From positions 97,842 to 161,841 of the forward strand of contig CAZDEP010000001.1 of assembly GCA_964504715.1 (NCBI GenBank): a DNA stretch of 64,000 nucleotides, read 5' to 3'. Of the stretch, positions 1 to 64,000 are shown one piece after another. Below the pieces are notes generated by a model, which searched no databases, had not been told where the DNA came from, and saw only the letters and a program-made list of their open reading frames with translations. How positions within the stretch are numbered: the first letter of the stretch is position 1; the number at the start of each line of letters is the position of its first letter. Both the position numbers and the translations under genes were made by a program. Source of the DNA: an uncultured Candidatus Saccharibacteria bacterium (GTDB taxonomy: Bacteria; Patescibacteriota; Doudnabacteria; UBA920).

Positions 1-723
1 AAGATCGAACTTTTTTCCATTGCCGTGGGAGCAGCTCGTTTTTTCCGAGTGGCCTCCCTCGGTGCCCCCGGTAACGGTTACCGTACAGCCGCAGGCTTTT
101 TTAATGCCTATAATTTCGTTTATAGTTGTGTCCTGCATGCCCGCCAGCTGGGTTTGCGGCGCCGCTTTGTTTACGCTAATTCCATTTTGTGAAAGGACTG
201 CGCGGATTTGTTCTTCACTTTGCCCCCCAACGCCCGACGCCGAACCACTCGCCGGCACATTGCCAAAGCTGTAGCTTCGGCTTTGTCCTACCACGCTTGG
301 AGGCTGGATAGGCTGGAATTTAATCAAGTCGGGGTTTAAAAACTTAAGCAGCACGTAGCCTCCGGCCAGAATTACAATGGAAGTTACGCTGCTGATAAGT
401 ATGCTTTTGGCCTTGTCTACCGACTCCTGGTTGCCTTCGGCAGACATATATATGTAGCCGCCAATAACGATCATAAAGACCGAAAAGACAGATGCCACCA
501 CCAAAGCAAACCTATACAGCCTGTTTATGCAGTTATACAAATCCCCTTGCGCTGCCGTAGGATTGGTGCTGGCATCGCTGGGAGTGCATAAATAGTCGGT
601 AAGCTGCTGCTGGACACCGGTGTACTGTGTGGTTTGGGCGCGGGCGGGCGCGTACGTAAAAAACATTTCCACCAGTAAAAATCCCAAAATAAAAATTTTT
701 AATTTTTTTTTCGTTGCGAACAT
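1..723 (-). CDS. Secreted/membrane protein with signal peptide and two TM helices, pilin-like (possibly T4SS TrbC/VirB2-like); partial, C-terminus runs off the window start
   Basis: ATG at 723 on the minus strand opens a 241-codon frame with no stop to position 1 (MFATKKKLKIFILGFLLVEMFFTYAPARAQ...). N-terminal signal-like segment and two hydrophobic helices. Missing from the ORF track because it is open-ended. Confidence 0.6.
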   Translation of the reverse strand, partial: MFATKKKLKIFILGFLLVEMFFTYAPARAQTTQYTGVQQQLTDYLCTPSDASTNPTAAQGDLYNCINRLYRFALVVASVFSVFMIVIGGYIYMSAEGNQESVDKAKSILISSVTSIVILAGGYVLLKFLNPDLIKFQPIQPPSVVGQSRSYSFGNVPASGSASGVGGQSEEQIRAVLSQNGISVNKAAPQTQLAGMQDTTINEIIGIKKACGCTVTVTGGTEGGHSEKTSCSHGNGKKFDL

Positions 724-748
724 CTATAATATAAAAAATCTAACTATA

Positions 749-2065
749 TCATAAAAAATCTAAGGGATTGTAAGTGTAGCCATAAGGCACTTTATAAGGC
801 CCGTAAATATTTTCGTATTTACCCTTGGAAACGCCAAATCCTTCCGCATCGTATACGCCGAAGTGGATATGGTATCCCCTTTCGGGCCCGTAAAGTTTTT
901 TGGTGGTATTGCCCGTATTGCCCTCGTAGCCAATCAGGTCCCCTTGGCTGACCTTTTGGCCGGATGTAACTTTTATGGATCGCATATGGGCATAAAGCGT
1001 GACAATTTGGCTGGAGCCGTTTTTTGTAGAGAGGCTGTGTTTTACCGCCGCCCAATTGCCGAAAGATTGGTCTGATTTGTCGGTGTATACCACTTCGCCG
1101 TCCGCGGCCGCATAAATGGGCTGGCCGGCGGGGGCTGCCACATCTATCCCATTGTGAAAATTGTATCCGAGCGCGGTAAAACCGGTATTACCATACTTTT
1201 GCGTAAGCACGCCGTCCATGGGCCAGGCCAAAATGCCTTTGCTTACCCGGATGGTTTTATTTCCCAATTTTGTCCTGATCGCCGCATCCAAATCCTGGAC
1301 TTCTTTTTCCAGGTTAGTTTCTTCCTGTTTGCTTTGGGCCAGGAGCTTTTGGTAGTTGCTTTCAAGGCCCCGTGTTTGGTTTAAGAGCACCTGCCTCTGG
1401 TCCCTTTGTTCCTTCAGCGATGAACGGGTTATTTCCAGCTGTTCTTTAAGTTCTTCCAGTTGCTTGAGCTGTATTTTAAGTTCCGCCTGTTGTTTTTCAA
1501 GACGGGCCTTTAATTCCTCAATTTTTGCCAGCAGCTGGTAAATTTTTTCCTGCACACTTTGGTTGTATTGGATTTGGTCCAAAAATTCGGACAAGCTGCC
1601 GCTGCCCAAAGTGGTTTGGAGGGTATACTGGCTGTCGAATTCGTAAAGCTGCTGCAGGAGCAGGCTTAAAACATTTTTGTTTTCCTCAATGTCGTTGATT
1701 TTTTGCTGGATAAGCTTTTCAAGTTCGGCAATTTGCAGGCTCGTGTCGTCAATTTGGGTTTCGCGGGCCTGGATTTGGAGTTCTGTGGACGCTATTTCCT
1801 TGTCGAAAATCAACAGCTCATTTTTTAGGCTTGCTGATTTTGACCGCGTGTCGGCTATTTGCTTGGTTAGCCCCTGGATTTGCTTGTTTAATTCAGTCAG
1901 TTTTTTTTGCCTTTCCGCTTTTGCGGCATTTAAAGCGTCAACAGAAGAAGTATTGGTAGTCGTCGGAGTTTGGGCGGCAGCGCTAAAACCCGCCAGGCCG
2001 AGGCAGAAAATTCCGCCGAGGAGGAGGATTTTGGTTTTTGTGTTTATTTCTCTTAAGTAGTTCAT
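749..2065 (-). CDS. M23 (LytM) peptidoglycan endopeptidase with long N-terminal coiled coil (EnvC-like)
   Basis: C-terminal GIDVAAPAGQPIYAAADGEV...HIHFGVY (HxxxD and HxH M23 motifs). Coiled-coil N-terminal half rich in Q/E/L/K. Confidence 0.85.
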   Translation of the reverse strand: MNYLREINTKTKILLLGGIFCLGLAGFSAAAQTPTTTNTSSVDALNAAKAERQKKLTELNKQIQGLTKQIADTRSKSASLKNELLIFDKEIASTELQIQARETQIDDTSLQIAELEKLIQQKINDIEENKNVLSLLLQQLYEFDSQYTLQTTLGSGSLSEFLDQIQYNQSVQEKIYQLLAKIEELKARLEKQQAELKIQLKQLEELKEQLEITRSSLKEQRDQRQVLLNQTRGLESNYQKLLAQSKQEETNLEKEVQDLDAAIRTKLGNKTIRVSKGILAWPMDGVLTQKYGNTGFTALGYNFHNGIDVAAPAGQPIYAAADGEVVYTDKSDQSFGNWAAVKHSLSTKNGSSQIVTLYAHMRSIKVTSGQKVSQGDLIGYEGNTGNTTKKLYGPERGYHIHFGVYDAEGFGVSKGKYENIYGPYKVPYGYTYNPLDFL

Positions 2066-2107
2066 TGGTAAATATAATTATACCATTATTTTATGCTATT
2101 AGCCAAA

Positions 2108-2141
2108 TAAAAATGCCCCGCTGTAAGCGGGGCATTTTAGT
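2108..2141 (-). terminator. Intrinsic terminator after gltX; stem-loop with conserved CCCGCTGTAAGCGGG core plus U-run
   Basis: aaaatgccccgctgtaagcggggcatttt, followed on the minus strand by tttttatttgg. Confidence 0.6.
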
Positions 2142-3667
2142 TATGCTGCGAGTTTTTCCCGGGCAATGGTTAGGCGGCTTAGTATTTCGTTTTTGCCAAA
2201 TCCAATGGCTAACACCGCCGCGACCTGGTTGGGCGGCGGGCTTTTTTCCATGCCCGTGAGCGCCGCCCTAAGCGGCCACAGCACGCTGCCTTTGTCATAA
2301 TTTTTTTCGGCAATAAAAGTTTCCAGTTCCGTTTGCAACTTATTTGCATCGGTTAAAACCGCTTCGTTTTTGCCTTCCAAAAATTCCGCAAGCTCTTTTA
2401 GTTTCTCACCCGCGTCTTGGACCGTGGATTTTTTCCAGGGCAAGAGCGAAGCCGGATATTCGGGCAGCTTAAAGAAGTAAGCCGTCCTCTGCCCTATCTC
2501 GGAAAGCTTTTTAAGGCGCTCCTGTTCCAAGGCGGCAATGGCCGTGAGGTAATCGGACGAAGTTTTGTTAACATCCACTCCCGCGGACTGCCAAAAAGGT
2601 TTGAGTTTTTCGGCCAGCTCCCCCGCCGGCAGTTTTTTTATATATTGGGAGTTAAACCATTCCAACTTGGTGTCATCAAATACGGCTCCGGCTTTGTTTA
2701 CGTTAGATAAGTCAAACTGCGTTATTAATTCATCGAGCGTAAATAATTCCTGGTCAGTCTTGGGATTCCACCCTAGAAATGCCACGAAGTTTATTAGAGC
2801 CTCTTTCAAATAGCCGTGCTTTAAGAAATCTTCCACCGCCACGTCGCCCTGGCGTTTGGATAATTTTGATTTGTCCGGGTTCAAAATCAGGGGCAGGTGC
2901 GCGAATTGGGTGGGCTGCCATCCCAGGGCTTTATAAATCAGCAGATGCTTGGGTGTGGAAGGGATCCATTCTTCGCCGCGGATAACGTGGGTAATTTCCA
3001 TTAAATGGTCGTCAACGACTACGGCTAAGTGGTAGGTGGGAAAGCCGTCGGATTTTAAAATTACCTGGTCGTCTAAAACTTTGTGGTCGTAAGTTATTTT
3101 GCCGTAAATCAAGTCGTTAATTTCGGTTTGGCCTTCCAAAGGGATGGCAAAGCGGACGACGGGATTTTTCCCCGCCGCCTTGAATTCACCCAATTTTGTT
3201 TTTACTTCATCGTCTTTTAAATTTCTGCACAGCCTGTCGTACATGGGCGGCTTTTTAAGGGCGGTTTGCTCTTTGCGCATTTGCTCCAGGCGCTGTTCGC
3301 TGCAAAAACAGTAGTAAGCCTTATTCTCTGCCAATAGTTGGTCAGCGTATTTTTGGTAAACGCCCATATGTTTTCTTTCCGACTGAACATATGGCCCGTA
3401 TTTGCCAGTGCCTATCCCCGGCCCTTCGTCAAATTTTATGCCGACAAAATTTAAAACTTCAATCAGGTTTTCTTTTGCACCTTCTACAAAGCGGTTTTGG
3501 TCCGTATCCTCTATCCTTAAAAAATGCTCTCCTCCACTATGCCTGGCAAACAAATACGAAAAAAGCGCAGTCCTTAAACTGCCAATATGCACAAAGCCGG
3601 TGGGTGATGGCGCGAAGCGGGTGCGGATTAATTGACCAGGATTGTTCATAATAAAATAGGTTCTCAA
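2141..3667 (-). CDS. gltX: Glutamyl-tRNA synthetase
   Basis: RFAPSPTGFVHIGSLRTALF (HIGH region) and KLSKR (KMSKS). Class I catalytic core. Confidence 0.95.
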   Translation of the reverse strand: MRTYFIMNNPGQLIRTRFAPSPTGFVHIGSLRTALFSYLFARHSGGEHFLRIEDTDQNRFVEGAKENLIEVLNFVGIKFDEGPGIGTGKYGPYVQSERKHMGVYQKYADQLLAENKAYYCFCSEQRLEQMRKEQTALKKPPMYDRLCRNLKDDEVKTKLGEFKAAGKNPVVRFAIPLEGQTEINDLIYGKITYDHKVLDDQVILKSDGFPTYHLAVVVDDHLMEITHVIRGEEWIPSTPKHLLIYKALGWQPTQFAHLPLILNPDKSKLSKRQGDVAVEDFLKHGYLKEALINFVAFLGWNPKTDQELFTLDELITQFDLSNVNKAGAVFDDTKLEWFNSQYIKKLPAGELAEKLKPFWQSAGVDVNKTSSDYLTAIAALEQERLKKLSEIGQRTAYFFKLPEYPASLLPWKKSTVQDAGEKLKELAEFLEGKNEAVLTDANKLQTELETFIAEKNYDKGSVLWPLRAALTGMEKSPPPNQVAAVLAIGFGKNEILSRLTIAREKLAA

Positions 3668-3698
3668 TAAGATTTTTGAATTCGACTTTCATTGACCA

Positions 3699-5096
3699 TT
3701 ATATCAATTTTGCCTGCCCGCCTCTGGCGGGGTCAATCTTGCCAGTGTTAATTATACCTTTTTGCTGCATTCCTTTCAAATCCTCCACAACTATTTCCGT
3801 AAGATTACTTCTTTCTGAATGTATGGTGCGGGCCAAGTTTTCCGGCAATTCCCATTTGAAATCTATAAATTCGTGGTTGTCGACTTTTACGTCGGTGTCC
3901 TGTCCTAAATTTTGGAAGTAAACAATGTTTTGTGTTTGGCCGCGGTTCCGGAAAGGCTTGCTAAACACGCGTGCCCAGGTTAGAGGAAAACGGTAAGAAT
4001 GGGTGCGGGGGGAGGTCCACAAATGTTTTAAGTTGTTAAGGCCCGTTTCCTCCAAAGCCTCGCGGCTGGCTCCCTCTTCCGGGCTTTCGTTTTTGTGCAG
4101 GCCGCCTTGCGGCAATTGCCAATAGTTGGCAAATTTGTCCCTGTCTTCCCCTAGTGAATCGTAAATTTTTGGCTTTGGATGCCGCCTGCAAATTAAAATG
4201 TTCCCCTGGCCGTTTAAAACAACTATAGCTGCGTTTGGCCTGAGTGGCATTTGTTCGTAAATTTTAAATAAAAGGAGTTTGTTGACTAAACCAAAAGTGG
4301 CGTTTTTTATGCGCCACACTCTGCCCGGTTGGGTTAGGAGCCGCCATAACCATTCAAAGCCCGCTTGTCTTACCCATTTTGGCGGATTTGCTTTTTTGCC
4401 GGCAAGATAATCGAACGTGCCCCCGAGGCCAACAAAGAGTTTGACCGAAGGCAGTTTGCCCTGATTTGCCCAAATCCACTGCTCCTGTTGGATAGGTCCG
4501 TAGGCGACAAATAATATACTCGGTTTGGACTTGTTTATTTCATCAATAACCGTTAAATCATTTGGATGCTTGTTTGAATACCCCGCAATAAATTCACTAT
4601 AATTTAAATTACGGCCGTTAACTATATTAAACAACTTTTCTGAGGCTATTTGGGGGGTGTCGCCAAAGCCGCCCAACAAAAAAATGGACGAATTATTTTC
4701 AGCAGCCATTTTGGCAATGTCCCAAATAAGCTCGCTGCCGGGAATTTTTTCTGCAAGCCCAGCTTCTTCCCTGTCTTTTTGTGAAAAAGGTAGAGCGACT
4801 AACGTAAATGCCGCTTGCCAAATGGTTTGAATAACTTTGAGCCAAAAGTTTTTAGCGGAAAGGGGCAAATTTAAAAACTTTTGCGCCCATAAAATTCCAA
4901 TGCCGTCCGCCACGGCAATATCAGCGTGGTTAAGCATAGTCATAACCGGCCGGTTTTTTAGGGCCGCGTAGAGAAATTCCGAGTAAACAGTGGTCAGCCA
5001 AATTTTTTCACCCTTAGCAATGCTTCGCCCTATTGAATTGAGCAATTCTTGCTTGGTGAGGCTGTCTATTTTAAGTCCGGCGATATCTGCTTTCAT
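3699..5096 (-). CDS. Fusion protein: WecG/TagA-family glycosyltransferase (N-terminal) plus NUDIX hydrolase (C-terminal)
   Basis: N-terminal ADGIGILWAQKFL...FLLGG...GLGGTFDYLAGKKANPPKWVRQAGFEWLWRL matches WecG/TagA. C-terminal QLPQGGLHKNESPEEGASREALEETGL is a Nudix box. Confidence 0.75.
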   Translation of the reverse strand: MKADIAGLKIDSLTKQELLNSIGRSIAKGEKIWLTTVYSEFLYAALKNRPVMTMLNHADIAVADGIGILWAQKFLNLPLSAKNFWLKVIQTIWQAAFTLVALPFSQKDREEAGLAEKIPGSELIWDIAKMAAENNSSIFLLGGFGDTPQIASEKLFNIVNGRNLNYSEFIAGYSNKHPNDLTVIDEINKSKPSILFVAYGPIQQEQWIWANQGKLPSVKLFVGLGGTFDYLAGKKANPPKWVRQAGFEWLWRLLTQPGRVWRIKNATFGLVNKLLLFKIYEQMPLRPNAAIVVLNGQGNILICRRHPKPKIYDSLGEDRDKFANYWQLPQGGLHKNESPEEGASREALEETGLNNLKHLWTSPRTHSYRFPLTWARVFSKPFRNRGQTQNIVYFQNLGQDTDVKVDNHEFIDFKWELPENLARTIHSERSNLTEIVVEDLKGMQQKGIINTGKIDPARGGQAKLI

Positions 5097-5208
5097 GCTT
5101 TAGATTATATCCAAAATTGGCAAAATAGGCTATAATAAGTAAAAAAGCAGCCATTATTTTAGACTGCCAGAATGACTAAGTCACGGGTAATTTAATTTGA
5201 TTTAATTT

Positions 5209-5496
5209 GTGGAATCTTTAGGAAAAATAACCAAAATCGCCTCGAGGCTGTCTGTAAAGCCAAAAAAAGACACCCACCTCCACTCCCCTGCCCATTTGTT
5301 GGCTGACGAGCTTTCGGTAAAACTCAACGACAGAAAGCATTTTGCTTTGTATTTGGGCTTGGCAAAAAAGTTTGACCAGGGTTTTTTGCGCAGTATTTTA
5401 GGTCAGGTGCTGGAGTCCAAGGAAGTCAAAAACCCTGGGAAGCTGTTTATGTTTTTGGTCAAGAAAAATAAGTATAATCCGAATGTTCCGACTTAG
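5209..5496 (+). CDS. Hypothetical small basic protein
   Basis: 95-aa ORF upstream of def with no recognisable motif. Start codon uncertain. Confidence 0.35.
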   Translation: MESLGKITKIASRLSVKPKKDTHLHSPAHLLADELSVKLNDRKHFALYLGLAKKFDQGFLRSILGQVLESKEVKNPGKLFMFLVKKNKYNPNVPT

Positions 5497-5549
5497 CATC
5501 TAAACGCCCCGAATTCGGCCAATTTGATTTACAGTATTTTCTATAATTT

Positions 5550-6044
5550 ATGATTCTTCCCATCTTAACTCATCCAAATAAAATTTTAAGACAGCCGACA
5601 GAGCCGGTGGCTTTCCCTCTTTCTCCTGAAATGCAAAAGTTGACCCGGGACATGATAGATACCGTCAAGAAAGCGGACGGAATTGGCCTGGCCGCGCCCC
5701 AGGTGGGCAGGTCGGTGAAGTTGGTTATTATAAATTTGGAAAAGTCCGGCCTTCCCCTCTTCCCGCTTTATAACCCAAAAATTACGTCCCGAGGTTTTAG
5801 AAAAATGGAAATTGAAGAGGGCTGCCTCTCCATCCCCGGCGTGTTTGGTATGGTTAAACGCCCCAAGAAAGTGACAATTGAAGCGCAGAATGCCCGGGGA
5901 GAAAAAATTTCCATAACCGACGAGGGCTGGATATCTCGGGTGGCCCAGCATGAAATCGACCACATAAACGGCGTGCTTATTATTGACCTGATAAAAAAAT
6001 ATACCCAGGGCGAAGATTTAGTCAGATTACAAATACACAAATAG
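5550..6044 (+). CDS. def: Peptide deformylase
   Basis: GIGLAAPQVG, EGCLSIPG and HEIDHINGV motifs. Confidence 0.95.
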   Translation: MILPILTHPNKILRQPTEPVAFPLSPEMQKLTRDMIDTVKKADGIGLAAPQVGRSVKLVIINLEKSGLPLFPLYNPKITSRGFRKMEIEEGCLSIPGVFGMVKRPKKVTIEAQNARGEKISITDEGWISRVAQHEIDHINGVLIIDLIKKYTQGEDLVRLQIHK

Positions 6045-6045
6045 G

Positions 6046-6102
6046 CACTAATCGCACCAATATAGGATTAGTGAAATTTGTGGCATTTGTGAATTTGTGA
6101 CC
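6046..6102 (+). repeat. Start-codon-proximal palindromic leader element (CACTAAT/ATTAGTG plus 3x ATTTGTG units), ends 1 nt before ATG 6104
   Basis: cactaatcgcaccaatataggattagtgaaatttgtggcatttgtgaatttgtgacc. Related to the element at 27796-27872. Confidence 0.6.
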
Positions 6103-6103
6103 T

Positions 6104-6640
6104 ATGAAGTTTATAAAAGATCTTTTGTTATTTGAAATAACCACCACCGGCACCGACTTGGATAAAGACAATATTATCCAGCTTTCTGCTGTGGTGCTCG
6201 ACAAAGATAACCTGCTGGAAAAAGGCTATTTTAATTCTTATATCCGGGTAAGTTATTTGGACAATATTATTTGGGAGCATTCAAAGCTTTTGCGCATCCC
6301 GCCTGAAATGCTGAAAAAAAGCAGCAAAGTTTATGATGTTATAAAAAAGTTCCACCACAGTTTTGGCAAAGAGTATTTGCTTGCCACCCACAACCTTACC
6401 AATATTATGTTTTTGAGGCAGGCGTTTAAAAAAGCCGTTGTGCCCTGGACTTACGAGCAGCATGTGCTGGATTTGTGGACTCTGGGCTACATTTATACCT
6501 TAAATTACGGCCTTAAAAAAATGCCCTCGGCCAATACTTTTTTTGATTATTTTAAAATTAAACAGTCCAACCCTTACGATGCCCTGGAAAAAGTGAGAAA
6601 CGAAGCGGAAGTTTTTAGGAAAATTATTAGAGAAGTTTAA
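6104..6640 (+). CDS. DEDDh 3'-5' exonuclease (DnaQ/oligoribonuclease-like), paralog 1
   Basis: LLLFEITTTG (Exo I) and C-terminal H-x4-D motif (YDALEKV region). Homologous to the next gene. Confidence 0.7.
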   Translation: MKFIKDLLLFEITTTGTDLDKDNIIQLSAVVLDKDNLLEKGYFNSYIRVSYLDNIIWEHSKLLRIPPEMLKKSSKVYDVIKKFHHSFGKEYLLATHNLTNIMFLRQAFKKAVVPWTYEQHVLDLWTLGYIYTLNYGLKKMPSANTFFDYFKIKQSNPYDALEKVRNEAEVFRKIIREV

Positions 6641-6642
6641 CA

Positions 6643-6750
6643 TAATTCGAATTATCCGAATGAAGGCAGTCCGAATGCCCCTAAAGGCAAAGTTTCGGAT
6701 CATTCGGATCCGCCCTGGGGCGGATAATTCGGAGCATTAGGATTATATTT
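6643..6750 (+). repeat. Leader element: 3 direct (T)CCGAAT units, centre, 3 inverted ATTCGGA units, abutting ATG 6751
   Basis: aattcgaatt atccgaatg agtccgaatg ... tttcggatc attcggatc ... ataattcggag. Confidence 0.6.
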
Positions 6751-7314
6751 ATGGATTTCAAAAAAGATTTATTGCTTATTGACTTAGAGACCACGGGGTT
6801 GGATGCGCAAAAGCACGAAATAATCCAAATCGGCGCAGTACTTTTGGACAGGAAGACTTTGAAGGAAAAGGAAGTTTTTTCGTCATATAGTAAACCCGCT
6901 AAGTGGAAAAAGCGCGATCCGGAATCCATGAAAATAAACGGCATCACTTGGGAAAACCTAAAAGGCGCTCCCAGCTTGAAAGAAGTTTTGGGGAGGTTCA
7001 GCGGGCTTTGTAGGCCCGAAAACGTGGTGCTTTCTTATTACGGCGGCCCTTTGGATATGGATTTTTTGCGCGAAGCGTATAAAAAGGCCGGGCTTAAATG
7101 GCAGTTTGACTACCATTACTTTAACTTGTGGGCGGTATTCTATGCGTTTTTGGCTTCCAAGAATAAGCTAAGAAATTCCAAAAAATTTACGGGGTTTTCT
7201 TTGGACGATTTTATGAAGGAATTCAAAATTAAGTCCAACAGCCGCCACGACGCCTTGGAAGACTGCAGAATAGAGGCGGAGGTTTTGCGCCGAATCGTGC
7301 AAAATTTAAAATAG
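6751..7314 (+). CDS. DEDDh 3'-5' exonuclease (DnaQ/oligoribonuclease-like), paralog 2
   Basis: LLLIDLETTGLD (Exo I) and HDALEDCRIEAEV (Exo III, H-x4-D). Confidence 0.75.
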   Translation: MDFKKDLLLIDLETTGLDAQKHEIIQIGAVLLDRKTLKEKEVFSSYSKPAKWKKRDPESMKINGITWENLKGAPSLKEVLGRFSGLCRPENVVLSYYGGPLDMDFLREAYKKAGLKWQFDYHYFNLWAVFYAFLASKNKLRNSKKFTGFSLDDFMKEFKIKSNSRHDALEDCRIEAEVLRRIVQNLK

Positions 7315-7336
7315 CAAAAAACTACATATAATACAT

Positions 7337-8335
7337 ATGAATGATAATATGCCCGCCAGAGGCGGGTCCCTGCCCGTACGGCAGGCGGGCGCCTTTGGCG
7401 CAAAGATCGTATTTTTTGGAACATCCAACGTTGCGCTTCCGGTTTTAGAAGCTTTATCAAAAAAACATGAAATTGCGGCCGTGGTTACCATGCCGGACGC
7501 GCCGGTGGGCAGGTCCCAGGTTTTAACCGAAAGCCCGGTTTCCGTTTTGGCCAAAGAGATGAACTTAAAAATCCTGAAGCCTGCCAAGGTCAAGGATAAC
7601 GAAGTTTTTAAGCTGGAACTGCAGAGTTTTGGAGCTGAACTTTTCGTTGTCGTTTCTTATGGTCAGATTTTGCCAGAAGAAGTAATTAACATGCCGAAGT
7701 TTAGGACACTCAATGTCCACTTTTCTCTTTTGCCGAAATACCGCGGTCCTTCCCCCATCCAATCGGCAATTTTAAACGGCGAAAAAGAAACGGGCACATC
7801 AATTTTTATTCTCGACGAGCAAGTGGATCATGGGCCCGTTTTGGCACAAAAACCCATGACTATAGATGAGGATGACAATTCGGTAAGCCTTTCCCAAAAA
7901 TTAGCCTTCGCGTCTGCGGAGCTAATTATTCCCACCATCGAAAGTTACACATCGGGCAGCCTAATAGCCCAGCCTCAGGACGATGCCGCCGCCACGCACA
8001 CGCAGCATATAGACAAAGCCCACGGCAGGATTGACTGGAATAAGCCCGCGCAGGAAATTTATAACCAATTCCGGGCTTTTTACCCTTGGCCCGGGATTTG
8101 GACGAAGTGGGACGGGAAAATTTTAAAAATAGTTGATTGCAGAACTATAGAACTACAGAATCAAAACACTACAGATGCCTACAGAAACGGGCAGGTTTTG
8201 GATGGAGGGGTAGTGGCGTGCGGAGAAAATACTTGTTTGCAAATTAATACCCTCCAATTGGAGGGTAAAAAAGAAACAAAAATATTGGATTTTTTGAACG
8301 GTTATCCCAATTTTATTTCATCCTTGCTGGAATAA
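7337..8335 (+). CDS. fmt: Methionyl-tRNA formyltransferase
   Basis: IVFFGTS N-terminus, HFSLLPKYRGPSPIQSAIL formyltransferase motif, C-terminal Fmt domain. True start may be a downstream Met. Confidence 0.9.
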   Translation: MNDNMPARGGSLPVRQAGAFGAKIVFFGTSNVALPVLEALSKKHEIAAVVTMPDAPVGRSQVLTESPVSVLAKEMNLKILKPAKVKDNEVFKLELQSFGAELFVVVSYGQILPEEVINMPKFRTLNVHFSLLPKYRGPSPIQSAILNGEKETGTSIFILDEQVDHGPVLAQKPMTIDEDDNSVSLSQKLAFASAELIIPTIESYTSGSLIAQPQDDAAATHTQHIDKAHGRIDWNKPAQEIYNQFRAFYPWPGIWTKWDGKILKIVDCRTIELQNQNTTDAYRNGQVLDGGVVACGENTCLQINTLQLEGKKETKILDFLNGYPNFISSLLE

Positions 8336-8347
8336 GATTGTTTAGAC

Positions 8348-9247
8348 TTATTTTAGATATTTAAGCTTATTGGCTACGTGTTCCTCAAACGTCCTTGAAT
8401 ACACCGGCTCGCCCGAGGGCTGTTTGTGCAGGAAATAAAAGTAGTCGGTATGAGTAGGGTTTAAAACAGCCGTAATGGAAGAAAGTGAAGGGTTGCCGAT
8501 GGGCGTGGGTGGTAATCCCCTGTTTTTGTAAGTGTTGTAAGGGGAATTTTTTTCCAGGTCCTCTAAAAGCGGCGAAGGGTCATTTTTGCCGGTAAAGTAG
8601 TTAATTGTCGCGTCACTTTGGAGCGCCATGCCGGCATTTAGGCGGTTGTAAAAAATCCCGGCAACAATGCGCCGTTCTTCGTCCAGTCTGGCTTTGGATT
8701 CGGCGCTTATGGCATTTCTGCCGGTTTCGTTTTCAATTATTGATGCCAAAGTAATTGCTTCATACACGCTTAAACCCTGTTTTTTTGCCAGCGCTTCCGC
8801 GTTTGTAGGGAGCCGTTTTTTAAATGTGTCTAAAAGCTTTTTTATTATGGTTCCGGAAGCTTCGTCTGCAGGCGTTAATGAACGGTCGGAAATAGATTTA
8901 AACAAACGGTAAGAGTCGGGATATAAAAATCCTTGGAGGTCGCCTTTTGCGTCTTTGGGCAGCAAGTCGTCGTATTCCGAGGTATTAAAGTTTTTTAAGG
9001 CCTTTAAAAAATCACTCGCAGAAACAATCCCCTGCTTTTCCAAATAAGCGGCAATTTCTTTGTTGGACCAGCCTTCAATTATGCGGATATTTATTTCTTC
9101 GGCCTTCTGGTTTTCTATGGATTGCTTTTTTAAAAGCAATTGGTTTTTTTTGTATTTATAGTAAGCCCCGCCTAAGCCGCACGCTAAAATAAGCGCCAAG
9201 GCGCCTAAGATTATGCGGTGTTTTGTGCTGAGTAAAGAAATTTGCAT
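8348..9247 (-). CDS. mltG: Endolytic murein transglycosylase MltG/YceG family
   Basis: N-terminal TM helix and YceG-like core GLPPTPIGNPSLSSI...YFYFLHK. Confidence 0.75.
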   Translation of the reverse strand: MQISLLSTKHRIILGALALILACGLGGAYYKYKKNQLLLKKQSIENQKAEEINIRIIEGWSNKEIAAYLEKQGIVSASDFLKALKNFNTSEYDDLLPKDAKGDLQGFLYPDSYRLFKSISDRSLTPADEASGTIIKKLLDTFKKRLPTNAEALAKKQGLSVYEAITLASIIENETGRNAISAESKARLDEERRIVAGIFYNRLNAGMALQSDATINYFTGKNDPSPLLEDLEKNSPYNTYKNRGLPPTPIGNPSLSSITAVLNPTHTDYFYFLHKQPSGEPVYSRTFEEHVANKLKYLK

Positions 9248-9353
9248 AGAACAATTATACCATTGCCCAGGGCTTGGGCAAAGGGTAATTATGAAAAACC
9301 CTCCCCATTTATACGGGGAGGGTTTTGAAAACGCGTGTTCCCAAAATACGGAT

Positions 9354-10040
9354 TTACATTTTTTTGGTCAGGTCGTCTTCCATTGAATCCAGCCAGCGCT
9401 TTGCGGCATCTTTGCCGCCAAGACCAAAGGCGAGGCCTCCGGCTATGGCCAGCATGGCAATTATCGCGCGGAACAGATCCTGCAGGAAATCGGTGGCTAT
9501 ACCCAGCTGGGACAAGACCGCTATTACAGTAAAGACGATTATCGCCCACTTGGTAATTGCGCTCAGGGCCGATGCGGAATGGAGCTGGCTGGCTTTTACA
9601 GCCGCGGTTACCAATCCAGAGAAGAAATTGGCGGCCAAGAGCCCCAAAAGCATAATGGCAGCGGCTACCACCACGTTCCCCGCGTATCGTAAAACGTCGG
9701 TGTAGAGGAAGTCGCTGACTTTGTTAAGTCCCAAGATTTCTGCGGCGGCCATAAAGCTGCCAAGGAAGAAAAACCATTTTACCAGCCAAGCCCCGAACCC
9801 CGAAATAGACAAGCGGCGATCAACCCGTGCCGAAAGAGCCGTAAGACCAAGTTGATTGGCAAGGGTGTCAATCTTTATAGCTTCCAGAAGCTGTCTAATA
9901 AGCTTGCTTAAGAATATTGCTAAAAGCCAGCCCAATATGACTACCACAACCGCGACTAAAAGGTTAGGAGCCCAGCTTGCGGCTTTGTCATAAAGGTTTT
10001 CCAAGGCTTTTAGGGCAACGCTTGAGTAAGTATCTGTCAT
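9354..10040 (-). CDS. Integral membrane protein with repeated conserved TM-helix motifs (MscS-N-terminal-like family)
   Basis: Four or five hydrophobic helices with repeated LGL/ALS segments. No catalytic motif. Confidence 0.4.
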   Translation of the reverse strand: MTDTYSSVALKALENLYDKAASWAPNLLVAVVVVILGWLLAIFLSKLIRQLLEAIKIDTLANQLGLTALSARVDRRLSISGFGAWLVKWFFFLGSFMAAAEILGLNKVSDFLYTDVLRYAGNVVVAAAIMLLGLLAANFFSGLVTAAVKASQLHSASALSAITKWAIIVFTVIAVLSQLGIATDFLQDLFRAIIAMLAIAGGLAFGLGGKDAAKRWLDSMEDDLTKKM

Positions 10041-10135
10041 TTGTTTTTCCTTTCTTTTTATATTCTCCGCCTTTTGGCGGAAAGTCCCCTGTTACCGACC
10101 AAACAAGGTTGGTTAAGAATTTGTATGAAAAATAA

Positions 10136-10576
10136 TTATTCTCCGATTATGGTAATGTTCACCTGCCTGTCTCTCCCTCCGTCGCACTCTACAAAAAACA
10201 CGCTTTGTCTGGGGCCTAAAATCAGCTGTCCTTTTTCAATTCCCACCGATTCCGATGACCCTAAAATAAAAGCTTTAACGTGTGCGTGGCCGTTACTCCT
10301 TTCGTTGGGGGCAACATTTTGCCTAACCTCAAACAGGTCATGGCTGTAACTTACGTCCACAGGTGCCAGACGGTAGAGCATTTTCATAATGTCCTGAATA
10401 AGCAAGGGCTCATTGTGGTTAAGCCTTATCCCGGCCGTGGTGTGTGGGCTGCCCACGCTTACCAAGCCGTTTTGGACGCCTGACTCTACCACCGCTGTCT
10501 TAATTTGCAGGGTGATATCTATAAGTTCAAACTGCTTTTTAGTCTGAAGGAGTATTTTTTTATTTTCAATTTTCAT
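10136..10576 (-). CDS. yjbQ: YjbQ family protein (UPF0047)
   Basis: HTTAGIRLNHNEP...GHAHVKAFILGSSESVGIEKGQLILGPRQSVFFVECDGGRDRQVNITIIGE fits the YjbQ pattern. Confidence 0.75.
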   Translation of the reverse strand: MKIENKKILLQTKKQFELIDITLQIKTAVVESGVQNGLVSVGSPHTTAGIRLNHNEPLLIQDIMKMLYRLAPVDVSYSHDLFEVRQNVAPNERSNGHAHVKAFILGSSESVGIEKGQLILGPRQSVFFVECDGGRDRQVNITIIGE

Positions 10577-10819
10577 ATTTTTGTATCTGTGGGTCCCAGC
10601 AAGTTTGCCAGTATTTTTAAATTATACCATATCTTTGCCAAATGGGGAAATCAAAAACTCCGAAACAGAGCACTTTGCGTAGTTGCTCTATTTATCGAGC
10701 CTTAAAAAGGCCTGATAAATCAGGCAACTACTACAAAAAACTACAAAAAACCAAGGGGAAATTAAAACTCCCCTACCCATAAAAAAGGGAGAGGAGTTTC
10801 TTTGGCGCATACGGTAGGC

Positions 10820-11092
10820 TTATAGAATGGCTTCTTTGGCCTGCTTGGCAACACGGAATTTTATAACGGTTTTGGCAGGAATCTGGATCTGTTCGCCGGT
10901 GGCCGGATTGCGACCCATGCGGGCGGGGCGGTTCTTCTTAACAAGCTTGCCTAAGCCCGGAAGGGTAAATTCCCCTTCTTTTTTGGTAACTGTGTAGGCC
11001 ATATTTACTAAAGCTTCCACCATTTCGCTAACTTCTTTGCGGGTCTTGCCCAATTTGTCGGCTAAGCCCTGCAAAAGTTCTGACTTGGTCAT
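10820..11092 (-). CDS. hup: DNA-binding protein HU
   Basis: MTKSELLQGLADKLG...RNPATGEQIQIPAKTVIKFRVAKQ, 90 aa. Confidence 0.9.
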   Translation of the reverse strand: MTKSELLQGLADKLGKTRKEVSEMVEALVNMAYTVTKKEGEFTLPGLGKLVKKNRPARMGRNPATGEQIQIPAKTVIKFRVAKQAKEAIL

Positions 11093-11315
11093 TTTAGTTT
11101 CCTTTCATCTTCTCTTTCCCTTCCCCGTTTGCCTTGCTTTGCGAGGCTAGGGCGAGATATCTAAAGATGAGTTTAATTGATTCCTAAATTAAATATATAT
11201 TAAAACCCAATAAAATCAAGGGGTTTAAGGATATTTTTAAAAAAATTTTATAAAATTAATTTTTAATGGCTTAAATAAAGCAGTTTTTTTTAAAAACTTG
11301 ATTATTTATCCACAA

Positions 11316-12341
11316 TTATAGAATTAACATTCCATCGCCAAACGAAAAAAATCGAAATTTTTCCAAAATGGCCCGATTATATATTTGCATAAGTTTTTTT
11401 TGACCCACCAACGCCGCCACCAGCATAAGCAGGCTGCTTTTGGGCACATGGAAATTGCTTATAAGGCCGCTTGTAAGGCGAAATTTAAATCCAGGTTTAA
11501 TAAATAGCTCGGTTGAACCGGCTAACCTTAAATTTTTTGCATAAGTTTCCAGTGTCCTTAAACTAGTTGTGCCTACGGCGATTATAGGGGTGCCTGATTT
11601 TTGTGCTTGCCTTAGGCTGAGGGCCGTTTTGTTGCTTATGGAGTAATTTTCCGAATGTAGCTTTCCGGTTTTTAGGTTTTTTTCTTTTAAAGGGGCGAAA
11701 GTCCCCAAATTAACATTTAAATTAATAAATTTTATTTTTATGCCGCGTTTTTTTAATTGGTTAATTTGCTTTCCGGTAAAGTGCAGGGCGGCGGTTGGAG
11801 CTGCCACTGACTCACCGCTTTTCGCAAAAACCGTTTGGTATTCCCTCCTTTTTTCCGCTTCGCTTAAAGGAGAGTTTTTTATATATGGAGGCAGCGGTGT
11901 CTGGCCGAATCTTTTTAAGACTTGGGGTAATTGAGAAAATTTAAACGAAGGCTTGGCCAGATAATATTTTTCTTCCCGGCCGAGGATTTCAAAATACAGG
12001 TTTGGATTTAAAAAAAGCTTTTCTTTTGGCTTGAGCTTGCGGTTGCTTAAAACTTTTAAAAGCGAGCCCTTTTTGCCTAAGTAAAAAATTTCAGCTATCC
12101 CTCCTGTCACTTTTTTGGTTTGTAATCTTGCAGGAATTACGCGGGTTTGGTTGAAAACTAAAACACAGCCGGAGGGCAGGTAGTCCACGAGGTTTTTAAA
12201 AATATCCAACTTAAGCCTGCCGCTTTTTCGGTTATAAACAAGTAAGCGGGCAGCGTTTCGGGGCCTTGCGGGCTTTTGGGCTATTAATTCTTTGGGCAGC
12301 AAATAATCGTAGGGCTGTAAGGCAGTTTCTAATGTGGGCAT
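11316..12341 (-). CDS. queA: S-adenosylmethionine:tRNA ribosyltransferase-isomerase
   Basis: YDYLLPKELIAQKPARPRNAARLLVY N-terminus and VGTTSLRTLE motif. Confidence 0.85.
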   Translation of the reverse strand: MPTLETALQPYDYLLPKELIAQKPARPRNAARLLVYNRKSGRLKLDIFKNLVDYLPSGCVLVFNQTRVIPARLQTKKVTGGIAEIFYLGKKGSLLKVLSNRKLKPKEKLFLNPNLYFEILGREEKYYLAKPSFKFSQLPQVLKRFGQTPLPPYIKNSPLSEAEKRREYQTVFAKSGESVAAPTAALHFTGKQINQLKKRGIKIKFINLNVNLGTFAPLKEKNLKTGKLHSENYSISNKTALSLRQAQKSGTPIIAVGTTSLRTLETYAKNLRLAGSTELFIKPGFKFRLTSGLISNFHVPKSSLLMLVAALVGQKKLMQIYNRAILEKFRFFSFGDGMLIL

Positions 12342-12384
12342 ATGATTAAGCCCATTTTACTGGAAAATTGTATAAAAATAAAGC

Positions 12385-12412
12385 CCGAAGGGGCATCCCT
12401 TCGGGCTGATAA
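12385..12412 (-). terminator. Intrinsic terminator (GCCCGAAGGG loop CCCTTCGGGC plus U-run on minus strand)
   Basis: Perfect 10-bp stem followed by tttatttttat in minus orientation. Confidence 0.6.
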
Positions 12413-12430
12413 CTTGCCAACTGCAACTAT

Positions 12431-12550
12431 TTATTGGTTGTGCTCAAATCCCCCCGTACCGTAACCGGATTCGTCAGGATCCACTTTGGTTGAACCAAAG
12501 CCGTAGCCTACTCCAGACGGCACCTCTTCGTTGTAAATAGTTTTTAACAT
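12431..12550 (-). CDS. Small acidic Gly-rich peptide (39 aa) with strong SD
   Basis: MLKTIYNEEVPSGVGYGFGSTKVDPDESGYGTGGFEHNQ. GGAGGTGA lies 6 nt upstream and terminators flank both sides. Below the ORF-track length cutoff. Confidence 0.4.
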   Translation of the reverse strand: MLKTIYNEEVPSGVGYGFGSTKVDPDESGYGTGGFEHNQ

Positions 12551-12688
12551 AATTATCACCTCCCCTAAATAGCCTTTAAAAAAGGTCTAAAGGAGAATTA
12601 ATTTTAAAAAGGAAGCAAGCCGGATTGGCTTTTGCTCCCTTTAACAAAATTATAGCTAAAACAAATTAAGGATTTATGAAGCACCTTT

Positions 12689-13132
12689 TTACCGCACGCC
12701 TTGGTTGGTAAGGTAATGTGCACCGGCCGTATAATCTCCCGTAATACCCCCTAGGCAGAACGAAACGGTGTAAGCTAAGCCGTTTTGGCTTTCGTAGATG
12801 TAACTATTGTTGGCAGAGGTGCAGCCGCTTTCCACCGGTAAGGGGGCCGTGGGAATCTGGCCGATGTATTTGTTATTTAGCCCGGGAATGGTGGTGGCCG
12901 GAGTCCCCTGCACCGGATAAGTGTTGTTGGTGGTATAGTAGGCTTCTAAGGCGCTAGCCAGCTGTTTTATGTCGGCCGCGCGTTTGGCGTCGCGGCTCTT
13001 GCGCCTTGAGGACTGCACGGAAAGCGCCACGACGCTATATAGCGTGCCAATAATTGCTATAACTACCAGCAATTCCAGGAGCGTAAATCCAGACTGGCGT
13101 TGTAAAAAACCTTGTTTGTTTTGGATTTTCAT
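12689..13132 (-). CDS. Type IV pilin / pseudopilin (prepilin N-terminal methylation domain)
   Basis: GFTLLELLVVIAIIGTL prepilin cleavage/methylation motif. Confidence 0.85.
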   Translation of the reverse strand: MKIQNKQGFLQRQSGFTLLELLVVIAIIGTLYSVVALSVQSSRRKSRDAKRAADIKQLASALEAYYTTNNTYPVQGTPATTIPGLNNKYIGQIPTAPLPVESGCTSANNSYIYESQNGLAYTVSFCLGGITGDYTAGAHYLTNQGVR

Positions 13133-13199
13133 AAAAAGATATTTTTTTTATTTTATCAAATATAAAAAAAATTTGCAAAAATAAAAAACTTCCACAGCT

Positions 13200-14366
13200 T
13201 TATGGTAAATATTTTTTCCCCTTTAGGTCTGCGGGCAAGTAGTCATCTTTGCCATATTTTTCGTAACCCTTCCCATAGTTTAAATTTTTCATGAGCTTGG
13301 TGGGGGCATTTCGGATTTTAAGAGGTATGGGCAAATTGCCATGGGTTTTTACGTCCTCCGTGGCGGCCAGGTAAGCGTCGTAGGCAGAACGGTCTTTTTT
13401 GCAATTGGCCAAATAGGACACGCCATGGGCTAAATTTATGGCACATTCCGGATAGCCTATGGTCTCGCAGGCCCGAAAGACCGCATTGGCGACTACCAGC
13501 GCGGTGGGCTGGGCAAGTCCAATATCCTCACTCGCAAAAATCACCATTCTTCTGGCTATAAACAGCGGGTCTTCGCCGGCCTCTATCATCCTCGCTAAAT
13601 AATACAGCGCCGCATTAGCTTGGCTGGCGCGCATGGATTTTATAAATGCGCTAATGGTGTTGTAATGCTCGTCGCCTGCTTTGTCATACCTTAAGTGTTT
13701 GGATTGAACGGTGTTTTTTAAATTATCCAGCGTAATTTTGCCGTAAAGGCTTAAGCAGTTGTCAATCACGGTAAGCGCCTGCCTGGCGTCGCCGTTTGCC
13801 AAGCTTATTAACCAGTCAATTGCCGGATTCGCAGAGGATGCCCCTCTAACAAGAGGGGCATCCTCTGAGTTTTCAACAAAAGCGTGGTTGATAATTTTAC
13901 GCATTTCTGTTTCCGACAACTCGCTTAGCACAAATACCCGCATTCTGGATAGTAATGCGGGGATAATTTCAAAAGACGGGTTTTCCGTGGTCGCGCCAAT
14001 TAAAGTCAGCCCGCCAGATTCCACGTGAGGCAGCAAAAAATCCTGCTGCGCTTTGTTGAAGCGGTGGATTTCATCCAAAAATAATATTTTGGGTTGGCCA
14101 AGCAAAGGGGGCTTATCAACAATCTTTCTTATATCATCTTTGCCCGCGGAAACCGCCGAAAGTTCGTGGTATTCGGCATTTACTGCCTTGGCATAAATCC
14201 GCGCCAGCGTGGTCTTGCCTACGCCCGGCGGCCCCCAGAGGATAAAACTAAATAAATGCCGGCTTTCTATAGCCTGCCTAAGCGGTTTGCCCTCCCCCAC
14301 CAAATGCTCCTGGCCTACAAATTCACCAAGGGATCTGGGACGAATTTTATTTGCCAGAGGTTCCAT
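13200..14366 (-). CDS. rarA: Replication-associated recombination protein A (AAA+ ATPase RarA/MgsA)
   Basis: Walker A GPPGVGKTT, Walker B ILFLDEIHRFNK, MgsA C-terminal domain. Confidence 0.9.
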   Translation of the reverse strand: MEPLANKIRPRSLGEFVGQEHLVGEGKPLRQAIESRHLFSFILWGPPGVGKTTLARIYAKAVNAEYHELSAVSAGKDDIRKIVDKPPLLGQPKILFLDEIHRFNKAQQDFLLPHVESGGLTLIGATTENPSFEIIPALLSRMRVFVLSELSETEMRKIINHAFVENSEDAPLVRGASSANPAIDWLISLANGDARQALTVIDNCLSLYGKITLDNLKNTVQSKHLRYDKAGDEHYNTISAFIKSMRASQANAALYYLARMIEAGEDPLFIARRMVIFASEDIGLAQPTALVVANAVFRACETIGYPECAINLAHGVSYLANCKKDRSAYDAYLAATEDVKTHGNLPIPLKIRNAPTKLMKNLNYGKGYEKYGKDDYLPADLKGKKYLP

Positions 14367-14397
14367 GCTTTTAGAGTATACTATCGTTCACTTTTAA

Positions 14398-15642
14398 TCA
14401 AGTCTCCTTTATTTTGGAAAAGATAATCAGGGATACCAAAAAGAACGGCAGCATGGCAAGTACGCCGTAGCGCTGATTGCCGGTAAAAGACGACAGTGCG
14501 CCGAAGATTATAGGGCCCGTGGTCGCCGCAATTTTGCTGGCAAAGCCGTTAAAACCGAAAAATTCGCTCCGTTTTTCTTCCGGCACAAGTTTGGTCATCC
14601 AGGCCCGGGCCGCACCCTGGGAAGAGCCAATGACCAACGCGCCAATTAACGCGGCAGCATAAAAATGCCAGGGAACTTGGCTGAAAAATATGGCTGTAGT
14701 GACCAAAAACCAACCCCATATAGTTACTATCAAAACAGGTTTTTGGCCCACTTTGTCCGAAATCCAACCCGAAAGCCACGCCGCGGGGAAAGCAATAATT
14801 TGGACAGCCAAAAGAATCAGGGTGAGCTGCTTAAATGGGATGCCTAAAGTGGCGCGGGCGAAAATCGGCATAAAGCCGAACATTGTAACCATGGCGTCAT
14901 TCATAAAATAAAACGCCGCCAAAAACCAAATTATATTTTTATAATTCCGGAAATTTTTTGCCGTGTAAAAAATTCTGCCGAAAGAGGCCTTCATTAGCTG
15001 TCTCAAAGGTTTGTGGAAATTTGAAACCGGCTCTTTAACGCAAAAAAACAAAGGCAGAGAGAAAATCAAAAAGAAAGCGGCTGTGAGCGGGAAAGTCAGG
15101 CGATATTTGTGAATCAGGTTCCCTTCAAAGCCCTGTCCAAAAAGCGGCATGAGCAAAAGCATGGCGGCCACGCCGCCAATATAACCTAAGCCCCACGCAA
15201 AGCCCGAGATCCTCCCCCACAAATTTTTTGGCGCTATCTGGCCTAAAAACGAATCATACAAAGTGGAAGCAATTTCAAAGCAAAGGTTGGCAATAATAAA
15301 CACGAGGGAAGTTAAAAGCAGTGTCCCGGGACCGCTAAAGTAAAGGCAGGCGGTGCCCAGGATGGCTATTAAAACCACGGCAATAAATTTGCGTTTTCTC
15401 CTGCCGTCCTCATCCGCCATGGCGCCAAGTATGGGCGCGGCCAGGGCCCCTAAAAGGATGGATATGCCGGCAATTAAACCCCAGTAAAAATCGCCCCGGG
15501 CTTTGCCGGCAATTGCCTCGCGGTAAAAAACCGGAAACACGAAACTTAAAATTAAGACCGAATAAGAAGAGTTGGCAAAATCGTACAAGGCCCAAGAAAG
15601 ACCCTGTTTAACGTTGCCTTGGCCGAAGATTTTAGAAAGCAT
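14398..15642 (-). CDS. MFS transporter
   Basis: 414 aa with about 12 predicted TM helices in MFS-like two-halves organisation. Confidence 0.65.
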   Translation of the reverse strand: MLSKIFGQGNVKQGLSWALYDFANSSYSVLILSFVFPVFYREAIAGKARGDFYWGLIAGISILLGALAAPILGAMADEDGRRKRKFIAVVLIAILGTACLYFSGPGTLLLTSLVFIIANLCFEIASTLYDSFLGQIAPKNLWGRISGFAWGLGYIGGVAAMLLLMPLFGQGFEGNLIHKYRLTFPLTAAFFLIFSLPLFFCVKEPVSNFHKPLRQLMKASFGRIFYTAKNFRNYKNIIWFLAAFYFMNDAMVTMFGFMPIFARATLGIPFKQLTLILLAVQIIAFPAAWLSGWISDKVGQKPVLIVTIWGWFLVTTAIFFSQVPWHFYAAALIGALVIGSSQGAARAWMTKLVPEEKRSEFFGFNGFASKIAATTGPIIFGALSSFTGNQRYGVLAMLPFFLVSLIIFSKIKET

Positions 15643-15780
15643 TTTGTTTAAGTTTGATTATTCTATAAGGATGTAGTTTCTGACCAGTCGTATACCAAAC
15701 ACCCCATTTTTTCTTTAACCATTTCATGTTGTTTTTTTATCTGGCGTAAGTTACTAGTTAGGCAGAAAATTTTATTTGGA

Positions 15781-16260
15781 TTACAGATTAAATACTTGTA
15801 AATCATGCCCGGTGTGGGCGAGGAATTTTTTAAAGTCCCCAATCCTCAATCCCAGAGTGGCGGTATTTATGTTGGGGTGGACGTAAATTTTTTCGTCGTT
15901 AAGTATATCGGCATCCAAAAAATATTTTATTTTATGTTCGGGGTCGTGCATTAGGCCCAAAGGCGAAACCGAGCCCGGCGTGAGGTTCATTAAACTTTTT
16001 AATTCCTCCGCGCTGCCAAAACTAAAACCCTTCTCCCCTACTGTTTTGGCAAAAGCCTTCAAATTTGCCCGCTTGTCATGTTTAATCGTCAAAAGATAAA
16101 ACTGGTGGGTTTTTTCAGCCCGTAAAAATAAGTTTTTCGCGTTTAACTTTACCTCGGGGATGTCTATTTGCCCCGACTCCTCGTTGGTAAAAACCGCGGG
16201 GTGCTCATATTTTTCGTAAGCAATTTTCAGGCTGTTTAAAAGTTCCAAAATATCGTTCAT
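15781..16260 (-). CDS. YbaK/ProX-type aminoacyl-tRNA deacylase (trans-editing domain)
   Basis: HPAVFT...KNLFLR...GSVSPLG motifs typical of the YbaK/ProX family. Confidence 0.7.
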   Translation of the reverse strand: MNDILELLNSLKIAYEKYEHPAVFTNEESGQIDIPEVKLNAKNLFLRAEKTHQFYLLTIKHDKRANLKAFAKTVGEKGFSFGSAEELKSLMNLTPGSVSPLGLMHDPEHKIKYFLDADILNDEKIYVHPNINTATLGLRIGDFKKFLAHTGHDLQVFNL

Positions 16261-16616
16261 ATTTTAACGTTTATGAGTTCTATGTCCATGGGCTTTGTCA
16301 TTTTGTATTTTCTGCCGTCCTTGGTGTCAAAAATAACCCACGGCGGATTTTCGGCAGAGTAGAGTTTTTTTAACGCTTGCCTGATAACTTCTTTTTGTAT
16401 GTTATGTTGATGGGATATGGCATCTACCACTTCCTTTACAAGCTCATCTTTGGAAAAATCCATTTCTTTGCGCGCTTTTTGTATTTCGGCCTTATTGGTT
16501 AAATCGCCGGCCATAGTCCCCGCCAAACCGGTTAAAATCCCGCGCAAAACTCGCCGCCGGTCGGGCTTATTGTTTTTTGGCTCGTGCTCTTGGGGGGATG
16601 GATGTTCGGGATTCAT
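16257..16616 (-). CDS. Hypothetical protein, translationally coupled to the ybaK-like gene
   Basis: 4-nt overlap with the downstream gene. N-terminal RRRVLRGILTGLAG resembles a Tat signal. Confidence 0.4.
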   Translation of the reverse strand: MNPEHPSPQEHEPKNNKPDRRRVLRGILTGLAGTMAGDLTNKAEIQKARKEMDFSKDELVKEVVDAISHQHNIQKEVIRQALKKLYSAENPPWVIFDTKDGRKYKMTKPMDIELINVKI

Positions 16617-16658
16617 AATATAAAGGTTAATATTTATATTTTAGCAGGAAAACCAGCA

Positions 16659-17390
16659 TTAGACACCCTTTAAGTACTTGAGCCTTAAAGTTTGGGGCAG
16701 GCGTTCTATGGAATACCTAAGCATTGTCCTGGGCATTTGCTTGTGGTGGCGGTTGAGAAATTCTATTAGCAGTGCTTGGTTGCAGCGTTTGCCCGCTTCC
16801 CTAAGCATCCAGCCCGTGGCTTTGTGGATAAGGTCGTGCTTGTCATCCATTAAAATTTTTGAAATCTGCAAGGCGTCTTTTGCGTCGCCATAGTAAATAA
16901 AATCAAAAGTGGCCAAAATTGCAATCCGCCTTTCCCAAAGGTTTTTGGATTTAGCCAGCCGATATAAAATTGCTTTATTTTTTTTGCGCAAGTAAGCGCC
17001 CACAATTTTTGGCGCGCTTAAATCCACCAAATCCCAGTTGTTTATGTATTTGGTGTGCTTAAGATAGAAATCAAAAATTGCCTTTTGCTCTGGCGTACTA
17101 GCTTGTCCGTCGTAGTCTTGACGAAGACGGGTACTTTGAAACTTGAAAATAAGGATAAAAAGTGCGATCAGCCGCTCTTCGTGGATTTTGCTTTTGAGTA
17201 AAGTTTTTAAATCTTTTAATATTAAATCTTTAAATTGCCTGGCCACTTGCCTTTGCGCGGGCACCACAATACCTAAAAATTTGTCGCCCTCGCCATACTC
17301 CCCTTTTCCCGTCTTAAAAAACCTTTGCAGAAGTTCTGCCTTTTTGGGGTCGGCCAGTTTTCTTATTTCGTCTCTGAGTTGATATAACAT
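16659..17390 (-). CDS. DNA alkylation repair protein (AlkC/AlkD HEAT-like repeat family)
   Basis: N-terminal LADPKKAELLQRFFKTGKGEYGEGDKFLGIVVP is characteristic of PF08713. Confidence 0.75.
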   Translation of the reverse strand: MLYQLRDEIRKLADPKKAELLQRFFKTGKGEYGEGDKFLGIVVPAQRQVARQFKDLILKDLKTLLKSKIHEERLIALFILIFKFQSTRLRQDYDGQASTPEQKAIFDFYLKHTKYINNWDLVDLSAPKIVGAYLRKKNKAILYRLAKSKNLWERRIAILATFDFIYYGDAKDALQISKILMDDKHDLIHKATGWMLREAGKRCNQALLIEFLNRHHKQMPRTMLRYSIERLPQTLRLKYLKGV

Positions 17391-17414
17391 GTCTGAATTA
17401 TAGCAAAAAAAGAA

Positions 17415-18046
17415 GAAGCGGGCGCGTCCTCGTCAGCCGGCATTTAAGCCTTTAGACGATTAAAGCGCCCGCGTAAAGCTTTGGGTCATGCGAGCGACTT
17501 GCCACAGTATTGGCAAGCCGAAAGGAGTTCTTGTCCCCCGTTGCCGTTAGCAACAGGGAGAACTCGGCGATCCAGGTCGGTCCTGTACCACCGACCAGCC
17601 CCCTCCTTGAGGATACGCACGTCGCGCGGTTTTGCCGCGCAAGCGTGCTCCTCAAGGAGGCGGTTTTCGAGCCTCCTTGATTCTTGCATACGGCAAATAA
17701 TACACAAAAATTTTCATTAAATCAAGCCGCCGTAGCATCGTCGCTTGAAAAAAAATCAAGATAAGCGTAGAATTTGGGTTATGCAACAAGAGGAAACGGT
17801 CGGGCCCGGCCCGACCGCCACCCATTCTCAAACCCGCGGGGGCGGGTTTGGGGCGGACGATCCGTACGAAACGGATCGCCGTTTTTCTTCCGCGCCTTCA
17901 AGCGCGGAAGAAACCCCCGCCCCCGCACCGCGGCCTGGCCATGCGCCAGGCTGCGAAGAATAACCCCTTGCCCTCCGCGCGCAAAATCCATCTACACAAA
18001 AAAAGCCTTCCCTTTCATGCGCGCGGAGGCTTTTTTTATTTTAACT
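17415..18046 (+). ncRNA. GC-rich (about 65% GC) hairpin-dense non-coding island; candidate structured ncRNA(s) of unknown class
   Basis: At least nine perfect 7-12 bp stem-loops, including gcgggcgc/gcgcccgc, cttgcca/tggcaag, cggtcgggc/gcccgaccg, aaacccgc/gcgggttt, gatccgt/acggatc and cttccgcgc/gcgcggaag. Mutually exclusive pairings between 17601-17612, 17648-17660 and 17670-17678. Ends in a strong intrinsic terminator. No credible ORF and not listed in the track. Confidence 0.45.
17972..18042 (+). terminator. Strong rho-independent terminator (11-12 bp GC stem CCTCCGCGCGC/GCGCGCGGAGG, then UUUUUUUAUUUU)
   Basis: Seen directly. No U-run on the opposite strand. Confidence 0.7.
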
Positions 18047-18190
18047 GAATTAATATATTGTCTGTCATTCCGGACTTGATCCGGAATCTAGATCCTGAAA
18101 CCCCAGTAGTAGAACCTTTGGTTCACTACGGGGCAAGCGAGTTCAGGATGACAAAACGGATAGGTTGTTTTGTGCTCGTCGCAATGACAA

Positions 18191-19723
18191 TCAAACTAAT
18201 AAGCTTTCCCCGGTCATTGACGCGGGTTTTTTTTTGTGCATTAGGCTTAAAATGGTGGGAGCGATGTTGGCCAAAGAACCATTAAAAGATTTAAGATTTA
18301 AAGATTTAAAATTGGAAACCAATATAAACGGAACAAGATTGGTTGTGTGGGCGGTGTGTTTTTCGCCCGTAACTGAATCAACATTCTGTTCCGCATTGCC
18401 GTGGTCCGCGGTCACTATTGCAACCCCTTTTTTAGACAGCACAGCCTCGCAAACCCGTTTAAGTTCCCTGTCCACGGTTTCCACGGCGGTAATTATTGCG
18501 CTTTTGTTTGCCGTATGGCCCACCATATCGGCATTGGCAAAATTTACCACCAGAAAATCGTCGCCGGCGCTTATTCTCTCTATGGCTTTGTCCGCAATTT
18601 CCCGCGCGCGCATTTCGGGCGCCAAGTCGTGCGTGGCCACATCGCGCCGGCTGTCAATTAAAAAATGTTGTTCCGCCACATGCGGGGTTTGCCTGCCGCC
18701 GTTGAAAAAGAAAGTCACGTGCCCGTACTTTTCCGTTTCCGCAATGTGCGACTGCTTTAAGCCGGCCCGGCTAATTTCCGCCGCCAAAGTTGTATCCAAC
18801 TTTTGCGGCGGGAAGGCAACCACCGCGTCTATGTCGGGATGGTATTCGGTCATGGTTACAAAAAACAAATTTTGTTTTTTTGCGCGCTCCACAATTTTTA
18901 GCGAGAGCTGGCGCGGCCGGTCGGTGCGGAAATTAAAGAAAAAAATACCATCGTTATCCTCGACCGTGTACGCTTTGCCGCTATCATCCAAAAAAACCAG
19001 CGGTTCCAGGTACTCGTCCATAGCCCCTTCTTGGTAAAGCGCGCGCAGGGCCTCGGAGGGCTTAAGGCCTTTGAAAGTTTTGCCTTCGCCTTCAAAAATT
19101 GCCTTTTCCGCTTTTTCCGTCCGGTGCCAGTTTTTGTCGCGATCCATGGCAAAATAGCGGCCGGTGGCCGTGGCAATAAAGCCTATTCCTAAATCTTCCA
19201 CCACTTTCTCCAGCTCGCAGAGGTACTTATGGTTTTCCTTGGGAGGCGCGTCGCGCCCGTCGGTAAAGGCGTGAATAATTATTTTGCTTATGCCGGACTG
19301 TTTGGCCGCTTTTAAAAATCCGTGCAAATGTTCCTGGTGGCTATGCACCCCAATGGGGCTGACCATGCCTAAAATATGCAGCGCGGAGTTGTATTTTTTG
19401 ACATGCTCAAACAGCTTAACAAAAGCCGGATTGGACTTAAACTCGTCATTGTTTAAAGCTTTGGATATGCGGACAAGTTCGGTGTCTATGGTTCTGCCCG
19501 CCCCCATTGTCATGTGGCCGATTTCGCTGTTGCCAATGGTGCCCTTGGGCAGGCCCACGGCTTCTTCGGACGCGTCCAAAACAGCATGGGGGTATTTCTC
19601 CATGGCATAATCAAAAAATGGGGTATGAGCCTCGGCAATGGCATTGTGTTCGCTTTCCTGCCGAAGGCCCCAGCCGTCTAAAATAATAAGGCAAACTGGG
19701 CGTATACCATCATACTTTATCAT
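18191..19723 (-). CDS. gpmI: 2,3-bisphosphoglycerate-independent phosphoglycerate mutase
   Basis: N-terminal LIILDGWG, metal-binding ADHGN motif, 510 aa. Confidence 0.9.
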   Translation of the reverse strand: MIKYDGIRPVCLIILDGWGLRQESEHNAIAEAHTPFFDYAMEKYPHAVLDASEEAVGLPKGTIGNSEIGHMTMGAGRTIDTELVRISKALNNDEFKSNPAFVKLFEHVKKYNSALHILGMVSPIGVHSHQEHLHGFLKAAKQSGISKIIIHAFTDGRDAPPKENHKYLCELEKVVEDLGIGFIATATGRYFAMDRDKNWHRTEKAEKAIFEGEGKTFKGLKPSEALRALYQEGAMDEYLEPLVFLDDSGKAYTVEDNDGIFFFNFRTDRPRQLSLKIVERAKKQNLFFVTMTEYHPDIDAVVAFPPQKLDTTLAAEISRAGLKQSHIAETEKYGHVTFFFNGGRQTPHVAEQHFLIDSRRDVATHDLAPEMRAREIADKAIERISAGDDFLVVNFANADMVGHTANKSAIITAVETVDRELKRVCEAVLSKKGVAIVTADHGNAEQNVDSVTGEKHTAHTTNLVPFILVSNFKSLNLKSFNGSLANIAPTILSLMHKKKPASMTGESLLV

Positions 19724-19769
19724 ACTTTATAAGTATAACACTTTTTATGCTAAAACTTTAGCAAAGTTT

Positions 19770-21536
19770 TTATTGGGCATTGCCCATAAATCCCCCGGCC
19801 TGGATTCCCCAGAGTTTTTGGTAAACGCCCTGCTTGGCTTTAATTAGCTCCTGGTGCTTGCCTTCTTCTACGATTCTTCCGCCGTCGATTACGACAATCC
19901 GGTCCATTTGCATAATGGTGGAAAGGCGGTGGGCGATGACAATTACGGTTTTGCCCTTCATAAGTTCTTTAAGCGCGTCTTGGATGTACCTTTCGCTTTC
20001 GCTGTCCAAAGAAGATGTGGCTTCGTCCAAAATAAGTATGGGCGCGTTTTTTAAAATTGCCCGGGCAATGGCCACCCTTTGCCTTTCGCCGCCCGAAAGT
20101 TTGACTCCCCTTTCGCCGACGTAAGTTTCATAAGCGAGCGGAAAGGCGTTTATAAATTCATGGGCGTGGGCCTTGTCAGCCGCCTGCATAACCTCTTCGT
20201 CGCTTGCATCCAGTTTGCCGTAACGGATGTTCTCCATTAAAGTCCTGTGGAATAAAATCGGTTCCTGCGGCACAAGGCTTAAATTTTCCCTCAAAGAATC
20301 CTGCGTAACTTTGGCAATGTCCTGGCCGTCAATGTTTATTTTTCCGGAATTAAGGTCATGAAAACGCAGCAGCAGTTTTACAATGGTGGACTTGCCGCCG
20401 CCGGAAGGGCCGATAAGCGCCACCCGCTCCCCGGCTTTTACATGCAGGTTAAAATTTTGCATGACTTCCACGCCTTCTTTGTATGTGAAGCTGACATTGT
20501 TAAAAATAATTTCGCCTTTTTTGACTTTGAGTTCCTTGGCGCCCCCGGCATCGGTAATTTCGTGCGGTTCTATGAGCATTTCCGTCATTTCATTGGCATC
20601 GGCCGTTGCTTCGTAAATAGTGCGGATGTTTTTTCCGGTATCCCACAACTGGTCAAAAATCCTCAAAATGTAGGCTTGGACCAAAGCAATGTCCCCCACG
20701 GCAATTTGCCCGGTTTGCCACAAATGCAGGGCTAAGTACATAAGGCCGAACTCTAGCGATATCATATAAAAGCTTTGGAAGATTTCCGCAATGTTGCCTA
20801 AGTCGCCGGATTTTTTGCGCGCGCGGAATTGGCTGTCGGTAACGCTGGCAAAGCGGGAAAATTCCAGGGGGTAGCGCGAATAAATTTTTATGTTAAAGTT
20901 ATTCGTCAAAGTGTCGGCCAGCTGGGCGGTGGTCCGGGTGTCGGCATGGGCGCGCTTTATGTCAAAGGGCAGCTTGTAGCGGGCAAAAAAGTAAACCATA
21001 ACCATATAGCTAAGACACCAGCCCAGCATAATGCCGCCCAAAAGGTGGTTGCGCCAAAAAAGAATGCCCACAATAATGAACATTTCCACCAGCGAACGCC
21101 CCAGGTTGTAGAAAACCTGGTCGGAAATTTGTTCAAACGCCCTTTCATAGCGCTTAACTTTGGTAACCAGGCTGCCAATGAAGCTGGAGTTAAAAAAACC
21201 AATGGAGTGGCGCTGGAGGTATTCGTAGCAGGTGCGAACCAGGTCTGCCATTACCCTTGGCTGAAAAAAATTGTTTAAAAAGTTAATGCCGCGCCAAACC
21301 GCAATCCTAAAAGCGTTGAGGGCAAAAATCGTGGCAATAATTATTACTGCGGGCCGGAACGATGCGGGCGTCGGCGATTCGGCAACCAGGGTTATAAGCC
21401 GGCTATACAAAAGCGGCGGAATATCCCTAAGAAGGGTAACTGCGATCATGCTGAAAAACAGCACGTAAGGCTGCCACGTGTACTTTTTGGCATGCCGCCA
21501 GAAAATTTTTAGAGTTTGCCTGGTTAGCGACTGCAT
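19770..21536 (-). CDS. ABC exporter, fused permease/ATPase (MsbA-like)
   Basis: Six-TM N-terminus, Walker A GPSGGGKST, signature LSGGERQR, Walker B ILILDEATS. Confidence 0.9.
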   Translation of the reverse strand: MQSLTRQTLKIFWRHAKKYTWQPYVLFFSMIAVTLLRDIPPLLYSRLITLVAESPTPASFRPAVIIIATIFALNAFRIAVWRGINFLNNFFQPRVMADLVRTCYEYLQRHSIGFFNSSFIGSLVTKVKRYERAFEQISDQVFYNLGRSLVEMFIIVGILFWRNHLLGGIMLGWCLSYMVMVYFFARYKLPFDIKRAHADTRTTAQLADTLTNNFNIKIYSRYPLEFSRFASVTDSQFRARKKSGDLGNIAEIFQSFYMISLEFGLMYLALHLWQTGQIAVGDIALVQAYILRIFDQLWDTGKNIRTIYEATADANEMTEMLIEPHEITDAGGAKELKVKKGEIIFNNVSFTYKEGVEVMQNFNLHVKAGERVALIGPSGGGKSTIVKLLLRFHDLNSGKINIDGQDIAKVTQDSLRENLSLVPQEPILFHRTLMENIRYGKLDASDEEVMQAADKAHAHEFINAFPLAYETYVGERGVKLSGGERQRVAIARAILKNAPILILDEATSSLDSESERYIQDALKELMKGKTVIVIAHRLSTIMQMDRIVVIDGGRIVEEGKHQELIKAKQGVYQKLWGIQAGGFMGNAQ

Positions 21537-21649
21537 AAATGGATATGTTACAAAAGATTTTTGAAAATAAAAAATTATCTTTCGAGTGGAATCGAAAAGA
21601 TAATTGTATGGAAACCCAGGATCTTAGTTCTCGACAGGCTCGAACATTA

Positions 21650-22042
21650 TTATCTTTTCAAACCCAATCCCCAATTAACAAAGAACAGGACTATGCTAAA
21701 CAGCATGGCCCAGCCTAAGCCCTCCACCTTAAAGCCCGGGACAATTGCACTGGCCAAAAGCACGAGCAGGGCGTTGATTATTAAGGTAAAGAGGCCTAAC
21801 GTTAAAATGTTAATGGGCAGGGTCAAGATTATTAAAAAAGGTTTTATAAAAGTGTTAATGAGGCCGATTACCACGGCCGCCACGAGCGCCGGAAAAAAGC
21901 CGGCAATTTGCACGCCGGGCAAAATATAAGCCGCGACCATTATGGCCAAAGCGGACAGGATCCATTGGATAAGTATTTGCATAAAATCGTCCTTATTTAA
22001 GAATTTTAACATTTTTAATCCAATATTCCAAATATCCGGCAT
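21650..22042 (-). CDS. Small 4-TM membrane protein (DUF360 / phage-holin-4-like family)
   Basis: Hydrophobic helices ILPGVQIAGFFPALVAAVVIGLINTFIKPFL. Real start probably the downstream Met (MQILIQW). Confidence 0.5.
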   Translation of the reverse strand: MPDIWNIGLKMLKFLNKDDFMQILIQWILSALAIMVAAYILPGVQIAGFFPALVAAVVIGLINTFIKPFLIILTLPINILTLGLFTLIINALLVLLASAIVPGFKVEGLGWAMLFSIVLFFVNWGLGLKR

Positions 22043-22097
22043 GGACTGGATTTATTTGGGGTTTTATGTTAAAATGCCGAAAGTTGGCTAAAAGTCC

Positions 22098-22173
22098 GCC
22101 GGCTTAGCTCATCTGGTAGAGCAACGGTTTTGTAAACCGTAGGTGGCCGGTTCGAGTCCGGCAGCCGGCTCCA
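22098..22173 (+). tRNA. tRNA-Thr (anticodon UGU)
   Basis: Cloverleaf gccggct/agccggc acceptor, anticodon loop tttgtaa, T-arm ggttcgagtcc, encoded CCA. Confidence 0.85.
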
Positions 22174-22266
22174 GCATCATTTATAGGATCAGTTATGATG
22201 CTTTAGATTTTCCTGACGCCCAGGAAATCTTTAAATCTTTCTATTATTAAATATTTAAATTTACTA

Positions 22267-22422
22267 ATGTCCCAAGATCATCTTATAAATTTGGAATGCA
22301 CCGTTTGCCATAACCTTAATTACCAAACCAAGAAGAACAAAAAAAATACGCAAAAGCGTTTGGAACTTCAAAAGTTTTGCAAATTCTGCAAAAAGAAAAC
22401 TTTACATAAAGAAACCAAATAA
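22267..22422 (+). CDS. rpmG: 50S ribosomal protein L33
   Basis: [51 protein letters not shown], 51 aa with CxxC...CxxC. Absent from the ORF track (under 60 aa). Confidence 0.85.
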
Positions 22423-22452
22423 CTCATGAGCCATCTTACGATGGCTCTTTAT

Positions 22453-22526
22453 GGGGGCGTCGTATAATGGTAGTACAGCGGTCTCCAAAACCGCTTGCGT
22501 GGGTTCGATTCCTACCGCCCCTGCCA
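22453..22526 (+). tRNA. tRNA-Trp (anticodon CCA)
   Basis: gggggcg acceptor, anticodon loop ctccaaa, T-arm gggttcgattcctac, encoded CCA. Followed by a terminator hairpin at 22527-22566. Confidence 0.85.
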
Positions 22527-22656
22527 AAAAGAATGTGTGCCTTTGCGGTGCACATTCTTTTTGGTTACGCAGGATAGGAATCGAAGGGCGCGAGTGCAAT
22601 CCGAGCAGGTGCAGGATTGCATTGTGTGTAGCGCCCCGGCTTTTTGTCGGAGCAAA

Positions 22657-22679
22657 AAGGATTCCTACCGCCCTTGCCA
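22657..22679 (+). repeat. Direct repeat of the tRNA-Trp 3' end (att-like scar or pseudo-tRNA fragment)
   Basis: aggattcctaccgcccttgccat versus tRNA 3' end ttcgattcctaccgcccctgcca, about 130 bp apart. Confidence 0.5.
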
Positions 22680-22799
22680 TAAAAAACCGGTTTGATATGG
22701 ACGGGTTTTTTTGTTATCATTTATTAGAATTATTAACTTAGTCATTTGGTGCAGATGCGGGAGAGATTGCTTCGGCTGCACTCGCAATGACAAAAAAAG

Positions 22800-24053
22800 A
22801 TGAAATTCAAAGTAAAGGACATAAATTTGGCCAAGGCCGGCAAAATGAAAATCGCCCTGGCGGAAAAGGAAATGCCGGTTTTAAATATCATCCGGCAGGA
22901 TTTTAAAAAGCGCCAGCCTTTTAAGGACGTCCGGATTGCCGCGTGTTTGCATGTAACGAAAGAAACCGCGGTTTTAATCCGCACGCTGGTAGCGGGAGGC
23001 GCAAGCGTTGCGGTTTGCGGCAGCAATCCCCTTTCGACACAGGATGACGTTGCGGCAGCAATGGCGGAGGAAGGCGTAAATGTTTTTGCCTGGCGCGGGA
23101 TAAACAATGAAAAATATTACTGGTGCTTAAACCAGGTGCTTGACAGGAACCCCCACATTACCATAGACGACGGTGCGGACGTAATTTCCCTAATCCACGG
23201 CAAGCGGAAGGAACAGCTAAAGACGGTTTGGGCCGGACAGGAAGAGACGACCACGGGCGTCATTCGCCTTAAGGCCATGGACAAAGCGGGCAAATTAAAA
23301 TACCCGATAGTCGCCGTAAACGACACGCCGACCAAACACATGTTTGACAACTACTACGGCACGGGCCAATCCACCATGGACGGCCTTTTGCGCGCAACCA
23401 ATATTTTATTGTCAGGAAAAACCGTGGTCATTGCCGGCTACGGCTATTGCGGCAAAGGCATGGCTTTAAGGGCAAAGGGCCTGGGCGCGAGGGTGATTGT
23501 AACGGAAGTTGACCCCCTGCCCGCCCTCCAGGGCGTTATGGACGGCTTTCAGGTCATGCCAATGGGCCAGGCCGCGAAAATTGGCGACGTGTTTTTAACC
23601 GCCACGGGCGACAAAGACGTCATTACCAAAGAACATTTTAAGTTAATGAAGGACGGCACGGTTTTAGGCAACAGCGGGCATTTTAATGTGGAAATAAACG
23701 TGGCACAGCTCGAGCGCGAAGCCCGCGCCAAAAGGCAGGTCAGGGATAATTTAATGGAATACGAGATGCGCGACGGCCGCAGGCTTTACTTAATCGCCGA
23801 AGGCCGCTTAATGAATCTGGCCGCGGCCGAAGGCCATCCTTCCGCGGTTATGGATTTGTCTTTTGCCGACCAGGCTTTAACTGCCGAATGGCTTGTGGTA
23901 AATTATCAAAATCTGGAAAAAAAGGTTTATGACGTACCCAAGGAAATAGACGAAAAGGTTTCCAGGTTAAAGCTCCAGGCCCTGGGCGTTAAAATTGACG
24001 TGCTCACGCCGTCCCAAAAGAAATACCTTGCCAGCTGGCAGGAAGGAACATAA
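22800..24053 (+). CDS. ahcY: Adenosylhomocysteinase
   Basis: NAD-binding GYGYCGKG, conserved catalytic regions, 417 aa. Confidence 0.9.
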   Translation: MKFKVKDINLAKAGKMKIALAEKEMPVLNIIRQDFKKRQPFKDVRIAACLHVTKETAVLIRTLVAGGASVAVCGSNPLSTQDDVAAAMAEEGVNVFAWRGINNEKYYWCLNQVLDRNPHITIDDGADVISLIHGKRKEQLKTVWAGQEETTTGVIRLKAMDKAGKLKYPIVAVNDTPTKHMFDNYYGTGQSTMDGLLRATNILLSGKTVVIAGYGYCGKGMALRAKGLGARVIVTEVDPLPALQGVMDGFQVMPMGQAAKIGDVFLTATGDKDVITKEHFKLMKDGTVLGNSGHFNVEINVAQLEREARAKRQVRDNLMEYEMRDGRRLYLIAEGRLMNLAAAEGHPSAVMDLSFADQALTAEWLVVNYQNLEKKVYDVPKEIDEKVSRLKLQALGVKIDVLTPSQKKYLASWQEGT

Positions 24054-24120
24054 TTAGGTCTTGGATGTTGGATGTTAGTCAAGCAATAAAAAACACATTT
24101 CGTTTGAAATGTGTTTTTTA

Positions 24121-24206
24121 TGGTGGGCAGAGCAGGATTCGAACCTGCGTAGCCGAAAGGCGCCTGATTTACAGTCAGGTGTAATTGACCGCTCTACCAT
24201 CTGCCC
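24121..24206 (-). tRNA. tRNA-Tyr (anticodon GUA), long variable arm
   Basis: Reverse complement gggcagatggtagagcggtcaattacacctgactgtaaatcagg...ggttcgaatcctgctctgcccacca. Bidirectional terminator hairpin at 24088-24120. Confidence 0.85.
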
Positions 24207-24276
24207 ATATTAAAAAATGAAGGTGCCATCTAATAAGACTAGCTAATTTTACCAGCTTTAGGATATTATTTCAAGG

Positions 24277-26118
24277 CTACCTAACATCCTCAAAATTTAT
24301 TTTCAGAGCGTTTAGAATTACCGCGACGTCTATGGCTTCCTGCAAAAGCGCGCCGTAAATGGGAGGGATGTAGCCCAAGGCGGCCACCACCATAAGCAAG
24401 ATGCTTATGCCAATCCCTGCAAAAATCCCCTCTTTGGCCACGCGCATTACCCGTTGGGCTATATGCAGCGCGTCGTGCACGCGCATAAAATTATTTTGCA
24501 TTATTACTATATCTGCGCTTTCGGAAGAGGCGGAAGACCCGTGGTAGGCAATGGCAATGCCGACGTCCGCGGCCGCAAGAGCCGGCGCATCGTTAACGCC
24601 ATCCCCCACCATAGCCACGGGCGCGTAGGAGTTTTTTAAGTTCTTTATGGCTTGGACTTTTTGTTCCGGCAAAAGTTCGGCTTCGTAATCTTTTATGCCC
24701 AAATCGGCGGCAATTTTGGCGGCCACCGGCCGCTTGTCGCCGGTGAGCATAACCATTTTTTGGATGTTATGCTCCTGCATGGAGGCAAAGACCTGCTTTG
24801 TTTCCGGCCGGACGGCGTCGGCAAAGGACACATAGCCCAAAAGCGTCCCGCCCTGGGCGAGATAAACTGAAATTTTTCCCTCTGAGGCAATTTGGTCATG
24901 GGCTGCCTGTACGGCCTCGGAAATTTCCACGCCCTGCTGTTTTAAAAAATTGAGTTTGCCGAAAATATAATTTTTGCCGGAGAGTTCCGCGGTTACGCCG
25001 TTGCCGAGCGATTCTTTAAAATTTGTCGGCAGCTCCAAACGCAAATTTTTTTCCTTTTTTGCGTAGTCAACCAAAGCGCGCGCAAAAACGTGGTTTGAGT
25101 ATTGGTCCACGGACGCGCCAATTTGCGCGACCTCCGCGCCCGGCACCAAAGCGGTAATTTTTTCCACTTTGGGTTCGCCTAAAGTCAGTGTACCGGTTTT
25201 GTCAAAGGCCAGCGCGCGCGCTTCGCCCAAAATTTCCAACGCCGCCCCATTTTTTACAATGGCTCCCCTGGAAGCTGTCTTGCTAATGCCGGAAATAATG
25301 GCAATGGGCGTGGCCAAAATAAGCGGGCAGGGTGTGGCCACGACCAGGACGGATAAAAAACGTATGGATTCGCCGGAAATAAGCCACGCGCCTACCGCCA
25401 GCACAAAAGTTATGGCCGTAAACCATACGGCATAGCGGTCGGCAAGCCTGACTACCGGCGCTTTGCTGTCTTGGGCCTCCTGCACCAATTTGACTATGCG
25501 CGCGTACTGGCTTTCGTGGGCGGGTTTTAGCGCGCGGATGATTAGCGCTTCGTCTTTGTTAACGGTACCGCTGTAAGTTAAGCTGCCCGGCTGTTTTTTG
25601 GCCGGGAGTGATTCGCCCGTAATGCTTTGTTCGTCGACTTCCGAAACGCCTTCTTCCACTATCCCGTCAGCCGGCAGGGTCTCGCCCGGTTTTACCAGCA
25701 AAAGGTCATGGGCCGCAATATCTTCTATTTTGATATCCACAATTTCCGAGCCCGTTTTTTTGTGCGCGACGGTGGGCGCCAAAGACAAAAGCTTGGTAAG
25801 TTCGCGGCTGGAGCGTTTTAGGGCGTAGGCTTCCAGAGCTTCGCCGCCCGACAGCATAAGCAAAATGACGGTTCCCGCCAGGTATTGCTGTAGCGCGAAA
25901 GAAGTTAAAATTGCCGCAATGGCTATTAAATCCACGCCAAAATGTCCGCGGAAAATGTCTTTGAGCATCCTGTATACCAAAGGCAGTGTGCCAATTACCA
26001 GGGTAACCAGCCAAACTTTGTCATCCCAATATTCTTTTCCGGCAAAGTGAAAAAGGCTTCCTAAAATAAGTCCAAAGAGGCTAAGGAGGGGTATGGCGTA
26101 AGCGTAGAATTTTTGCAT
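24277..26118 (-). CDS. P1B-type heavy-metal translocating P-type ATPase (no N-terminal metal-binding domain)
   Basis: DKTGTLT phosphorylation site, TM CPx motif (ATPCPL), GDGVNDAPAL hinge. Confidence 0.85.
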   Translation of the reverse strand: MQKFYAYAIPLLSLFGLILGSLFHFAGKEYWDDKVWLVTLVIGTLPLVYRMLKDIFRGHFGVDLIAIAAILTSFALQQYLAGTVILLMLSGGEALEAYALKRSSRELTKLLSLAPTVAHKKTGSEIVDIKIEDIAAHDLLLVKPGETLPADGIVEEGVSEVDEQSITGESLPAKKQPGSLTYSGTVNKDEALIIRALKPAHESQYARIVKLVQEAQDSKAPVVRLADRYAVWFTAITFVLAVGAWLISGESIRFLSVLVVATPCPLILATPIAIISGISKTASRGAIVKNGAALEILGEARALAFDKTGTLTLGEPKVEKITALVPGAEVAQIGASVDQYSNHVFARALVDYAKKEKNLRLELPTNFKESLGNGVTAELSGKNYIFGKLNFLKQQGVEISEAVQAAHDQIASEGKISVYLAQGGTLLGYVSFADAVRPETKQVFASMQEHNIQKMVMLTGDKRPVAAKIAADLGIKDYEAELLPEQKVQAIKNLKNSYAPVAMVGDGVNDAPALAAADVGIAIAYHGSSASSESADIVIMQNNFMRVHDALHIAQRVMRVAKEGIFAGIGISILLMVVAALGYIPPIYGALLQEAIDVAVILNALKINFEDVR

Positions 26119-26198
26119 CCTTTCTATTTTAACACAAAATCCGTATTGTCAATAAATTTATTAAAAAAACATCCCGCTGTAAGCGGGATGTTTTTTTA

Positions 26199-26274
26199 TG
26201 GAGCCGTTGACCGGGATTGAACCGGTGACCTTCTCCTTACCATGGAGATGCTCTACCAGCTGAGCTACAACGGC
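26199..26274 (-). tRNA. tRNA-Thr (anticodon GGU)
   Basis: Reverse complement gccgttgtagctcagctggtagagcatctccatggtaaggaga...accggttcaatcccggtcaacggctcca. Followed on the minus strand by terminator hairpin 26165-26196. Confidence 0.85.
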
Positions 26275-26296
26275 GCGAGAATAATATAATGGAAGA

Positions 26297-27055
26297 TTAT
26301 TTTGCTTGAGGTTTAATTTTTTCCAACCGGCCCTTTAATTCCAGATACTTAAAATTTTGCGGATCAATGGCTAAACCGTGAGCCAGCGCTTCCATTGCCT
26401 CTGTGGGCTCGTTTAAGGCCTTGAGGCTTTGCGCCAGATTATAATAGCGGTTTGGCTGGTTTGAATCAAGTGCTACCGATTTTTTGTAGGCTTCGGCGGC
26501 TTCCGAATAATTTTGGGTTTTAAAGGAAACGAAGCCCAAGTTAGACCAGTATTCCGCCATTCCCGAAGCGTGGGAGGTTAAGTACATATATATATCCCGC
26601 GCATCAGCAAAATTCCCATGATGCAAATAATATTTGCCCAAGTCGTCGTAAAGCTTTAAATTTTTTGGCTCTTTTTTTATTAATTCGAGCAGGTCGTCTT
26701 CGCTTACCGGAATTTGGGGAATGTCCCGCGGCTCTTCGGCCAAATGCGGGATTTCCGGCGCGCGGTTGCGCGCCGCAAACAGCCGTTTGACTTTTAAAAC
26801 CGCACTGCCGGAAGGCGTAATTTCTTTTGCTTCCAATATAAACCGCCAGATTTTTTTTACCCAAAAAACCACATGGTGCCTAATTTTGGAAAAACTTTCC
26901 GCCGGCAAGCCTTTTCTTGTGAGTTTTTCGTGGGCTGGCTGTTCCTTTTCTTTCCCGCCCAAGAGGTTGGCCTCCGGCAAGCGCCTGAGCACCATTAAAA
27001 TGGCGACGAAAATCGCAAGCAGGAAAATTAAGGTTGGAATTATTTGGTAAGACAA
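26297..27055 (-). CDS. TPR-repeat protein with N-terminal membrane anchor (TTG start)
   Basis: N-terminal hydrophobic helix. C-terminal half has tetratricopeptide repeats (AEYWSNLGFVSFKTQNYSEAAEAYKKSVALD...). Confidence 0.65.
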   Translation of the reverse strand: MSYQIIPTLIFLLAIFVAILMVLRRLPEANLLGGKEKEQPAHEKLTRKGLPAESFSKIRHHVVFWVKKIWRFILEAKEITPSGSAVLKVKRLFAARNRAPEIPHLAEEPRDIPQIPVSEDDLLELIKKEPKNLKLYDDLGKYYLHHGNFADARDIYMYLTSHASGMAEYWSNLGFVSFKTQNYSEAAEAYKKSVALDSNQPNRYYNLAQSLKALNEPTEAMEALAHGLAIDPQNFKYLELKGRLEKIKPQAK

Positions 27056-27059
27056 GCTT

Positions 27060-27200
27060 AGAATTGACCTAATTACCTAATTGCCCTAATTATTCTAAAC
27101 AAATCCCAATGACTAATTTTAAAATTGGGTATTAGACATTCTTTAGGGCACTTAGAATAATTAGAAATTAGGAATTTATAAGTCTAATCTTGTGCCCGAA
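27060..27200 (-). repeat. Leader/intergenic element: 3 direct CTAATT units, central CCCAAT/ATTGGG hairpin, 3 inverted AATTAG units; abuts the TPR gene start
   Basis: cctaattac ctaattgcc ctaattatt ... cccaatgactaattttaaaattggg ... ttagaataattagaaattagg. Confidence 0.55.
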
Positions 27201-27203
27201 TTT

Positions 27204-27794
27204 CTAATTGCCCAAAACGAAACGGGCGAAACGCCTTACGACCACATTTTCCCCCATTTTGGCAACCGCATCGGCCACAAACCGTTCCACCGTAATGTCC
27301 GGATTTTTTACAAAGGGCTGGCTTAAAAGGCAGGCTTCCTCAAAATATTTGTTGAGTTTGCCGTCCAGAATTTTATTTGCAATCTCTTCGGGCTTGCCTT
27401 TCAGGCTGTCTTTGGCCTGCTCGCGGTAAATTTCTTTTTCTTTTTCCACGACTTCGGCCGGGACGTCATTTTTGGATACGTAAAGCGGATTGGCCCCGGC
27501 AATGTGCAGGGCCAGCTCGCGGGCCAAGGTTTTAAAATCCTCGGTACGGGCCACAAAGTCGGTTTCGCAATTTATTTCCAGCAAAACTCCAACCCGGCTG
27601 CCCGGATGGATATAGGCCTCAACCAGGCCTTCTTTGGCGACGCGATCCGCTTTTTTTCCCATTTTGAGCGCGCCTTTTTTGCGGAGGATCTCCACCGCTT
27701 TATTTTTGTCCCCGCCGGCTTCATCCAGAGCGGTTTTTACGTCCATTAGTCCCGCACCTGTGAGTTCGCGGACTTCTTTTATAATATCGTTCAT
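27204..27794 (-). CDS. tsf: Elongation factor Ts
   Basis: MNDIIKEVRELTGAGLMDVKTALDEAGGDKNKAVEILRKKG N-terminal UBA-like signature. Confidence 0.95.
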   Translation of the reverse strand: MNDIIKEVRELTGAGLMDVKTALDEAGGDKNKAVEILRKKGALKMGKKADRVAKEGLVEAYIHPGSRVGVLLEINCETDFVARTEDFKTLARELALHIAGANPLYVSKNDVPAEVVEKEKEIYREQAKDSLKGKPEEIANKILDGKLNKYFEEACLLSQPFVKNPDITVERFVADAVAKMGENVVVRRFARFVLGN

Positions 27795-27795
27795 A

Positions 27796-27872
27796 GATCA
27801 CTAATGCACAAATTGCACAAATTGCACAAATATCGGATTAGTGATATTTGTGGTATTCGTGTATTTGTGATC
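27796..27872 (-). repeat. Leader element between rpsB and tsf: CACTAAT/ATTAGTG stem plus 3x (G)CACAAAT and 3x ATTTGTG units, ending 1 nt before the tsf start codon
   Basis: gatcactaatgcacaaattgcacaaattgcacaaatatcggattagtgatatttgtggtattcgtgtatttgtgatc. Confidence 0.6.
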
Positions 27873-27876
27873 TTAA

Positions 27877-28611
27877 TTATTTGGTTTCTTTTGCGGGCAC
27901 GGCGGCCGTCGGTACAACTGCGGCCGGCATGCTTTGCCTGCCTTCGTTTACGGCTTCAGCCAGCGCTTTGGCCATAAGTTCCACCGCTTTGGTGGCGTCG
28001 TCGTTGCAGGGAATAACGTAGTCTATGCCTTCGGGGCTGACGTTGCTGTCCACCAGGCTAACAATTTTGGCTTTAGCCTTTTTGGCTTCCTGTACGGCAA
28101 TGGCGTCGTGCTTAGCGTCGGTAACGAATACGGCTTCCGGAATGCGTTTTAAGTTCTTAATGCCTTCAAAAAGTTTTTTGAGTTTTTCAATTTCGCGCTC
28201 TATCATTAAGCGCTCTTTTTTGGTATAGCGTTCTATTTCGCCGCTGGCTTTGAGGTTTTCCAGTTTTTCCAGTTTTCTAATTGTCTTTTGGATGGTGCGG
28301 AAGTTGGTAAAGGTGCCGCCCAACCAGCGGATGTTCACAAAAGGCATGCCGCACGATATGGCCGCGTTTTTTAAGGCTTCGCGCGATTGCTTTTTTGTCC
28401 CAATGAACAAAACCGTGCCGCCGCGGGCTGCGGTTTCCCTGGCAAACTCCATGGCTTTAATTAACGCCTTTTTGGTTTTTTCCAAATCCAAAATATGGAT
28501 GCCGGACCGCGTGGTAAAAATATAAGGCTTCATTTTGGGGTTCCAACGCGAGGTGGAATGCCCAAAATGTGCGCCGCTTTTCAGCAGCTCTAAAAGGCTG
28601 ACATCTTTCAT
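27877..28611 (-). CDS. rpsB: 30S ribosomal protein S2
   Basis: MKDVSLLELLKSGAHFGH...FIGTKKQ...TFTNF conserved S2 motifs. Confidence 0.95.
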   Translation of the reverse strand: MKDVSLLELLKSGAHFGHSTSRWNPKMKPYIFTTRSGIHILDLEKTKKALIKAMEFARETAARGGTVLFIGTKKQSREALKNAAISCGMPFVNIRWLGGTFTNFRTIQKTIRKLEKLENLKASGEIERYTKKERLMIEREIEKLKKLFEGIKNLKRIPEAVFVTDAKHDAIAVQEAKKAKAKIVSLVDSNVSPEGIDYVIPCNDDATKAVELMAKALAEAVNEGRQSMPAAVVPTAAVPAKETK

Positions 28612-28752
28612 TTCTTAACCTTTCTCTTCTATTCCGCGGGATTCTGATATAAGCCCTCAAGCCCATCAGAACAGGAAGACTTGTCCCGTGCGTTATTCGT
28701 GCGGGATGTGCGGAATATGCTTGATTAATTAACAATGGAATTATACCAAGTC

Positions 28753-28781
28753 TTGACGAAAAAGGCAAGAGAGGCTATAAT
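28753..28781 (+). promoter_or_regulatory. Sigma-70-like promoter for rpmE (TTGACG, 17 nt, TATAAT)
   Basis: cttgacgaaaaaggcaagagaggctataat, 32 nt upstream of rpmE ATG. Confidence 0.55.
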
Positions 28782-28813
28782 TTATTCTGATATTAAAAGA
28801 TTATTGCGATTTT

Positions 28814-29077
28814 ATGAAGCCCACTATCCATCCCCAATTCCATACCAGCGCTAAAATATCTTGCGCTTGCGGCAATGTTATAATAACCGGTGCCACGGTG
28901 GCAGAAATGCACACTGAAATCTGTTCGAATTGCCATCCGTTTTACACCGGCAAGCAGAAACTCGTGGATACCGCCGGACGCGTTGATAAATTCAAGCAGC
29001 GCCAGGCCGCCGCAGTGGCTAAAAAGTCTACGGTTTCCGCCAAAAAGCCCCGCAAAGTCAGAGCCGCCAAGGAGTAA
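28814..29077 (+). CDS. rpmE: 50S ribosomal protein L31
   Basis: MKPTIHPQFHTSAKISCACGNVI...CSNCHPFYTGKQK (L31 CxxC zinc motif). Confidence 0.9.
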   Translation: MKPTIHPQFHTSAKISCACGNVIITGATVAEMHTEICSNCHPFYTGKQKLVDTAGRVDKFKQRQAAAVAKKSTVSAKKPRKVRAAKE

Positions 29078-29198
29078 ATTTTACTTTTTACACAACCACC
29101 CGCATGTAAGTTTTGGGTGGTTTTGTGTTAGAATAAAGTTAATCCCCGTCAGTTTATCCTGAAAGAAGTCCGGGGTAGAATATAAATTACGGAAACAT

Positions 29199-30269
29199 AT
29201 GGAACCCGCGTTGCAAAAAATATTAGACGAATACGACCAAATAACCGCTGATTTATCCAAAGGCGGCGGTGTTGATATTGCCAAATTAGGTAAGCGTCAG
29301 GCGGAGCTCGGGCCTATAGTAGAAAGAATTAAGAATTATGAATTAAGAAGTAAGGAATTGGCAGATAATTTAACTTTGATAAAAGATGCAGATCCGGATA
29401 TTGCCGAGTTGGCCAAAAGCGAGGTAAGCAGGCTGGAAACCGAAACAGCGGGCTTAAAATCCGAAATCGAGGAAACACTTTTGCCTAAAGACCCGAATGA
29501 TGACAAGAATGTAATTGTTGAAATAAGGGCGGGCGCCGGCGGAGATGAAGCCACACTTTTTGTGGCGGAGCTTTTTCGCGCCTACGGCAAGTTTGCCCAG
29601 GGAATGGGATTTAAACAGCATATTGTATCTTCTTCGCGGAGCGAAGCGGGCGGGTTTAAGGAAGTCATTTTTGAAATTCACGGCAGGGCATCGGCCAGCG
29701 CCGGCCCTTATGCGATTTTTAAATACGAGTCCGGAGTTCACCGCGTGCAGCGCGTGCCGGAAACCGAAAAGAGCGGCCGCGTGCACACTTCCACCCTAAC
29801 CGTAGCCGTCTTGCCGATTTTGGAAGAAAAAGATTACGCCATTGACCTCAAAGACTTGAAAATTGAGGCCACCACATCTTCGGGCCACGGCGGCCAATCG
29901 GTTAACACAACCTATTCCGCCATTCGCATCCTCCACATACCTACGGGCATTACCGCCCAGTGCCAGGACGAACGTTCCCAGGCACAAAACCGCGAAAAAG
30001 CCATGGAAGTCATTCGCGCCCGCGTGGCCGCGCACTACGAAGAGATTGAAAACAAAAAAGTGCGCGACCTTACTAAAAGCCAAATTGGCACCGGCGACCG
30101 CAGCGAAAAAATTCGCACCTACAACTTCCCCCAGGACCGCGTTACCGACCACCGCATAAACCAAAATTTCAACCAAATAAACTTAATTATGGAAGGCGAG
30201 CTCTCCCCCATTATCTCCGCCCTCCAAAAGGCGGATGTGGAGGCAAAAAAAGGCGCGCTGAAAGCATGA
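29199..30269 (+). CDS. prfA: Peptide chain release factor 1
   Basis: GGQ motif SGHGGQSVN and RF1-type RVQRVPETEKSGRVHTS tripeptide region. Confidence 0.9.
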   Translation: MEPALQKILDEYDQITADLSKGGGVDIAKLGKRQAELGPIVERIKNYELRSKELADNLTLIKDADPDIAELAKSEVSRLETETAGLKSEIEETLLPKDPNDDKNVIVEIRAGAGGDEATLFVAELFRAYGKFAQGMGFKQHIVSSSRSEAGGFKEVIFEIHGRASASAGPYAIFKYESGVHRVQRVPETEKSGRVHTSTLTVAVLPILEEKDYAIDLKDLKIEATTSSGHGGQSVNTTYSAIRILHIPTGITAQCQDERSQAQNREKAMEVIRARVAAHYEEIENKKVRDLTKSQIGTGDRSEKIRTYNFPQDRVTDHRINQNFNQINLIMEGELSPIISALQKADVEAKKGALKA

Positions 30270-30284
30270 TCGGGGATAATCAGA

Positions 30285-31172
30285 TTGACCAAGATGAAAA
30301 TCCGGGAATGCCTAAAAAAATATTCAAACATAGAAATCGAGCTCCTTTTGGCGGATGTGTTAAAAAAGCCTAAGGAGTTTATTTTTTTGCATCCCGAGTT
30401 TATTTTATCATCTAAACATCTTAAGACTTTGGAAGCGCAAGTTAAGAGAAGACAGGAGGGCGAGCCCGTGGCTTACATTTTGGGCTACAAGGACTTTATG
30501 GGGCGTCGTTTTGCCGTAAATAAGGATGTGCTTATTCCCCGCCCGGAGACTGAAGGGCTTGTCGAACTTGCGCTCGACAGAATTAAGAATTATGAATTAG
30601 GAATTAAGAATGCCAAATCGTTACGTATTTTGGACGTGGGCACAGGCAGCGGGTGCATAGCTGTTTCTTTGACAGCAATGATGCCCGTTGCGCCAAGCAA
30701 CGGGTATCATTGCGAAATCACAGCGTCGGATATATCAAAAAAAGCTTTGGTAGCAGCCAAGCAAAATGCAAAAAGCCACAAAGCAAAAATCACATTCATC
30801 CACAGTGATTTGTTTAAGGACATTCCTGGCAAGTTTGATGTGGTTGTGGGCAATCTTCCTTACGTGCCTATGAAAATGCTTAGGAAGCATTTGTTGCACC
30901 GCGCCAAGTTTGATGCCCAGGACCCTTTTGCCGGTTTAAAATACGAACCCAAATTCGCGCTAACGGACGGGACCAGTATTTGGCTAATCTACAAACGTTT
31001 TTTTGAGGAAGCCAGGGCGCATTTAAACCCCGGCGCGGTGATTCTGCTTGAAATTGACCCGGCATCGAGAAAGTTTTTAAAAACTTATCAGCAGAAGTAT
31101 TTGCCGGGAGCTAAGGTGAAATTTTATAAAGATGTAAACAATTTGTGGAGGTATATGGAAATAGCAAGATGA
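30285..31172 (+). CDS. prmC: Release factor glutamine N5-methyltransferase
   Basis: ILDVGTGSGCIAVSL SAM-binding motif and VVVGNLPYVP (NPPY-like). Adjacent to prfA. Confidence 0.85.
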   Translation: MTKMKIRECLKKYSNIEIELLLADVLKKPKEFIFLHPEFILSSKHLKTLEAQVKRRQEGEPVAYILGYKDFMGRRFAVNKDVLIPRPETEGLVELALDRIKNYELGIKNAKSLRILDVGTGSGCIAVSLTAMMPVAPSNGYHCEITASDISKKALVAAKQNAKSHKAKITFIHSDLFKDIPGKFDVVVGNLPYVPMKMLRKHLLHRAKFDAQDPFAGLKYEPKFALTDGTSIWLIYKRFFEEARAHLNPGAVILLEIDPASRKFLKTYQQKYLPGAKVKFYKDVNNLWRYMEIAR

Positions 31173-31203
31173 CGGTCTTCTTGCGCCGCAAGAAGACCGT
31201 CAT
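31169..31203 (+). repeat. Perfect palindromic hairpin ATGACGGTCTTCTTGC-GCC-GCAAGAAGACCGTCAT overlapping the prmC stop; second copy at 58306-58340
   Basis: 16-bp arms identical at both loci with loops gcc and ttt. Further terminator hairpins at 31231-31257 and 31285-31318. Confidence 0.7.
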
Positions 31204-31319
31204 CATTTGGGCAGAAAACACGGGCAATAAAAACGAAAGGCTCAACCGGTTGAGCCTTTCGTGTGCACTCCGAGCTTATTTTAAAAGGCTCACACATAGT
31301 GTGAGCCTTTGTATTTTTC

Positions 31320-32015
31320 TTATTTCTTTTCTTCTTTGGCGCCGGCTTTTTCATCAACAGCGGCTTCTTCACCCTCTTCGGCTTTCGGTTTTTCCGAAGC
31401 GGCGACGGCGGCCTCTACGGCGGCTTTTTCGTCGGTGACCGGTACGGCCAGTTCAGCTTCCACGTCCCTCGGCGGCTGGACTTTAGCCACCACTTCTTCC
31501 GGGGAAGTTAAAATCTGCACTTTGTCGCTGACTTTGAGGTTTTTAATGTGGAGGGAATGGCTGAAGTCAACCAAGGCGGAAATATCCACCTGGATGTTGT
31601 GAGGCAGGTCGGCCGGCAAACACTGGACTTCCACTTCGTTTAAGACTTTTACCAAAACGCCGCCTTGGGCTTTAACCGCCGGGGATTCGCCAATAAATTC
31701 CAAAGCAACTTTCGCTTTTAATTTTTCGGTCATGCTTACTTGGTAAAAATCCACGTGCATCGGTTCGGAAGTTAAGTAATGCAGCTGGATGTCGTGAATT
31801 AAAACCGGATGCGGTTTGCCGTCGCCGGTGACTAAATCTACAATCGAGCTTTCTCCCGCCTTTTTCAAAACTTTCTCAAATTCATTTTTCTTTATGGCCA
31901 AACTGACGTTTTCCACATTGTGCCCGTAAAGCACGGCAGGGATAAGGCCCTGCTTGCGCAGTTTTTCGTTATTTTTTTCTTTCTTAACAGACGCCTCAAG
32001 CGTAACTTTTTCCAT
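31320..32015 (-). CDS. rplY: 50S ribosomal protein L25 / general stress protein Ctc
   Basis: N-terminal L25 domain (KLRKQGLIPAVLYGHNVENV), Ctc-like C-terminal extension, acidic/lysine-rich tail. Confidence 0.85.
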   Translation of the reverse strand: MEKVTLEASVKKEKNNEKLRKQGLIPAVLYGHNVENVSLAIKKNEFEKVLKKAGESSIVDLVTGDGKPHPVLIHDIQLHYLTSEPMHVDFYQVSMTEKLKAKVALEFIGESPAVKAQGGVLVKVLNEVEVQCLPADLPHNIQVDISALVDFSHSLHIKNLKVSDKVQILTSPEEVVAKVQPPRDVEAELAVPVTDEKAAVEAAVAASEKPKAEEGEEAAVDEKAGAKEEKK

Positions 32016-32168
32016 ATTGTTGCCTTTTAGCTCTTACCCATCGGCCTTTAAATAATAAACGCCTACTTATAGAGCTTTAATTAACTTGCATTTAGCTTCG
32101 CAAATAATAACAAAAATCCACCCTTTTGTCCAGGGTTTTATACTTTTTTGATGGGAACAGGTTTTAGG

Positions 32169-32585
32169 TTATTTTCTATCCGTAAAAAAAGCCACGAAAT
32201 CACCTTTAAATTTGCGGATTTCTTTATGTACGCCTATGACTTCGTTTGCCGAAATTGGCGGGTGTTTTTTGAATTTGGCGCTGTCGGCCTGGGTTAAGTC
32301 GGTAACCATGCCCACGCTAAAAACTTCCGGGCCGCGAATTTCTACGTTAAACATGACCGAAGATTTGCACTTGGCGCAATCGGAGTGGATAAGCACGCTG
32401 GCTTCGCCGTACAATTCGTCTTGGTTGGTTTCAATAATTTTAGTTTGTTCTAAGCGGTATTTAACGCCGCAAATCGGGCATCTTAAAATTCGCGCCAACC
32501 ATTCGAGGATTTTTTTGACGTCAAAATTTTTCCCGTTCCCGTTATTGGAAAAATTATTTTTATCCATAAATTCAGTATAGCCCAA
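32169..32585 (-). CDS. Hypothetical zinc-ribbon protein
   Basis: CPICGVKYRL...CAKCKSS (CxxC-x31-CxxC). Immediately downstream of the SEDS gene on the same strand. Confidence 0.45.
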   Translation of the reverse strand: MGYTEFMDKNNFSNNGNGKNFDVKKILEWLARILRCPICGVKYRLEQTKIIETNQDELYGEASVLIHSDCAKCKSSVMFNVEIRGPEVFSVGMVTDLTQADSAKFKKHPPISANEVIGVHKEIRKFKGDFVAFFTDRK

Positions 32586-32589
32586 AATT

Positions 32590-33690
32590 TTAAAATCTCA
32601 AAGTTTTTGTTTGCAGGGCGACGTTTTGGGCTATGCCGAGCGAGATCATGAGCATTATGTAAAAACTTCCGCCTGCGGAAAAGAAAGGCAGCGGGATCCC
32701 GGTAACCGGTAAAAGGCCTATGTTCATGCCAATATTTACCAAAGTGTGGATTAAAATTAAGAAAAAAACCCCGGCCACTACAAACAGCCCCAAATCATCC
32801 CGCGCTTTTTGCATCACCAAAAGCAGGCGCCAATGCAAAAAGAAAAACAATCCAAGGAGCGCAAAGCTGCCGACTATCCCGATTTGCTCCGCGCTGGCGG
32901 CAAAAATAAAATCGGTTTGCCTTTCCGGCAAAAAGCGGTTTTGGCTTTGCGAGCCTTTGCCCAAGCCCTTGCCGAAAAGCCCGCCGCTGCCCACGGCGAC
33001 CACAGCCTGTCGGACGTTATAGCCCTGTCCGCGCACGTCGGCGGTGGGGTCCAAAAACACGCGGATGCGGTTTTTTTGGAAATCTTTAAGGAGAAAATGC
33101 CAGCTGCCGGCCCCGATGATAATAAACAAAAGCAAAAGCCCCGCAATAAATTTTTTGCTAATGGGGCTTATAAGCAGCATGCATAAGGCAATGCCCAAAG
33201 CCGCCGCCGCCGACCCGAAATCCGGCTGCAGCAAAACCAGGCCCACTAAAATCGCCGCGTAAGCCAGGGCTAAAATTATATTTTTTATGGAGTTAATCTG
33301 TCCCCGCCTTAAATAGAGAATGCGCCCGAGGCCCAGGATGATTACAATTTTAACAAACTCGGCCGGCTGCAGGCTGAAAAATCCCAAATTAATCCAGCGC
33401 TGGCCGCCGCGGATAACCTGTCCGAAAAAAAGCACGTAAACCAACGCGGCAATTGAGGCAATATATAGAAAGCGGTGGCCTTTGGCCAGGGCGTGGTAGT
33501 CAAATAGGCAAAAAAATAAAAAGCCGGACCAACCAATCCCCACAAAAGCAACCTGCCGCCAAAAGACATTTAAATTTTCGCTGGAGAAGGAGGTGCTGTA
33601 CAAAAGCGCGAGCCCGCAAATGGTAAGCAAAAAAACCGCTACCAACAGCGGCAGGTCCAAATAGCGAAACTGCCGGAAAAATGAAAACAT
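32590..33690 (-). CDS. SEDS-family peptidoglycan glycosyltransferase (FtsW/RodA)
   Basis: 10-TM protein with C-terminal GLLPVTGIPLPFFSAGGSF SEDS signature. Confidence 0.9.
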   Translation of the reverse strand: MFSFFRQFRYLDLPLLVAVFLLTICGLALLYSTSFSSENLNVFWRQVAFVGIGWSGFLFFCLFDYHALAKGHRFLYIASIAALVYVLFFGQVIRGGQRWINLGFFSLQPAEFVKIVIILGLGRILYLRRGQINSIKNIILALAYAAILVGLVLLQPDFGSAAAALGIALCMLLISPISKKFIAGLLLLFIIIGAGSWHFLLKDFQKNRIRVFLDPTADVRGQGYNVRQAVVAVGSGGLFGKGLGKGSQSQNRFLPERQTDFIFAASAEQIGIVGSFALLGLFFFLHWRLLLVMQKARDDLGLFVVAGVFFLILIHTLVNIGMNIGLLPVTGIPLPFFSAGGSFYIMLMISLGIAQNVALQTKTLRF

Positions 33691-33787
33691 AGAGTAATAT
33701 CAAATTTTCAATTCCTAACAGAACACCAATACCTCATCAATTTGGCATTTTCGGCATTAGGAATTGGTTGGTAATGGGGAATTAAAA

Positions 33788-34651
33788 CTATCTACCCAAA
33801 TCCCCTCCTCCGGTTTTGGCCGAGGAGTCGGGCACAACCAAATTGTTTTTGTCCAAAAGATTGGTAGCGGGCAGGGCCTCGATTTTAACCACATTGCTGC
33901 CGGATACGCCCGACCAAATTTGCTTGTAATCGCGCCTTTCGGAAGGCTTGAGGTTAAATTCGCTGCGTTGGCTGGCGCCGATTATTTTGCCGCCTGTTCC
34001 GTAAAGCAGGAACGTAATTTTTACTTCCTGCAGCTGGTAAGCGCTTAAATTCTGAATTGCCCCTTCCACCACGTAAGCGTAAGGGTTAGTTTGATCGCGG
34101 CCTTTGGGTTCATTCGCAACTATTTTTACAGTCGGCAGATTCAGTTTTTTTTGCCACTTAAGACTGTCGGGCAAAAGCAATTTTACCTGGGCGATGGGTT
34201 TTTGGGTATTCACCTTCGGTGCCACCAGGTATTTTTGTTCGTTCGGCAAAAGGTAAGTCACTCCCCCTTCAGAAGGAGCTGCCATTAGCCCGTCTTTGTC
34301 TAAAAATTGGAATTCGTAAGGAACTTCTTTGGCGGCTAAATCCAAGTTGGGGTTAGTAACTCTCCCTACGGCCGCAAAAGTATTTTCTCCCAATGAAGCC
34401 ACATCTATCCTGTCGAGAATGAGGTTTTTGGCTTCGGTAAAACTAGGGTGTGCGGAAGCCTCCAAGCCCTTGTAATTTTGGGCAGAAATGCCCAGGCTAA
34501 TGTTTTTGGCAATAAAGTAAGCCGGTAAAAACAGGACCACGCCGCTCAAAAATATCCATTTTTGCCATGAGGCAAAAGACCCCAGCGCTTTTTGCGCTTT
34601 GAATTTTACCTCTTCGGCTTTGAGTTCAAGTTTTTCCTTAAAAAGGCTCAT
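33788..34651 (-). CDS. Hypothetical membrane-anchored exported protein
   Basis: Single N-terminal TM helix (WIFLSGVVLFLPAYFIA), then a roughly 240-aa soluble domain with no recognisable motif. Confidence 0.45.
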   Translation of the reverse strand: MSLFKEKLELKAEEVKFKAQKALGSFASWQKWIFLSGVVLFLPAYFIAKNISLGISAQNYKGLEASAHPSFTEAKNLILDRIDVASLGENTFAAVGRVTNPNLDLAAKEVPYEFQFLDKDGLMAAPSEGGVTYLLPNEQKYLVAPKVNTQKPIAQVKLLLPDSLKWQKKLNLPTVKIVANEPKGRDQTNPYAYVVEGAIQNLSAYQLQEVKITFLLYGTGGKIIGASQRSEFNLKPSERRDYKQIWSGVSGSNVVKIEALPATNLLDKNNLVVPDSSAKTGGGDLGR

Positions 34652-34689
34652 TTTTGTTTAAATTTTGTAACAATTTTATTATAGCAAAA

Positions 34690-34803
34690 TAGCGGGGTTT
34701 TTGGTACAATCTAATTGACAAAATTGACAAAAATAAAAAAATTGACAAAATTAGACTGCGATTAAATTTTGTTCAATTATGTCAATTATGTCAATTTTGC
34801 TCA
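34690..34803 (+). repeat. Leader element: 3 direct TTGACAAAA units, centre, 3 inverted (T)GTCAATT units, ending at the dnaE start codon
   Basis: aattgacaaaattgacaaaaataaaaaaattgacaaaatt...gtcaattatgtcaattatgtcaattttgctca ATG. Confidence 0.6.
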
Positions 34804-37800
34804 ATGAACTTTGTTCACCTCCATTGCCATTCCCATTATTCGCTGCTTGATGGGCTGTCCAAAATTGACCCGCTGCTTACGCGGGCCAAGGAACTTGGCA
34901 TGCCTGCTTTGGCTTTAACCGACCATGGCACTATGTATGGTGCCGTGGAATTTTATACGCACTCCAAAGATATAGGCATCAAGCCCATAATTGGCCTTGA
35001 GGCTTATATTGCGCCAAGGAACCTTGCGGACAAAGAAGGCCGAAGCGACGCGGACTATTTTCATTTGACTTTGCTTTCCAAGAACAGTGAAGGTTATGCC
35101 AATCTTATTAAACTGACGACCATTGCGCATTTGGAAGGCTTTTATTACAAACCGCGCATAGATTTGGAAGTATTAAAGAAGCACTCAGAAGGGTTGATAG
35201 CCTTAAGCGGCTGCCAGCGCGGCGAAATTCCGCGCGCCATTATGAACAGGCCGCAAGGTGAAGCCGACAAAGTGTTGGGAAAATATTTGGATATTTTCGG
35301 GCGCGAAAATTTATTTATTGAAATCCAAAAGAATAGCCGCCATGACGACCCCAAAGAACTGGAGTTACTGGAAAAGTCGGTGGCTTTTGCGCGGCACAAT
35401 TCGTTGCCTTTGGTGGCCACAGCCGATTGCCACTATATATATCCGGAAGATATGGAAGCCCAGGACGTTTTGGTGTGTATTGGTACGGCGCGCACTGTGG
35501 GTGACGCTAACCGTTTGGATATGCGCGGTTACGATTTGTCTTTAAAATCCGCGGAAAAAATGGCTGAGCTTTTTTATCAAACCCCCGAGGCGCTGGAAAA
35601 CACCCTTAAAATTGCCGAGATGTGCAATTTTGAAATGAAGCTCAACCAGCGTTATTTTCCAAGCGTGCCAATCCCGGAAGGCATGACTTCCGCGGAATTT
35701 TTGCGGCAGCTGACATACGAGCGGGCGAAAAATATTTACGCCAAGGACGGCCCCAATTCTCCCATCCCCCCCGAAATCCAAACGCGCATAGACTACGAGC
35801 TCGACATTATTATAAAAAAAGGTTTTGACACCTACTTTTTAATGGTGGCCGATGTGGTGGAAGGTGCGCACAAAGTCGGTGCGATTACCAACACCCGCGG
35901 CAGCGCGGCCGGCAGCATTGTGGGATACATTTTGGGCATTACCAATGTGGATCCGCTCTATTTTGAATTGCCTTTTGAGAGGTTTTTAACCGCCCATCGC
36001 CCCACACCGCCGGATATTGACCTGGATATTGCCGACAACCGGCGCGATGAAGCCATTGCCTATATTACAAAAAATTACGGCCGCGACAAAGTGGCACAAA
36101 TAATTACTTTTGGGACCATGAAGGCCCGGGCGGCGGTAAGGGATGTGGGCCGCGCTTTGGGCGTGCCCTATTCCAAATGCGACCGCATTGCAAAAATGAT
36201 TCCAATTGGCAAGCAGGGGTTTGACATGACCCTCGACAAGGCCCTTGAGATGAGTCCGGAACTTAAGGAAGTTTACGCCCAGGATCCCGAAACGCGCACT
36301 GTGCTGGAAATTGCAAAAAAAATCGAAGGCAATGCCCGCCATGCCTCGGTCCACGCCGCCGGCTTGGTTATTACTCCCACGGTTTTAACCGACTACATGC
36401 CCTTGCAGAAAGAACCCGACGGCGAACGCATTATTACCCAGTACGATATGTACGCTTTGGACGTAAATGCCAACAGTAAGGCCATTGGCGTGGTAAAATT
36501 GGACCTTTTGGGCATCCGCAATCTTTCCATTCTGGAAGCGGCGGTAAATTTGGTAAAAAAGCGCCACAACATCGACATCAACATATACAAACTGCCGCAT
36601 CCGGATAAAAAAACTTTTGAGCTGCTCGGCGCCGGCCTGACCTTCGGCGTTTTCCAGCTTGGGTCTTCGGGCATGACCAGGTATTTAAGGGAGCTTAAGC
36701 CTGCCTCCATTTTTGACATTATGGCCATGATAGCGCTTTACCGCCCGGGGCCCATGCAGTTTATAGAGGATTTCATTAAACGCAAGCACAACCCCCAGCA
36801 CATAAAATATTTTGATCCGGCTTTTGAAAAAATTCTCCACAGGACCTACGGCATTTTGGTGTACCAGGACGATTTGCTCACAATCGCCCACGATTTGGCG
36901 GGCTACAGCTGGGAAGAAGTGGATAAGTTCCGGAAGGCCGTCGGTAAAAAAATTCCCGAAGAAATGGCCAAGCAGAAAATTAAATTTATCCAGGGCTGTA
37001 TGAGCACGAGCGGCTGGAGCCACACCAAGGCTTCGGAAATTTGGAATTGGATTGAGCCGTTTGCCGCTTACGGCTTTAACAAATCCCATTCGGCGTCATA
37101 CTCGGTCGTCGCTTACCAGACGGCTTTTATGAAAGCCAACTATCCGGTGGAATTTATGGCCGCGGTTATGACCGCCGAGTCGGGAGACGAAGACAAAATT
37201 TACGAGGCCGTTGAAGAATGCAAAAATTTAGGAATTAAAATTTTGCCACCCGATGTTAATACCTCCGATGCCGACTTTACGGTGGTCGACGAAAAGACGA
37301 TCAGGTTTGGCCTCAACGCCGTGAAGAATTTAGGGAGCGATGTGATCGCCAAGATAATTGAGAGCAGAAGTGTAGTCGACCCATTTATGGGGCCTGATAA
37401 ATCAGGCAACTACTTCCAATCTCTGGAGGATTTCCTGCTTAGGGCCCACGTTAAAAATTTCAACAAAAAATCCTGGGAAGCTTTGGTTAAAGCCGGCGCG
37501 CTGGACAATTTTGGGGAAAGGAACCAGCTCTTGGCCTCCACGGAAGAGGTTTTGGATTTTGTCCGGGAACATTTTAAGGCCGAGGAGCAGGGACAGGTGT
37601 CGTTGTTCGGCAAATCTTTAAAACTTGGGCAGCTGGTTTTAAAAAAAGTTGAGCCCGCTACCAAAGAAGACAAGCTGGGGTGGGAAAAGGAACTTTTGGG
37701 CATGTATGTTTCCGCGCATCCTTTGGATAATTACCAAAAAGTACTGGGCCACCTTTCTTCCATCCGCCAGTTAAAAAGCGCGGCGGACGGCAGTATTGTT

Positions 37801-38301
37801 TCCGTCGGCGGGATAATCGCCAAGCTCAGGCGGACATTAACCAAAAAGAATGACCCTATGGCTTTTGTGACTTTGGAAGACCCGAGCGGCACGGCCGAAG
37901 TGCTTGTTTTCCCCAAAGTTATGGAAAAAGCCCTCCCCTTTTTGCGCGGGGAAGCGGTGGTGGAAATAACCGGCCGGCTGTCGGTGGAAGAAGACGACTT
38001 TACAATAATCGCGGATGAATTAAAGGACCTCCCCAGGGATTCGGTATACGAAGTGGCTTTGGCGGAAATGGAGAAATCAAAATCGTTGGTAATTTTTATG
38101 AATTCGCTTGCCAGCCTAGGAGTGTTAAATAAAATTAAAGATGTCCTTGGGGGCCACGCCGGAAACGCGCAGGTGTATTTGCAGCTGGGAGTCGGGCCAA
38201 CTGCAAAAAAAATCAAGACGCAGAGTTCGGTCCGAATTAGTCCTGAATTGGTGGAAAGCCTAAAAAAAATACGTGAAATTTCCAAAGTGGATGCGGTATG
38301 A
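34804..38301 (+). CDS. dnaE: DNA polymerase III alpha subunit
   Basis: N-terminal PHP domain (VHLHCHSHYSLLDG), polymerase core and C-terminal OB domain, 1165 aa. Carries the 24-nt palindromic element ggcctgataaatcaggcaactact at 37391-37414. Confidence 0.95.
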   Translation: MNFVHLHCHSHYSLLDGLSKIDPLLTRAKELGMPALALTDHGTMYGAVEFYTHSKDIGIKPIIGLEAYIAPRNLADKEGRSDADYFHLTLLSKNSEGYANLIKLTTIAHLEGFYYKPRIDLEVLKKHSEGLIALSGCQRGEIPRAIMNRPQGEADKVLGKYLDIFGRENLFIEIQKNSRHDDPKELELLEKSVAFARHNSLPLVATADCHYIYPEDMEAQDVLVCIGTARTVGDANRLDMRGYDLSLKSAEKMAELFYQTPEALENTLKIAEMCNFEMKLNQRYFPSVPIPEGMTSAEFLRQLTYERAKNIYAKDGPNSPIPPEIQTRIDYELDIIIKKGFDTYFLMVADVVEGAHKVGAITNTRGSAAGSIVGYILGITNVDPLYFELPFERFLTAHRPTPPDIDLDIADNRRDEAIAYITKNYGRDKVAQIITFGTMKARAAVRDVGRALGVPYSKCDRIAKMIPIGKQGFDMTLDKALEMSPELKEVYAQDPETRTVLEIAKKIEGNARHASVHAAGLVITPTVLTDYMPLQKEPDGERIITQYDMYALDVNANSKAIGVVKLDLLGIRNLSILEAAVNLVKKRHNIDINIYKLPHPDKKTFELLGAGLTFGVFQLGSSGMTRYLRELKPASIFDIMAMIALYRPGPMQFIEDFIKRKHNPQHIKYFDPAFEKILHRTYGILVYQDDLLTIAHDLAGYSWEEVDKFRKAVGKKIPEEMAKQKIKFIQGCMSTSGWSHTKASEIWNWIEPFAAYGFNKSHSASYSVVAYQTAFMKANYPVEFMAAVMTAESGDEDKIYEAVEECKNLGIKILPPDVNTSDADFTVVDEKTIRFGLNAVKNLGSDVIAKIIESRSVVDPFMGPDKSGNYFQSLEDFLLRAHVKNFNKKSWEALVKAGALDNFGERNQLLASTEEVLDFVREHFKAEEQGQVSLFGKSLKLGQLVLKKVEPATKEDKLGWEKELLGMYVSAHPLDNYQKVLGHLSSIRQLKSAADGSIVSVGGIIAKLRRTLTKKNDPMAFVTLEDPSGTAEVLVFPKVMEKALPFLRGEAVVEITGRLSVEEDDFTIIADELKDLPRDSVYEVALAEMEKSKSLVIFMNSLASLGVLNKIKDVLGGHAGNAQVYLQLGVGPTAKKIKTQSSVRISPELVESLKKIREISKVDAV

Positions 38302-38622
38302 TTAAATTTAAGAAGCATGTAGGATCTTTGTTTTTATTTATCCACATCCGGCAAACATGCCCAGCTTGCATGCTTTGGAAGCTTATGTTATAGTGTTTTT
38401 AAGTTCTTCAAACGCTATTTACCAGGGCAACCAACCTTGGGAAGTTTGGAACAATTCAGTATAAAAGATCCCGATGTTCTAGAGCCATCGGGATGGACTG
38501 GGACGGAACCGTCTTAGTCCGTCACACGGACAAGACCCCAGGAATTAGTTCATCTTTTTTGATGCACTAATCCCGGGGTTTTGTTATTTTGTAAAAAGAC
38601 GGTTAATAAGAAATAATTTTTT
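38302..38622 (+). other. 320-nt structured non-coding spacer ending in terminator-like hairpin plus U-run; unassigned leader or ncRNA
   Basis: Hairpins atcccgatg/catcgggat, ggact..gacggaaccgtc..agtcc, gtccg/cggac. Long stem ccccaggaattag...ctaatcccgggg followed by ttttgttatttt. DnaA-box-like ttatccaca at 38340. Confidence 0.35.
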
Positions 38623-39309
38623 ATGGCTAAAGAATTTGTCTCGCCGGAGCGTGAAAATTTATGGGTAAATGAGTTCAAAAATGCAGTTTTGGGGCTGACT
38701 CAAAATAGTTTTGATGGCGGTCAATTACATATGAAAGCAGCCGATTTCCACGAAAGCGGGGGCTTAAACGACAGAATCTATTCACAGGAGGTTATTGTGC
38801 CTGACGAACTGGAGGATGAAGATTTGGGGTCTGTGATTAACGTTGCGACGTTTGAAGAACAGGGTAAAAAATTCCTTTCATTGAGTTTTTACCTTACCCC
38901 CTTCCTGGACGGAAAAGGTGTCCCGCAAAAAGTTTTAAAATATTTTTCCTCAAGACTTCCCGACTATGCTTTACGCCTTGATATTCTTCACAATAATACC
39001 CGATCAAACATGTTGGAGTCTATGCAAAAGAGCATGATAAAAAATCCTCAGGGCTGGAAAACAGAATTGGCACCGCAACTTTTGGCTTTCGCCGACCGCT
39101 CTTTAAAAGGTAGTGGCTATATTGTAACCGGAATAAAAGTGGAAGAAGATTTGGATATGGGAGTGTTGCCGGTAGTTTTTGCCTTGTCCGAGAGGGGGCT
39201 GGACAAGAGTTCTCGGCGGCGTGTGGAATTTGAGGAGCATATTGGCTTGGCCCAAGTTGAAGACACTTTAAATTTGACGGAAATTGCCAGGGGACATTTT
39301 AATGAGTGA
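38623..39309 (+). CDS. Hypothetical protein
   Basis: 228-aa ORF immediately upstream of thrS with no recognisable motif. Confidence 0.45.
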   Translation: MAKEFVSPERENLWVNEFKNAVLGLTQNSFDGGQLHMKAADFHESGGLNDRIYSQEVIVPDELEDEDLGSVINVATFEEQGKKFLSLSFYLTPFLDGKGVPQKVLKYFSSRLPDYALRLDILHNNTRSNMLESMQKSMIKNPQGWKTELAPQLLAFADRSLKGSGYIVTGIKVEEDLDMGVLPVVFALSERGLDKSSRRRVEFEEHIGLAQVEDTLNLTEIARGHFNE

Positions 39310-39380
39310 TATGATAATTAAATTTTAAATATTTAACCGGCCCGGGGTTTTGTCAAAGGGCTTTAAAAAAAGGAACGCAT

Positions 39381-41150
39381 ATGTCAAACCAGGAATATCT
39401 AAAAAAAGAAAGGCTGCAGAAAATCCGCCATACCATGGCGCATTTGACGGCGGCCGCGGTCAGAGAGCTTTGGCCAGGTTCGCAAAATGCCATTGGCCCG
39501 GCAATTGATGACGGTTTTTACCAGGATTTTGAAATTGCGGGTACTTTAACGGAGCAGGATTTGCCTAAAATCGAAAAGAAGATCCGGCAGCTCTTGCCCA
39601 AATGGACGCATTTTGAAAAAAAAGAAGTCACCAAGGAAGAAGCCTTAAAAGAGTTTGCCTGGAATAAATACAAAACCGAACTCATTCACGAATTTGCCGG
39701 CGAAGGTAAGGCCATTACTTTTTATAATGCACCGGGTTTTGTAGACTTGTGCAGAGGCGGCCACGCGGAGAGTCCGGTAAAAGACGTAAAGCCGGACGCG
39801 TTTAAGCTGACCAAAGTTGCGGGCGCATACTGGCGCGGGGACGAAAAAAACAAAATGCTCACGCGCGTTTACGGCGTGGCTTTTGAAAGCAAACAGGAAT
39901 TGGAAGCGTATTTAAATATGCTGGCGGAAGCGGAAAAGCGCAACCATAAAGTTTTAGGGCCCAAGTTAGATTTATTTACAACCTCGGACTTGGTTGGCGC
40001 CGGGCTTCCTCTTTGGACTCCCAAGGGTACGCTTTTAAGGACTTTGCTTGACGATTACGTGTGGTCGTTGAGGAAAAAACTTGGTTATGAAAAAGTGGAG
40101 ATCCCCCACATTACCAAAAAAGAGCTATATGAGACCAGCGGGCACTGGGACAAGTTTAAAAACGAACTGTTTAGGATAACCACCCGCGAGGGCCATGAAT
40201 TTGCCATGAAGCCGATGAATTGCCCGCACCATACCCAAATTTACGCGCGCAAATTGTGGAGTTACCGCGAGTTACCACAGCGCTACGCCAACACCACCAC
40301 CTGTTACCGCGACGAGCAAACCGGGGAACTTGCTGGGCTTTCCCGCGTGCGCGCTTTTACGCAGGACGATGCGCACGTATTCTGCCGCTTTGACCAAGTG
40401 GAAGAAGAGCTCGGTAAAATTTGGGACAAAGTGGTTGAACCGTTCTATAAAAGTTTCGGCTTTAAGCTCCGTTTGAGGCTTTCGCTTTACGATCCGGAAA
40501 AGAAAGCGAATTATCTGGGTGGTGAGGATAAATGGCAAAAAGCGGAGGCCGTCCTTAGGAAATTGGCTAACGAACGCAAGGTGGATTTTTTTGAAGGCCT
40601 GGGTGAAGCCGCGTTTTACGGGCCCAAGCTGGATTTTATGGCCCAAGATTCTTTGGGCCGCGAATGGCAAGTCGCCACAATCCAGCTGGATATGAACCAG
40701 CCGGAAAGGTTTGATTTGGTTTGTGTGGACGAAAAAGGACAACGGGAAAGGATTGTAATGATCCACGCTGCGATTATGGGCTCCATTGACCGCTTCCTTT
40801 CCATACTTATAGAACATACGGGCGGCGCTTTTCCCTTGTGGCTCTCCCCCGTCCAGGCTGCCGTTTTGCCAATATCCAAAAAGCAAAACGCGTATGCCAA
40901 AAGAGTGATAAAAGAGTTAAACGCCTCCACATCTGATTTAAGGGCCGAAATTGACGACCGCGACGAATCGGTGGGCAAAAAAATCCGCGAAGCCACCATC
41001 CAAAAAATTCCCTACCTGCTTATAGTGGGCGAAAAGGAAGCCAAGGCGAAAAAGGTTGCCGTAAGAACCCGGGAAGGCAAAGATCTGGGGGTTATGGCCG
41101 TCAAAAAATTGGCGGAGAAATTAAACCTGGAAATTGAAAAGAAAAAATAA
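39381..41150 (+). CDS. thrS: Threonyl-tRNA synthetase (short form lacking N-terminal TGS domain)
   Basis: Editing-domain HTMAHLTAAA motif, class II catalytic core, C-terminal anticodon-binding domain. Confidence 0.9.
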   Translation: MSNQEYLKKERLQKIRHTMAHLTAAAVRELWPGSQNAIGPAIDDGFYQDFEIAGTLTEQDLPKIEKKIRQLLPKWTHFEKKEVTKEEALKEFAWNKYKTELIHEFAGEGKAITFYNAPGFVDLCRGGHAESPVKDVKPDAFKLTKVAGAYWRGDEKNKMLTRVYGVAFESKQELEAYLNMLAEAEKRNHKVLGPKLDLFTTSDLVGAGLPLWTPKGTLLRTLLDDYVWSLRKKLGYEKVEIPHITKKELYETSGHWDKFKNELFRITTREGHEFAMKPMNCPHHTQIYARKLWSYRELPQRYANTTTCYRDEQTGELAGLSRVRAFTQDDAHVFCRFDQVEEELGKIWDKVVEPFYKSFGFKLRLRLSLYDPEKKANYLGGEDKWQKAEAVLRKLANERKVDFFEGLGEAAFYGPKLDFMAQDSLGREWQVATIQLDMNQPERFDLVCVDEKGQRERIVMIHAAIMGSIDRFLSILIEHTGGAFPLWLSPVQAAVLPISKKQNAYAKRVIKELNASTSDLRAEIDDRDESVGKKIREATIQKIPYLLIVGEKEAKAKKVAVRTREGKDLGVMAVKKLAEKLNLEIEKKK

Positions 41151-41246
41151 TCTTAAGTTTTTTCGCTAAGGGGAAGAGGGGTTATTGCAGGTGGTTAGTG
41201 GTGTTATCTTGCTGACTTCAAACCTTCTTCCCCGGGGGTGTGGATA

Positions 41247-41274
41247 TTGACAAATTTCCAAAATCTGCTATAAT
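41247..41274 (+). promoter_or_regulatory. Consensus sigma-70 promoter (TTGACA, 16 nt, TATAAT) followed by a roughly 120-nt structured 5' UTR of the RRM protein gene
   Basis: ttgacaaatttccaaaatctgctataat. UTR has a 10-bp enclosing stem aagagctca...tgagctctt. Confidence 0.6.
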
Positions 41275-41398
41275 ATAGCCAGTCATCTTAGTTTAAGTGT
41301 CCTCAAGCTTTTTTTAAGAGCTCAAAAGACAGTCTTAAATTGTTTAATAAATTTTAGTAAGAGTGTAAGGTGAGCTCTTAGAGAAAGCCTTTGAAAAA

Positions 41399-41710
41399 AT
41401 GGCGAAGAAACTCTTTATCGGCAGTCTGCCTTGGGCGACTACCGGTGACGACCTTAAGCAGCTTTTTTCCCAACACGGCACCGTTACTTCGGCTACCGTG
41501 ATAATGGATAAAATGACTGGCAGGTCTCGCGGTTTTGGTTTCGTTGAATTTGAAAACGATGCCGAAGCTGACGCCGCAGTTGCAGCCTTAAATGGTTACA
41601 CTTTGAGCGGCAGGCAAATTACCGTTAACGAAGCCCGTCCTATGGAAGACAGGCCTCCCCGCAGAAATTTCGGCGGCGGTAACGGCGGCGGTTGGAACAA
41701 CAACCGTTAA
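41399..41710 (+). CDS. Glycine-rich RNA-binding protein (single RRM)
   Basis: RNP-2 LFIGSL, RNP-1 RGFGFVEF, C-terminal GGGNGGGWNNNR tail. Confidence 0.9.
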   Translation: MAKKLFIGSLPWATTGDDLKQLFSQHGTVTSATVIMDKMTGRSRGFGFVEFENDAEADAAVAALNGYTLSGRQITVNEARPMEDRPPRRNFGGGNGGGWNNNR

Positions 41711-41714
41711 TCCT

Positions 41715-41770
41715 TTCCACAAAAAAAATTCCTCCTCTCGCCAAAAGCGGGAGGAGGAATTTTAAATTAC
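41715..41770. terminator. Bidirectional intrinsic terminator (AATTCCTCCTC ... GGAGGAGGAATTTT)
   Basis: Perfect 11-bp stem between convergent genes with A/T runs on both sides. Confidence 0.6.
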
Positions 41771-41783
41771 GGAATTTAGGGGA

Positions 41784-42545
41784 TTAAGTCAGAATGGTTG
41801 GTTCGCCTCGAGTTATGGCCAGTGTGTGCTCAAAGTGGGCAGAAAGGCCGCCATCTGCCGTGCGAATAGTCCAGCTGTCGTCATCTATAAAAATTCGCCA
41901 GCTTCCTTCGGCAAGCATGGGTTCTATGGCCAATACCATGCCTTCTTTAAGCTCCATGCCCTGGCCTTTTTTTCCAAAGCAGGGAACTTGCGGATCTTCG
42001 TGTACCTCATAGCCAACCCCGTGTCCGACCAAATCCCTAATCACTGAAAAACCGGCGCCTTCGGCAACAGTTTGGATGGCATAGCCTATATCACCTATTG
42101 TTTTGCCTGCTTTGGCGACGCCGAGCGCGGCCAAAAGGGCTCTTTGTGTCGCGTCAATTATTTTTTTTGCAGTGTCCCCTATTTTGCCAACGGGCACGGT
42201 AATTGCCGTGTCGGTAAAGAGCTCCTTAAATTCCATGCCAATATCCAAGCCGACAATATCGCCTTCTTTAAGCACTACTTTTTTTGAAGGGATGCCGTGG
42301 ACAATTTCGTCATTGATCGAAGTGCAGAGCGCGGCCGGAAATTCATTGCCTTTCGGCCCATAGCCTTTAAAACTGGGTCGTCCCCCGGCTTGATAAATTG
42401 CTTTTTCGGCAAATTCGTTTAGTTCCCACGTTGTCACGCCGGGTTTGACCAGCTTTGCCGTGCGATATAAAATATCGCGCAAGATTTTACCGCCCTGCGC
42501 GATTGTGGTAATTTCTTCCGGGGTTTTTATAAAACCTTTTTTCAT
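41784..42545 (-). CDS. map: Methionine aminopeptidase, type I
   Basis: Pita-bread fold metal ligand regions (GDIVGLDIG ... HGVGYEVHEDP). Confidence 0.9.
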   Translation of the reverse strand: MKKGFIKTPEEITTIAQGGKILRDILYRTAKLVKPGVTTWELNEFAEKAIYQAGGRPSFKGYGPKGNEFPAALCTSINDEIVHGIPSKKVVLKEGDIVGLDIGMEFKELFTDTAITVPVGKIGDTAKKIIDATQRALLAALGVAKAGKTIGDIGYAIQTVAEGAGFSVIRDLVGHGVGYEVHEDPQVPCFGKKGQGMELKEGMVLAIEPMLAEGSWRIFIDDDSWTIRTADGGLSAHFEHTLAITRGEPTILT

Positions 42546-43147
42546 TTCTGGAAATTATTTAATAGGCCCACCAAAACTTTTTGGACTTGTGGCACAGGGG
42601 CGTTGGAAGAGATTTTTTTGAATGCGTAAACTTTGCGGAAGAAGTTGACTACTTCCGTAATGTTCGTGCGGTAGTATTTTACCCGCTCTTTTAAAGCCGC
42701 GGCATTGTCGTCGCTTCTTTTGCCGAATTTGCCCCGGAAGTCCTGCTTGCGTTCGGTCATACGCCGCACGGTTTCTTCCATGGGGATGGTGAGATAAATG
42801 ACCAGCGGATTGCCGCGCCTTTCAGCCTTAAGCCATTTGGCGACCAGCTTTGCCTCGCCGAGCATTTTGGGCGTGCCGTCAAAAAGTATCCCTTTGCTTT
42901 TAGGCGTGGAGTGGATTTTGTCGTGCAAAATTTTCCTGACAATTTGCGTGGGGCTGAGCTTGCCTTTGTCGTAAGTTTTATCCAGGCCCAATTTCTTTCT
43001 CTCTTGCCCGCTTTTGACTTTGCGCAATTCTTTGCCCATATCCAGGTCGTACATATTAAAAAGGCGGCACAAATGTTTGGCGTGTGTGGCTTTGCCTGCT
43101 GCCGGGTCCCCCAGTAAAATCAAATTGATTGGCAATCTTGGATTCAT
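42542..43147 (-). CDS. Divergent adenylate/nucleoside-monophosphate kinase-like P-loop protein
   Basis: P-loop LLGDPAAGKATHAK and NMP-kinase-like layout. 4-nt overlap with map. Confidence 0.5.
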   Translation of the reverse strand: MNPRLPINLILLGDPAAGKATHAKHLCRLFNMYDLDMGKELRKVKSGQERKKLGLDKTYDKGKLSPTQIVRKILHDKIHSTPKSKGILFDGTPKMLGEAKLVAKWLKAERRGNPLVIYLTIPMEETVRRMTERKQDFRGKFGKRSDDNAAALKERVKYYRTNITEVVNFFRKVYAFKKISSNAPVPQVQKVLVGLLNNFQK

Positions 43148-43158
43148 AAAGAGGCAAT

Positions 43159-43731
43159 TTAGAGGCCGAGTGAAGAGTTAATTGCTTGGGTAACCTTTTC
43201 TATTTCCGGGCGTCCGTCTATTTGGACAAAACTCGTGCGTTGTTTTAAATATTCCACTACCGGCAGTGTGGCCTGGTAATATTGTTCCAGCCTTTTTTCA
43301 ATAACTTCCTGCGTATCGTCAGCGCGGTTTTCCTTTTCGGCTCGTGCCAAAAGGCGTTGTAAGGAGTCTTCTTTGGGCAAGTCTATAAATAAAGTCGTGA
43401 AATTCTCCCGGCCCTGCTGCTTTAAAAACCGGATTAAAAATTCCGCTTGGCCCACTCTCCTTGGGATCCCGTCAAAAATTACGCCTTGGTCTTTAGGGAT
43501 ATGCGAAAGGCGCGACTCCACGACTTCAAAAAGTTTTTCGTCCGGAAGTAAAATTCCATTGTCGACCATATTTTTTACTTCGTCGCCCAAAACGGTCTTT
43601 TCTTTGGCCACTTCCCTAAGTATGCCGCCCATTTCCCAATAAAAAAACCCCAGCTTTTCGGCCAGTATTCGCGCTTGTGTGCCTTTGCCCGACCCTTGTG
43701 GGCCTATTAAAAATATTGTGTTTAAGGCCAT
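43159..43731 (-). CDS. adk: Adenylate kinase (short LID type)
   Basis: IFLIGPQGSGKGTQA P-loop, GILLPDE, VIFDGIPRRV motifs. Confidence 0.9.
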   Translation of the reverse strand: MALNTIFLIGPQGSGKGTQARILAEKLGFFYWEMGGILREVAKEKTVLGDEVKNMVDNGILLPDEKLFEVVESRLSHIPKDQGVIFDGIPRRVGQAEFLIRFLKQQGRENFTTLFIDLPKEDSLQRLLARAEKENRADDTQEVIEKRLEQYYQATLPVVEYLKQRTSFVQIDGRPEIEKVTQAINSSLGL

Positions 43732-43922
43732 ATTTTAAGTTAAATCGGCTTTGGAATATTAACAGCTTGCAATGTATTGGCTATATTTTAAAACATTTTT
43801 GGAAATTTGTCGAGATTCTGTTATAATTTTTGTGTCAACCTGAACTTATTTCAGGATCCAGGAAATAAGAAATCAAAAACAAAAAAATGGATTCCGTATC
43901 AAGTACGGAATGACAGACAAGC

Positions 43923-45626
43923 TTGGAGTTCAATCTTTTTTATCAAATTACAGGCATAATAGTCTTGGCCGGCATTGTGGCAATGCTGGTGTCCTTCCTC
44001 CGGCAGCCTTCCATAATCGCATTCATTATTACCGGTTTGGTGGTGGGCCCCTTAGGCTACATGCAGCTCCACCAAAGCGGCACGCTGGACGCCCTCGGCC
44101 AAATAGGCATCACCTTGCTGTTGTTCATGGTTGGTTTGGAATTGGATTTAAAACGCATAAAGCAGCTGGGCAAAGTTTCTTTTAAGGCCGGCTTGGCCCA
44201 AATTGTATTAACAACTGTGGCCGGATTTTTCCTTTGCACCCTGTTGGGTTTTGACCCGGTGGTTTCTTTATATGTGGCTGTCGCTTTAACTTTTGCCTCC
44301 ACCATAATTGTCGTAAAATTGCTTTCGGAAAAAAAGGATCTGCAGGCGCTTTATGCCCGCATAGTTGTTGGCGTTTTAATAGTCCAGGATTTTGTCGCTT
44401 TGGCCATATTGCTGTTCGTGGGCGGCAGCGGCGGCGAACACAACGATATTTTTAAAGCGCTTCCCACTTGGCAGTATTTGATTGCCATGGTGGTTAAGGT
44501 TTTAATTTTGATTCTGCTGCTTTCCTGGCTAAGCCGCAAATTATTCCCGAAATTTTTAACCCGCTTTGGAAAGTCCGACGAACTTTTGATGGTCTTTTCC
44601 CTCGCCTGGGCTTTGGGCCTGGCGGCGTTTATGTCTTTGCCCGCGGTGGGTTTTTCTTTGGAGATTGGCGGATTTGTTGCCGGTTTGGCTTTGGCAAACA
44701 GCCATGTCCATTTTGAAATTTCGGCGCGGATTAAGTCGCTGAGGGACTTTTTCATTATCATTTTTTTCATTGTGTTTGGCACCAAACTGGCTTTTGCCGG
44801 CATTGGCGCGTTGTTCTGGCCGGTGTTGGCATTGTGCGGTTTTGTGCTTGTCGGGCAGCCGCTAATTATGATGTTGATTATGGGTGCTTTGGGCTACAAG
44901 CCGCGCACGTCTTTTTTTGCGGCGGTTACGATGTCTCATATTTCTGAGTTTAGCTTCGTGCTCATAGCTTTGGGCAACCGGCTGGGGCATATCCCCGATG
45001 CCATAGTCGGCGCGGTAACCTTGGTGGGGGTAATTTCAATTGCAGCCTCCTCTTACTTTATTACCTATACCCGTAAAATTTTTGACGTTCTTTCCCCTTA
45101 CCTCACCTGGTTGGATTTTAAAAAAGGCAGCGGTGAAAAAAGTTTGGAAGATACAAAATTAAAAAACCATATTATTTTGGCGGGCGCCAACCGTTTGGGC
45201 TCGAGATTTTTGGCTTCACTGGCTTCAAAAAATAAAATCGTTGTCGTGGATTTTGATCCCCACATCGTGCAAAAGTCGGAGAAAGAAGGTTATTTGGCAA
45301 TTTGCGGCGACGTGACCGACCCATATATTCAGGAGCAAGTCAGCATTTCTACAGCTAAAATTATAGTTTCTACCATACCGGATTTGGAAGACAGCCTCGC
45401 TTTGCTTTCGGCCGTAAAACAGCAAACGCGAGGACAGACGCGGCGGCCCAAGTTGATTTTTGTCGCGCAAAACGATTTTGAAAGCAAATATTTGTACGAA
45501 GAAGGCGTGGACTACGTTTTGTCCCCTCATTTTATTGGAGGTCTGCACCTTTCGCGCATATTGGACGGTGACATTGGCCTCGCGGGCTTAAAATCCCTGC
45601 GCAAACAGCATTTGGAAGTACTTTAA
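43923..45626 (+). CDS. Monovalent cation:proton antiporter (CPA2, KefB-like) with C-terminal TrkA-N/RCK domain
   Basis: About 11 TM helices then Rossmann-like HIILAGANRLG...VVVDFD. TTG start. Confidence 0.75.
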   Translation: MEFNLFYQITGIIVLAGIVAMLVSFLRQPSIIAFIITGLVVGPLGYMQLHQSGTLDALGQIGITLLLFMVGLELDLKRIKQLGKVSFKAGLAQIVLTTVAGFFLCTLLGFDPVVSLYVAVALTFASTIIVVKLLSEKKDLQALYARIVVGVLIVQDFVALAILLFVGGSGGEHNDIFKALPTWQYLIAMVVKVLILILLLSWLSRKLFPKFLTRFGKSDELLMVFSLAWALGLAAFMSLPAVGFSLEIGGFVAGLALANSHVHFEISARIKSLRDFFIIIFFIVFGTKLAFAGIGALFWPVLALCGFVLVGQPLIMMLIMGALGYKPRTSFFAAVTMSHISEFSFVLIALGNRLGHIPDAIVGAVTLVGVISIAASSYFITYTRKIFDVLSPYLTWLDFKKGSGEKSLEDTKLKNHIILAGANRLGSRFLASLASKNKIVVVDFDPHIVQKSEKEGYLAICGDVTDPYIQEQVSISTAKIIVSTIPDLEDSLALLSAVKQQTRGQTRRPKLIFVAQNDFESKYLYEEGVDYVLSPHFIGGLHLSRILDGDIGLAGLKSLRKQHLEVL

Positions 45627-45666
45627 AAAAACATCCCAATCTGATCGGGATGTTTTTTTTAAATGT

Positions 45667-46212
45667 TTAGTTTTGGTAGTTTTTGGCAAATTCAAGCAAT
45701 TCCTTAAGCATATTTCTGCCTATTTCCATATCCGTTGCTCTTTTTTCAAGCTGGGACTGGCCTTTGGTACGGCCCTTTTTTTCAGGCGCTAACCTGTCGA
45801 AATCTGTCGTGGTTTTGGCTACTACATTCCAATAATCTCTTGCGAGCGTTTGCAGTTGCAGAAGTTTATTTGATGCTCCAGAATAATCCGGTGCATTGTT
45901 TTTTAGGTTTTCTCCGAAAACCGCCCTCCCCAGAAAGTAATCCGCTCCCGAAAGTTCTTCCACGCTGGTATTTATAGTTCCTTGGCTTTTGTATATTTCC
46001 TTAAGAAGTTCATACTCATCGCTTAAAAGTGACTTAAATGCCTGCTCAAAATTAGGGCTTGATTCCCTGACGAATTGATTAAGCTCGTTTGGAGTGTAGT
46101 CTCTTTGGGAAAGCATCTCTTGGATTTTGTACCAGCCGGCTTTTACCCTCCCGAGAAGCTCAATTTTCCTGGCTTCGGGATTTCCCATTTCCGGCGAATT
46201 GAAACTTGTCAT
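45667..46212 (-). CDS. Hypothetical protein
   Basis: 181-aa ORF with no recognisable motif. Bidirectional terminator at 45627-45663. Confidence 0.4.
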   Translation of the reverse strand: MTSFNSPEMGNPEARKIELLGRVKAGWYKIQEMLSQRDYTPNELNQFVRESSPNFEQAFKSLLSDEYELLKEIYKSQGTINTSVEELSGADYFLGRAVFGENLKNNAPDYSGASNKLLQLQTLARDYWNVVAKTTTDFDRLAPEKKGRTKGQSQLEKRATDMEIGRNMLKELLEFAKNYQN

Positions 46213-46340
46213 ATGGTTGTTTTGATTAATAAAGGTTTGTACTAAATTAAGTCTAAGCGTTTGCTTTTAGGTTGTCAATAATTTTGCCTTTTAATTTAGC
46301 CCAAATACCCAAATTTGCCAGGGTATGATAATATTCCATT

Positions 46341-47720
46341 ATGATCAAACTTTACAATACCCTGTCCCGTAAAACTGAAGAGTTTAAACCCATCAGCAAA
46401 GGAAAAGTCGGGCTTTACACATGCGGGCCCACGGTTTACGACTTTGCCCATATTGGAAATTTAAGGACTTATATTTTTGAAGACCTGCTTCATCGCGTTT
46501 TGGAATATAACGGCTACACGGTGGATCACGGTATGAATATTACCGATGTGGGGCATTTGGTCGGCGACGGGGACGAGGGCGAGGACAAATTGGAAGTCGG
46601 CGCCAAGCGCGAGGGCAAATCCCCTCTGGAGATTGCCAAGTTCTACACGGACAAGTTTTTCGCCGACATGGATGAATTAAATATTATCCGGCCCAACCAA
46701 ATTTTGTCCGCTACCCAGAGCATTCCTGAGCAGATAAAAATAATTAAAATTCTGGAAGAAAAAGGCTTTGCTTACAAAGGAGATCAAGCCGTATATTTTG
46801 ATACTTCCAAATTCCCCGACTACGGCAAACTTTCCGGTCAGAAATTAAATGAAAAGAAAGTCGGGGTGCGCGAAGAAGTAATAATCGACAAAGACAAGAA
46901 AAATCCGGCCGATTTTGCCTTGTGGTTCTTTTTGGCCGGGCGATATAAAAATCACATTTTGCACTGGCCTAGTCCCTGGGGCGAAGGCTTTCCGGGCTGG
47001 CATATAGAATGTTCCGCAATTTCACGAAAACTTTTGGGCCAGCCGTTTGACATACACTGCGGCGGCGTGGACCACATTGGCACCCACCACACCAACGAAA
47101 TTGCGCAAAGCGAAGCCGCGTTCGGCGCTCCCCTTGCGAATATTTGGATGCATGGGGAATTTTTGCTAGTGAACGCGTCACGCATGGGCAAAAGCGAAGG
47201 CAACCTGCTCACTTTGGATGAATTAAAAAAGCGCGGGTTTGACCCGCTTGATTATCGCTACATGTGCTTGCAAGCCCATTACCGGACGCAGTTGAATTTT
47301 ACGTGGGAAACCTTGCAGTCCGCTCATAATGCCCTGGGAAGACTAAGATCGCAAATCGCAAAATTTAATAGTGACCATAGCTCGTCAGATCCAAAAATTT
47401 TCGAACAAGCTTTTTTGGAAGCGATAAATGATGATTTGAATATGCCCAAAGCTCTTGCTCTGCTCTGGGATTTTGCCAATAAAGTTGACGGCCGTCAATT
47501 TTATAAAAAATTGGATAAGGTGCTGGGACTGGATTTATTTAAAGTCGAGTCGGAAGATTATCCCGACAGCCTTAAAGGCTTAATTGAGCAAAGGCAGACA
47601 GCAAAAAACCTCAAAGACTTTGCTAAGTCCGATGACCTTAGAAAGCAAATTGAAGTTTTGGGGTATGTAGTTTCGGATACGCCGGAAGGCCAAAAGATTA
47701 AAAAGAAAATTAGTATTTAA
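46341..47720 (+). CDS. cysS: Cysteinyl-tRNA synthetase
   Basis: HIGH variant FAHIGNLRTY, KMSKS variant RMGKSEGN, zinc-binding Cys. Confidence 0.95.
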   Translation: MIKLYNTLSRKTEEFKPISKGKVGLYTCGPTVYDFAHIGNLRTYIFEDLLHRVLEYNGYTVDHGMNITDVGHLVGDGDEGEDKLEVGAKREGKSPLEIAKFYTDKFFADMDELNIIRPNQILSATQSIPEQIKIIKILEEKGFAYKGDQAVYFDTSKFPDYGKLSGQKLNEKKVGVREEVIIDKDKKNPADFALWFFLAGRYKNHILHWPSPWGEGFPGWHIECSAISRKLLGQPFDIHCGGVDHIGTHHTNEIAQSEAAFGAPLANIWMHGEFLLVNASRMGKSEGNLLTLDELKKRGFDPLDYRYMCLQAHYRTQLNFTWETLQSAHNALGRLRSQIAKFNSDHSSSDPKIFEQAFLEAINDDLNMPKALALLWDFANKVDGRQFYKKLDKVLGLDLFKVESEDYPDSLKGLIEQRQTAKNLKDFAKSDDLRKQIEVLGYVVSDTPEGQKIKKKISI

Positions 47721-47899
47721 TATCCCCTAATTTTCCCCATCTTAAGCATAAAATACCCTTATTTAAGGGTATTTTATGCTATTTAATCATATTTAGTTTT
47801 AGGTTATAATAGTTAAGCAATCTAACTAAATATTTTCAACCTCTCTGTCCGCCTGAGGCGGGACATCTCCCCAGGGGAGAATATTATCGGAATCAAATT

Positions 47900-49288
47900 A
47901 TGAATACTGGAATTAATCTACGTACCCCGCCACAGAATACCGAAGCCGAAGCCGCGCTTTTGGGCTGTTTAATGCTCGACAAGGACGCCTGGGTTAAGGT
48001 GGCCGACCTTTTAGAGGCGGACGATTTTTACGACCCCAAGCATCAGGTTATTTACGCGGCCATTACCGAGTTGTTTGCAAAAAATACGGCGATAGATATT
48101 TTGACCGTGACCAATTCCCTGGAAGAAAAGCAGCAGACCGAAAAAGCCGGCGGCGCGGCGTATTTGTCCGAGCTGGTGGCCGGCGTGCCAAGTTCTGGCA
48201 ATGTGGTGTATTACGCGGAAATTGTTAGGAAGAAAGGCACCTTAAGAAAACTCATAAGCGCTACCAATCAGGTGACAGATTTGGCTTATAAGGAAGAAGG
48301 AGCCGTGGAAGACATATTGGACCAGGCGGAACAAAAACTCTTTGGCGTCTCGCAAAAGCATTTAAAGCAGCAGTTTGTCCCGATTTCTTCCGTCTTGCAT
48401 TCCACCTTTGAAAGAATAGACGAGCTGCACAGGGAAAAGGGCAAATTAAGGGGCATATCAACGGGCTATGTGGATTTGGACGGACTTTTGGGCGGCTTGC
48501 AAAAATCCGACCTCGTGGTTTTAGCCGCGCGGCCTTCCATGGGAAAAACTTCCCTGGCTTTGGACATAATGCGCCATGTGGCGGTTGACTTAAAAAAACC
48601 CGTGGGTATTTTTTCTTTGGAAATGAGCAAAGACCAGCTGGTAGACCGCTTGCTTTCCGCCCAAAGCGAAGTTAATTTGTGGAAAATCCGCACCGGACAC
48701 TTAAACGACGAAGACTTTGCACAGATCGGCGAAGCTATGGGCCTTTTGTCCGAAGCGCCGCTTTATATAGACGATGCTGCGGGCAGCAACATTATGGAAG
48801 TTCGGACCAAGGCGAGGAGGCTTCAGGCGGAGGCGGATTTGTCTCTAATAGTAGTGGACTATTTACAGCTTATGGAAGGCCGGAATCAGGAAAACCGCGT
48901 GCAGGAAGTTTCCGAAATTTCCCGCTCCTTAAAGCTCTTGGCCCGTGAACTGAATGTACCTGTGCTTGCGCTTTCGCAGCTGTCGCGCGGCGTGGAAAAT
49001 CGTCCCGACAAAGTCCCCCAGCTTGCCGACTTGCGCGAATCCGGTTCCATTGAACAGGATGCCGACGTGGTGATGTTTATTTACCGCGAAGATATGTACA
49101 AGGGCAAAGATTCCCGCCGGCCCAACATTGCCGAAATCCACATTAAAAAACACCGTAACGGCCCCACGGGGCAGGTTGATTTGTTTTTTGACCAGGACCG
49201 GACATCTTTCAAAAATTTAGACAAGACGTTTGATGTGAGTCCGTCCGCGGTTATGCAAAGCGTGGCAGGAGAGCAAGGAAATATATAA
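47900..49288 (+). CDS. dnaB: Replicative DNA helicase
   Basis: N-terminal DnaB domain, Walker A ARPSMGKTS, RecA-like C-terminal domain. Confidence 0.95.
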   Translation: MNTGINLRTPPQNTEAEAALLGCLMLDKDAWVKVADLLEADDFYDPKHQVIYAAITELFAKNTAIDILTVTNSLEEKQQTEKAGGAAYLSELVAGVPSSGNVVYYAEIVRKKGTLRKLISATNQVTDLAYKEEGAVEDILDQAEQKLFGVSQKHLKQQFVPISSVLHSTFERIDELHREKGKLRGISTGYVDLDGLLGGLQKSDLVVLAARPSMGKTSLALDIMRHVAVDLKKPVGIFSLEMSKDQLVDRLLSAQSEVNLWKIRTGHLNDEDFAQIGEAMGLLSEAPLYIDDAAGSNIMEVRTKARRLQAEADLSLIVVDYLQLMEGRNQENRVQEVSEISRSLKLLARELNVPVLALSQLSRGVENRPDKVPQLADLRESGSIEQDADVVMFIYREDMYKGKDSRRPNIAEIHIKKHRNGPTGQVDLFFDQDRTSFKNLDKTFDVSPSAVMQSVAGEQGNI

Positions 49289-49289
49289 A

Positions 49290-49380
49290 ATTCGAATTTT
49301 CAAATTTGAAAAATATTTAATTTAGAAATTAAATTTATTAATTTTTTGGATTTCGAATTTCGCACTTCGGATTTATTTTA
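49290..49380 (+). repeat. Leader element of TTCGAA/TTCAAA/TTTGAAA units and inverted copies, abutting the recR start
   Basis: aaattcgaattttcaaatttgaaaaa ... ggatttcgaatttcgcacttcggattt. Confidence 0.45.
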
Positions 49381-50025
49381 ATGACTAAATTACCAAACAG
49401 TTTACAAAAGTTGATAAATGAGTTAAGCAAACTCCCCGGAATTGGGCCAAAAACCGCCCAGCGACTGGCCTTTTATTTGCTTAAAAGGGATAACATAGAC
49501 AATTCCGCGCTGACTCAGGCCTTAAACGAACTTAAGGGCGGAGTGGTTTTTTGTTCCATTTGCCACAATATGGTCGAAAGCGACCCTTGCATAACTTGCA
49601 CTGACCAAACCCGGGACGCTTCCCTTTTGTGCGTGGTGGAAGAGCCTTTGGACGCTTTGGCAATAGACAAAACCGGCAAGTTTAAGGGCAGGTACCATGT
49701 GCTGGGCGGGGTCTTAAATCCCATGGAAGGCATAGGGCCCGAGCAATTAAAAATAGATTCATTATTAGGGCGGATCAGCGCCGGTCGAGAAGATGACCCT
49801 CTCGCCGCGAGAGGGTCATCTTCTCCGGTTATGGAAATTATTATTGCCACCAACCCCAGTTTGGAGGGAGAAGCCACAGCCATGCACTTATCTAAAATTA
49901 TTAAGCAAGCAAACCCGGAGATAAAAATTACCCGCATTGCGCGCGGCCTGCCAATGGGCGGCGACCTGGAATACGCCGACGACATAACCCTCATGCGCGC
50001 CTTGGAAGGCCGAAGGGAATATTAA
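49381..50025 (+). CDS. recR: Recombination protein RecR, carrying a 13-aa in-frame insertion encoded by a perfect palindrome
   Basis: HhH motif, C4 zinc finger (CSICHN...CITC), Toprim domain. Insert AGREDDPLAARGSSSP between GIGPEQ and the Toprim ATNPSLEGEAT. Confidence 0.9.
   Translation: MTKLPNSLQKLINELSKLPGIGPKTAQRLAFYLLKRDNIDNSALTQALNELKGGVVFCSICHNMVESDPCITCTDQTRDASLLCVVEEPLDALAIDKTGKFKGRYHVLGGVLNPMEGIGPEQLKIDSLLGRISAGREDDPLAARGSSSPVMEIIIATNPSLEGEATAMHLSKIIKQANPEIKITRIARGLPMGGDLEYADDITLMRALEGRREY
49787..49825 (+). repeat. 39-nt perfect palindrome (GAGAAGATGACCCTCTCG-CCG-CGAGAGGGTCATCTTCTC) inserted in frame in recR
   Basis: Seen directly. Length is a multiple of 3. Flanked by ccgg..cgg. 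Resembles the GC-centred palindromes at 31169 and 58306. Confidence 0.7.
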
Positions 50026-50172
50026 AAAATATTTTATGAATGAATTTCAACACAGCTTTGTCGAACGCAAAGATGTGCCCAAGCGAATTATTATAGAATT
50101 GGAGCCAATGAGACAAACGGTTTTTTAAAACAATATAAAAGAGGCCTGCCTTCCGACGCCGAATATCACATC

Positions 50173-50727
50173 GTGAATGTGGACTACGATATACTGCCGA
50201 ACGAACAAAAAAATGAAAACCCGATCCCTTTTGCCAATAATAGCGTAGACGAGGCGGTAATGAGCAACGTGCTGAGCGATACTCCCTATTTGGATTTTGA
50301 ATTAGTAGATCCCGCAACGAAAGATAGATTGCGTGCATTTTGGCAGAGCATTGGAAGTAAAGGGGCTATTGAATCGCAGTCATATGATGAAATTTTAGAC
50401 GATATTGCTGTCTTCCAAAAAATGAGAACAATAGACGATATTTTGCGCGTTTTAAAAGAAGGTGGAATGCTTAGGATTTACGAAAACTACAATCATGCCC
50501 GTCCCAATGCCTATATTAAAGTTATTGAACAGCTGCAAAAGAAAGAAGGGATAGATTTTGTGGAAGATGATGAGGAGGAAAAAAGAATTGATCCTCTGCT
50601 AAAAAAAGAGAACGGCGAATATTTGGAAGAGAGAAGAAAATATTCAAACCCTCGAGGACTCGAAGATTATGTGCCAAGGCTCCATAATAAAGTTTATAAG
50701 ATAATAAAGAAAACCAATGAATTTTAA
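50173..50727 (+). CDS. Hypothetical acidic protein (GTG start; possibly frameshifted continuation of a 30-codon ORF at 50036-50128)
   Basis: No recognisable motif. Its frame is open from 50044 and overlaps an ATG-initiated 30-codon ORF in another frame. Confidence 0.4.
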   Translation: MNVDYDILPNEQKNENPIPFANNSVDEAVMSNVLSDTPYLDFELVDPATKDRLRAFWQSIGSKGAIESQSYDEILDDIAVFQKMRTIDDILRVLKEGGMLRIYENYNHARPNAYIKVIEQLQKKEGIDFVEDDEEEKRIDPLLKKENGEYLEERRKYSNPRGLEDYVPRLHNKVYKIIKKTNEF

Positions 50728-51109
50728 AGGACATAGGCCACGAAGCTCATCGGAGTATCATGAAAGGCCAAAGAAAATTAAGATCACTAAAATCCCGCCC
50801 GGCGATTTGCCCGAAAATATCAGAGAGCAGTGGGTGGGTGTTGTTATTCCGCTTGCGCCTTTAGATGAACGGCTAAGGTACACAACCGGAGTTGAGTTGG
50901 GGGAACCCCAAAACCAAAATGGCTTTGAAGTTTTGGCCACTGAGGCTATTGCAGCCTTGCTAAAAAAATGTGAAGAACTTCAAAAAAATGGAGATGACGC
51001 AGCTTATGAAAAAGCCCACCAGGCGTGGCAAGCCTGGCTTAATTCATATTGGAATCGTGAAGGCATTAGGCTGGAGTTTAAAAGAGATTGCTGCGTTATT
51101 GTAGAATAA
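50717..51109 (+). CDS. Hypothetical protein, translationally coupled to the preceding ORF
   Basis: 11-nt overlap with the 50173 ORF. Basic N-terminus, then helical. Confidence 0.4.
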   Translation: MNFKGHRPRSSSEYHERPKKIKITKIPPGDLPENIREQWVGVVIPLAPLDERLRYTTGVELGEPQNQNGFEVLATEAIAALLKKCEELQKNGDDAAYEKAHQAWQAWLNSYWNREGIRLEFKRDCCVIVE

Positions 51110-51145
51110 AAAAACGTCCCGCTTACAGCGGGACGTTTTTTTATA
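51110..51145. terminator. Intrinsic terminator with conserved core CCCGCTTACAGCGGG (third member of a recurrent hairpin family)
   Basis: aaaaaaacgtcccgcttacagcgggacgttttttt. Same apical sequence as 2108-2141 and 26165-26196, with co-varying stem extensions. Confidence 0.65.
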
Positions 51146-51446
51146 TCTTGGTTATTTCAACTTCGGTGAAACTTTGCCTGTGGCCTATGGTCCTTCTGTA
51201 TTTGGATTTAGATTTGTATTTAAAGACCCTGACCTTGTCTCCCCTGCCCTGCTTTAAGACCTTGCCTTCTACTTTGGCGCCGGAAACAAAGGGCTTGCCC
51301 AAGTTTACGTCTGTGCCGTTTGAGGTCAAAAGTACCTGGTCAAAATTTATGGTTGAGCCGGCTTCGCCGCTGAGTTTTTCCACCTGGATTTTGTCGCCTT
51401 TTTTTACCAAGTATTGCTTGCCGCCTGTTTGAATGATTGCTAACAT
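51141..51446 (-). CDS. rplU: 50S ribosomal protein L21
   Basis: MLAIIQTGGKQYLVKKGDKIQVEKL, 101 aa. No adjacent rpmA. Confidence 0.9.
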   Translation of the reverse strand: MLAIIQTGGKQYLVKKGDKIQVEKLSGEAGSTINFDQVLLTSNGTDVNLGKPFVSGAKVEGKVLKQGRGDKVRVFKYKSKSKYRRTIGHRQSFTEVEITKI

Positions 51447-51531
51447 AAAATTTAATTTACGAGCGGAATCGAGAAGTTAAAATTTAAAGATTGTTCTCGA
51501 CAGGCTCGAACAATATGTATTTAAATAACTG

Positions 51532-52677
51532 TTATATTTTATCACTTTTTGATTTGGAAGTCAATCCCCCATCTTTTGCACCATCAAATAAATCGGGAAT
51601 ATGGGGGTGTTCGCGTTTATAAATAATGACCGTGGCCAGAGCCATGAATATCATTAAACAAAAGAGCAAAACCAGGGCAATCAGTTTGCCCAAGCTCTGT
51701 AAAAATACAGCCGTAAAGCCGAAAAAGGCACTTATTGCGTAAAGGGTCAAAACAGCCTGTTTTTGGCTGAAGCCAATATCTAAAAGCCGGTAGTGCAAAT
51801 GCCTTCGGTCGCCGGAAAAAGGGCTGCTGCGGTAAAAAATACGCCTAATAATTACCCAGGCGACATCTAAAATGGGGATGCCCATAACCAAAAGCGCGGT
51901 GGCGATTTTCGCACCCAAAATTACGGCAAGTACGCCTAAGGTAAAGCCAATAAAGGTGCTGCCGCCTTCCCCCAAAAATATTCGCGCAGGGTGAAAATTG
52001 TAAATGAGAAAACCGACCAGCGCGCCCGCAAGCATTATGGCCAGGGTTGCCGTCATGGGTTGGTTAACTTTTTCAGTCAGGGAAACGGCGAATATCGCAA
52101 ACGCGCCAATGCAGCCTACGCCGGAAGTAAGGCCGTCCAGTCCGTCTAAAAATTTGGTCGTATAAATCATGCCCATTAACCACAGCCATATAAGCAGGGC
52201 TGAAATTTCCAATTTCCATCCGCCGGCCGCCGGACCAATTTGCAAGAAATAGTCAATATTAATGGGTGCGCCGAAGGGATTGCTTAAGAACTTAATCCCA
52301 ACGCCAATCCCGGCCACGACCACCACTAAAGATGCGAGTGCGGGGAAAAGCCAGGTGAGTTTGGGCGGCAAGTTATATTTGTCGTCCAAAATTCCGCCAA
52401 AAATAAGTAAGGCTCCCCCAGCAGCGGTAGCTAAAAAGAATTTTAACGGGATGATGTTAAAATCCACCTCGCCTGCGAATAAATAAACTGCCATTGAAAT
52501 GCAAAAAGCAAAAAATACCGCACTGCCCCCAATAAGCGGAGTCGGGTTTGGGTGGATTTTCCGGGGCGCGGAATTTGGGTAGTCTAAAATTTTAAACTTA
52601 AAAGCGAGACGTCTGACCAGGGCAGTAAAGAGGGTGGATAAGGCTACTGCCCAAAAAAACCAAAAAAAATAAGACAT
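51532..52677 (-). CDS. Polyprenyl-phosphate N-acetylhexosamine-1-phosphate transferase (GT4 MraY/WecA family)
   Basis: FLDGLDGLTSGV, PARIFLGEGGSTFIGF, RRHLHYRL motifs. About 10 TM helices. MraY versus WecA cannot be resolved by eye. Confidence 0.75.
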   Translation of the reverse strand: MSYFFWFFWAVALSTLFTALVRRLAFKFKILDYPNSAPRKIHPNPTPLIGGSAVFFAFCISMAVYLFAGEVDFNIIPLKFFLATAAGGALLIFGGILDDKYNLPPKLTWLFPALASLVVVVAGIGVGIKFLSNPFGAPINIDYFLQIGPAAGGWKLEISALLIWLWLMGMIYTTKFLDGLDGLTSGVGCIGAFAIFAVSLTEKVNQPMTATLAIMLAGALVGFLIYNFHPARIFLGEGGSTFIGFTLGVLAVILGAKIATALLVMGIPILDVAWVIIRRIFYRSSPFSGDRRHLHYRLLDIGFSQKQAVLTLYAISAFFGFTAVFLQSLGKLIALVLLFCLMIFMALATVIIYKREHPHIPDLFDGAKDGGLTSKSKSDKI

Positions 52678-52801
52678 AAAATAGATTTCAAATATTTGAT
52701 TTCAAAGGAATGCCCAATGCTTCAATTTAAAATGTGAAATTTGTCGTCCCTGCGGGACATCTGTGGTAGGTACAACCGAAGGCATGATAATCGGACATTT
52801 T

Positions 52802-54454
52802 TTATTCGCCGCCTTCGGCGGTTTGCATCTCCTTCATTGTTAGCGCGGTGTTTTCCCCTTTCCTGGCCTTGGGGGTTACCCAAAACTCCAGGTATTTTCC
52901 AAACATAAGCCTGGTTTGGGCTTCAATGGCCGGTAGGCTGTGAAAAAGCACGGCGGAAATAGGCACCAAAAACCATTGGAGGTACATGGAAATGGTTCTC
53001 CATGGGCCGTATTTGCGGGGCCTCGGGGGCAGCAGGATAAGGTTTACGTACACGCTGAAAATTAAAAACACCAGCGCCACACGCATAAGCGTCTGAGTGA
53101 CATAAGGCAAGTTAAAAGCCACCACGCTCTGCAAGAACTCTCGGCCGCCGACAATTAACGGCAGCCAGCCAAGCACGGCTATCATAATGCTGGCCGTGGC
53201 CCAAGTAAAGTTAGTTTCCACATATTGGTACAATTTGTAGATTTTCCAATATAGCGGTGTTTTGCTTTTTATTAGGGGCCAAATAAGATGCGGATAATAC
53301 TCTACGTTGTAAGCCCAGCGCCTTTTTTGCTTGTATTGGTTTATGAAAGTTTGCCATGTGGTTTCAGCCAAGCAGGTGTCCAAAGAGACAGGCAAAAACA
53401 GCGGGATAACCCGATAGTCGCCGTTATAGTGCAGGAAACACTGCCAATAAATAAACTCATCTTCATTGACAATATCTTTTTTCCAAAAACCGACTTCTTT
53501 TAAAGCCTTTAAAGTCATGGTGTGGGAAGAAAAAGTCTTGAGCCTGTCCGGGCGGCTGCTTTCGGTAAATTGCCAGGAAGATATGGTTATTACACGGATT
53601 AACGCGGGGCTGTCCCAAATGTTATTATTGTAAATGGCAATGGGCTGGAAGCTGGAACGGTATGGTTTTTCGGAAGTTAAAAATTCGTACATGACCCGGC
53701 CGAAATATTCCGGATGAATAATTGTGTCGGAATCAAAGTTGGAAACTAAAACCTTATCTTCCTCTATACCCAGTTTGGCGAGTTCAGGCAAAATTTGCTT
53801 GATTGAATAAGTGGCGTTGGCACTCTTGCCGCGGATCTCACCCTCCAAACCGTCCGGATGAACAGTATAAAATACTTTATGAAAGGTTTTTTGATAATTT
53901 TCCATAACCTGCTTGGCGGTGCCAGTTGCCGCCAAGCCGGCCCTTTCTTCACCCGCAAGCAGGAGAATAATTTTGTCTTTCGGGTAATGGCAATTGGCCA
54001 GGGCGCTAATGGAGGAGTTTAAGACTTCCGCGCTTTCATGGACAAAAGGTAATAGAACAACATGGTAATAGTTTTCAAGTGGCCAAATTTCCCGCCCCCT
54101 AGACAGGAGATTTTGCAGTCTTTTGATTTCTTGGTTCAAATAACGCCGTTCGCTATAGCTTTTAGCTTGCCTGCTTTCCAAAAATTCAATGAATTTCGGC
54201 AGATCGCTTAGCCTTTGCGCGTAATCCAGCCAGTTTATTTTGACCATGAATTTAAAGCGCAAATAACTGGATATAAGATGGATGGCGCCGTTAATGGCGC
54301 GCAAAAGCCAGTAAAAATCAAAACAAATTATAAAAAGCGCAGCCCAAATCGGCTTTGTAAAGGAAAGAATTATTGCAAAAATAAATACGGCCCAGAACTG
54401 GAGTCCGGGCAGGATTTCCCAAAACCTTTCTGTACGGCTTCGTTTTCTGAACAT
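52802..54454 (-). CDS. Processive family-2 glycosyltransferase (cellulose/chitin/PNAG-synthase-like), membrane-embedded
   Basis: DxD-type SNFDSDT and QxxRW motif (QKRRW), with N- and C-terminal TM bundles. Confidence 0.65.
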   Translation of the reverse strand: MFRKRSRTERFWEILPGLQFWAVFIFAIILSFTKPIWAALFIICFDFYWLLRAINGAIHLISSYLRFKFMVKINWLDYAQRLSDLPKFIEFLESRQAKSYSERRYLNQEIKRLQNLLSRGREIWPLENYYHVVLLPFVHESAEVLNSSISALANCHYPKDKIILLLAGEERAGLAATGTAKQVMENYQKTFHKVFYTVHPDGLEGEIRGKSANATYSIKQILPELAKLGIEEDKVLVSNFDSDTIIHPEYFGRVMYEFLTSEKPYRSSFQPIAIYNNNIWDSPALIRVITISSWQFTESSRPDRLKTFSSHTMTLKALKEVGFWKKDIVNEDEFIYWQCFLHYNGDYRVIPLFLPVSLDTCLAETTWQTFINQYKQKRRWAYNVEYYPHLIWPLIKSKTPLYWKIYKLYQYVETNFTWATASIMIAVLGWLPLIVGGREFLQSVVAFNLPYVTQTLMRVALVFLIFSVYVNLILLPPRPRKYGPWRTISMYLQWFLVPISAVLFHSLPAIEAQTRLMFGKYLEFWVTPKARKGENTALTMKEMQTAEGGE

Positions 54455-54462
54455 AAAAAAAA

Positions 54463-54810
54463 TTAATTTTGGGCAGCCAGAAGAATTAGGCTAAGCAATA
54501 CCAAAAGTTGAAAAAAGAGCGTGCCGGCGGCAATCGCGCGCGGCAGGAATTCTTCAGGTTCCCCCAGCTTTCGGTATATGGCAATGTTAAGTATGCTAAC
54601 AGCCAAAGCCAGCAAAGGCAGTGAGTATAAATTGGAGCCATTTCCATACCAAATTACTCCCGAATGCACGGTATATTTTAAGGCCACATTTTCGCCTTTA
54701 AGCCCATCTTTGAAAACAACTAATAAAAATGTTATAATATTAATCAAGAAAGAAGAAATCCACAGAAACAAAAAATCGCTTAGTTTTGAGGGGAAATATT
54801 TAAATTTCAT
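54463..54810 (-). CDS. Small 4-TM membrane protein in the glycosylation cluster
   Basis: 115 aa, hydrophobic. No motif; function unknown. Confidence 0.4.
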   Translation of the reverse strand: MKFKYFPSKLSDFLFLWISSFLINIITFLLVVFKDGLKGENVALKYTVHSGVIWYGNGSNLYSLPLLALAVSILNIAIYRKLGEPEEFLPRAIAAGTLFFQLLVLLSLILLAAQN

Positions 54811-54862
54811 AAAAGTATCTAAATAATTATACCGAAAAAGAGCGGTTTAAGCAAAGGCACAC

Positions 54863-56533
54863 TTGCTTTTCATGAATAAAAAACAAAAACTCTATTTTTT
54901 TGTTGTTGTCCTTCTGGCAGTATTTTTTAGGTTTTTCCAAATTACCCAAATGCCCGGCGGCTTGTTTCCCGATGAGGCCGCAAACGGATTGGATATAAAT
55001 TCAATGCAACAGGGCCAGTTGCAGCCTTTTTATGAGCGCGGCAACGGACGCGAGGCTTTGTTTTTTTATATGGAGTGGGCCAGCGTTGGAATTTTTGGCA
55101 AAGGCGCATGGCAAATGCATGCGGTTTCGGCCAGCGTTGGGCTTTTAGCGGTTATTGTATGCTTTTTGGTTACCAGGCGGCTGTTAATGGTTGGCCAAAA
55201 GTCGGATGACCCACAGGCTCTCGATCGAAGTATAAATATAGCTTTATTGGCGTCTTTTTTAATGGCAGTTTCCAGCTGGCACACCGTGCTTTCGCGCACG
55301 GCCTTTAGGGCAAACTTAATCCCCTTGTTTGCGGGCTTGAGTTTTTTATTTATACTCAAAACTTACCAGGCAACAAAAAACCGGGAAAAATATTTAAACG
55401 CTTTTGTCGCAGGCGCGGTCTTTGCACTCGGCTTTTATACCTACATTGCCTACAGGATTTTAGTCCCAATAGTGGGGTTCCTAATTATTTGGCCTTGGCT
55501 GGCGGTGGGGCTAAAAACCGGCATAAGGGAGTATTGGAAACAATTTTTACTATTTTTGATGGCCGCTGTCATATTTTTCTATCCGCTTTTCAGTTATTTT
55601 AGGAGCCATCCCGGCAGTTTTATTGGCAGAAGCGGTCAAGTGTCAGTATTTAATCCCGAGCTTAACGGTGGCGATTTAATAGGCACAATTTTGGAAGTTT
55701 CGCGTTTAAGCTTTTTGGCTTATTTTACTGAAGGAGATTTAAACTGGCGGCACAACATATCGGGACTGCCTTTCCTTTCTCCCCTGGTTTCGCCGTTCTT
55801 TGCAGCCTCACTTGCAATAGTTACTTTGTTGGCAATTGTTTATTTCTTTGCCCCCAGAAAAAGGGCGGTGTGGTGGAAATATGCTGTGCTGGCCGCTTGG
55901 TTTTGGGGCTTGCTGGTGCCTGTTATTACCACGGGCGAAGGCATCCCCCATGGTTTGAGGTCAATAGGAACGATTCCCCCTGTGTTTATAATTAGCGCAC
56001 TGGGATTGTATAAGTTCGGCGAATTTGTTTGGGGTCTCCATAAAAAATATGGAATCTCCGGCATTTTAAAAAATTGGCTGGTAAAAAGCATGTACAAGCT
56101 CGCAGTTTTTTGCTATCTTTTAGCCTTGGTTTTGCAAACATATTTTGCCTATTTTGTTTATGCCGCAAGCAGCCCGGAAAATTTTTATTCCTTCCGCAGC
56201 GATCTCGTGCCAGTTTCCAAATATTTAATTTCCCGCTGCAACAAAGAGCAAACCTATTTAGTGCTAGATAAGTTTTCCGTCCAATCCACCGATTTTTTGA
56301 CCAGTGACCCAAACGGCAATTTTACGAGTCCCTGCAGTGTCCCCTACCGGCAGGTTGATCCGGAAGATTCCTGGAAATTACCGGAATTAAAGCCGGGCGA
56401 TGAAATAGTTTTTGCGCAATCGAGCATTTTTGACATTAAAAAATTTAAACAACACCATACAAACACCCATTTACGGCTGGAGGTCAGGAATAAATTCGGC
56501 CAGACGGTAATGGCGGTGTATGGAAGTCAGTAG
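54863..56533 (+). CDS. GT39/ArnT-PMT family polyprenyl-phosphate-sugar glycosyltransferase
   Basis: N-terminal FPDEAANGL...GNGREALFFY loop typical of the ArnT/PMT superfamily. About 12 TM helices. Confidence 0.7.
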   Translation: MLFMNKKQKLYFFVVVLLAVFFRFFQITQMPGGLFPDEAANGLDINSMQQGQLQPFYERGNGREALFFYMEWASVGIFGKGAWQMHAVSASVGLLAVIVCFLVTRRLLMVGQKSDDPQALDRSINIALLASFLMAVSSWHTVLSRTAFRANLIPLFAGLSFLFILKTYQATKNREKYLNAFVAGAVFALGFYTYIAYRILVPIVGFLIIWPWLAVGLKTGIREYWKQFLLFLMAAVIFFYPLFSYFRSHPGSFIGRSGQVSVFNPELNGGDLIGTILEVSRLSFLAYFTEGDLNWRHNISGLPFLSPLVSPFFAASLAIVTLLAIVYFFAPRKRAVWWKYAVLAAWFWGLLVPVITTGEGIPHGLRSIGTIPPVFIISALGLYKFGEFVWGLHKKYGISGILKNWLVKSMYKLAVFCYLLALVLQTYFAYFVYAASSPENFYSFRSDLVPVSKYLISRCNKEQTYLVLDKFSVQSTDFLTSDPNGNFTSPCSVPYRQVDPEDSWKLPELKPGDEIVFAQSSIFDIKKFKQHHTNTHLRLEVRNKFGQTVMAVYGSQ

Positions 56534-56535
56534 CA

Positions 56536-56620
56536 ATTAGCTAGTAGCCGGTAGTCTGTAGGCGGGCAGTTTGGCTACCCCCTACTTGCTACAAGCTACT
56601 CGCTAAATTCTCAATATTAG
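56536..56620 (+). repeat. Leader element: 3 direct xGTAG units and 3 inverted CTAC units before the start of the second GT39 gene
   Basis: agctagtagccggtagtctgtaggcgg...ctacttgctacaagctactcgcta. Confidence 0.5.
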
Positions 56621-56623
56621 TTT

Positions 56624-58213
56624 ATGAAAAAATATTTTTGGCTTATTGTAATTTTATTAATCGGCGCAATACTTCGTTATTATCACAACACCGACATCTC
56701 GCTTTGGCATGACGAAGCTTTTTCAGCTCTGTTGATTAAGTACAATTGGAGCGAGATGATGTATCGCATAGGCCTCGACGTCCATCCGCCGGCGTATTAC
56801 GTGTTTTTGAGGCTCTGGCATTATATTTTTGGCGACAGTTTGCTTTCCTTGCGTTCTTTTACTGTTTTTTTCAGCCTTGCAACCGTTTGGGCGACCTGGC
56901 TATTTGTAAAAGAAGCGTTTAAGAACGAAAAGTTTGCATTGTGCGCCGCAGCTTTAGTGGCTTTGAATCCGTTTCAAATCCAGTATGCAACGGAAGCGCG
57001 AATGTATACTATGGGTGCGTTTTTTGCAATTTTGGCCGCTTACTTTTTAACCAAGGCCCTCAACCTTGGCGTTTCCATTCATAAAACCGCCCAAGCGGAG
57101 CAGGTGCCCAATTTGCCGGAAGTAATTTCAGGCAAGAAAAAAATGCTTGCCGCTTATTTCGGCTTTGTGCTATCCACCGTCATAATTATTTATACGCATT
57201 ACTATCTGCTGTTTACGGCTGCGGCAATAGGTTTCTACGGCTTGATTTACATTTTTCGCCATCATTTGGGCCACGGTTTGGGGAAATATAAATGGCTCTT
57301 AATTTCTTTTGCGTTAATCGTTCTGGCTTTTTTGCCTTGGCTAAAAGTTTTCCTTTTCCAATATAGGCAAGTGGGCGCCGGCTACTGGATACCGCCTATG
57401 GACAGGTGGAGCATACCTTCCGTGCTTTATACTTTGCTTTTTGGTTTTTCCCATGACGTCAACCAGGTAAGCGTGCAAAAGGTTTTAATATTTGTTGCAT
57501 TGGGAAGTCTGGTTGTTTTATGGCTGTTTTTAAAGAAAACTCAAAGCTTTTCCAAATGGCTGGTCTTTTTGGCAATTTTGGCGCCATTTTTGGGCAGTGT
57601 TCTCTTTTTGGTTTTGGCCAAGCTTAAAGGTAGTAACAGTTCGGTGTTTTTAGTCCGGTACTTCCTTTACAGTTCGGCATTTTTGTCAGTTATGGTTGCC
57701 GGGTGGTTGGTTAGCCTAAAACAAAAAAAAATCTCGACAGTTTTATTGAGCATATATTTAATTTTGAATTTTTGGGCATTCCTAAAATATTGGGATAACC
57801 TCCATATCCAATCCCGCCCCGGGATGAATGCCGGATCAAAGTATTTGAAGGCCAACATTCAGCCCAACGACAAGCTTTATGCGGGCAGCAGTTTTATTTT
57901 TTTCAATTTAAAATATTATGTCAGCCAGGTAAAAATCAGCCAACGCCCCTTGCTGTTTACCGGGGGAACACGGGAGGCTTCGTCTCTCCCCCATTTTGCG
58001 GGAACAGCTATTTTAACAAACGAAGATTTATTGCCCGATTTTAATTCTGCTGTAAAAACAGGCGAACAGGTTTGGCTGGTGTGGACCAGCGGCTTTGGTT
58101 CCTCAAAACCTGCAGTGCCTAAAAATTGGGCTCAATTAAGCGAAAAAGAATACCCGGAAGTTAGGCCATACTTAGGCGCAAGTACTTTTGTCACACAGTA
58201 TGTAGTGAATTAG
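56624..58213 (+). CDS. GT39/PMT_2 family glycosyltransferase (second paralog)
   Basis: LWHDEAFSA...DVHPPAYYVFLRLW loop, characteristic of the PMT_2/YkcB-like family. Multi-TM. Confidence 0.7.
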   Translation: MKKYFWLIVILLIGAILRYYHNTDISLWHDEAFSALLIKYNWSEMMYRIGLDVHPPAYYVFLRLWHYIFGDSLLSLRSFTVFFSLATVWATWLFVKEAFKNEKFALCAAALVALNPFQIQYATEARMYTMGAFFAILAAYFLTKALNLGVSIHKTAQAEQVPNLPEVISGKKKMLAAYFGFVLSTVIIIYTHYYLLFTAAAIGFYGLIYIFRHHLGHGLGKYKWLLISFALIVLAFLPWLKVFLFQYRQVGAGYWIPPMDRWSIPSVLYTLLFGFSHDVNQVSVQKVLIFVALGSLVVLWLFLKKTQSFSKWLVFLAILAPFLGSVLFLVLAKLKGSNSSVFLVRYFLYSSAFLSVMVAGWLVSLKQKKISTVLLSIYLILNFWAFLKYWDNLHIQSRPGMNAGSKYLKANIQPNDKLYAGSSFIFFNLKYYVSQVKISQRPLLFTGGTREASSLPHFAGTAILTNEDLLPDFNSAVKTGEQVWLVWTSGFGSSKPAVPKNWAQLSEKEYPEVRPYLGASTFVTQYVVN

Positions 58214-58305
58214 TTATAAAAAAAACAGGCATTATTGCTTATACAGTAATGCCTGTTTTTAATTTGCAAGGTAGATTGCCAGCGGTTTGTTCGGCATAAC
58301 ATAAA

Positions 58306-58340
58306 ATGACGGTCTTCTTGCTTTGCAAGAAGACCGTCAT
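58306..58340. repeat. Second copy of the palindromic hairpin ATGACGGTCTTCTTGC-TTT-GCAAGAAGACCGTCAT; bidirectional terminator
   Basis: Arms identical to 31169-31203. A separate hairpin plus U-run at 58233-58268 terminates the GT39 gene. Confidence 0.7.
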
Positions 58341-58345
58341 TTGGT

Positions 58346-59026
58346 TTACTCAATCACTGTACCTTCAAACTCTTTTCCCAGCAAAATTTTTTCCAGGTTC
58401 TTTAAGTTCTTGCCTGCCGCTATAATTGCACGTAGACCGGAAGCTTTGGCGGTTTTTGCTGCCGTCGGATCAAATGGCAGATTTGCTCCGGGGTTCCACT
58501 GGCTACCGGTAATTTTTAAAAGTCCTGGCCACGAAATATTTTTAATTTTTTTTGCGTCTTGGAATTTTTTCGGGTCCTTGCTGTAAAGAAAGGGAATGTT
58601 GCTTAAATTAATAATTGTCTTTCCGCCGTAGGCCAGGGCGAGCCTTACAGCGTCGTCGTCGGTACTCCTTCCCGGCATCCACCCGCCGGCCACTAGAATT
58701 TTTTCCTTAAAATTTAATTTTTTGTTGGGATCGGAAATCACGTTGGGGTTGGCCAGCTTTCCGAACATCAGCTGAATGAGTTTGGCATTCAGCCAGGTTG
58801 ACTGTATGCCCAGCCAGTCCAGAGCCGTATTGTCGGGCTTGGAGATTTGCGACAAGGCAGCCTGATATTTCCGGCAGGTTTTTCCGCCACCGGTAATTAA
58901 AATAAACCTGTTCCCCCGCTTTGCATGGCGTTCTATTAGGCTTTTAAAGCTTTTCAGGAATTTTATGTCCACTTCATCGGGAACAATTAGCGAACCGCCT
59001 AAAGAAATTACAAAAAGATTTTTCAT
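58346..59026 (-). CDS. pyrH: Uridylate kinase-like amino-acid-kinase family protein (archaeal-type PyrH-like)
   Basis: LFVISLGGSLI, ILITGGGKTCR, LVAGGWMPGRSTDDDAVRLA motifs. Long ORF begins at 59083, but the internal Met at 59026 avoids overlap with the upstream gene. Confidence 0.6.
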   Translation of the reverse strand: MKNLFVISLGGSLIVPDEVDIKFLKSFKSLIERHAKRGNRFILITGGGKTCRKYQAALSQISKPDNTALDWLGIQSTWLNAKLIQLMFGKLANPNVISDPNKKLNFKEKILVAGGWMPGRSTDDDAVRLALAYGGKTIINLSNIPFLYSKDPKKFQDAKKIKNISWPGLLKITGSQWNPGANLPFDPTAAKTAKASGLRAIIAAGKNLKNLEKILLGKEFEGTVIE

Positions 59027-59031
59027 ATGGG

Positions 59032-59979
59032 CTATTTTATGGGCGTGGTTGTCGCTTGGACAGGCTGTGGCTCCCGGGCGCACTCGGCATCAAGGTAACA
59101 CACAAAACCTTTGTCGTTAATTCTCATGTCTATATATTTTATTGAATGTATTCTAGCTTGACCAATATCTTTAAGCAAGAGGGCCGCTTGATAGACGGTT
59201 TTGTCCATGTCGGAATTTATGTCGAAATACCAAGACCACCCGTATTGGGTTTTAATTTCAACCTCCGGGCTTTCTGGGTTTTCTAACGCAATGCTTTTTG
59301 TTTCTGAGTCAAGTTGTGTGCGCAGTAAGGTCATTAGCGCATTTAAATTCTGAATATACCCATCTCCAAAGGCGTTTTGGTTTTCATAAAAAATCTCTTC
59401 TTTCTTTATAATTAGGGGTAACAGCAGGCCGGCTTCGCTGCTGCTGGCGTACATTTCAGAGCTGCTTAGTTGTCTTGTCACCAGCCCGTCATTGGAAACA
59501 ATATAAGCGCTTTGCGGCGTTTGCATTTGGAATTGGTCATAGCGGCCCTGGACGGTAATTTTGAGAGTTGCCGGGAAGTGTTTTTTAATCGATATTATTT
59601 GGCTGATCTGGCCGTTTTTTTTAAGCAGGTAATCGGAAAGCCTTTCTTTGGATAGCAAAACTAAATTTGACCGTGACCACGGAAAACGGACAGCCAGGTA
59701 ATCGCGCACAGTTTTCTCTACTGACTGGCTTTCGGTTTCGTTGATCCCGGAGATTTGCACAGTTTTTACGGAAAACAAATTCGGAATATAAAAAAAGTAT
59801 ATTGCGAAAATCATAATTAGGCCCGCGTATATTTTATAGCGCAAAGAAGACAGGCCAATTTTATTAAAAAATATCCCCCATTTGGTTTGGGGAATATTTT
59901 TGGCTACTCTTTTGTACCCCCGGGCATCTTGGAGTTTTTTTCGGAAGTTTGGGTTTTGGAATTTTATTTTATTGTTCAT
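59032..59979 (-). CDS. FtsQ/DivIB-like cell-division protein (TM anchor plus POTRA-like domain)
   Basis: Cytoplasmic basic N-terminus, TM helix LIMIFAIYFFYI, then VKTVQISGINETES... as in the POTRA domain of FtsQ. Confidence 0.45.
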   Translation of the reverse strand: MNNKIKFQNPNFRKKLQDARGYKRVAKNIPQTKWGIFFNKIGLSSLRYKIYAGLIMIFAIYFFYIPNLFSVKTVQISGINETESQSVEKTVRDYLAVRFPWSRSNLVLLSKERLSDYLLKKNGQISQIISIKKHFPATLKITVQGRYDQFQMQTPQSAYIVSNDGLVTRQLSSSEMYASSSEAGLLLPLIIKKEEIFYENQNAFGDGYIQNLNALMTLLRTQLDSETKSIALENPESPEVEIKTQYGWSWYFDINSDMDKTVYQAALLLKDIGQARIHSIKYIDMRINDKGFVCYLDAECAREPQPVQATTTPIK

Positions 59980-59984
59980 GTGAT

Positions 59985-60072
59985 ACTTATATACTAATCA
60001 TGCGAATGATACAGATGGATACGAATATATTATTAGCATTATTTATAATATTAGTACCCATTCGTATATTGG
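59985..60072 (-). repeat. Leader element with direct CGAATGATACA/GATACGAATAT units and inverted ATTCGTATAT/GGTATCATT units, upstream of the ftsQ-like start
   Basis: tatactaatcatgcgaatgatacagatggatacgaatatattattagc...attagtacccattcgtatattggtatcatt. Confidence 0.45.
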
Positions 60073-60074
60073 TA

Positions 60075-61421
60075 TCATTTTTTAATCATGTCTTTGCCCA
60101 CGTATGGTTTTAAGACCTCCGGCACGGCAATGGAGCCGTCTTTGAGCTGGTAGTTTTCAATTATGGCTATTAAGATGCGCGGACTGGCGACCACGGTGTT
60201 GTTAAGGCCGTAAACGTGTTTAACCTTCCCTTCGCTGTCTTTGTAGCGGATGTTAAGCCGTCTGGTTTGCCAATCGGTTAAGTTGGAGTCGGAATGCGTT
60301 TCTCCGAAATTTTTTCGGGAAGGCATCCATGTTTCAATGTCATACATTTTGTATTTGCCCGCGCCCATATCGCCCGTGCAAATATTCAAAACGCGGTGGG
60401 GCAGCTTTAGATCCTTAAGCATTTCCTGCGCAATTTCACGCATGGCTTCGTGCCATTTTTCGCTTTCCAAAATATCGGCTTTGCACAAAACTACCTGTTC
60501 GACTTTCATAAATTCATGTATGCGGTAAATGCCCTTGGTGTCTTTGCCGTAGCTGCCAATTTCCCCGCGGAAGCATTGCGAAATGCCGCAAACTTTTACG
60601 GGCAAATCTTTTTCTTCCAGAATTTTGTCGGAATAATACGCCAACAGCGCGGGTTCCGAAGTGCCTGAAAGGAAAAGCGGATGCTTTAAATAATCGGAGT
60701 CCCGAAGTTCGCCTTCGGTCCCTAAAACGTACTGGTCTTGCCGCCCGAACGGGAAATGGCCGCTGCCAAAAAAAGCAAATTCCCTGGCCATAACCGGTGG
60801 AATTAACAGCTGAAAGCCTTTCTCCCCCATTTTCTTTAAGGCATGCCAAATTAGGCCGTACTGCATAAGCACGGCTTCGTTTTTTAGGTAATAACCCCTA
60901 AAGCCCGCGGTTTTTACGCCCGCCTCCAAATCCAGCATATTGTGGGCTTCCATAAGCTCTACGTGGTCTTTAGGCTCAAAATCAAAGACTGTGGGGACTT
61001 GTTGAACCTTTTCCTGGTCTTTCGGGTCTATGTCGCCTATAGAAGGGCTCCAATACAGCCATGGAACGTTTTCGCTGTCGTCTTTGCCAATGGGGGTTTC
61101 GGGACTCGGGATATTGGGGACGAGCGATATAAGCCTTTCGTAGTCGCCCAAAATCCTGTCTAACTTTTTTTTCATTTCCGCTTCTTTTGCATCCACTTCC
61201 TTCATTTCGAGCAGCTTGGCTTTTTTTTCTTCCGGCGAAAGCTTGGCTATTTCTTTTGAAAACTGGTTTTTGGTCGCCTTCAGGCTTTCCAGTTCTGTTA
61301 GAAAGTCCCGCCTTTGGGCGTCCAAATCCAAAAGCGCGTCCAAACTCAGGTCAATGCGCTTGTTTTTTATGGCTTCTTTTACTTTTTCCTGATTTTCACG
61401 GATGAATTTTATATCGAGCAT
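60075..61421 (-). CDS. serS: Seryl-tRNA synthetase
   Basis: N-terminal coiled-coil arm and class II motifs 2 and 3 (FRGE...GSYG, GLNNTVVASPR). Confidence 0.95.
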   Translation of the reverse strand: MLDIKFIRENQEKVKEAIKNKRIDLSLDALLDLDAQRRDFLTELESLKATKNQFSKEIAKLSPEEKKAKLLEMKEVDAKEAEMKKKLDRILGDYERLISLVPNIPSPETPIGKDDSENVPWLYWSPSIGDIDPKDQEKVQQVPTVFDFEPKDHVELMEAHNMLDLEAGVKTAGFRGYYLKNEAVLMQYGLIWHALKKMGEKGFQLLIPPVMAREFAFFGSGHFPFGRQDQYVLGTEGELRDSDYLKHPLFLSGTSEPALLAYYSDKILEEKDLPVKVCGISQCFRGEIGSYGKDTKGIYRIHEFMKVEQVVLCKADILESEKWHEAMREIAQEMLKDLKLPHRVLNICTGDMGAGKYKMYDIETWMPSRKNFGETHSDSNLTDWQTRRLNIRYKDSEGKVKHVYGLNNTVVASPRILIAIIENYQLKDGSIAVPEVLKPYVGKDMIKK

Positions 61422-61510
61422 ATGCGTTATCCTTCTCCCCTTAAAATTGGGGAGGTTGGGGCAGTTAAATAATTAGAGCGGAATTTAAATACTATTTAAG
61501 AGGATTTTTT

Positions 61511-61909
61511 TTAATGATTCGAAAGATAATTTAAGATTTTCTTTTCTAAAAGCTTAACAACTTTTTCCACGTCATTTTTAAATTGGGGGTAAGACTCATT
61601 AAATAATCTAATTAAACTGGAGTGGTCATAGCTATGAACTCTTAACTCGGTAGAGTTTGAGCCTCCATTGTTTTTTGGCGTCCAAACCGTCCCCTCAAAA
61701 GTATAGTGAGCTTGTACTGTTTTTCTAAATCGTACGTGGGACAAGTCGCTTATGTAAATTTTTCTGTTGTCTAGGTCCACAATATAGGAAATGCCCGAAG
61801 CTTCGGGTTTTAAAACCTCATTAATTTTAGCGTTCGTCCTAAAGTCTTTTTTGAAAGAAAAAGTCTCAACGTAATATTCAGGCGTTAGCTCGTATTCTAG
61901 TTCTGGCAT
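61511..61909 (-). CDS. Hypothetical protein
   Basis: 132 aa, no recognisable motif. Confidence 0.4.
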   Translation of the reverse strand: MPELEYELTPEYYVETFSFKKDFRTNAKINEVLKPEASGISYIVDLDNRKIYISDLSHVRFRKTVQAHYTFEGTVWTPKNNGGSNSTELRVHSYDHSSLIRLFNESYPQFKNDVEKVVKLLEKKILNYLSNH

Positions 61910-61927
61910 TGTATAATTTAATCTTTA

Positions 61928-62350
61928 TTAATCCAGAAACTTAACCGTTTCATAAATGTTCCTAAAGGCGTCGAGGTTCTGGATTTCGTGTGGGGGGAAA
62001 TATTTAAGTTCCGAAATTTCCTCTTCAAGGCCCGCTTTAAGCTGGCCGCTTAAAATTTTACATTCGTATGTGCAAATAATAATTTGCCATACATCCCCGC
62101 TCGGTTGTTGTTGGGTTTCCGAAAAAATTTTAGGGATAAGTCTAACTATTTCCACATTTAACCCTATTTCTTCCCTTACCTCGCGAACCAGCGCTTCTTC
62201 GGGCGTTTCCCTGAATTCTATTCCCCCGCCCGGGAATTCCCATTTGCCGTGCGCGGATTTTAAATCCGGTTGATGCCTGCGCGCAAGCAAAATTTCCCCT
62301 TTTTCGTTGCGAATTACGCCCACGACAATTGTAATCTGCTTGGTATGCAT
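61928..62350 (-). CDS. NUDIX hydrolase (MutT-like)
   Basis: Nudix box GKWEFPGGGIEFRETPEEALVREVREEIGL. Confidence 0.85.
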   Translation of the reverse strand: MHTKQITIVVGVIRNEKGEILLARRHQPDLKSAHGKWEFPGGGIEFRETPEEALVREVREEIGLNVEIVRLIPKIFSETQQQPSGDVWQIIICTYECKILSGQLKAGLEEEISELKYFPPHEIQNLDAFRNIYETVKFLD

Positions 62351-64000
62351 TATGTATATAAAGGCAGGTTGCCGGTAAGTTCCTTAACTTTGGATTCGGC
62401 TCCAAAAACCAAAATCCCCAAATGTTCTATTTCTTCGTGCGGCTTTTGGGCAGTCCATTCAGCCACTTTCTTGTCATTGGTGGACTCCAGCATTTCTTTG
62501 GTAAATTCCGCAACCTCTAAACCGTGTTGTTTGGCTTGCTCGGCGAGCTTTTTAAGCTCCTGGTTGGAGGTGGCCGTTTTTATCATTATGGCGTAGCGGA
62601 TGTTGAGCTTAATGTTTTTTCCGTCTTTGGATTTTATTTCATCCTGGTGGAAAAGGTTGTGGCCTTTTTTTGTAATGCGCGCCGCAAATGCCGCGTTTAA
62701 ATGGGCGACAGTGTTAAGCTCTTTCCACGCCTCAAGCCCTGCATTTTTGCTAATAACAGCCACGGCCAGCAGGTTTTCTTTGGCTTTTGCCGGGCCCTTT
62801 GCAGCTTCTTTCATGAGCGGGAAAACCACAGTTTCGCGTATGGATTTGTCGGCCAAAATCGCAAACAGCCTTTCGGAAAGTCCAAAACCCGCGCATGGCG
62901 GCATGCCATATTCCATGGCTTCTACGTAGTGCTCGTCCAACATTTGAGCTTCCTCATCGCCGGCCGCCCTTAAAGACGCCTGCTCTTCAAACCTTAAGCG
63001 CTGGTCAACGGGGTCGTTAAGCTCGCCAAAGCCTTTGCCCAATTCCGTGCCGTAGGCAATTATTTGCATCCTTTGTACCAGCCTCGGGTTTTTAGGGTCG
63101 CGCTTGGCCAAAGGCTCCAATTCTATTGGTTGGTCGACAAGAAAAACCGGTTTTTGCGCCGGGATATTTTTACGGACTTCTTTGAAAATCAGGTCAATGA
63201 GCCTGCCCCGTCCGGCAAATGTCTCATATTTTAAATTATGGCTGTCGCAATATTTTTTTAAGTCCGCGTCTAATGCTGTAAGCAGGTCAATCCCTGTGTG
63301 TTTTTTAAAAATTTCAATATAGCTGACTTTTTCCCATTTTCCGCTCCAGTCAACCGTCTGTCCCCTTGCCGTAATAATTAGGGTGCCAAAAGTATCCTCG
63401 ATTATCTTTTGGTACATTTCGCGCACCAAATCCATCATTTCTTCAAAAGATGCATAGGCCCAGTAAAATTCCATCTGAGTGTAGTCCTGCAAATGTTCGG
63501 TAGAAATCCCCTCGTTTCGAAAAATGCGACCGATTTCAAAAACTTTTTCATACCCGGCAACCAGCATTTTTTTAAGCGGCAACTCTAGCGATATGCGTAA
63601 GTAAAAATCTTTATCCAGGGCGTTATGGTGGGTAATAAAAGGCCTGGCTTCGGCGCCACCGGTGGAGGACTCCAAAATTGGCATGTCAATATGCAAAAAA
63701 CCTTTCGCCTGCAAAAATTCCCTCATGCTGTTCCAAAAGCGGGCTTTTTTTATAAAAATTTCCCTGGCTTCAGGGTTAAGCAGTATGTCCAAATACCTTT
63801 TCCTTAAGCGTTCTTCTTCGTCCGCAAGGCCAAAGTGTTCGGAGGGAAGCGGAAGCAGGCTCTTAGCCAGTAACTTGTAGCCGCTAGCCGCTAAAGTCTT
63901 TTCACCGGTTTTAGTTTTAAAGAGGTTGCCCTCTATTTGGACAAAGTCGCCCAAGTCAAAATTTTTAACAAAAAATTTGTAAGTTTCGCCCAGGCCGTCC
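62350..64000 (-). CDS. lysS: Lysyl-tRNA synthetase (class II); N-terminus runs off the window end
   Basis: Class II motifs (FRNEG, GGAEARPF, CAGFGLSERL). Frame stays open upstream of the TTG at 63954 to position 64000, so the N-terminal OB domain continues beyond the window. Confidence 0.9.
   Translation of the reverse strand, partial: DGLGETYKFFVKNFDLGDFVQIEGNLFKTKTGEKTLAASGYKLLAKSLLPLPSEHFGLADEEERLRKRYLDILLNPEAREIFIKKARFWNSMREFLQAKGFLHIDMPILESSTGGAEARPFITHHNALDKDFYLRISLELPLKKMLVAGYEKVFEIGRIFRNEGISTEHLQDYTQMEFYWAYASFEEMMDLVREMYQKIIEDTFGTLIITARGQTVDWSGKWEKVSYIEIFKKHTGIDLLTALDADLKKYCDSHNLKYETFAGRGRLIDLIFKEVRKNIPAQKPVFLVDQPIELEPLAKRDPKNPRLVQRMQIIAYGTELGKGFGELNDPVDQRLRFEEQASLRAAGDEEAQMLDEHYVEAMEYGMPPCAGFGLSERLFAILADKSIRETVVFPLMKEAAKGPAKAKENLLAVAVISKNAGLEAWKELNTVAHLNAAFAARITKKGHNLFHQDEIKSKDGKNIKLNIRYAIMIKTATSNQELKKLAEQAKQHGLEVAEFTKEMLESTNDKKVAEWTAQKPHEEIEHLGILVFGAESKVKELTGNLPLYT

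Follow-up and report, generated by a model that had tools for sequence, protein, structure and literature searches.

Within the 64-kb window, by which the whole stretch of DNA analyzed here is meant, two sites share an exact 24-nt sequence. One lies in the spacer between hup, encoding an HU-type DNA-binding protein (10820-11092, minus strand; Pfam PF00216, E = 5.7e-26), and a UPF0047 (YjbQ-like) gene (10136-10576, minus strand; Pfam PF01894, E = 7.2e-31). The other lies inside dnaE, a host gene (34804-38301, plus strand) for the 1165-residue DNA polymerase III alpha subunit. The matches to this open reading frame carry the Pfam PHP, DNA_pol3_alpha, HHH_6 and OB domains, and the closest named ones are from Candidatus Doudnabacteria. 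The 24-mer, GGCCTGATAAATCAGGCAACTACT, occurs exactly twice in the window, at 10709-10732 and 37391-37414 of the plus strand, and no third copy was found in the 64 kb when up to three mismatches were allowed. Any match was absent from all 100 dinucleotide-preserving shuffles, in agreement with the initial annotation, which had considered the repetition to be beyond chance. The palindromic core described there is likewise real, but comprises 16 nt (GCCTGAT-AA-ATCAGGC, 7+2+7) instead of 17 nt (7+3+7).

The 24-mer consists of one 22-nt unit, which reads GTAGTTGCCTGATTTATCAGGC on the minus strand, and 2 further nt. Beyond these 24 nt the two sites resemble each other imperfectly, each being a full doublet of two inverted 22-nt units; the similarity ends at the limits of the doublets, and no dnaE flank is held in common. 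The four units, which make up the only two doublets in the 64 kb, read GTAGT(T/C)G.-stem-ATTTAT-stem-GC, with stems of 6-7 bp and loops of 2-4 nt. Both doublets are HH heterodimers, that is, their GTAG heads point outward. The flanks of the two copies (AGAAGT/GTAG...CTAC/TTCCAA and TTTGC/GTAG...CTAC/TACAAA) contain no direct duplication indicative of a target site. Rfam searches of the window and 18 related loci returned only tRNAs at or near the gathering score.

The intragenic doublet covers 42 nt of dnaE (37372-37413, plus strand), corresponding to 14 codons for V857-VDPFMGPDKSGN-Y870, the peptide VVDPFMGPDKSGNY. Its left unit, GTAGTCGACCCATTTATGGGGC (37372-37393, plus strand), overlaps the right unit GTAGTTGCCTGATTTATCAGGC (37392-37413, minus strand), which supplies 22 of the 24 nt of the repeat, by 2 nt (GC). 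The left unit harbors the CCCAT/ATGGG stem variant, whereby the TGA of the CTGAT variant is avoided in the frame used, and its head-proximal bases are partly degenerate, with TC GA replacing TT GC. As single-stranded DNA the doublet folds with z = -3.8. The 24-mer extends from the second base of G863 to the first base of F871 and encodes GPDKSGNYF in frame, as had been noted. The proposal that a short palindromic element resides in a gene without breaking the frame also holds, except that the element is a doublet of 42-53 nt and not the 24-nt palindrome. A palindrome in recR (49787-49825), which had been regarded as an element of the same kind, differs in sequence and falls outside this repeat family.

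The spacer doublet, delimited by its two-unit architecture and without assigned strand, measures 53 nt (10679-10731). Its left unit, GTAGTTGCTCTATTTATCGAGC (10679-10700, plus strand), has one stem mismatch, its right unit (10710-10731, minus strand) is the same as the right unit in dnaE, and 9 nt (10701-10709) separate the two. Because hup is encoded on the minus strand, this copy is located downstream of hup, about 90 nt past the end of the gene's stop codon, and precedes the UPF0047 gene; its earlier placement upstream of hup was an error of orientation. The doublet comes after a terminator-like hairpin and T-run belonging to hup itself (10754-10774, minus strand), and related spacers keep a hairpin at that position. 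Upstream of the UPF0047 gene a conserved extended -10-like sequence, TGGTATAAT (10621-10629, minus strand), was recognized in an alignment with four related spacers that was re-registered by eye, MAFFT having shifted the row of the window. The hup terminator and TGGTATAAT are separated by the doublet together with some 100 nt of additional sequence. Judged from these comparisons, the intergenic copy is apparently an insertion, since none of the 21 syntenic hup-UPF0047 spacers examined carries a unit. A comparison of filled and empty sites at the syntenic locus L077 provided no usable pair, because one extra gene and unrelated sequence set the two spacers apart. The doublet folds strongly as single-stranded DNA (z = -7.2), as does the whole spacer as RNA (z = -5.1), and Rfam returned only weak miRNA-like hairpin matches for the spacer (E >= 0.25).

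Both copies lie on the same DNA strand and the spacer is transcribed opposite to dnaE, so that a perfect RNA duplex of 24 nt is possible between the dnaE mRNA and the minus-strand spacer transcript, which would be the 3' UTR of hup or the 5' UTR of the UPF0047 gene. The pronounced structure of the spacer would suit such an antisense RNA acting in trans. This function is nevertheless very unlikely, as any palindromic repeat present in two copies is bound to show such complementarity. The lack of the spacer copy in all 21 syntenic relatives shows that there is no conserved regulatory pairing; moreover, both partners would be held in stable hairpins, and no Rfam family was matched.

The distribution of the repeat was analyzed in species-representative genomes with the degenerate pattern GTAGT-N6-ATTTAT-N(6-36)-ATNAAT-N6-ACTAC. 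At least 120 stretches with at least 135 doublets were matched under many phylum labels, which are those of the MAG records and may in some cases reflect mis-binning. Conservation of GTAGT, ATTTAT and ACTAC and the HH arrangement across the 135 doublets are imposed by the pattern. Five stem pairs are not fixed by it, and at these 90% of the cells pair, compared to 54% (maximum 59%) in 500 shuffles; among the matches listed, 65% of 118 unique units pair at all five free positions as against 7.6% in shuffles. The stem occurs in the complementary variants CTGAT/ATCAG, CCCAT/ATGGG, CCGAT/ATCGG and CCCAA/TTGGG. Among the matches listed, 133 of the 135 doublets are heterodimers, and 119 are not contained in an open frame of 150 or more amino acids. 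In-frame intragenic copies, as had been anticipated from the dnaE case, were found in atpG (L116, from the MAG of L001), tilS (L036) and purD (L128). A 22-mer identical to the right unit is present in at least 19 other loci with labels from at least seven phylum-level groups, and doublets are also carried by predicted viral contigs. Other Doudnabacteria loci contain 0-8 units per 10-24 kb. The sole bias in the flanks of the doublets, T at positions -1 and -2, is not followed by the window copies.

These data also bear on a simpler origin of the repeat, namely a segmental copy or gene conversion from a dnaE fragment to the spacer, or the reverse, that would involve no repeat family. Exact identity over 24 nt inside one genome could arise in this way, but the similarity bounded by the doublets, together with at least 19 other loci that have the unit and at least 120 that have the architecture, contradicts a duplicated dnaE fragment and renders this origin extremely unlikely.

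Several related genomes harbor RAYT-like genes, RAYT standing for REP-associated tyrosine transposase, next to these units. They were detected as open reading frames bracketed by doublets, combined with a scan for HUH and Y motifs. In the Doudnabacteria loci L050, L127 and L128 such genes are bracketed by units with the heads outward, and in two non-CPR genomes they are flanked by doublets, on both sides in L003 and also in L045. RAYT proteins with HUH and Y motifs and the Y1_Tnp fold accompany these REP units in five related loci, with one gene per locus. With the NCBIfam model REP_Tyr_transpos only the L045 protein scored above the cutoff of 80 bits (90.6 bits), whereas those of L003 (69.6) and L050 (67.4) remained below. 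For the L050 protein, encoded at 6320-6730 on the minus strand of that locus, 204 homologs were retrieved, of which some are named RayT or placed in Doudnabacteria/Patescibacteria. The Doudnabacteria proteins show the motifs NHAH, WQ and YVINNP and resemble subclass 2.4 / group 4. Clustering of all open reading frames from the 120 loci revealed no family common to many loci, and a RAYT gene was not detected in the 64-kb window by tblastn.

The association with RAYT genes further argues against convergent intrinsic terminators or a chance likeness lacking common origin. The spacer unit does score as terminator-like when the minus strand is read, with a hairpin followed by CTTTTT. However, the shuffles gave no match, there is no reason for a terminator to lie in frame within dnaE on the opposite strand, and neither a conserved unpaired GTAG head nor proximity to RAYT genes is a terminator feature. 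Contradicted by the evidence from the family as a whole, convergence has a practically negligible probability. The 24-mer is very probably a unit of a GTAG-tagged REP doublet of the RAYT type, which is present once in an intergenic region and once in a loop of DnaE.

GTAG REP families, including the SMAG elements of Stenotrophomonas, were described by Di Nocera, De Gregorio and Rocco (2013, PMC3733652), who define them as palindromes of 20-40 nt ending on one side in an unpaired GTAG or GTRG and give ranges of 5-13 bp for the stem and 2-20 nt for the loop. The family analyzed here has palindromic units within 20-40 nt that carry GTAG, covarying stems, a mostly extragenic distribution and HH dimers, and thus belongs to the GTAG-tagged REPs. 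The features shared with the families of PMC3733652 are a unit length of 22 nt, an unpaired GTAG at the 5' end, a short loop and a stem of 6-7 bp that is maintained by complementary variants, a predominance of HH dimers with GTAG outside, mostly heterodimers, a mainly extragenic location downstream of genes, and RAYT genes with repeats on their flanks. Occasional in-frame copies in replication/repair genes, including dnaE and dnaE2, are shared as well. The principle is therefore not new: the same authors reported, already in 2013, intragenic GTAG/CGTC REPs that are concentrated in such genes, among them dnaE of R. conorii (PMC3733652). In the supplements of PMC3733652, where neither ATTTAT nor GTAGTTGCC occurs, no counterpart of the unit GTAGTTGCC-NNAT-TT-ATNN-GGC with its AT-rich loop was recognized for any of the 24 published families. 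Differences concern the host, which here belongs to the CPR/Patescibacteria, and the range of the 22-mer, which occurs under at least seven phylum-level labels whereas usual REP families are restricted to the genus level. The REP/RAYT literature consulted contains no mention of CPR/Patescibacteria, and nothing specific on palindromic in-frame repeats or REPIN/RAYT in these bacteria.

The doublets also resemble the REPIN-RAYT system (Bertels and Rainey 2011; Bertels et al. 2017, PMC5581495), in which a pair of inverted REPs folds into a longer hairpin (z between -3.8 and -7.2 in this study) and a RAYT with HUH and Y motifs lies between repeats, with one gene per locus. Classic REPINs, associated with RAYT groups 2 and 3, reach tens to hundreds of copies per replicon (PMC5581495), whereas the density is low here, the 64-kb window having two doublets and relatives containing 0-8 units per 20 kb. 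The motifs of the Doudnabacteria RAYTs are nearer to subclass 2.4 / group 4, with a modest abundance of flanking repeats.

Two further classes of short repeats are similar in part. Miniature inverted-repeat elements (MITEs, e.g. Correia and Nezha) possess terminal inverted repeats derived from IS elements with DDE transposases and create target-site duplications. They share with the present elements the short, non-autonomous inverted-repeat structure and an occasional position inside open reading frames, but the window copies lack a duplication and the associated enzyme is an HUH/Y1 transposase, which separates the two. Rickettsia palindromic elements (RPE) were reportedly described by Ogata and colleagues in 2000; RPE-1 is about 100-150 bp long and restricted to Rickettsia. 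As in RPE, palindromic repeats are found here in frame in essential protein genes and are tolerated as surface peptides. The element of the window, with 42-53 nt, a GTAG tag and a Patescibacteria host, is RPE-like only in being an in-frame insert and is not an RPE. In R. conorii dnaE, a repeat is located at residues 853-861 of 1181 according to PMC3733652, which by numbering alone is near residues 857-870 of 1165 here. The short intragenic repeats of R. conorii are CGTC-tagged and have no dedicated transposase (PMC3733652).

In DnaE the insert is positioned in a loop after the first helix of the helix-hairpin-helix, where it faces a 10-residue gap in the solved structures of Pol III alpha from E. 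coli and Taq. About one third of 120 orthologs also lack the segment, and across all 120 the sequence at this site is hypervariable. The residues are thus not universal in DnaE, and the expectation of an insertion is borne out, although its size was given as 8-9 residues where 14 are encoded by the element and the net gain is about 10. The AF2 model of DnaE predicts coil at 855-873, with pLDDT < 50 at 862-867. The in-frame state of this copy reflects survivorship and not a property of the element, because the dnaE copy is open in only one of six frames and doublets in general are no richer in open frames than shuffles. A pre-adaptation of doublets for coding was considered and rejected, since 76% of doublets and 79% of shuffles have one or more open frames per strand.

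The related dnaE genes of L001 and L002 carry the same doublet in the same loop with compensatory changes in the stems; the L002 copy belongs to an AGCC..GGCT subfamily of units that is also found in other Patescibacteria (L128, L048). In a neighbor-joining tree calculated without support values, the doublet at this loop occurs in two separate DnaE clades and is missing from sister lineages, a pattern that could result from repeated insertion or from ancestral presence followed by replacement. Not every insert in this loop is palindromic: those of L124 (z = -2.7) and L125 (z = -2.35) form hairpins, those of L123 (z = -0.4) and L126 (z = 0.0) do not.

Comparison of the window with L001, whose DnaE is 74% identical, revealed the same synonymous third position in 11 of 12 element codons, compared to 412 of 819 (50%) elsewhere in dnaE (binomial P = 0.003), and the right unit is identical at 22/22 nt. 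Together with stems that vary only via compensatory pairs, this would be expected if the dnaE copy were under selection at the nucleotide level, for example through an mRNA hairpin with an effect on the translation or stability of dnaE, or through a binding site for RAYT or another protein. However, the same pattern would follow from recent or independent insertion, or from gene conversion by the REP pool of the genome itself. The L002 copy is of the AGCC..GGCT subfamily and shows no excess of synonymous identity (7/9, P = 0.16), the insert is absent from most orthologs, and the window copy has lost two outer-stem pairs in its left unit. Nucleotide-level selection on the dnaE copy is thus unlikely, and the insert is presumed to be neutral.

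A wider reading, improbable as a whole, is that the DnaE loop is a recurrent and possibly targeted landing site for single-strand hairpin elements, that the REP-RAYT lineage spreads horizontally, and that its copies are coupled to replication and not neutral. The observations that touch on a landing site in the loop following the first HhH helix are the GTAG doublets in two separate Doudnabacteria DnaE clades, the L002 units from a subfamily known from other Patescibacteria loci, the hairpin-forming inserts of L124 and L125 and the R. conorii dnaE REP at about the same residue number. Horizontal spread is touched by the identical 22-nt unit under at least seven phylum-level labels and by doublets on predicted viral contigs, and coupling to replication by the excess synonymous conservation in dnaE between the window and L001.

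For the preferred reading, a REP doublet of the RAYT type, the following model is proposed. In each unit the GTAG head is followed by two bases and then by a hairpin of 6-7 bp whose loop is AT-rich (GTAG-TT-GCCTGAT-TT-ATCAGGC), and two inverted units with outward heads form the doublet of 42-53 nt, which corresponds to an HH heterodimer in the terms of Di Nocera and is REPIN-like in those of Bertels and Rainey. Such elements are non-autonomous. By analogy with characterized REP/RAYT systems, a RAYT supplied in trans, an HUH/Y1 tyrosine transposase that would recognize the GTAG tag and the hairpin, would copy them in the form of single-stranded hairpins. Mobilization by RAYT is presumed for this genome, with presence or absence at orthologous sites as indirect evidence; no transposition event, target-site signature or empty allele from the same species was observed. 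Located between the terminator of hup and the promoter of the UPF0047 gene, one doublet would scarcely be harmful and may contribute a terminator-like hairpin. In dnaE, a doublet of 42 nt with one open frame would be tolerated as a disordered surface loop of 14 residues.

GTAG REP doublets are a known phenomenon, which is found here in a new lineage, the Doudnabacteria of the CPR. The REP doublet accounts for an exact 24-mer repeat that is otherwise puzzling. CPR genomes comprise about 1 Mb, and even such streamlined genomes carry elements of the REP-RAYT type, which can decorate even an essential replicative polymerase. For annotation this means that peptides of the type VV.PFMG...DKSGNY in proteins of Patescibacteria and Chloroflexi are encoded by repeats and do not belong to the family of the protein. 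As a permissive site, the hypervariable loop of DnaE could serve for tagging. One GTAG unit under many phylum labels constitutes an unusually broad REP family, and would be a good substrate to test the rules of RAYT recognition.

The 24-mer GGCCTGATAAATCAGGCAACTACT is located on the forward strand at 10709-10732 and 37391-37414, and no third copy was detected elsewhere in the window with up to three mismatches allowed. None of 100 dinucleotide-preserving shuffles yielded a match. This confirms the initial annotation in that exactly two identical copies are present and are not due to chance, but the palindromic core comprises 7+2+7 nt, not the 17 nt (7+3+7) proposed. The dnaE DNA of the window was compared with that of two loci whose DnaE orthologs contain a similar peptide, L001 (MAG nzgw383; DnaE 74% identical to that of the window when aligned globally) and L002 (83%). 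The 24-mer is part of a larger element consisting of two inverted 22-nt units of the form GTAG-TT-GCCNNAT-TT-ATNNGGC, with the GTAG heads pointing outward. The doublet in dnaE (37372-37413) measures 42 nt and has a GC common to both units, whereas the 53-nt spacer doublet (10679-10731) has its units 9 nt apart. The two window copies and L001 have an identical right-hand unit, GTAGTTGCCTGATTTATCAGGC; their left-hand units are variants. Copies are distinguished by compensatory stem pairs (CTGAT/ATCAG, CCCAT/ATGGG and CCGAT/ATCGG), and as single-stranded DNA all four doublets are much more stably folded than shuffles (z = -3.8, -4.8, -3.8 and -7.2).

The dnaE gene (34804..38301, plus strand, 1165 codons) encodes DNA polymerase III alpha, with the best named relatives in Candidatus Doudnabacteria / Patescibacteria. 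As the 24-mer starts at the second base of codon G863 and stops at the first base of codon F871, the in-frame peptide GPDKSGNYF was read correctly. HMMER alignment to the solved Pol III alpha structures of Taq and E. coli placed a 10-residue gap, flanked by "EER/EARN" and "GG(P/Y)F", opposite VVDPFMGPDK; the residues are indeed extra, 10 rather than 8 or 9. They are not universal, since the 120 orthologs range at this position from no insert (e.g. ...CHKAGIKF...) to about 70 extra residues. The loop equivalent to residues 855-871 is hypervariable across Doudnabacteria (P0001-P0120). An AlphaFold2 model based on 52 orthologs (mean pLDDT 79.8) shows a coil at 855-873 between helices 845-854 and 874-880, with pLDDT below 50 at 862-867. 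In dnaE the element is an insertion, and the loop that holds it is permissive. Of the six frames of the 42-nt doublet, only the one in use is open; with CTGAT instead of CCCAT in the stem of the left unit, this frame would contain a TGA. Open frames are not enriched in the family as a whole (76% of doublets versus 79% of shuffles). Thus the in-frame state is what selection leaves in an essential gene and no built-in property of the element.

In a neighbor-joining tree calculated without support values, the window DnaE and P0002 grouped with the doublet-less P0003, P0004 and P0005, while the ortholog from L001 (P0010) fell into another clade, where its sister P0026 lacks the doublet. One codon distinguishes the junctions (window, NY-FQ-SLEDFL; L001 and L002, NY-T-SLEDFL), and the L002 units belong to an AGCC..GGCT subfamily also found in loci L128 and L048. 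When the window is compared with L001, 11 of 12 element codons have the same synonymous third position, against 50% of codons outside the element (P = 0.003); the corresponding excess with L002 was not significant. These data fit repeated insertion, homogenisation within each genome by its REP pool, or constraint at the nucleotide level. Other hairpin-forming inserts occupy the loop in L124 (12557-12634, z = -2.7) and L125 (5913-5993, z = -2.35), the latter with a repeat (ACAAGTGACAAGTTACAAGT...) that recurs in thrS of the same locus (8669-8698); the inserts of L123 and L126 are unstructured. One point of residual interest is that this DnaE loop appears to take up inserts repeatedly.

The proposal that short palindromic elements enter genes without breaking the frame is essentially right, as in-frame copies occur in dnaE and in other genes. 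Doublets are carried by ATP synthase gamma in L116, from the same MAG as L001 (translated VVRPFMGSQDADKSAHY), and by TilS of a Chloroflexi MAG (L036; ...CPIYWATVPDKSGNY...). A single GTAG unit in PurD of the Doudnabacteria locus L128 (5994-6015) encodes TADKSANY. A further single unit in purE of L128 (7661-7682, GTAGCGTGCCAATTTATTGGCG) encodes IANKLARY and has the head of the units flanking the transposase gene of that genome. At its position other PurE proteins have a native helix, so the unit may mimic or replace native residues. A perfect 39-nt palindrome in recR (49381..50025, plus strand; palindrome 49787-49825, GAGAAGATGACCCTCTCGC-G-GCGAGAGGGTCATCTTCTC) is probably the recR case of the initial annotation. 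It is in frame and encodes about GREDDPLAARGSSSP directly before the Toprim motif IIATNP. It lacks a GTAG head, and the window contains no second copy; it belongs to a repeat type other than the GTAG doublets.

The other window copy of the GTAG doublet lies between hup (10820..11092, Pfam Bac_DNA_binding) and a UPF0047 gene (10136..10576). Because both are on the minus strand, the copy is downstream of hup, not upstream as initially annotated, and upstream of the UPF0047 gene. In 21 of 55 metagenomic loci that code for a relative of the UPF0047 protein, hup is immediately upstream, and none of these 21 syntenic spacers (80-478 nt) contains a unit. Related spacers proceed from the hup stop through a GC-rich terminator hairpin and an extended -10-like motif, TGGTATAAT, to the gene start. 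This hairpin (10774-10754) and motif (10629-10621) recur in the window, but with about 100 extra nt, including the doublet, between them; the register of this alignment was corrected by eye. Like the dnaE copy, the spacer copy is an insertion. On the transcribed strand, CTTTTT follows the intact unit, which scores as terminator-like; this is consistent with the published preference of REPs for sites downstream of ORFs (PMC3733652). Directly next to the GTAG head of the spacer doublet is a tandem direct repeat (CTACAAAAAA, two copies, 10731-10750), so that the minus strand has three consecutive GTAG heads. The repeat may be a trace of GTAG cleavage and rejoining or a partial head duplication.

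Other repeats were also observed in the window. Two 38-nt palindromes (31166-31203 and 58303-58340; 89% identical, ATGACGGTCTTCTTGC...GCAAGAAGACCGTCAT) are each flanked by the 3' ends of two convergent genes and may represent a second REP-like or bidirectional-terminator family; their GACGG/CCGTC ends are reminiscent of CGTC-tagged REPs. Four palindrome copies (2105-2141, 26161-26197, 45623-45659 and 51106-51142; 70-100% identical) with an A-run, GC hairpin and T-run (AAAAAAACATCCCGCTGTAAGCGGGATGTTTTTTT) look like bidirectional intrinsic terminators sharing sequence. A GC-rich stretch of about 700 nt (~17400-18100; 55-66% versus ~42% in the flanks) without a convincing ORF is bordered by AT-rich inverted repeats (17205-17235 and 18281-18311). 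It had no Rfam match at E <0.08 and may be an unannotated structured RNA. A 31-nt inverted pair (18058-18088 and 43890-43920; 94% complementary, TTGTCTGTCATTCCGGACTTGATCCGGAATC), with a small hairpin within each copy, represents a further short dispersed repeat.

One genome per GTDB species was scanned with a pattern fixing only GTAGT, two loop hexamers and ACTAC. At least 120 stretches holding at least 135 doublets matched. The matches listed carry the labels Poribacteria, Dehalococcoidia/Chloroflexi, Planctomycetes, Zixibacteria, Chlamydiae, Omnitrophota, Elusimicrobia, Nitrospirae, Nitrospinota, Clostridia, Deltaproteobacteria, Ignavibacteria/Bacteroidota, Lentisphaerae, Stahlbacteria, Actinomycetota, Verrucomicrobia and Patescibacteria, which are MAG labels and may in some cases reflect mis-binning. 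Among these listed matches, 90% of cells pair at the five stem pairs left free by the pattern (118 unique units), compared to 54% (maximum 59%) in 500 shuffles; 133 of the 135 doublets are heterodimers and 119 lie outside any open frame of at least 150 aa. Further copies of the motif thus exist in other genomes, and the exact 22-mer of the window itself recurs in 19 fetched loci with at least seven phylum-level labels. No Rfam family matched the window, the spacer or related loci. In predicted viral contigs, nine of ten matches are true doublets of the Dehalococcoidia type. The carriers are IMG/VR contigs (L184-L193, nine with GTAGTTGCCCAATTTATTGGGC..CCTGATGAATCAGGCAACTAC) and may be prophage, misclassified host DNA or a route of horizontal spread. 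Two loci labelled Candidatus Nealsonbacteria bin.20 (L020 and L100) have Arg/Gly/Pro-rich, high-GC-looking ORFs and Planctomycetes-type units (GTAGTGACCCGATTTATCGGGT), which suggests mis-binning rather than CPR origin.

Transposase genes were found beside the units in related genomes, but none in the 64-kb window. In L003, doublets bracket a 196-aa ORF with the HUH motif LPNHYHFL and YINSNP; a doublet-bracketed homolog (E = 2e-43) is present in L045. The L045 protein exceeds the cutoffs for NCBIfam REP_Tyr_transpos (90.6 bits; cutoff 80) and Pfam Y1_Tnp (24.6; cutoff 23), whereas that of L003 scores 69.6 and 18.7 bits. In L045 (Poribacteria chromosome OZ220744.1), three near-identical doublets at an exact 150-nt spacing (1570-1921) lie directly upstream of the RAYT gene, so that doublet and flank are repeated in tandem. 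A 137-aa protein of a Doudnabacteria MAG (L050; IMPNHAHII, WQ, YVINNP; REP_Tyr_transpos 67.4 bits, cutoff 80) adjoins a cluster of at least seven units. It has 204 homologs at E <= 1e-5; nearly all of the 120 listed have precomputed PF01797, and several of these are named RayT or assigned to Doudnabacteria/Patescibacteria. Through these homologs two further Doudnabacteria loci were fetched, in which one unit on each side, heads outward, brackets the RAYT gene (L127, 9957-9978 and 10413-10434; L128, 9965-9986 and 10421-10442). Additional units lie nearby, with eight in 20 kb of L128. REP/REPIN-RAYT systems are defined by a RAYT gene flanked by the repeats (PMC3733652, PMC5581495), and the bracketing in related genomes matches this arrangement.

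The GTAG-tagged REP super-family was defined by Di Nocera et al. 2013 (PMC3733652). Its stems measure 5-13 bp and its loops 2-20 nt, dimers with the heads outside (HH) predominate, heterodimers are frequent, and tyrosine transposase genes are associated (PMC3733652). Intragenic units exist, often in replication/repair genes, such as O. terrae dnaE2 and R. conorii dnaE (the latter at residues 853-861 of 1181) (PMC3733652). The window element shows all structural features of GTAG-tagged REPs that were tested, and we infer that it is mobile. It resembles Rickettsia RPEs as an in-frame passenger, but is not an RPE. A MITE identity was rejected due to the absence of a target-site duplication. The repeat finding is real and its initial interpretation essentially right. 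CPR/Patescibacteria are not mentioned in the REP and RAYT literature examined; the other points of residual interest are that reduced CPR genomes have a REP-RAYT system and that one 22-nt unit is common to many phylum labels.

Follow-up and report, generated by a model that had tools for sequence, protein, structure and literature searches.

The window, that is, the whole 64-kb stretch of DNA analyzed here, carries a recR gene whose product has its nearest homologs among proteins labelled Candidatus Doudnabacteria RecR (Patescibacteria/CPR group). A short palindrome lies in frame within this gene; the features at the locus are:

49381–50025, plus strand: host gene recR, 214 amino acids, with the Pfam domains RecR_HhH, Toprim_4, and RecR_C
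49787–49825, no strand assigned: inserted element, a perfect palindrome whose exact removal leaves an in-frame loop
49786–49824, plus strand: the 13 codons derived from the element, with the translation REDDPLAARGSSS, matching a 13-residue gap in the alignment with the RecR of PDB 3vdp

The palindrome reads GAGAAGATGACCCTCTCGC-C-GCGAGAGGGTCATCTTCTC and spans 39 bp; its 19-nt arms are 100% complementary and enclose a single centre base, the C at 49806. The original prediction had divided the same object into 18+3+18 instead of 19+1+19 nt, and was correct in describing it as a perfect palindrome with a length that is a multiple of three, adding 13 residues to the protein. Stems of this length are expected about 2e-6 times in 64 kb, and the arm motif was matched in none of 100 shuffles; the window contains 21 hairpins of 13 or more pairs vs. 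0–1 in shuffled sequence. The GC content of the palindrome is 0.59, compared to approximately 0.45 for the window, and the free energy predicted for the corresponding RNA hairpin is -39.9 kcal/mol (z = -6.5). The peptide that spans the insert and its neighbors reads ...SAGREDDPLAARGSSSPVM....

Chimeric reads can make palindromes, and the uptake sequences of Neisseria are biased towards repair genes; an assembly artefact or a pair of DNA uptake sequences nevertheless deserves next to no credence as the origin of the recR palindrome. The artefact, a concern that the original prediction had raised itself, is contradicted by the identical insert in the NCBI contig, the Logan assembly, and the ENA contig, all of the same lineage (P0001, P0361), and by a variant of the palindrome in at least five further independent assemblies; with regard to uptake sequences, no oligomer is over-represented near one copy per kb in the window. 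Two other candidates were rejected. The recR hairpin is not an intrinsic terminator, being located in the middle of the ORF with no T-tract after it and not being called by the terminator scan; nor does it belong to a known RNA family, as Rfam 15 finds only four tRNAs in the window, and its best hit at the palindrome is a chance miRNA match (E = 0.11).

Insertion into a loop of RecR

In the phmmer alignment with the solved RecR structure 3vdp, the gap comprises exactly the 13 residues of the element. Doudnabacteria RecR proteins without the insert are mostly 203–204 amino acids long and have a loop of 8–9 residues at this position, compared to 214 amino acids in the window; the 13 residues are missing from these proteins as well as from the solved structure, in agreement with the earlier claim of a lineage-specific insert. 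Among the best 120 RecR homologs, 40 have an expanded loop at the insertion site. In an AF2 model built with 47 homologs, residues 134–151 form an unstructured stretch, with pLDDT below 50 at residues 136–147, between the helix of residues 125–133 and the Toprim strand of residues 152–156. The insert is located within this low-confidence segment, and the surface loop that the original prediction had proposed to look for by modelling is borne out to this extent.

The boundaries of the insertion are exact. The closest relative, L085 (P0002), has no palindrome, and its empty site reads ...CAG C^CG GTA AGT; exact removal of the 39 nt from the window gene leaves the in-frame loop RISAGPVMEIIIAT. 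When the 39 nt are cut from the recR genes of the window or of L081, C^CG is rejoined as a Pro codon, giving RISAGPVME and RISGKPVLE; since exact removal restores this codon, the insertion was precise and produced no target duplication. Exact removal likewise leaves a short in-frame loop in the recR genes of the window, L081, and L115 and in the rarA genes of the window and L087 (see below). The ccgg..cgg flanks noted in the original prediction are present in the window, but they represent native Ala-Gly and Pro-Val codons and not a target duplication. The repeat CCGGT was considered as a target duplication and rejected: its left copy is missing in L081 and L086, and the offset of 44 nt is not a multiple of three. 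The right junction reads ^CG(G/A) in two independent events; beyond this, no target-site signature was found. All coding copies with clear boundaries measure 36, 39, or 42 nt.

The 13 residues of the element are in all likelihood translated, and the insert is probably neutral for RecR. A stable hairpin within an ORF, with GGT on either side, could also suggest that the palindrome is skipped by ribosomal bypassing of the T4 gene 60 or yeast mitochondrial byp type, or is cut from the mRNA; this is extremely unlikely. The reading frame stays open through the element, which comprises a whole number of codons; a 44-nt hop from GGT to GGT would change the frame, so that the IIIATNPSLEGEAT motif would be lost; and coding copies of 36, 39, and 42 nt are what selection on translated inserts would predict.

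Orthologous copies and the wider palindrome family

The orthologous recR palindrome in L081 (P0003), GAGAAGATGACCATCTCGC-G-GCGAGATGGTCATCTTCTC, is perfect, and so is that in L086 (P0004), which combines the L081 arms with the centre base C; this base is therefore C in the window and in L086, and G in L081. Compared with the window, the arms of L081 and L086 carry a single compensated transversion pair, in which C:G has become A:T; in the encoded peptide, His thereby replaces Pro and Trp replaces Gly.

RecR phylogeny was examined with the loop masked, using neighbor-joining trees of 35 RecR sequences and 192 amino-acid columns with 300 bootstraps. The bearers of the 39-mer (P0001, P0003, and P0004) formed a clade in 0 of 300 bootstraps. 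P0001 paired with P0002 (94.8% identity, bootstrap 0.99), P0003 with P0013 and P0018 (94–96% identity, bootstrap 0.87), and P0004 with P0010 (94.3% identity, bootstrap 0.71), and all of these partners are free of the insert. The insert-free sisters have loops of 8–9 amino acids (NSQESLVK, KDKGSRIN, GLPASQPVS, and others) with homologs in many other lineages, which identifies the empty state as the ancestral one. Between the window and L081, the palindrome shows only 3 differences in 42 nt; in the remainder of recR, 167 of 600 nt differ, as do 115 of 200 third positions (approximately 57%), and the contrast in divergence between palindrome and flanks has a probability of approximately 9e-4 for all nucleotides and 1e-4 for third positions. 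Patchy occurrence, a shared site, and near-identity within a saturated host gene are, in combination, the classical hallmark of elements that are mobile or spread horizontally. In our view, three or more recent gains are a better explanation than an ancient presence under selection; the gains could represent either enzymatic insertions or short patches of recombination.

The insertion point is the same in the window and L081, and their linkers resemble each other, S-x-x ... P-V-x; this would fit patch transfer, or one origin followed by transfer or loss. The same similarity also suits a different history, which we regard as unlikely: a single ancient insertion, inherited vertically and held by selection as a cis-element in genome-maintenance genes, and then lost many times. 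Such a cis-element might act in the mRNA, as an RNase III or attenuation site, or in the DNA, where it could bind a protein or form a cruciform. Selection of this kind would be consistent with a sequence that hardly varies even though six third-position pairs are free to change synonymously without loss of the hairpin, with the high stability of the hairpin (approximately -40 kcal/mol), and with the location of both window copies in repair or recombination genes, which resembles the gene bias reported for intragenic REPs in the survey by Di Nocera et al. (2013; PMC3733652). However, the insert-free sisters have mutually homologous loops of the ancestral type, which independent deletions would not recreate; most RecR proteins contain no palindrome, and unrelated palindromes occupy the same loop elsewhere.

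A second gene of the window contains a related palindrome, with the following features:

13200–14366, minus strand: host gene rarA/mgsA, replication-associated recombination protein A (Pfam MgsA_C, AAA_assoc_2, AAA; PDB 3pvs, E = 1e-90)
13832–13867, no strand assigned: second in-frame family member inside rarA, a perfect 36-bp palindrome with 16-nt arms and a 4-nt loop

The residues specified by the rarA palindrome, CAGAGGATGCCCCTCT-AACA-AGAGGGGCATCCTCTG, are SEDAPLVRGASS; the common core is read in one and the same phase in recR and rarA (E-D-x-P-L ... R-G-x-S-S), and 13 of 16 arm bases agree between the two palindromes (p approximately 5e-5, composition-preserving shuffles). RarA is 388 amino acids long in the window vs. 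375–376 in relatives without the insert. In the rarA ortholog of L087, the palindrome is perfect, with a pair changed in compensated fashion from A:T to G:C; in that of L088, the left arm is retained, the 4-nt loop is in inverted orientation (AACA vs. TGTT), and 9 nt of the right arm are missing. Further copies share the family arm core AGARG-NNN-CCCTCT: the recR gene of L115 contains a 42-nt perfect palindrome with the same core, matching the rarA copies at 13–14 of 16–18 positions (p approximately 1e-4 or lower; 13 of 16 with p approximately 1e-4 for the window rarA palindrome), the RarA site of L119 features the core in an inverted repeat of 17 bp, and an intergenic copy in L104 matches the window rarA palindrome at 14 of 14 bases. 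Judged by their arms, the recR and rarA palindromes are related and belong to one family.

Other Doudnabacteria have different perfect palindromes of 29–42 nt at the same RecR loop. The recR loop of L113 harbors an unrelated palindrome of the GTAG type, GTAGGGGAGGGTTT-C-AAACCCTCCCCTAC, which occurs a second time, identical and in frame, in an unrelated 806-aa ORF that is glycosyltransferase-like; both copies read VGEGFKPSPT and continue with the same short tail. The presence of this element in a gene of that kind speaks against a cis-element of genome-maintenance genes. The RecR loop of L114 contains a compound GTAG...CTAC hairpin, and that of L112 a decayed palindrome; the degraded copies in L088 and L112 are as expected for a dispensable element, and their decay likewise argues against long-term maintenance by selection. 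As a caveat, these loci were picked for long RecR loops, and the concentration of palindromes in this loop is not an unbiased hotspot statistic.

Searches beyond the orthologs added a single plausible copy. In a metagenome scan for the pattern GATGMCCCTCT..AGAGGGKCATC, 20 of 21 loci were unrelated, high-GC, terminator-like hairpins, and L104 was the only informative locus; a search of viral contigs with the family-core pattern gave one match, L111, which is an unrelated high-GC sequence, and searches of viral contigs with the recR, 31168-type, and L113 palindromes gave no related copy. In the 64-kb window, no further degenerate copies were found above chance, and none of the indels of at least 5 amino acids listed in neighboring genes of the orthologs was palindromic. 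A test for palindrome-encoded loops that used peptides only was abandoned as undiscriminating, since shuffled proteins reach stems of up to 22.

The complementarity of the arms was counted in an alignment of seven family members over 16 outer pairs. All 110 of 110 cells form Watson-Crick pairs. In 7 of the 16 pairs both partners have changed, single-sided changes and G-U pairs are absent, and slid-alignment controls reduce the pairing to approximately 50–60%. The probability that the two orthologous compensated changes coincide by chance is approximately 1e-4. The lack of wobble pairs, the compensated transversion, and the inverted loops point to a process that acts at the DNA level rather than to selection on an RNA stem; in particular, the count of zero G-U pairs among 15 changed cells speaks against an RNA-level cis-element. 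The arms could have been kept perfect if one arm served as the template for the other, through fold-back or template switching, or if the element was renewed by re-insertion. Template-switch correction of quasi-palindromes is an established mutational mechanism. It has also been discussed, and invoked for palindromes in coding sequences, in a study of mitochondrial genes (PMC6649704).

The same mechanism, together with the perfect complementarity of the arms, might suggest that the palindrome was born in place, by a fold-back or template-switch error that copied adjacent recR sequence in the inverted direction, and was never mobile. We consider this very unlikely. Neither arm resembles the empty-site sequence, related arms are found at non-homologous loci (rarA, L115 recR, and the L104 intergenic region), and L113 carries identical copies in two genes.

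Affinities and proposed movement of the element

The Rickettsia palindromic elements (RPE) of Ogata et al. (2000, 2002; see also PMC3733652) are reportedly selfish sequences residing in frame in housekeeping genes. The RPE-like behavior that the original prediction had attributed to the recR palindrome is apparent in several respects: the element sits in frame in a functional gene and at a surface position, has a consistent reading phase, is tolerated and patchily distributed among orthologs, and, as in RPEs, is presumably translated. In contrast to elements of the RPE-1 type, which are said to be approximately 100–150 bp long, imperfect, and decaying, the palindromes considered here measure 29–42 bp, are perfect, and show arm-coupled substitutions; moreover, the recR element has no sequence similarity to RPE families. 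The small dispersed repeats (SDR) of Nostoc and the GC clusters and byp elements of yeast mitochondria are hairpin-forming mobile sequences of approximately 20–50 nt that land in genes without destroying them. They differ from the recR element in their hosts and sequences, and the byp elements (mentioned in PMC6649704) are bypassed, not translated. The coding palindromes in the mitochondria of Nematomorpha share with the present elements the location of perfect inverted repeats within translated genes, the all-or-none character of their perfection, and gains and losses between species, and the authors of that study suggest that arms are converted or templates switched, and that the repeats are parasitic in nature (PMC6649704). 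However, both arms of the nematomorph repeats encode conserved protein segments, and the repeats, which reach 284 bp, did not arise by insertion of a dispersed sequence family, in contrast to the extra loop residues and sequence families found here.

Repetitive extragenic palindromes (REPs) are short (20–40 bp), GC-rich palindromic units; the recR element, at 39 bp, agrees with them on both counts. In their survey, Di Nocera et al. (2013; PMC3733652) describe GTAG- and CGTC-tagged REPs inside genes of several phyla; the host genes often function in replication or repair, a bias noted there, as far as we know, without a mechanism. By this account, the earlier statement that palindromes colonizing coding sequence are rare outside Rickettsia was too strong, since intragenic REPs have been catalogued in several phyla, many of them in replication and repair genes (PMC3733652). 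As described there, REPs lie mostly at gene ends and a minority is in frame, encoding loop residues, as in recR and rarA; the elements of L113 and L114 even begin with GTAG. Several features nonetheless set the recR element apart from REPs. It has no GTAG or CGTC tag, its flanks being ggtc/cggt and those of the rarA element aact/cgaa, and its stem is a perfect 19 bp vs. 5–13 bp, usually imperfect, in REPs. The host, moreover, belongs to the CPR, a group outside that survey (PMC3733652). REPs occur in tens to hundreds of dispersed, mostly extragenic copies per genome, with an associated gene for RAYT, a Y1 tyrosine transposase. The 64 kb of the window contain one exact copy and one coding relative, and in the 39 of its 64 ORFs that were scanned, all of which look like housekeeping genes, no transposase domain or other candidate mobilizing gene was found. 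An assignment to MITEs (70–300 bp, with terminal inverted repeats around an internal region and a target-site duplication) was rejected, since the recR element is 39 bp long, wholly palindromic, and without a conserved duplication. In-frame selfish palindromes are already known from REPs and RPEs; the recR element differs from these in its host group, CPR, and in its perfect, tag-less form. Full-text literature searches found no report of such elements in CPR/Patescibacteria.

In our assessment, the recR palindrome is probably a miniature, non-autonomous palindromic mobile element that resembles REPs and RPEs in behavior, although by sequence it belongs to neither family, and that has been gained repeatedly, is translated, and is tolerated by its host protein; we infer mobility as the process by which the palindrome family spreads. 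Points against this reading are the low copy number in the window, the lack of a candidate mobilizing gene among the 39 ORFs scanned, the single plausible copy added by the metagenome scan, and the limited size of the RecR trees (192 columns). The element inserted precisely, and without target duplication, into a Pro codon (C^CG) of the RecR loop that links the helix of residues 125–133 to the Toprim strand, and would simply be translated as 13 hydrophilic, disordered residues. The recR copy was probably gained, or passed between lineages, at least three times at one site; such repeated gain or transfer would account for a near-identical palindrome in lineages whose recR genes are saturated at synonymous sites. 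Within genes, only copies with lengths that are multiples of three, located in tolerant loops, would survive.

A more far-reaching proposal is tentative and, on present evidence, rather doubtful: Doudnabacteria, and perhaps other CPR, might harbor an undescribed class of tag-less, perfect elements of 29–42 bp that home to RecR and RarA loops, spread either through a site-preferring enzyme that places hairpins 5' of CG(G/A) with no duplication or as patches transferred by transformation, and are renewed by fold-back. In a stronger version of this proposal, the hairpins may have been co-opted as DNA- or RNA-level regulators of recombination genes.

To our knowledge, the tiny genomes of CPR bacteria are assumed to be poor in mobile DNA. 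The palindromes described here reshape surface loops of core repair proteins in this group; they account for a large part of the differences in length between orthologs of RecR and RarA, and can mislead gene calling, alignment, and phylogeny. With a 39-bp element of exact boundaries, empty sites in sisters of 94–96% identity, coupled arm changes, and loop inversion, they provide a tidy natural system for studying how REP-like hairpins move and stay perfect. They may also help to explain the bias towards replication and repair genes that was noted in 2013 in the REP survey (PMC3733652).

Other hairpins in the window

Besides the exact copy in recR and its coding relative in rarA, the 64-kb window contains two distantly similar gene-end hairpins; these, and a palindrome inside prmC, are located as follows:

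30675–30713, plus strand: imperfect 39-nt palindrome (16 of 18 positions paired) located in frame within prmC; no more than a candidate for an old copy
31168–31204, no strand assigned: gene-end palindrome with 18-nt arms, overlapping the prmC stop codon TGA; arms nearly identical to those of the hairpin at 58304
58304–58342, no strand assigned: intergenic palindrome with 18-nt arms, 3 nt downstream of a minus-strand gene of the amino-acid-kinase family; sister copy of 31168–31204

The palindrome inside prmC corresponds to an 8-aa gap in comparison to HemK of T. maritima; it was rejected as a third insertion, since close relatives have an equally long loop and the insertion is not clean. With regard to the gene-end hairpins, the original prediction had claimed kinship between the recR palindrome and the hairpins that it placed at 31169 and 58306; the resemblance is weak, consisting of one common 8-mer, AAGATGAC, and falls below the similarity threshold. 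The related claim of a small family that can land in intergenic or coding DNA retains its substance in the true relatives, the rarA palindrome at 13832–13867 and the copies in other Doudnabacteria, but the hairpins at 31168 and 58304 are only weakly linked to this family. In L081 and L112, the intergenic regions orthologous to that of 58304–58342 lack the palindrome, and neither hairpin of the pair occurs in orthologous spacers. The hairpin at 31168–31204 supplies the stop codon of prmC; according to the REP survey, REP ends can likewise supply stop codons, in some cases to the upstream ORF (PMC3733652). The hairpins at 31168–31204 and 58304–58342 constitute a near-identical pair of their own.

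Variable sites in RarA and RecR

In the RarA proteins of the Doudnabacteria, insertions cluster at three or more hotspots, where the peptides (among them PSSPSSPSGRGQGEG and PPLKLRGGVQNPPLKIRGGQGG) are palindrome-like; in the protein alignment these sites fall at about residues 88, 162 and 371 of the window protein, and the DNA was checked for the residue-162 site alone. A second variable site of RecR was found at residues 194-201 of protein P0070 (L113 3209-3871, a locus from another Doudnabacteria lineage), where SGSADKPV precedes KITRIA. This site is common to four RecR clusters, and the DNA encoding it in P0070 is not palindromic. At L114, the RecR loop (positions 10400-10470) contains a compound structure with an outer stem, GTAGGGGC...GCCCCTAC, around a second GC-rich hairpin; it may represent one palindrome inserted into another.

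Palindromes at gene ends and near cysS and dnaB

Three closely related bidirectional terminator hairpins share the same build (A-run, C(A/G)TCCCGCT, 3-nt loop, AGCGGGA(T/C)G, T-run) and constitute a hairpin family of their own at gene ends; one of them lies immediately 3' of a tRNA-Thr gene. A gene-end palindrome, AAAGGCTCAACC...GGTTGAGCCTTT, is kept in sequence across several Doudnabacteria lineages, often with recR or the kinase gene directly upstream. Palindromes centred on TTGACGGCCGTCAA recur near cysS and dnaB in several lineages; they look like operators.

Palindromes of the window and of loci from other Doudnabacteria lineages (L081, L086, L112, L114; own coordinates)
Terminator hairpins: window 26162-26198, 51106-51144, 2110-2138
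AAAGGCTCAACC...GGTTGAGCCTTT: window 31233-31262, 31284-31310
AAAGGCTCAACC...GGTTGAGCCTTT: L081 4867-4899
AAAGGCTCAACC...GGTTGAGCCTTT: L086 1022-1061
AAAGGCTCAACC...GGTTGAGCCTTT: L112 18060-18092, 11044-11079
TTGACGGCCGTCAA-centred: window 47479-47504
TTGACGGCCGTCAA-centred: L081 1074-1109, 2535-2568
TTGACGGCCGTCAA-centred: L114 5635-5668

An imperfect palindrome in gpmI

The phosphoglycerate mutase gene gpmI (minus strand) holds an imperfect palindrome with 16 of 18 pairs at window 18775-18814, within a segment, FPPQKLDTTLAAE, that we take to be a conserved stretch and that has no insertion-like appearance. Either chance accounts for it, or it could represent a quasi-palindrome in coding DNA like those in translated mitochondrial genes of Nematomorpha (PMC6649704).

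Genes near recR and elsewhere in the window

The region 3' of recR (window 50173-51432) contains two or three ORFs without a Pfam match (50173-50727 and 50717-51109), which are missing at the syntenic loci L081 and L112-L115; at these loci, rplU is nearer to the recR 3' end than in the window. A small conserved gene adjoins cysS-dnaB-recR (window 45667-46212; L081 544-1068); in relatives it shows precomputed PaaX_M and weak Cas2-like matches, and the window copy has no Pfam match at 1e-5. Finally, the protein encoded at window 41399-41710, 103 aa long, carries an RNA recognition motif of the eukaryotic type (RRM_1, E = 7e-25).
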